In this document: in pieces, positions 1 through 12,184 of the stretch
How positions within the stretch are numbered: position 1 is the stretch's first letter
Layout of the letters: each line of letters begins with the position of its first letter
Origin: Candidatus Vampirococcus lugosii
GTDB lineage: Bacteria > Patescibacteriota > Gracilibacteria > Absconditabacterales > Absconditicoccaceae
NCBI RefSeq assembly: GCF_018420025.1
Contig: NZ_JAEDAM010000031.1
Location: 1-12,184 of the forward strand
Direction of reading: 5' to 3'
Length of the DNA stretch: 12,184 nucleotides
The notes under the pieces: generated by a model
Database searches by the model: none
What the model was told of the DNA's origin: nothing
Seen by the model: the letters and a program-made list of their open reading frames with translations, nothing else
Made by a program: the position numbers and the translations under genes

Positions 1-1068
1 ACTAGATGGACTACACCAAGTGATGAAAATGATGAACAAGATGAAAATAATGAAAATGATGAACAAGATGAAAATGATGAACAAGATGAAAATAATGAAA
101 GTGATGAACAAGATGAAAATAATGAAAGTGATGAACAAGATGAAAATAATGAAAATGATGAACAAGATAAAAATAATGAAAATGATGAACAAGAGGAAAA
201 TAATGGACAAAAAAAATTATCGGAATATATAAAAGAACTTGAAGAACAGATACAATCTGAACAAAAATTGATAAATAGAACAAATATTACAATTAATACT
301 CCTATATTTGAAACTAATAATGTACAAAATACAGTAAGTAAATTAAATAATTTAATTTTACAAAAAGTAGAGAATAAGAAAATATCTTGAAAAGATTTGG
401 AAAATTTTGTAGAAAATTATAATAACTTTTTAATGATTGTAAAGATTATTAGAGATATTAGTGATAATAATGAAATTAGAAAAGAATGAAAAACTTATGT
501 TTCAAATATTATATGAATATTAAATTCATATGAAGAAATAATTCCTTCTAGTGAATTACAAGATAAAGAGTTTGAAATGGCTTTATCTTTCTTAAAAAGA
601 TATTGATTGACAAAATATAATAGTGTAGATGAATTTAGACCAAATGATGAGCTTACAAGACAAGAATCAGCAAGTTTTTTTGCTTGATTTGCAAAAGAAG
701 TTTTATGAATACAAGAAACCAATAATAATTGTTCATTTATTGATATAGATAATGCAGATTATACTTTAGTACCAAAAATTAATTCTGTATGTGCTATGTG
801 AATTATGTGAATGAATAATAATGAGTTTAGACCATTTGAAATTATAAGTAGGGCAGAGTCGTTTACAGTATTGGTAAGATCTATATTATGAGATAATTTA
901 GATGAAACTGTAAATCCTCGGTGGGATAATTACTTCAAAGTAGCTCAAGAATTAAATCTTACTAATGAAGTTAGTACTTGGGATCAAGATAGACCTATAA
1001 CTAGATATGAAATGTCTTTAATTTTATATAGAGCTTGGTTAGGTTCCGAAGAAACATTATCTCAATAA
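1..1068 (+). CDS. Cell-surface protein, 5'-truncated by the window edge: acidic D/E/N/Q tandem-repeat region followed by three SLH-like repeats (translation table 25)
   Basis: Frame 1 is open from nt 1 to TAA at 1066-1068 once TGA is read as sense (9 in-frame TGA, the first at 388-390). There are three ~55-aa repeats containing FRPNDELTRQE (~634), FRPFEIISRAE (~826) and DRPITRYE (~988). With TGA=Gly these are preceded by RY-G-LTKY and AM-G-IM-G-M. This gives the G-[IL]-x-G ... F-x-P-x3-[IL]-[TS]-R-x-E pattern of S-layer-homology domains. TGG is used for Trp (PRWDN, STWDQ, RAWLG). Confidence 0.75.
22..210 (+). repeat. In-frame tandem repeat, 27-nt unit GATGAACAAGATGAAAATAATGAAART (DEQDENNE[N/S]), about 6-7 copies including one 18-nt short copy
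   Basis: Read directly: GATGAACAA recurs at 31, 58, 76, 103, 130, 157 and 184, with near-identical spacers. The last two copies are degenerate (GATAAA, GAGGAA). The repeat encodes a low-complexity acidic stretch of the surface protein. Confidence 0.9.
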
Positions 1069-1089
1069 TAATAATTATTTATATAAAAT

Positions 1090-1125
1090 AAAAAACTATT
1101 TCCTTCAATGGAGATAGTTTTTTTA
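1090..1125. terminator. Bidirectional intrinsic terminator between convergent genes
   Basis: 10-bp stem, 1094-1103 (aactatttcc) pairing with 1110-1119 (ggagatagtt), containing one G-U pair. The loop is 1104-1109. An A-run (1090-1095) lies on the left and a T-run (1118-1124) on the right, so either strand reads hairpin plus U-tract. It sits between the + gene stop (1068) and the minus gene stop (1140). Confidence 0.7.
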
Positions 1126-1139
1126 TCAAAAATATTTTA

Positions 1140-3881
1140 TTATCTTCATTCTATTACTACTGGTTTTTTACAATTTCAATGATCACTTTTGTCTCATGTA
1201 CAATTATATCTATTTTTTACAATAGGAGAAACTTTATTTATATTATAATTATCATTTTCATCTACATAAGAATTTCTAAGAAAATTTATATCATATCTTT
1301 GAGAAACTTTGTATGCAAATGCATTATTAAATAAGAAATTATCTTGATGTATTCTCCTACCTCATGGTAAAACAACTTCTTCATTTGTATTTATTATTCA
1401 TCATCAATATGTATTTCTAGAAATTATATTTCATTTTATATACAATTGTTGTTTCAATTTTTCATCATTTAAATTATATTGCATTATATCGCTTATTGTT
1501 CAATTCATATTATCTATAGAAAGTATACTTCAATCTGTTGTTATATTAGTTTGTATAGTATCTACTTCATTTCATATATATATATTTCAATTAATATTCC
1601 ATCCATTTGTTTTATTAAATTTTATTGTTCCATCATTACTAAATGAATAAATTTGCAAAAATCAATCATTCTTTATTTTTATATCTGATGATATTATCAT
1701 TTTACAATCTATAAATACTAATTTATTTTTTCATTCAACATCTGAAATTAAATCTATTATTATTTCATTTCAATTACAATTATATATTTCATTTCAAACA
1801 TTTCTTATTTCTTTAATTTCATTTCTATTTAATTCTTTTTTTCATTTTAAATTTCTAATAACTTCCTTTCTTTTTTTATTTATATAATTAGAAAACGAAA
1901 TTCAAGATCATCATATTTGATTTTCATTTCAAAATGCTAATATTTCTTCTATATTATATCATCTATTTAAAATTCATGTAATATCTATTCAAAAAAACTT
2001 TCATGCTATATTTAATCTATTTCAATCTATAGATGTATTTGGTATTAATTTAACTTTTTTTCAATCTATTTCGTATTGATAATGTCAATTATAGTATTCC
2101 ACTTTATTTAAATTTGTTCATGAAATTACTATTTTTCAATCTATTTTTGAATTTCAAAATCAAGAAAAAACTTCTCATTCTTCAAATACACAATCAAAAC
2201 ATCAAACTGTATCTCATACAATATCAAAATCTTCCAAATTAACATTATTTATAAGTCAAGTGTATACAAGACTTATTTCATTTTCTTCGTTGATCATAAT
2301 TCAATCTCAAACATTTATTCACTGAAATCATATACTTACTATATTTTGAAAATTTAATCATTTAATTTTTGTTCATATTGATATATTATCATAATTTATA
2401 TCAAGTTGAGCTGATCTTACTGGTTTATAACTTCAAATTCTAATTTTAATTTCTCATTCTTCGTCTGTGCTAGTATCAAATATGTCATAATTAAATCATG
2501 TTGTGTAATTTGTATTATCTGTTTCATCTAAATCAAAAAAATTTCAAGTATCTTCTATTTTTATATTTCATAAATCAAAATTAGGTACTGTATATCAATA
2601 TTGATTTAACATTTTAATATTAATATTACATTTATCTCATTTAGCTTTGGCATTACTACAGTTTGGATTTAAATAATATATTGATTCTTTTATTTGTTTA
2701 TCTGGATCTAATTTAATTTTACTAGTTTCAAGACTATTTGAATTTATATTTAGATATTGTCAAAAATCATATTTTCAATCTATTTTGTAATAAATATATA
2801 TTCAATTTTCATCTACTTTTTTTCAAAAAGGCATTAGTTTTATTTTAAATGGATATTTGCTATTAACATTATCTCAATTTATTATATTATAACTTATTCA
2901 TTGACTTGATTCATAATTTAAATTTCATATTCATACAAAATTACTTATTCAAGTAGTTTCAAATTCTGCATCAATATTTTCTCATATATATTTATTTCAA
3001 ACTCCACTTAATTTTAAATCAATATTTCAAGGAATTTCAAGATTTATATTTCAAGTAAGAACTTTATCAGTATCTTTATCGTATATTATATTTATTCATA
3101 AATTATTTTGACCAGCTATAATTCAAGATATTTTTCAATTTTTTCAATTTTTTCAATTTATTTCACTTAATTTATATCAATTTACTTTAGTTCCATCATT
3201 TTTATCAACTAAATTTTTTTCATTTAGTTTATGATCATTAATTAATATAGAGTTTATTAATTTTCAATTATTATCTCTAAGTATTATTTTATAATTTAAT
3301 TTATCTGAAAAATTTGCTTTTGCATTTCATATAAATATTAATTTACTTTTATTTTCATCAATTAAATCATAAACAATTTTTCTTGATTGAATATCTGTTT
3401 TTACTAATTCCCATTGCCACATTCATAATCAATTAGAATAAGATTGTCCAGTATGATAATATAATCATTCATCACCTGGATTATTATATCTATTATCATT
3501 TTGATCAGAAAAAACATAATAATTATCGCTAATATGTTCAAAATCTATCCGTCATCAAGCTGCTAATTTTGCCATTCAACGATATTTTCAATCTCAACAA
3601 GTATATGTTCATTTATCTCAATATTGAAAATATACTTCTCATATTTTATTTGTATATCAAGTTCATATTACTGGAAAACAATGATGTTCACCTCAATCTT
3701 TTCAATCTATAATTTTAGGATTATTTTTATCAACTTTAACTTCATAAACTATTCATTCTTTTTCTCATTCAAAATTAAGTTCATCAGTGTCTTTTATTGA
3801 AGCAAAGTTAAAAAAATTTGATTCTCAATATGTTTTGATTATAGATGTTATTATTATAAATAATATTATTATCTTTTTCAT
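1140..3881 (-). CDS. Large secreted or surface protein (913 aa), Gly/Asn/Ile-rich, N-terminal signal or anchor, function unknown (table 25)
   Basis: The minus-strand frame has no TAA or TAG from ATG (3881-3879) to TAA (1142-1140). I checked this line by line as the absence of in-frame tta/cta on the + strand. The N-terminus MKKIIILFIIITSIIKTYG is a hydrophobic signal or anchor. I hand-counted about 88 in-frame TGA and about 9 GGN. The sequence has beta-rich repetitive motifs (GNINLEIPGNIDLKLSG, TYGGGIINTN). I recognise no catalytic motif. Confidence 0.8.
3132..3158 (-). repeat. Perfect 9-nt x3 in-frame tandem repeat (ttttcaatt on the + strand) encoding (N-G-K)x3 with UGA-Gly
   Basis: Read directly: ttttcaatt occurs at 3132-3140, 3141-3149 and 3150-3158. 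On the coding strand this is AAT TGA AAA x3, inside the 913-aa ORF. Confidence 0.85.
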
Positions 3882-3919
3882 TTTTATATATTTTTATTTT
3901 TAAAATATAATTACCTAAT

Positions 3920-3948
3920 ATTATATATTAATAATACTTATTTGTCAA
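3920..3948 (-). promoter_or_regulatory. Consensus sigma70-type promoter for the 913-aa ORF
   Basis: On the minus strand, TTGACA (3948-3943) is followed by a 17-nt spacer and TATAAT (3925-3920). This lies 39 nt upstream of the ATG at 3881, inside the 115-nt intergenic gap. Caveat: TATAAT-like hexamers are frequent in DNA this AT-rich. Confidence 0.55.
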
Positions 3949-3996
3949 TATAATATATATAAATTATATTTTAATATTTAGAAAAATTTTATATTT

Positions 3997-4467
3997 TTAT
4001 TTTAGTATACTACTAATATATGCCAATCATAATGCATCTGCTGCATCATCATATTCTGGAATTTTTTCCAAAGAAAATATTTTCATTACAAAATTTTGTA
4101 CTGTAATTTTATTTGCTTTAGTATTTCAAGTTATATATTTTTTAAGTTCAATAGGTGATAATTCATAAATTTTAATATTTTTTTTAATTAACAAAACATA
4201 TAAAACAGCTCTTACTCAATATACAAATTCTGCATTTGCTTGATTTTTATTTGTAAAAAAAAGTTTTTCCATTCATGCTTTTTGTATATTATATTGATTT
4301 ATTATTTTTTCAAAAAAATTTTGTATTTCAAATATTTTTTGAAAATAATCTTCTCTATTTGGATTTTTTTTTTCTTGTAAAAGTATTCAAGCATCAATTA
4401 TATTTAGATTTTTATCTATTATTGCATATCATAATTTTCTAGCACCAGGATCTATTCATATAAACAT
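3997..4467 (-). CDS. ruvC: Crossover junction endodeoxyribonuclease RuvC (156 aa, table 25)
   Basis: The hand translation reads MFIGIDPGARKLGYAIIDKNLNIIDAGIL ... KYITGNTKANKITVQNFV ... EYDDAADALGLAYI. This matches the RuvC signature GIDPG...G, the K-x-VTG-x-G-x-A-x-K segment and the C-terminal D-x-x-DA-L-A motif. Seven in-frame TGA all fall at Gly-compatible positions, including the first G of GIDPG (4456-4458). Confidence 0.9.
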
Positions 4468-4492
4468 AATTTTTTTTTAAAATAAAAAGTTA

Positions 4493-5362
4493 TTACTTAA
4501 TATTATTTTTTTGTTCCAAACATTTATATATATGGTATATATATACAAAAAAATATACAGAAAAAATATAAAATAATATATTATTTAAAATAATACTAAT
4601 TATATTTGGTAAAATATCACTAAATGATGATAATAATCAACTAATAACTAATGCTAAAATACCAATAAGTAATAAATAAATAAATATTGTCCAAAAATTT
4701 CATTTAGTAAATTCTTTACTCATAGATATAGCTTTTTTTCAAAAAATATCTTCATTTAATACAAGCCAAGGAAGAGGAAGTAACTTTATATAAATTACCA
4801 TCATATATATATATTGAAATATAAATATTAATCAAAATATTGGTATTAATAATAATAAGTTTTTATTTGTTATGGCTCATAAAAAATCTGATGAAAAACC
4901 TGGTCAAAAGTATATATATAATATATAAAGAAATAATACTATTAATAGTATTAAACTTGGTAAAAACATAGTATACAAAAATAGAAAAAATGTTTTTATA
5001 ATTTTCCATATATTTCAATATATATAAGAAATTCATTTTAGTATAGTAAATTCTTTATTTTTCAAAATATTATTTATTCAATACAAAAGTAAAAAAAATA
5101 AAAATATTCAAATAATTAAAGATAATAAGTACAAAAAAGTAAGTATATATAAATAGATATTAAAGTTATCATTTCATGTATATACTTTACCAAAAATTAA
5201 TCGAAAAAATGCAAATATAAAAAGATAATTAATAATTGTATTAATAAACATAAAAAGTAAAACAATTAAAATTGATTTATTTTTTAAAACTTGTAAACTT
5301 GAATAATAAGATTTTACAAAAATTTGTTGTAAATCTATTTTATTGTATGTTTCTTCTGTCAT
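4493..5362 (-). CDS. Polytopic integral membrane protein (289 aa), family not assigned (table 25)
   Basis: The track ORF 5174..5362 is only its N-terminal 62 aa, ending at a TGA. Reading through, the same frame stays free of TAA and TAG down to TAA at 4495-4493. The protein has multiple long hydrophobic segments (ILIVLLFMFINTIINYLFIFAFF, IYLYILTFLYLLSLIIGIFLFFLLLYG, LYTMFLPSLILLIVLFLYILYIYF, FWTIFIYLLLIGILALVISGLL). Its stop lies 25 nt upstream of ruvC, so the two are probably co-transcribed. Confidence 0.75.
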
Positions 5363-5393
5363 TATATATATTTTATATAATATAAATTAATTA

Positions 5394-5421
5394 ATTATAA
5401 ATTTTTTTTAGTAAAAAACAA
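5394..5421 (-). promoter_or_regulatory. Candidate sigma70-type promoter for the membrane-protein/ruvC pair
   Basis: On the minus strand, TTGTTT (5421-5416) is followed by a 16-nt spacer and TATAAT (5399-5394). This lies 32 nt upstream of the ATG at 5362. The support is weak because of the AT-rich background. Confidence 0.35.
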
Positions 5422-5430
5422 TAACTTTTT

Positions 5431-6630
5431 TTAATTAATAAATTCATCAATTGCATCAAAAAATTTATCTATATCATCAAAATTATTATAAACATATAAA
5501 CTAACTCTGCAACTACTCAAATATCACATAAATTTTAAATATGGATGAGCACAATGTCAACCACATCTTATACAAATATTTTTCATAGCCATAAATTCAC
5601 CAAATTTTATTGCTGAGAAATTTCATTTTAATATAAAACTAAAAACTCATAATCTATTTTTGGTATTATTTTTTCAGATTAATTCAATTTTATCGGATCT
5701 TTTTAAAAATCAATCAAGCATATATTTAGTTAATTCTTGTTCTTTTTCCCAAATTTTTTTGAAACCTCATATTGATTCGATATATTCAAAAGCTTTTAAT
5801 AAACTTATAGCACCAGAAATATTTGGAGTTCAAGCTTCAAAAGCTTGTATTCAATTAAGAAAAGATACGGATTGTAAAGAAACATCTTTAATATTTCATC
5901 AACCACCAAAACAAGGATTCATTTTTTTTAATAAATTTTTATTTGCTACCAAAACTCAAATTCAAGTATTTGCCATCAACTTATGACCAGTAAAGATAAG
6001 AAAATCAGCATTTATTTTTTGAAAATCTACTGGAAAATTTGGAACTGCTTGTGATCAATCTACTACAAATATAGTGTCATCTCTAAGTAAATTTCAAATA
6101 TTTTCCAAATCAAATATAGTTCAAGTTAAATTTGAAACATAAGTAAAAGAAACTATTTTTACATTTTTATCATATTTTTGTTCAAAATCTTGTAAATCTA
6201 TATCTCCATTTTTATCTATATTTACATAATCAATTTCAATATCAATTTTATCTTTTAAAATAAGCCAAGGCACTATATTTGAATGATGTTCAGCAATACT
6301 AAGTAATATTTTATCTCAATTTTTTAAAATATTTGAAAAATATAAACTCATAGATAAAATATTGAAAGCATATGTAGAATTGTAAGTATAAATTATTTGT
6401 GATGATTTTACATTAAGATTTTTGGCAATTATAGATTTGGATTTATCATACAAATCTTCAGAAAAATCTGATAAATTATACATTCATCTATGAATATTTG
6501 CATAATATTTTGATAAATGTTCACTAATTCAATCTATTACAAATTTAGGTTTTTGGCTACTTGAGCAAGTATCAAGATATACTAAAGTTTTGTCGTCAAA
6601 AACTGGAAAATCTGATTTTATATCAAACAT
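5431..6630 (-). CDS. sufS: Cysteine desulfurase, class-V aminotransferase, SufS/CsdA-type (399 aa, table 25)
   Basis: The hand translation shows these motifs: MFDIKSDFPVF...VYLDTCSSSQKP; ANIHRG; SIAEHHSNIVPW; VDGSQAVPNFPVDF; FTGHKL (PLP-lysine motif); NTGIGVL; FGGGGNI; FEAGTPNISGAISL; and IRCGGHCAHPYL (active-site Cys loop, group II type). The frame is open from ATG 6630 to TAA 5433-5431. Confidence 0.9.
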
Positions 6631-6649
6631 TAAAATAATGTAAAAAAAT

Positions 6650-7357
6650 AAATTATTAAGATTTATTATGTATATCAATAATTTGTTGACATACAATTTC
6701 TATCGGGTCAAAACTAGGAATTTTTTCAAAAAAACTATCTTTTCAGAAAATATAAGAAATTTCTGTACAAGCATAAATTACAGAATCAAATCAATATTTT
6801 TTTTGTAGTTTTTCAGAATTTAAAAAACTTTTATAAAAAAAATTTATAGCTTCAAAACTTTTTCAAGCTTTTACTGAATAAATAGCTTTCATAATAATTT
6901 CTTGATTTTGTTTTGTAAGTTTTATTAAAGATATATCAAATTTTTGACAATATTTATCATATACTCAAGCTTGAAAAGTTCAATTTGTTCATAATAAAAG
7001 AGGCTTTTTTAATCATTTAGATTTAAGATATTTAACAGTTTCATTAACTATATTTATTAAATTTGCTTTTTTTACAATAAACTCATCAAAAAAATGATGA
7101 GCAGTATTACAAGCTATCACAATATGTGTACATCATTGTTCTTCCAAACTTTTTATTCATTCATTAATTTTTGTAAGTGGAGAAATTCAATTATTTAAAA
7201 TAGCACAAGTTCTATCTGGTATATCAGGTTTAGTATATAAAATAGTTTCAATATTTTCTAAATCATTTTTTGCAAAAGTTTTTTCTATTAATCTTTGATT
7301 AAAATACAATCAAGCAATAGCTCACATTCATCATAATATTCACAATTTAACAAACAT
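6650..7357 (-). CDS. Asp/Glu/hydantoin racemase family protein, aspartate-racemase-like (235 aa, table 25)
   Basis: The N-terminus is MFVKLGILGGMGAIAGLYF, the GGMG motif, in which four of the five Gly codons are TGA. Both catalytic-Cys motifs are present: IVIACNTAHHF and IYACTEIS. The ATG at 7357 lies 3 nt after the stop of the upstream dipeptidase gene. Confidence 0.85.
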
Positions 7358-7360
7358 ATT

Positions 7361-8347
7361 TTATAATATTTTTTTTATAAATTCAAAAGCATTAGTATAT
7401 AAAATTTTTTCTATTTCAGAAACAGTAAATCAATATTCTATCATTTTATCGGCAAGAATTTGAAAATCACTTGATTGCTGAAATTCATTTATTAAATCAT
7501 TTGAAGTAGTTCAGTCAAAATCAGATCAAATAGCAATATAATTTATTCAAACTAAATCATAAACATATTTAATAGATTTCAAAAAATCATCAAGTTTATT
7601 AGATCATAAATATTTTGGATGTGGCATAAGTCATATTAATCATCAAGATTTTGCAATAGCTTTTATTTGTTCATCATCAATATTTCTATTATTTTGTATC
7701 AAACAATTAACTTGAGTATGTGAAATAAATAAAGGTAATTTGGTATAATTTGCTATTTCCCAAAAAGATTTTTTTCATATATGTGCTAAATCAAGTATTA
7801 TATTATTATTTTCAATATAATCAATAACTTTTTTTCAAATTTTTGTAAGGTTTCAATTTCATCAAGCTCATCAAGCTAAACAATTATCAAAATTCCAAGT
7901 AAGAGCAATAGATCTAACTCATCTTTGATAATAATAATTTAAAATTTTCAAATCTGATTCTTGATCTATAAAATAAAATCATTCCATATGTTTTATTAAT
8001 CATATATTTTCATCAAGATTAACTTTATCTAAATCATTTTTATTTTTGATAGCAAAAATTTTTCAATTACTATTTTTCAAAATATAATCATAATAATCAA
8101 GTTGCTGTTTTATTAAATATCTTCTAATATTTATATCTTGATTAATTTCATTTGGCATTAAACAAGATGCACCAAATACTAATTTTACATTTCATTTTTG
8201 CAATCTAGGTAAATCAACTTGATTATTTACATTTAATCAATAATAATTTCGTCATTCATTTATTCAATTTTCAACAAAAAAATTTTTGTGTGATAATATT
8301 AAAGAATTGTCAGCCCAATCGTTATGTAAATCTATAATTTTGTACAT
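7361..8347 (-). CDS. Membrane-dipeptidase family protein, peptidase M19 (328 aa, table 25)
   Basis: The hand translation shows these motifs: MYKIIDLHNDWAD (metal-binding H-x-D); KHMEGFYF; YYQRGVRSIALTWNFDN; IILDLAHIGKKSF; PLFISHTQVNCL..NNRNIDDEQIKAIAKSGGLIGL; and INYIAIGSDFDGT. Together these are the M19 (renal-dipeptidase-like) signature set. The frame is free of TAA and TAG from 8347 to TAA at 7363-7361. Confidence 0.85.
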
Positions 8348-8370
8348 TACAATATATTTTTAATATAAAT

Positions 8371-9747
8371 TTAAAAATTTTTTTTCAAAAAAGATAATTG
8401 TTTTTTAAGATCAGACATATTAATACTTCACATTTTTTCAAAAATTTCATTTCTTTCAGATTCAGAATATGAATATAAATCAAATTGAGAAAAGTAATTT
8501 GAAGTATTTCATATATGATCAAATAAATAAGAAGAACAAAAAGTAGATTTTATTAATTTTATAAGTTCTTTATTTTGTGATTTATATTTTTCTATTAGAG
8601 AAGAATATTTTGCTATAACATATTTTATATCAGTAATTCATTGACTTTTAAGTTCTTTTATTTGTATTCATTTTTCAATTGAAATTTGTGATAATTTTTC
8701 ATTATTTACAAATAAATCATTTATTGCAGTTCTAATATTTTTATCTAAACTCAATAATTTAATATTAGCAGTAGGAACAATATTAAAATTTAATGTAGCT
8801 GGAATTTTTAAATCACTTTTTTCCAATAATATTGAATATAATTCATTATAAATTTTTCAAAAATTTTCTATATAATTAACCATATCAGGTCAAGAACAAT
8901 GATAAACTGTATCTTTATTATATTTTATAGAATCTATAATTCAAAAAAGTATAGTATTTATTATATTACTTAGTATAGGTCACTTAATTTCATCTCTTAT
9001 TTCATTAAAATCGGAATCAAGTGGATTTTTTATTACAATATCACTCATAGCATTAGTAGATTTTTCAAATCTTTCAATTAATTCAGATTTTTTTATTTTC
9101 AAACTTGATCAATAAGAATTTGTATTTGAATCAAAATACATATAATCATCATCTATATATTTTACAGTAAGTATTTCTCAATTTGGTAATATATATCTAT
9201 CAAAAATAAAGTTTAATTTATCATAATCTCAAGATTTTTCTATATTTTCAAATAAAGTAGAAATAACTTTTAATACTATTTCTTTATTCTCATCAAGCCA
9301 TTGAGAAAAAGTTATTATTTCTGTTTCAGGAAAAGTTTTTTTAGTAACTTCATAATGAAAAGCTCAAATTCAATCAGAATTAGAAACTATATTAAATATA
9401 TCTGAATCTAGATGATGTGGTAGATTTAATGATTTAGGTAGTCTAGAAAGAATACTAATTTTATCTTGTTTCTTTTCAAATATTTCAATTTCTTCTCAAT
9501 TATAAATTATACTTCAAGGTTTATAATTTTTATCTTTAGACAAAATTGTTCTATCATATAAAACACTTGGTAAACCAAAATGCATTATTGATAAATTTGA
9601 TGGATATTGATTTCCAATATGTGCACTTCTAATTACAGGAAATCATTGATCAAATAATTCTCTCAATTGATATAAATTAATATTTTCACAAATTTGTATA
9701 TTAAAATTATTTCATATTCATTCTTTATTTTCTATATTTGAATTCAT
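8371..9747 (-). CDS. Hypothetical protein (458 aa), no recognisable family (table 25)
   Basis: The frame has no TAA or TAG from ATG (9747-9745) to TAA (8373-8371), and about 17 in-frame TGA. The sequence begins MNSNIENKEGIGNNFNIQICENINLYQLRELFDQGFPVIRSAHIGNQYPSNL. There is no TM segment or signal peptide. The C-terminal third looks helical or coiled (EKLSQISIEKGIQIKELKSQ...KYKSQNKELIKLIK). Its stop lies 23 nt upstream of the dipeptidase gene. Confidence 0.7.
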
Positions 9748-9768
9748 AATATTTAGGTTTAATGAATT

Positions 9769-10137
9769 AAATTATCTTGATAATAAGCTCAGTTTTGTAT
9801 TAGCAAAATTTGTCTGACTTTGCTTATAGCAAAGATTTAGCACTACCTTTACTTAATTGTAAAGTAAGCTTGCATCAGCTAGGGTTTACCACTGGTTTAC
9901 AAATCTTGTAAACTCAGGAGAAGTAGCACTCAATTAATTTTGAATAACATCTTCACATTGCACCTTTCATTTAGTATTTAAACTAAACTAGTTTCTGTCT
10001 CTGTGGCACTTTCCTTTGTCTTGACTATCAATCAAGTATTCCAATTGTCTTTAACAATTAGCCTTTTTGCGATGCTGAGACTTTCCTCTCATAAATATAT
10101 TTTTATATATTTACAAGTATTGCTTGTCAAGATTATT
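9769..10137 (-). ncRNA. rnpB: RNase P RNA, bacterial type A (ends approximate, +/-10 nt)
   Basis: The minus strand carries the universal conserved regions:
- GAGAGGAAAGUCUCAGC (10090-10074), which matches GAGGAAAGUCCGGGC.
- GGAAAGUGCCACAGAGACAGAAAC.
- AUGAAAGGUGCAAUGUGAAG.
- GGUAAACCCUAGCUGAUGCAAG.
- ACAAAACUGAGCUUAU near 9783-9798.
P4 pairing is CUCAG with CUGAG. The P1 candidate is AAUAAUCUUGA (10137-10127) pairing with UCAAGAUAAUU (9780-9770). This segment is locally GC-richer than the flanks and contains no ORF. Confidence 0.9.
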
Positions 10138-10213
10138 TATATATAATTAAAATAATATTATTTTCAATAGAATTTATATTTTTTTTAAAATTATTTTGAA
10201 TTTTGTAGTATTA

Positions 10214-11038
10214 TTAAAATAATGTATCAAAAGGATTCTCTATTTTATCTAAACTTGGATTTGTAATATGAGTATATATTTGAGTAGTTTTTATATTACT
10301 GTGTCAAAGTAGTTCTTGAATATATTTTATATCTACTCAATTTTCAAGTAAATGTGTAGCATATGAATGTCTAAGTGTATGAGGAGTAACATTTTTCATA
10401 ATTCATGCTTTTTTAGATGCATTTTTTACAATATTTTGTATACTTTTGTCGCTATATATATAATTTCATTCTCAGGGGAACAATAATTCATTTGGTTTAT
10501 ATTTTTTATAATATATTTTTAATAATTTTAATATTTCTTTTGAAAGAGGAATTGTTCTATCTTTTGCTCATTTTGATTTTTTAATATATATTTTCATTCT
10601 TTTTGAATCTATATTTTCTATTTTTAGATGTATAAGTTCTGATAATCTAAGTCATCAAGAATATATAAGAGATACTATAGTTTTATGTTTTAAATTATCT
10701 ATACTTTCAATAAGTTTTTTAACTTCTTCTTTTGATAATACATTTGGAATTTTATTTTCTTTTCCTCTAGGTTTAATATAACTAAAATCATATTTTTTTC
10801 AGAGAAATTCATTATAATATAGTGTAATAGCTCAAATAATTTGTTTTTGAAATGAAATTGAAATACCTTTTTTAACTTGGATATTGACATAATTATAAAT
10901 TTCTTTTTTTGTTAATTTTGTATTGTCTAAATAATGATTAAATAATTTCATTAAAATGCTTGTATAAGTTTTTATAGTATTTTTGGAATATTTTTTTATA
11001 TGTAACCATTCACTAAAATTATTAATTTCTTCTCACAT
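10214..11038 (-). CDS. Tyrosine recombinase / integrase, XerC/XerD-like (274 aa, table 25)
   Basis: The hand translation shows an N-terminal SAM-like domain (FSEWLHIKKYSKNTIKTYTSIL...QKQIIGAITLYYNEF). The catalytic motifs are LIYSGGLRLSELIHLKIENID (Arg I), KGAKDRTIPL, and [38 protein letters not shown] (H-x-x-R, LLGH and the nucleophile Tyr). The second codon is TGA. The track ORF 10699..10890 is an off-frame artefact inside this gene. Confidence 0.9.
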
Positions 11039-11081
11039 AAATATTCGTATAACAATCTAAAATAGATTAAAAAAACGATCT

Positions 11082-11107
11082 TATTGATTTTTAGAGAGAA
11101 ATCAATA
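11082..11107. repeat. Inverted repeat (9-bp arms, 8-nt loop) in the divergent recombinase/lipoprotein intergenic region; a second small palindrome lies at 11054-11068
   Basis: Read directly: tattgattt (11082-11090) pairs with aaatcaata (11099-11107). In addition, aatcta-aaa-tagatt forms a palindrome at 11054-11068. Confidence 0.6.
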
Positions 11108-11150
11108 TATTTTTGTTATGTGAAATAATTTATTTTTTAATTTTACTACT

Positions 11151-11396
11151 ATGAAAAAAACTATGGTAATTTTATTTCTTGCTCTATTAATAATTACAGG
11201 CTGTTCATCTCAAAAAAATATTACTAATAAAAATCAAGATTTATCTCCTGCTGAGCAATATTGTTTATCAAAAGGTGGAAAAATTGAGGTTCATAAACCT
11301 GATGAAAAGGAAAATAAAGTATGTTTTATAAATGATGGTCTTGATGGTATCAGGTGTAATGTTGATTTATTTTTTGAGAAGAAGTGTGGTCATTAA
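11151..11396 (+). CDS. Small lipoprotein with DUF333-like (COG3042 'putative hemolysin') domain, 81 aa, no TGA
   Basis: This is a standard-code ORF from the track. The signal peptide plus lipobox is MKKTMVILFLALLIITG|C. The mature part, SPAEQYCLSKGGKIEV...KVCFINDG...RCNVDLFFEKKCG, matches the DUF333 pattern N-P-A-x-x-Y-C-x-x-x-G-G ... C-x-x-x-D-G ... C-x-x-W-x-x-F-x-x-x-C. All 6 Gly are GGN. Confidence 0.8.
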   Translation: MKKTMVILFLALLIITGCSSQKNITNKNQDLSPAEQYCLSKGGKIEVHKPDEKENKVCFINDGLDGIRCNVDLFFEKKCGH

Positions 11397-11444
11397 AAAA
11401 TAAAAAAATGCTTTTGTATAAGGAGTAAAAATATCTTTTTAAAA

Positions 11445-11635
11445 CTCAAGGGGGCGTTGCACTTATTTTTTCTTCCGTTTCTCTACAGAAAAAACACCCT
11501 CGCCTAACACAGTATATCTAGCTCTCTCGTGCCCTCGCTCGACCCATATTTGCTTCCATAAATTAAATTGATAAAATGGAATGGAAGCAAACATCAGATA
11601 TACTGAAACGTTGTGTGAAATAAGTTTTGAGCCCT
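11445..11635 (+). other. GC-enriched non-coding element built of nested perfect inverted repeats (structured RNA, or a MITE- or recombination-site-like DNA element); identity unknown
   Basis: Four nested helices were read directly:
- 11445-11449 with 11627-11631 (5 bp).
- 11461-11468 with 11618-11625 (8 bp).
- 11510-11519 with 11596-11605 (10 bp).
- 11549-11559 with 11581-11591 (11 bp, with a 21-nt AT loop).
The element also has a CCCTCGC direct repeat at 11497-11503 and 11532-11538. No ORF exists on either strand under table 11 or table 25. The strand assignment is arbitrary. Confidence 0.4.
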
Positions 11636-11654
11636 AAATCGGAAAGTTTATAAT
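11627..11654 (+). promoter_or_regulatory. Candidate sigma70-type promoter for the HIT gene
   Basis: TTGAGC (11627-11632) is followed by a 16-nt spacer and TATAAT (11649-11654). This lies 25 nt upstream of the ATG at 11680. The -35 element overlaps the outer arm of the nested-repeat element. Confidence 0.35.
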
Positions 11655-11679
11655 AATTTAAATCTCTTAATTTTTTATT

Positions 11680-12177
11680 ATGGCAAACTACAAGTCATCA
11701 ACAGACGAAGGAAAATGTATCTTTTGTGAAATTATAAAAGGCAATATCCAAACTCCTGGAATTTTTTGGGAAGATAACGAGTTTATGGCATTTTTATCAA
11801 CATGGCCAAGTGTTGAAGGTTTTACTGTTGTAGTTCCAAAAGAACATTATGGCAGCGATTGTTTAGCACTGCCAGATGATGTTTTGCAAAGATTTATTTT
11901 AGCAACGAAAAAAGTTTCCAATGTTCTTTTGAAAAATTTTGATGATGTTGGTAGGGTTGGTCTAATTATGGAAGGAACTGGTGTTGACCATGCCCACATA
12001 AAACTCGTTCCAATGCACGGAACAGGTCATATGAAAAAAGGAGTTTGGAAACAATATCTTAGCGGAAGGTCAGATTATTTTGAAACATATGAAGGATATA
12101 TAATTTCAACAGATGGTCCAAAAGCAAATCCAGAAAAAATAAGAGATTTAGCAAAAAAATTAAGAGATGCTCAATAA
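11680..12177 (+). CDS. HIT-family (histidine triad) protein, 165 aa, no TGA
   Basis: This is a standard-code ORF from the track. It has the N-terminal C-I-F-C-E-I motif and a triad region GVDHAHIKLVP, which is an H-x-H-x-K variant of H-x-H-x-H-x-x. All 15 Gly are GGN and its 3 Trp are TGG. GC is visibly higher than in the left 11 kb: individual 60-nt lines run 30-45%. Confidence 0.9.
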   Translation: MANYKSSTDEGKCIFCEIIKGNIQTPGIFWEDNEFMAFLSTWPSVEGFTVVVPKEHYGSDCLALPDDVLQRFILATKKVSNVLLKNFDDVGRVGLIMEGTGVDHAHIKLVPMHGTGHMKKGVWKQYLSGRSDYFETYEGYIISTDGPKANPEKIRDLAKKLRDAQ

Positions 12178-12184
12178 CGGGCTC

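Follow-up and report, generated by a model that had tools for sequence, protein, structure and literature searches.

UGA as a glycine codon in 11 kb of Candidatus Vampirococcus lugosii DNA, next to a TGA-free, cassette-like right end

Candidatus Vampirococcus lugosii, a predatory bacterium, is a member of the Absconditabacteria (Moreira et al. 2021, PMC8080830). For this genome, Moreira et al. stated that UGA is reassigned to glycine, citing Campbell et al. 2013, Hanke et al. 2014 and others, and genes were called using Prodigal with table 25 (PMC8080830). The same paper raised the question whether recoding isolates such bacteria from horizontal transfer. A different reassignment, UGA to tryptophan (table 4), is found in Mycoplasma, Spiroplasma and certain other reduced genomes rich in AT. 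For the comparison with integrons we used the definition of the integron integrase by an IntI-specific additional domain around patch III (PMC9668308); clusters of attC sites without an integrase are termed CALINs.

The window, that is the whole stretch of 12,184 nucleotides analysed here, is almost certainly a complete contig of Candidatus Vampirococcus lugosii (Absconditabacteria/SR1, Candidate Phyla Radiation, CPR), in which UGA encodes glycine (table 25) and termination is left to UAA and UAG. Its placement in the Gracilibacteria or Absconditabacteria had been predicted from the letters alone and is borne out by the NCBI entries P0064 (SufS) and P0184 (HIT), which are named Candidatus Vampirococcus lugosii. 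The closest SufS relatives also carry the names Gracilibacteria, Absconditabacteria or SR1. Compared with the published code 25 of SR1 and Gracilibacteria, the window is alike in having UGA at conserved glycines and UGG as tryptophan. Membership of the Absconditabacteria and a very AT-rich, reduced genome are also common to both, and no difference was seen. UGA as glycine in this organism is already published, and the novelty implied by the original prediction falls away; in scientific terms it adds nothing to what Moreira et al. 2021 and previous papers on SR1 and Gracilibacteria had reported. The value of the finding itself is practical: a recoded genome can be detected by reading the raw sequence, and table 25 is needed for its annotation. 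In at least one large public protein catalogue, made from Logan assemblies, P0001 and probably P0002 are mistranslated with Trp at every TGA.

A frame scan with TAA and TAG as sole stops resolved positions 1-11038 into nine closely packed genes, one partial plus-strand ORF and eight minus-strand ORFs of 471-2742 nt, which reproduces the predicted layout. As claimed, the six gaps between the minus-strand ORFs from 1140 to 9747 measure 115, 25, 68, 25, 3 and 23 nt. The features of this part are as follows, minus-strand genes being given from the first ATG and Pfam scores with TGA read as Gly or as Trp.

1-1068, plus strand: 3' portion of a gene leaving the left end of the window, with an acidic D/E/N/Q repeat and, after it, an S-layer-homology (SLH) region; 9 TGA, 2 GGN, stop TAA; SLH 22.1 bits (Gly), 16.3 (Trp)
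1140-3881, minus strand: 913-aa protein of unknown function, hydrophobic at its N-terminus; 88 TGA, 9 GGN, 3 TGG; no Pfam family above threshold
3997-4467, minus strand: RuvC Holliday-junction resolvase; 7 TGA, 1 GGN; RuvC 87.9 bits (Gly), 69.0 (Trp)
4493-5362, minus strand: 289-aa multi-pass membrane protein, weakly DUF975-like; 11 TGA, 3 GGN
5431-6630, minus strand: SufS-type cysteine desulfurase (class-V aminotransferase); 19 TGA, 8 GGN; Aminotran_5 347.6 bits (Gly), 289.3 (Trp)
6656-7357, minus strand: Asp/Glu racemase family protein; 15 TGA, 0 GGN; Asp_Glu_race 67.6 bits (Gly), 45.1 (Trp)
7361-8347, minus strand: M19 membrane dipeptidase; 23 TGA, 1 GGN; Peptidase_M19 216.7 bits (Gly), 142.3 (Trp)
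8371-9747, minus strand: 458-aa protein of unknown function; 18 TGA, 2 GGN
9768-10135, minus strand: RNase P RNA (bacterial class A); Rfam RF00010 70.1 bits, E=6e-20, below the gathering score of 100, with the match spanning model positions 1-367 of 367
10214-11038, minus strand: XerA-type tyrosine recombinase, 274 aa; 11 TGA, 2 GGN; Phage_integrase 153.2 bits (Gly), 124.3 (Trp)

The apparently empty stretch between 9747 and 10214 is occupied by the RNase P RNA. A tRNA scan of the window revealed no tRNA gene.

Over positions 1-11038 the in-frame codons include 201 TGA, 28 GGN and no internal TAA or TAG, as expected from the prediction that UGA is a sense codon across 11 kb. The frames are open far beyond chance, since no other stop occurs in them over about 3400 codons. 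TGA accounts for 88% of the glycine codons, and TGG is found 0-4 times per gene. All 11 genes of the window stop with TAA, and UAG is unused there. The hand count for the 913-codon ORF (about 88 TGA against about 9 GGN) was exact, and under table 25 this protein contains 10.6% Gly. With table 11, ORFs of 80 aa or more numbered only four in the whole window. A single one of these (5660-5986, plus strand) lies between 1.1 and 10.2 kb, in agreement with the claim that table 11 shows only short artefacts in this region.

That no open frame in this region exceeds 108 aa under table 11 could also be read as a sign of the standard code, with a row of TGA-interrupted pseudogenes or an artefact of sequencing or assembly. 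We consider this close to inconceivable and rejected it because no TAA or TAG accompanies the TGA codons in frame. Moreover, TGA falls on invariant catalytic or structural glycines, and the Pfam matches are full-length. A second assembly (L001), probably from the same reads, equals the window except for two adjacent bases. The TGA pattern is also repeated in the contig of the nearest relative (L007, SufS 68% identical, GC 25%), which contains 313 TGA and 55 GGN codons. TGA thus makes up 85% of the glycine codons in L007, and the 88% observed here is therefore a trait of the lineage, not a peculiarity of the window. An exceptional dominance of TGA in the window was rejected on these grounds. 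The genome has a G+C content of about 21%, and for this reason the A-ending TGA has largely displaced GGN. From the literature on the clade, UGA would be decoded by a tRNA-Gly with anticodon UCA, and release factor 2 would be absent. The supplements of the paper were searched for HIT, DUF333, tRNA-Gly and prfB, and none was found there.

Open frames are equally compatible with UGA encoding tryptophan, as in table 4; such codes also occur in AT-rich, reduced genomes, and the Logan-derived protein catalogue was translated in this way, resulting in 7.9% Trp in P0001. The identity of the residue was therefore examined at the TGA columns themselves. TGA was masked as X and the M19 protein was aligned to 61 standard-code homologues. 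Its 23 TGA columns contain 53% Gly, compared with 9% as background. Four of the columns are Gly in 61/61 homologues and one in 60/61. The six residues seen most often at these 23 columns, each with at least 3.6%, do not include Trp. Thus the columns favour Gly and not Trp, as the prediction would have it. In addition, each of the 20 amino acids was placed at the M19 TGA sites and scored with an HMM built from the 61 homologues alone. Gly reached 270 bits, leading the runner-up Ser (227 bits) by 43 bits and Trp (191 bits, rank 18 of 20) by 79 bits. A comparison of Gly with Trp in the five Pfam families named by the original prediction (RuvC, Aminotran_5, Peptidase_M19, Asp_Glu_race and Phage_integrase) gave the higher score with Gly in all five, the gain being 19-74 bits.

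We corroborated these findings with proteins of solved structure. PDB alignments, again with TGA masked as X, supported Gly for SufS, RuvC, Xer/IntI and aspartate racemase. Four PDB homologues of SufS carry Gly in 43 of 76 TGA cells and Trp in 0 of 76, and the SufS TGA positions are read as Gly in P0064. For RuvC, the TGA columns are Gly in 4 of 7 cases (E. coli) and 3 of 7 (T. thermophilus); Ala, Gln or Arg occupies the remaining ones, and Trp does not occur. Aspartate racemases are the best solved relatives of the racemase family protein, and its x-IL-xx-M-x block is aligned by IGILGGMG of PDB 1jfl. The codons quoted in the prediction were TGA in the claimed peptide context in RuvC (4456-4458), the recombinase (10337-10339 and 10304-10306), the aminotransferase (6484-6486 and 5830-5832), the racemase (7322-7342) and the dipeptidase (7511-7528), and TGG at 3411-3419 and 8315-8317. 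At each of the motifs named as carrying an invariant Gly, the solved homologues indeed have Gly. In any one family, about half of the TGA columns are non-Gly in homologues, mostly Ala, Ser, Asp and Asn, which is expected for non-conserved positions. The claim that Trp is still written TGG was also correct: the conserved tryptophan of the SufS motif HHSNIVPW is TGG and is Trp in 4/4 PDB homologues. Read as table 4, the proteins would contain 7-10% Trp and less than 1% Gly. The window therefore resembles the Mollicutes and others using table 4 in its sense UGA, open frames and AT-rich reduced genome, but differs in the residue, which is Gly. Table 4 was rejected on the Pfam scores and the column content, and we regard it as very improbable.

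The recoding signal ends at 11038. Beyond this position GC rises from about 20% to about 32%, and the genes within 11151-12177 contain 0 TGA and 21 GGN. The features of the right end are:

11115-11121, plus strand: GTTATGT core-like site, the putative left edge of a first cassette, 77 nt from the recombinase start codon
11151-11396, plus strand: DUF333 lipoprotein-like ORF, 81 aa; 0 TGA, 6 GGN; GC 27%; Pfam DUF333 25.1 bits (cut-off 25)
11502-11616, plus strand: attC-like hairpin, GCCTAAC-a-CAGTATATCT ... AGATATACTG-aaac-GTTGTGT
11610-12184, plus strand: HIT-family gene module, ORF 11680-12177; 0 TGA, 15 GGN; GC 34%

The pair of DUF333 and HIT genes looks like a recently imported pair of gene cassettes. 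After the GTTATGT site comes GAAATAA, as is also the case where the HIT module begins; this is direct repeat D3 (GTTATGTGAAATAATTT versus GTTGTGTGAAATAAGTT). Folded as DNA, the hairpin has -16 to -18 kcal/mol with stems of 10 bp and 14 bp, and an attC-like layout with co-varying stems was also found in L009 (twice), L006, L034 and L037. On Logan contig L001, which overlaps the window, the HIT module continues beyond position 12184 as far as about 12270. Its DNA is 86-92% identical over about 660 nt to L009, L006, L005, L034 and L011, and in most copies the identity begins at the GTT core. The called genes of L005 and L006 have no in-frame TGA. Close protein relatives of the HIT module are named from DPANN archaea. 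No amelioration, i.e. drift to the host AT content, was seen for the HIT gene: the module has about 33% GC in hosts of 22-45% GC.

The genome derives from micromanipulated cells amplified by MDA/MALBAC (PMC8080830), and positions 11039-12184 might thus lie outside the Vampirococcus chromosome and have been joined to it as a chimera during whole-genome amplification or assembly. In that case the apparent stop of the recoding signal would be an artefact. The jump in GC, the lack of TGA and the undrifted HIT DNA, so close to that of standard-code genomes, would fit such a join, and the sole second assembly (L001) probably comes from the same reads. However, a recently captured cassette would show a foreign composition anyway, and the cassette-type core GTTATGT lies just 77 nt from the start of the recoded recombinase. 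The same arrangement is also present in the unrelated, standard-code L006, where a recombinase of 41% identity stands divergent beside the same HIT module. We consider a chimera unlikely.

The recombinase has 11 TGA and 2 GGN and thus uses the native recoded vocabulary. It matched NCBIfam NF040815 (recomb_XerA_Arch) with 231.9 bits (cut-off 220) over profile positions 1-259 of 263, and XerA chains were best in a PDB search. In contrast, the integron integrase profile TIGR02249 gave 207 bits (cut-off 265), in two separate stretches. In the alignment with IntI4 (chain 2a3v), about 43 residues are absent between the two matched stretches. By this profile and this alignment, the IntI-specific additional domain is absent from the 274-aa protein.

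The right end resembles integron cassettes and CALINs, including cross-domain cassettes (Ghaly et al. 2022, PMC9668308), in several respects. It has a promoter-proximal array of small ORFs on the same strand, each apparently with an imperfect RYYYAAC ... GTTRRRY hairpin behind it, and putative module edges at a G|TT-type core. Furthermore, the same module is shared by bacteria and DPANN archaea, and the tyrosine recombinase is divergent. The right end differs in that the neighbouring recombinase is XerA-type without the IntI-specific domain, the core sites GTTGTGT and GTTATGT depart from GTTRRRY, and the HIT module's own hairpin is incomplete in the available sequence.

A generic search for attC-like patterns did not discriminate in AT-rich DNA, with 206 matches compared with about 185 in shuffles. 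The attC-like signal was significant only in a position-specific test upstream of the HIT start: a hairpin core 50-80 nt upstream was present at 7 of 32 loci versus 0.35 expected. No integrase was found beside HIT at any of 31 loci in GTDB genomes. On the divergent side of relatives of the recombinase (27-49% identity), 34 metagenome loci revealed no excess of hairpins. Therefore the adjacency of recombinase and hairpin is confined to the window and L006, and the idea that this recombinase family generally adjoins attC-like hairpins was rejected.

The last 1.1 kb might even be a working cassette platform, in which a XerA-type recombinase without the IntI domain stands divergent from two attC-bounded, TGA-free cassettes, at least one of them recently acquired. 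We hold this to be distinctly improbable. The recent acquisition is proposed because the DNA is about 90% identical to standard-code CPR copies and protein relatives are in DPANN. If the recombinase itself inserted the cassettes, the locus would represent a minimal integron-like system within the Candidate Phyla Radiation. An organism with UGA as glycine would moreover gain a route past the code barrier for the import of genes, of which only those free of TGA and ending in TAA would pass intact. The question of horizontal transfer is touched by the arrangement itself: two wholly TGA-free genes, one of them near-identical to standard-code copies, lie beside a native recoded recombinase.

With table 11, no more than four ORFs in the window (21% G+C) reach 80 aa, and just one of these is located at 1.1-10.2 kb, where the table-11 track had been described as showing only short antisense or off-frame artefacts. 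When TAA and TAG alone were used as stops, eight minus-strand ORFs and one plus-strand ORF were obtained, as predicted. Counted from the first ATG, the minus-strand genes have lengths of 471-2742 nt, and the six intergenic gaps measure 115, 25, 68, 25, 3 and 23 nt, both in agreement with the original prediction. Every codon named there was found at its coordinate within the peptide context claimed for it. For the 913-codon gene (1140-3881, minus strand), a hand count had given about 88 TGA against about 9 GGN; the exact numbers are 88 and 9, with three TGG codons. Over 1-11038, 201 TGA and 28 GGN codons are in frame and no in-frame TAA or TAG was found. TAA is the stop codon of all genes of the window. 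The observation is confirmed in full. The plus-strand ORF is partial:

1-1068, plus strand: partial ORF, with TAA and TAG only as stops

Its beginning (1-200) encodes a long acidic repeat of DEQDENNEN/S units, followed by an SLH-like region. This repeat may be linked to the fibrous cell surface described in the genome paper.

The nine genes were translated three ways, with TGA as Gly, Trp or X. Pfam scores with Gly versus Trp were 87.9 and 69.0 bits for RuvC, 347.6 and 289.3 for Aminotran_5, 67.6 and 45.1 for Asp_Glu_race, 216.7 and 142.3 for Peptidase_M19, and 153.2 and 124.3 for Phage_integrase. As an assumption-free test, the M19 protein (7361-8347, minus strand) with TGA masked as X was used as search query; 61 homologues were kept in the alignment and two Trp-rich mistranslated matches were left out. 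At the 23 TGA columns, Gly made up 53% of the residues, compared to a background of 9%. Four columns were fully Gly (61/61) and one was Gly in 60/61, and Trp was absent from the six commonest residues at these columns. Against a profile built solely from the 61 homologues, the query reached 270 bits when TGA was taken as Gly, 227 bits for Ser as the next best residue and 191 bits for Trp. X-masked queries were also compared to solved structures. The masked residue is Gly, as claimed, in the SufS motifs NIHR-x and FEA-x-TPN, in x-IDPG of RuvC, in both recombinase motifs (HLLEN-x, ELL-x-HS) and in the racemase block x-IL-xx-M-x. The GGN columns of SufS (5431-6630, minus strand) are likewise Gly in PDB homologues. 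That TGG still encodes Trp holds as well, the tryptophan of HHSNIVPW in SufS being Trp in 4/4 PDB homologues. The NCBI version of the protein, which matches the masked query at every unmasked residue, carries Gly at the TGA sites.

The observation thus holds and the interpretation of UGA as Gly is right, but neither is new, having been published for this very sequence. Moreira et al. 2021 (PMC8080830) state that UGA is reassigned to Gly in this genome, for which gene calling was done by Prodigal with table 25. The lineage placement was also borne out: the SufS and HIT proteins bear the name Candidatus Vampirococcus lugosii at NCBI, and the next SufS relatives carry the names Gracilibacteria, Absconditabacteria or SR1. 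The closest relative found, L007 (GCA_964483725.1, contig CAZACQ010000002.1; GC 25%), has a SufS 68% identical to that of the window. TGA accounts for 88% of the Gly codons over 1-11038, a share that is not special because L007 reaches 85% in a 21-kb stretch (313 TGA versus 55 GGN). Gene order around SufS differs between L007 and the window. A tRNA gene scan of the window returned no hit; that tRNA-Gly(UCA) decodes UGA and that RF2 is missing would be expected from the clade literature.

The protein P0001, from a catalogue built from Logan assemblies, is the M19 protein with Trp at every TGA (7.9% Trp, 0.3% Gly). It is a table-4 translation, as probably is P0002, which stems from a relative; the two have 5-8% Trp in place of Gly. 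The NCBI entries use table 25. Thus, mistranslated copies are in public circulation. The Logan contig L001 (SRR13241709_698) overlaps the window by 6973 nt and reaches 175 nt past its end; two adjacent bases at 5379-5380 are the sole differences across the overlap.

Two features were assigned between the 458-aa gene (8371-9747, minus strand) and position 11038.

9768-10135, minus strand: RNase P RNA, full model covered, E=6e-20
10214-11038, minus strand: XerA-type recombinase, NF040815 231.9 bits (cut-off 220)

The RNase P RNA occupies what had looked like a 440-nt "gap" separating the recombinase from the 458-aa gene. With 70 bits it remains below the Rfam gathering score of 100 and would therefore be missed by default Rfam annotation. 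The integron-integrase model matched the recombinase below its cut-off, in two pieces. Compared to IntI4, about 43 residues are absent between two matching stretches; these probably correspond to the IntI-specific domain, which is positioned around patch III (Ghaly et al. 2022, PMC9668308).

The recoding signal ends at 11038, after which GC climbs from about 20% to about 32% (27-34% for the two genes there).

11151-11396: DUF333 lipoprotein-like ORF, 81 aa
11502-11616: attC-like hairpin between the DUF333 and HIT ORFs, GCCTAAC-a-CAGTATATCT ... AGATATACTG-aaac-GTTGTGT
11610 to about 12270: discrete HIT module, about 660 nt (L001 6399-7060), its end traced on L001
11618-11634 and 12179-12195 (past the window end): inverted-repeat arms, L001 6407-6423 and 6968-6984
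11680-12177: HIT protein, 165 aa

Both genes together contain 0 TGA and 21 GGN, for which the chance at the native TGA:GGN ratio is <1e-18 by our own calculation (0.12^21). Many CPR bacteria and DPANN archaea have proteins that share 80-93% identity with the HIT protein. The HIT module was found in the comparison contigs L005, L006, L009, L011, L034 and L037, with a DNA identity of 86-92% for L009, L006, L005, L034 and L011; the MAGs sharing it at this identity are named as CPR bacteria and one spirochaete (Exilispira). In-frame TGA is absent from the called genes of L005 and L006, and both contigs therefore use the standard code. Module GC stays at ~33% in hosts of 22-45% GC. The DUF333 and HIT genes look like recently acquired foreign genes. 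No drift of the HIT copy towards host composition was seen, which fits a recent arrival and is no proof of residence.

Among most copies, identity starts at a GTT-type core (GTTGTGT in the window; GTTAGAT, GTTAAGC, GTTATGT or GTTATAT elsewhere), and the sequence upstream of the core is unrelated. Hairpins with the layout of the one at 11502-11616 were located at:

L009 540-620 and 1256-1355
L006 about 1327-1405
L034 about 966-1060
L037 1474-1608

Together with the window site they share the order xxxTAAC, spacer of 1-3 nt, 10-nt stem arm containing an ATAT core, loop, complementary arm, second spacer of 4-6 nt, and [G/A]TTRYRY. At these five sites outside the window, the inner stems vary in sequence yet remain complementary, and hence co-vary. 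Of 32 loci, seven have the core of such a hairpin at a distance of 50-80 nt upstream from where HIT starts, compared to 0.35 expected, and these seven include HIT copies just 52-65% identical, from an archaeon and other phyla. The loose hairpin pattern showed no overall enrichment, and in 34 metagenome loci that carry a relative of the recombinase, no excess of attC-like hairpins was seen beside it. Hairpin and module are laid out like integron-type gene cassettes and make a candidate cassette; cassettes of this kind are reported to be shared between bacteria and archaea (PMC9668308). This reading is limited in that the adjoining recombinase is not an IntI, the cores depart from GTTRRRY, and the DNA examined covers only part of the hairpin belonging to the HIT module itself.

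A recombinase 41% identical to that of the window (L006, 318-1127) divergently adjoins the same HIT module, so that a XerA-type recombinase, probably without the IntI-specific domain, has this position in two unrelated genomes, one recoded (window) and one with standard code (L006). L006 is the only other contig repeating the arrangement; elsewhere, relatives of the recombinase have no such neighbours. As the genome was derived from amplified single consortia, the right end (11039-12184; to about 12359 on L001) may be a chimeric join, but this parallel and the presence of a core site only 77 nt away from where the recombinase starts make that less likely. Within the window, no earlier description was found solely for the candidate cassette pair of the right end, and this pair is recorded as a lead. 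The HIT ORF is flanked by a 17-nt inverted repeat, AAATAAGTTTTGAGCCC and GGGCTCAAAACTTACTT, which is 94% complementary with 14 nt perfect.

Follow-up and report, generated by a model that had tools for sequence, protein, structure and literature searches.

A codon-usage break in Candidatus Vampirococcus lugosii is probably the insertion point of an integron-like cassette platform

Why should a genome that reads UGA as glycine carry, right beside a tyrosine recombinase gene, two genes that contain no TGA and write every glycine as GGN? The question arises at the right end of a stretch of 12,184 bp (the window), which is an entire contig of Candidatus Vampirococcus lugosii (Absconditabacteria, genetic code 25; UGA is assigned to Gly in the source paper, PMC8080830, and our counts follow that assignment rather than Trp). 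An initial annotation of the window had described the change and proposed three origins for it: recent acquisition from a standard-code donor, possibly a host or prey organism, a chimeric assembly junction, or native genes under unusual codon selection.

The sliding GC and Gly-codon tallies confirm the break. In the nine ORFs to the left of position 11056, 201 of 228 Gly codons are TGA and 27 are GGN (88% TGA, within the 85-90% first estimated); each of these ORFs has at least seven in-frame TGA, with GC of 0.15-0.24 and GC3 of 0.04-0.10. On the right, all 21 Gly codons are GGN, there is no in-frame TGA, and GC lies above that of the left side (Table 1), the sliding value passing from ~0.18 to 0.32; GC3 of these genes is two to four times that of their neighbors. 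The chance of 21 GGN out of 21 under left-hand usage, calculated from the codon counts as (27/228)^21, is ~4e-20, as improbable as had been supposed. Under table 11, the ORFs of at least 60 aa comprise the right-hand pair of genes and otherwise only some short fragments, whereas under table 25 the left side resolves into long genes, which are open there only with TGA as a sense codon. Nucleotide skew in the window tracks gene orientation.

The position of the break required correction. It does lie beside the recombinase gene, but not at its start (11038/11039), where it had been placed; it falls between 11115 and 11116, at a G/TT (the slash marks the crossover point) ~77 nt upstream of the start codon and past a conserved 77-nt non-coding region. 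The ~80 nt upstream of orthologous recombinases are conserved between Vampirococcus and four other code-25 assemblies (L042-L045; alignment A3), and divergence is complete after GTTA. Past this region the DNA is different in every assembly, TGA-free and GC-richer. The junction is also spanned by a contig from the Logan collection (L001), which corresponds to window positions 5212-12184 at 99.97% identity (2 mismatches in 6,973 nt; the read sets of the two assemblies may overlap). As single-stranded DNA the conserved region has a weak fold (z about -2), and no 28-30-bp two-arm palindrome of the dif type (inverted arms, 6-8-bp spacer) is evident in it. Both hexamers of a promoter-like sequence facing the cassettes are inside the conserved block (alignment A3), and this sequence may be a Pc-like promoter for them. 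A degenerate attI-like pattern had 0 matches among JGI metagenome contigs, a collection from which the pattern-matching L042 and L043 are evidently absent.

Table 1. Features at the right end of the window (positions are those of the window).
Feature	Position	Strand	Details
Tyrosine recombinase gene	10214-11038	-	274 aa; 11 TGA-Gly and 2 GGN; transcribed away from the cassettes
attI-like conserved non-coding region	11039-11115	.	contains TTCGTATAAC beside the recombinase start; ends at crossover G11115/T11116
Promoter-like TTGATT-16-TATATT facing the cassettes (Pc-like)	11084-11111	+	9/12 matches; such sites not above chance number in the region
Cassette 1	11116-11610	+	leader TTATGTGAAATAA..., DUF333 lipoprotein ORF, attC-like site; to the G of the next G/TT
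DUF333 lipoprotein ORF	11151-11396	+	81 aa; lipobox LLIITGC; 0 TGA, 6 GGN; TAA stop; GC 0.27
attC-like hairpin site 1	11500-11623	+	R'' AAC 11506-11508; R' GTT 11610-11612
L boxes of hairpin site 1	11510-11519 and 11596-11605	+	L'' CAGTATATCT; L' AGATATACTG; covariation
Cassette 2 (HIT module)	11611-12184	+	leader, ORF, start of 3' region; ends at the contig end
Promoter-like TTGAGC-16-TATAAT in the HIT cassette leader	11627-11654	+	10/12 matches
HIT-family hydrolase ORF	11680-12177	+	165 aa; 0 TGA, 15 GGN; TAA stop; GC 0.34

What replaces what at this position can be followed in the four other assemblies. L044 and L045 are plainly code 25 (3-13 TGA in each core gene), and L042 and L043 use less TGA (11 TGA and 8 GGN in the recombinase gene, 1-10 TGA in flanking core genes). 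The recombinase genes of all four contain 11-13 TGA, and the gene or genes divergent from them contain 0 TGA, with 40, 39, 19, 16, and 16 GGN. Five different first cassettes are found in the five genomes. L042 and L043 are 99.99% identical from position 9872 on and unrelated before it; they part right after ..AATAATGTTAG, just after GTTAG. Moreover, one cassette start in L042, G/TTAGGCGACAT..., occurs both after the attI-like site and after an attC-like site, which fixes the crossover point.

On its sequence, the right flank is two cassettes, the first with a DUF333 lipoprotein gene and a ~110-nt hairpin site and the second with a HIT gene; the contig end cuts the array off after these two. 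Profile matches uphold the gene names given initially: Phage_integrase and SAM_4 for the recombinase, DUF333 for the lipoprotein (25.1 bits, cut-off 25), and Pfam HIT for the hydrolase (26.5 bits, cut-off 21.5), whose closest structure is B. subtilis Hit (1Y23, E = 6e-13) and in which the triad HxHxHxx reads H-A-H-I-K, the third His being replaced. PADLOC found no defense-system match for either cassette protein. Evidence for cassette 1 includes a repeat (D3, GTTATGTGAAATAATTT versus GTTGTGTGAAATAAGTT), and the cassette has a relative in L046 at 81% nucleotide identity over L001 positions 5918-6401, ending at G/TT. Orthologues of both genes at the same locus in related code-25 genomes had been named as a sign of native genes; L046 is a code-25 contig, and the relative of cassette 1 is TGA-free there too. 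The attC-like site of cassette 2 starts ~66 nt past the window (L001 7039-7148, with its 3' end cut; 17.4 bits). The promoter-like sequence in the HIT leader is kept in three of four aligned module copies (alignment A1; L008 differs at the -35-like hexamer), and the HIT cassette seems to have its own promoter. The authors of the Vampirococcus paper count 126 transfers, and the locus tags of the cassette genes are not mentioned in those of its supplementary files that were examined.

The HIT cassette suggests where such units circulate. A module of ~665 nt, made up of the ORF, ~70 nt before it and ~85-95 nt after it, is found again in ten contexts, all standard-code, at 84-95% nucleotide identity; its carriers include Magasanikbacteria, Peregrinibacteria, Buchananbacteria, Saccharibacteria, and one spirochaete. 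The Vampirococcus cassette shares 88-92% of its nucleotides with copies from CPR genomes of standard code and from metagenome contigs, and the non-coding flanks of the gene are common to standard-code genomes at ~90% identity, which bears out recent acquisition from standard-code donors. In most copies the left boundary is G/TT (L001 6399/6400); homology begins at L001 6395-6400 in several hosts and at 6378-6430 over all copies. GC and GC3 of the module are equal in host loci with GC of 0.22 and 0.44, and differences at third positions are symmetric. Those close relatives of the protein that are named belong to CPR and DPANN lineages, one spirochaete and one MAG labeled Gammaproteobacteria. 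The donor pool looks like CPR or DPANN organisms together with other bacteria; a host or prey donor is not borne out, the Halochromatium host being absent from the named close relatives. There were 0 matches of the HIT protein to IMG/VR viral contigs, and hence no sign of a phage vehicle. Among the 40 other loci retrieved with HIT (L002-L041), one has a recombinase of this kind within ~4 kb, a rarity that counts against an integron platform.

A second line of evidence comes from the hairpins. The first has a single-stranded fold with z = -3.9 on both strands and scores 86.9 bits with the covariance model CM R1, to whose seed it belongs. Rfam (E up to 1) and ARAGORN searches of the whole window returned RNase P RNA only and nothing in 11400-11680; this GC-rich spacer is therefore no known RNA. 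A naive scan for AAC, a stem and GTT was unspecific (73 matches versus 44-72 in shuffled sequences), and loose regular expressions were too noisy; half-site HMMs and CM R1 were used instead. Significant HMM matches fell on the cassette strand only, and only in HIT loci of the mobile form. True L''/L' partners pair at 8.3 of 9 positions and mismatched ones at 6.3 of 9 (permutation p <= 5e-5). In alignment A2, 88.7% of cells are paired, versus 25-40% with the partner slid, and the covariation score is 0.48 versus 0.06-0.10. The L box is 90.9% paired, with changes on both sides in nine of its 11 pairs, the AAC/GTT pairs are retained in 11-13 of 13 sites, and RNAalifold independently recovers the helix.

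With E allowed up to 1, CM R1 gave 31 matches, every one on the cassette strand; this number counts site 1 separately for the window and for L001 and includes 14 seed sites or duplicates, and ~12 matches are new with E below 0.01. Co-oriented arrays occur in L011, L012, L014, L039, L042, and L043, and among the sites in L042 and L043 are homologues of Vampirococcus site 1 and of the HIT site in the Magasanikbacteria locus. The sites measure 80-145 nt (one ~200 nt); each has an asymmetric bulge at its center, a second stem that covaries, and a loop of variable sequence or length. By eye, the fit to RYYYAAC/GTTRRRY is perfect in some (GCCTAAC and GTTAGGC in L011 and L042) and limited to AAC/GTT in others. 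The hairpins also have conserved internal motifs (GGTTCA and CACCCAAATTT) and a box spacing unlike that of textbook attC, features that speak against an integron platform.

The recombinase, transcribed away from the break as first described, is native in its codon usage and Xer-type in its architecture, with a core-binding and a catalytic domain only. Its score with the archaeal XerA model NF040815 (231.9 bits) is above the curated cut-off of 220, and its score with TIGR02249 (207 bits) is below the cut-off of 265; the match to TIGR02249 falls in two stretches that skip profile positions ~180-237. The XerA structures 4A8E and 5HXY are the best solved structures, each matched in one stretch; against IntI4/VchIntIA (2A3V), the protein has 21 residues where the integrase has 64. 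In the TIGR02249 and 2A3V comparisons the additional domain specific to IntI, around patch III, is absent, and by these comparisons the enzyme is XerA-like and without the IntI-specific insertion. That domain has been called essential for integron recombination (PMC9668308; PMC8138268); its absence, together with a score above the XerA cut-off, counts against an integron platform. Relatives share 81, 77, 74, 65, 64, and 60% identity, and this lineage was on code-25 contigs in four of the four cases retrieved. The gene is divergent from cassettes in the window, in L042-L045 and in the standard-code contig L009, where a 40%-identical recombinase is divergent from a HIT cassette (tblastn). Searching metagenome contigs returned 34 relatives of at most 49% identity. 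Hairpin sites accompany these in three distinct loci (four records; L057 and L058 look identical), on the recombinase strand and downstream; they support the platform weakly and do not replicate its divergent layout, and same-strand sites in distant relatives weigh against it as well.

Taken together, we consider it probable that the break is the attI-like insertion point of an integron-like cassette platform in Vampirococcus. Such a platform would consist of the native, TGA-rich gene for the XerA-like recombinase beside a conserved site of ~80 nt, with cassettes that start past G/TT, each made of a leader, one or more ORFs and an imperfect attC-like hairpin of ~90-145 nt ending in ...AAC-G/TT. 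We infer that this recombinase is the catalyst and that its substrate is single-stranded: it would bind the folded hairpin, in which the AAC/GTT "R box" and the covarying "L box" may mimic the two-arm core site of Xer and IntI enzymes. Strand exchange at G/TT, with the attI-like site or with another hairpin, would then insert or excise circular cassettes. The cassettes would come, by probably recent transfer, from a pool circulating in standard-code CPR bacteria, in some other bacteria and probably in DPANN archaea. It would be owing to this circulation in standard-code organisms that the cassettes are TGA-free, use GGN for Gly and retain a GC of their own; they would be translatable in a code-25 host because GGN still means Gly there and both genes end in TAA. 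A broader claim we hold at about even chances: that Absconditabacteria, and possibly many CPR bacteria, have an unrecognized kind of integron, with a short XerA-like integrase that has no IntI domain, a distinct attC-like family with conserved motifs, and access to cassettes that also circulate in standard-code CPR bacteria, spirochaetes, and DPANN archaea, the code difference acting as a one-way filter seen as TGA-free cassettes and as read-through of former TGA stops.

A reading that shares this chemistry, and differs in making cassette capture a by-product and not the role of the recombinase, is that the enzyme is a chromosome-dimer resolvase (of the "Cand" Xer-related subgroup), the conserved region its dif site, and the cassettes IMEX-like modules that exploit Xer and pile up there. 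In its favor are XerA as the best family and structural match and the module ends GGAGCACATAA and TTGTGTGAAAT, each of which agrees at 9 of 11 positions with what we take to be the arms of E. coli dif; a Xer role is also presumed for the Xer-related recombinases of candidate phyla (PMC8138268). We nevertheless think it rather unlikely, since no 28-30-bp two-arm palindrome is evident in the conserved region and the sites are ~100-nt hairpins with covarying stems, the solution of integrons rather than of dif. A genomic island of the ordinary kind, or the remnant of a prophage, that brought an integrase and entered by attP x attB recombination would likewise put a tyrosine recombinase at the edge of foreign-looking DNA, and the restriction-modification and toxin-type genes in the relatives' variable regions would suit it. 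It is, however, very improbable given the native codon usage of the recombinase (11 TGA among 13 Gly), its lineage of 60-81% identical relatives (on code-25 contigs in the four cases retrieved), and its fixed place while the adjoining content changes between 99.99%-identical strains; in addition, the foreign DNA consists of modules, each followed by a hairpin site, and HIT has no match in IMG/VR.

The two remaining explanations had both been raised at the outset, and both are contradicted. A chimera of assembly or amplification (MDA/MALBAC-amplified cells), or contamination joined to the Vampirococcus contig, could be suspected because the genome derives from whole-genome-amplified DNA of ~10 cells (PMC8080830), the contig ends close after the break, and both assemblies stop in one repeat-like site. 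Yet the junction is repeated in the Logan contig, four more assemblies, which stem from different samples and were built with different pipelines, show this switch at the same conserved sequence, and a contig end in a repeated hairpin site is the usual effect of cassette arrays on assemblers (PMC9024848); we give this explanation almost no credence. Just as hard to credit is a set of native genes avoiding TGA under local selection, such as that for high expression or translational accuracy. It would account for the pattern itself and for the TGA-free relative in L046, but not for non-coding HIT flanks ~90% identical in standard-code genomes, for content that differs between strains at this position, or for a GC3 that is far from that of the neighbors and equal to that of the cassette in other hosts.

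The favored integron-like platform resembles sedentary chromosomal integrons and CALINs, and archaeal integrons (Ghaly et al., 2022, PMC9668308), in several respects: the recombinase is divergent from a co-oriented array; a conserved insertion site lies by its gene, with the crossover at G/TT; units end in imperfect hairpins with AAC...GTT and with the bulge, covarying stem and variable loop described above; the cargo comprises small ORFs, a Fic-family N-terminal domain (Fic_N) and restriction-modification genes; arrays vary by strain and break assemblies; and cassettes are common to several phyla and probably domains. Unlike in those systems, the recombinase is XerA-like and without the IntI-specific domain, the sites have conserved internal motifs and 1-2 nt rather than 3-6 nt between boxes, some cassettes hold several genes, at least the HIT cassette seems to come with a promoter of its own, and the host uses code 25. 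In the literature searched, integrons and CPR bacteria appear together only in resistome or unrelated surveys, and the word integron appears in none of the papers listed there for Absconditabacteria or related CPR phyla.

Xer systems that have one recombinase (XerS/difSL, XerH/difH, archaeal XerA) combine this short enzyme with a dif site by its gene, and IMEX and the pdif modules of Acinetobacter are bounded by sequences like Xer half-sites, dif sites being 28-bp duplexes. The Vampirococcus system is similar in its short recombinase without arm-binding or IntI domain, in the site beside the gene and apparently in half-site-like module ends, but different in that its sites are long folded hairpins, its modules stand in direct tandem arrays and cross phyla, and no dif-like palindrome was identified in the conserved region. 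According to PMC10746230, standard-code phages interact with code-25 CPR bacteria, to which they were matched via CRISPR spacers. As with those phages, standard-code material enters hosts in which UGA is Gly; here, by contrast, it takes the form of chromosomal cassettes fixed at a recombination hotspot. Each of five code-25 assemblies, two of them of near-identical strains, appears to have a dedicated spot that takes up standard-code genes, and the foreign genes are recognizable by the complete absence of TGA.

Reassigned stop codons are commonly described as an obstacle to gene exchange. If the adjacent XerA-like enzyme does the work, integron-type cassette capture would not need the IntI-specific domain, it would extend to CPR bacteria, a group whose mobile elements are little known, and it would join CPR, DPANN, and other bacteria in one cassette pool. 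TGA-free, GC-richer ORFs followed by these hairpins could serve as a practical marker of recent transfer in recoded genomes, and hairpin-bearing cassette arrays may explain contig breaks in assemblies (the array-assembler effect, PMC9024848).

Some cassettes of the relatives are multi-gene units of ~3 kb, which counts against an integron platform. The direct orientation of the repeats and the unrelated genes of the sister strain led us to reject a phase-variable Type I restriction-modification shufflon, which we had considered for L042. In the same assembly, a two-cassette unit of 5.7 kb is duplicated.

The initial annotation's reading of the right flank as a break in codon usage and GC content was upheld. 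Vampirococcus lugosii is an Absconditabacterium in which UGA is reportedly read as glycine (PMC8080830), and ORF calls compared under two codes showed that TGA as a sense codon is required for the long genes in the window. To the left of 11056, the nine ORFs carry 201 TGA and 27 GGN codons (GC 0.15-0.24, GC3 0.04-0.10), whereas the lipoprotein and HIT ORFs contain 0 TGA and 21 GGN (GC 0.27 and 0.34, respectively); the chance of 21/21 GGN under the left-hand usage is ~4e-20. In a sliding window, GC rises from ~0.18 to ~0.32 across the break. The proposed gene identities (tyrosine recombinase, DUF333 lipoprotein and HIT) were also borne out, with the DUF333 assignment just at the Pfam threshold. 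The assembly derives from whole-genome-amplified cells (PMC8080830); the junction is also present in a Logan contig from run SRR13241709, which covers window 5212-12184 with 2 mismatches and extends 175 nt past the window end. Elsewhere in the window, the first ORF (1-1068, +), open at the contig start, opens with a long acidic repeat (DEQDENN...), and a 917-aa ORF (1140-3893, -) has 88 TGA-Gly codons.

Features of the right flank (window coordinates)
Feature	Position	Strand	Remarks
Recombinase	10214-11038	-	
attI-like region	11039-11115		
Promoter-like site facing the cassettes	11084-11111		Hexamers inside the conserved attI-like block; alone not above chance
Cassette 1	11116-11610		Lipoprotein ORF 11151-11396
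Hairpin of cassette 1	11500-11623		Overlaps the first bases of cassette 2
Cassette 2	11611 to contig end		HIT ORF 11680-12177
Promoter-like TTGAGC-16-TATAAT	Leader of cassette 2		Conserved

Two cassettes are visible before the contig end cuts the Vampirococcus array, both with ORFs that stop at TAA. The hairpin of the HIT cassette starts ~66 nt beyond the window end, and the Logan contig breaks within it.

We retrieved four close relatives of the recombinase together with their surroundings. Two (L044 and L045) are on clearly code-25 contigs with TGA-rich core genes; in the other two (L042 and L043) in-frame TGA is sparser and heaviest in the recombinase itself. All four recombinase genes contain 11-13 TGA, and the genes divergent from them have 0 TGA, 40, 39, 19, 16 and 16 GGN, and higher GC. 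L042 and L043 are 1.19-Mb genomes from sister samples; their sequences match at 99.99% beginning 94 nt upstream of the recombinase start and are unrelated on the other side of that point. The ~80-95 nt between start codon and divergence point are conserved in all five genomes as ATATTCGTATAAC ... CGATTTTATTTACTT ... AAATCAATA.A.TTTcGTTA; beyond GTTA all differs, and the first cassettes are five different genes. In L042, the cassette start G|TTAGGCGACATATTTTTG... is found after both this conserved attI-like site and a hairpin site, which places the crossover at G|TT; by eye, the same leader is similar to that of a Peregrinibacteria locus. Between L042 and L043 the arrays beside the recombinase are wholly different (positions 1-9871 of each contig): in L042 a 5.7-kb two-cassette unit (MTase/S-subunit and NspV-like) is duplicated in tandem, and L043 carries HTH/Dcm/MutH-like genes together with further methylases and a heavy-metal ATPase.

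The element between cassettes begins with ..[C/T]AAC, 1-2 nt and a ~10-nt box around ATAT, often GGTTCA, continues through a variable stretch with CACCCAAATTT and then AAAC[T/A]TC, and closes with a complementary box, a stretch of 3-6 nt with AC at its end, and G|TT[A/G].... HMMs of the half-sites, which brought the arrays to light, had significant matches on the cassette strand alone, all of them in loci where HIT is of the mobile form. Box complementarity is site-specific (true partners 8.3/9, swapped partners 6.3/9, p <=5e-5). In a MAFFT alignment of 13 sites, 88.7% of cells are paired in the proposed structure vs 25-40% with slid partners, the covariation score is 0.48 vs 0.06-0.10, and nine of 11 box pairs have changed on both sides; RNAalifold returned the same helix unaided. 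Such covariation points to the fold, rather than any fixed sequence, as the target of selection. In the window, the hairpin of cassette 1 has a single-stranded DNA fold z of -3.9 on either strand. A covariance model built from the 13-site alignment gave 31 hits in 309 kb, all on the cassette strand, including ~12 new sites with E <0.01, one of them in a Woesearchaeota locus. L042 and L043 include hairpins with clear homology to the site in Vampirococcus and the one that follows HIT in Magasanikbacteria. The strict strand polarity of the sites, together with the fixed boundary, argues for site-specific recombination. Weaker hits of 27.5 and 26 bits occur in a Woesearchaeota locus (L028, 2986-3128) and in standard-code CPR genomes with HIT in a fixed neighborhood (L005 and L002, 7676-7765); the family of hairpins may extend beyond the studied loci.

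The nearest relatives of the HIT protein (80-93% identical) come from widely differing lineages: Magasanikbacteria, Peregrinibacteria, Buchananbacteria, Saccharibacteria, Woesearchaeota, Nanoarchaeota and one spirochaete. At the DNA level, a unit of ~665 nt, comprising the ORF with ~70 nt of upstream and ~85-95 nt of downstream sequence, is 84-95% identical across ten contexts, where the surrounding genes are unrelated and without in-frame TGA. In most copies the similarity begins at, or a few bases from, G|TT (position 6399|6400 of the Logan contig, window 11610|11611). These sequences mark the HIT gene as a mobile module. In some other standard-code CPR genomes it has a fixed neighborhood, and only the ORF is similar. 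Module GC (0.33-0.36) and GC3 (~0.18-0.23) do not differ between the Vampirococcus locus (GC 0.22) and one from Magasanikbacteria (GC 0.44), and comparison of differences between copies revealed no AT drift at third positions of the Vampirococcus copy; thus, the composition belongs to the cassette, not the host. The HIT triad reads H-A-H-I-K vs H-Y-H-M-H in B. subtilis Hit (1Y23), with lysine for the third histidine. A 17-nt inverted repeat, AAATAAGTTTTGAGCCC / GGGCTCAAAACTTACTT (94% complementary), flanks the ORF at window 11618-11634 and from 12179 onward, mostly past the window (Logan contig 6407-6423 and 6968-6984). It is largely kept in three of four aligned copies, the upstream arm being divergent in L008; an mRNA stem, a single-stranded DNA stem and a remnant of an older site are candidates only.

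The lipoprotein has only two relatives in a collection of 5.8 billion proteins. The first (78% identical), itself without TGA, is located on a code-25 contig, where a neighboring gene has 8 TGA; at the DNA level it matches at 81% from leader through hairpin to G|TT. The second (55%) is flanked by ruvA and pgi in a standard-code genome, at a locus without the hairpin. Thus, the cassette may circulate among Absconditabacteria. On the code-25 contig (L046, 566-730), the lipoprotein hairpin is followed by a short element edged by GTTAGCACGAAA...TTTCGTGCTAAC, then GTCCGCAAC...GCGGACGTTAGCAGACAT, whose appearance suggests one or two sites that are empty or degenerate, and after these by a TGA-rich gene.

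The recombinase (274 aa) uses TGA in 11 of 13 Gly codons and is therefore native in codon usage. By analogy with integrons, the folded hairpin would offer two boxes for protein binding (AAC/GTT and the covarying one) on either side of an asymmetric bulge, and the adjacent recombinase, acting as a dimer, would cut at G|TT; strand exchange with the attI-like site or another hairpin would then insert or excise circular cassettes. The neighboring recombinase is the putative catalyst, on the basis of six co-occurrences and the conserved site. In its layout the system matches a sedentary chromosomal integron. Archaeal integrons that share cassettes across domains are known, and their integrases carry the IntI domain (PMC9668308). 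Here, the recombinase scores above the curated cut-off of the NCBIfam archaeal XerA model; its match to the integron-integrase model is split in two and falls below the curated cut-off. Among solved structures it aligns with XerA in a single stretch and with Vibrio IntI4 in two, with 21 residues against 64 in the integrase; the defining IntI domain is thus absent, and we do not class the system as a canonical integron. The recombinase belongs with XerA and Xer-related recombinases of candidate phyla, the latter presumed to resolve chromosome dimers (PMC8138268). The main rival explanation, an Xer/dif system parasitized by cassettes, would share this chemistry and may describe how the system truly evolved. 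Within the literature that could be searched, integrons are joined with CPR bacteria only in resistome or unrelated surveys, and the word integron is absent from the listed papers on Absconditabacteria or related CPR phyla.

Relatives of the recombinase form a graded series from 81 down to 60% identity, beyond which lies a very large family at about 50%. A standard-code contig (L009) encodes a 40% identical recombinase divergently from its HIT cassette, with a TTCGTATAA motif close by; in most HIT-cassette loci no recombinase was found within ~4 kb. Hairpin orientation in distant relatives is unlike that in Vampirococcus. Downstream of longer relatives (348-374 aa, 45-47% identical; L049 4188-6161, L057 and L058 5572-10164), ORFs and a GC-rich hairpin belonging to this family lie on the recombinase strand, an inverted layout compared to Vampirococcus. 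Immediately downstream of the Vampirococcus recombinase gene is an AT-rich bacterial class A RNase P RNA (9768-10135, -; full model span, 70 bits vs an Rfam gathering score of 100).

Standard-code phages that interact with code-25 CPR bacteria are already known (PMC10746230). Under standard-code calls, some cassette ORFs of the relatives stop at TGA and would run on for 2-7 codons in the host, the expected footprint of genes composed in the standard code. TGA-ended cassette ORFs at L042 4313-6082 and L043 9316-9642 and 249-1514 extend by a few codons or fuse under code 25.
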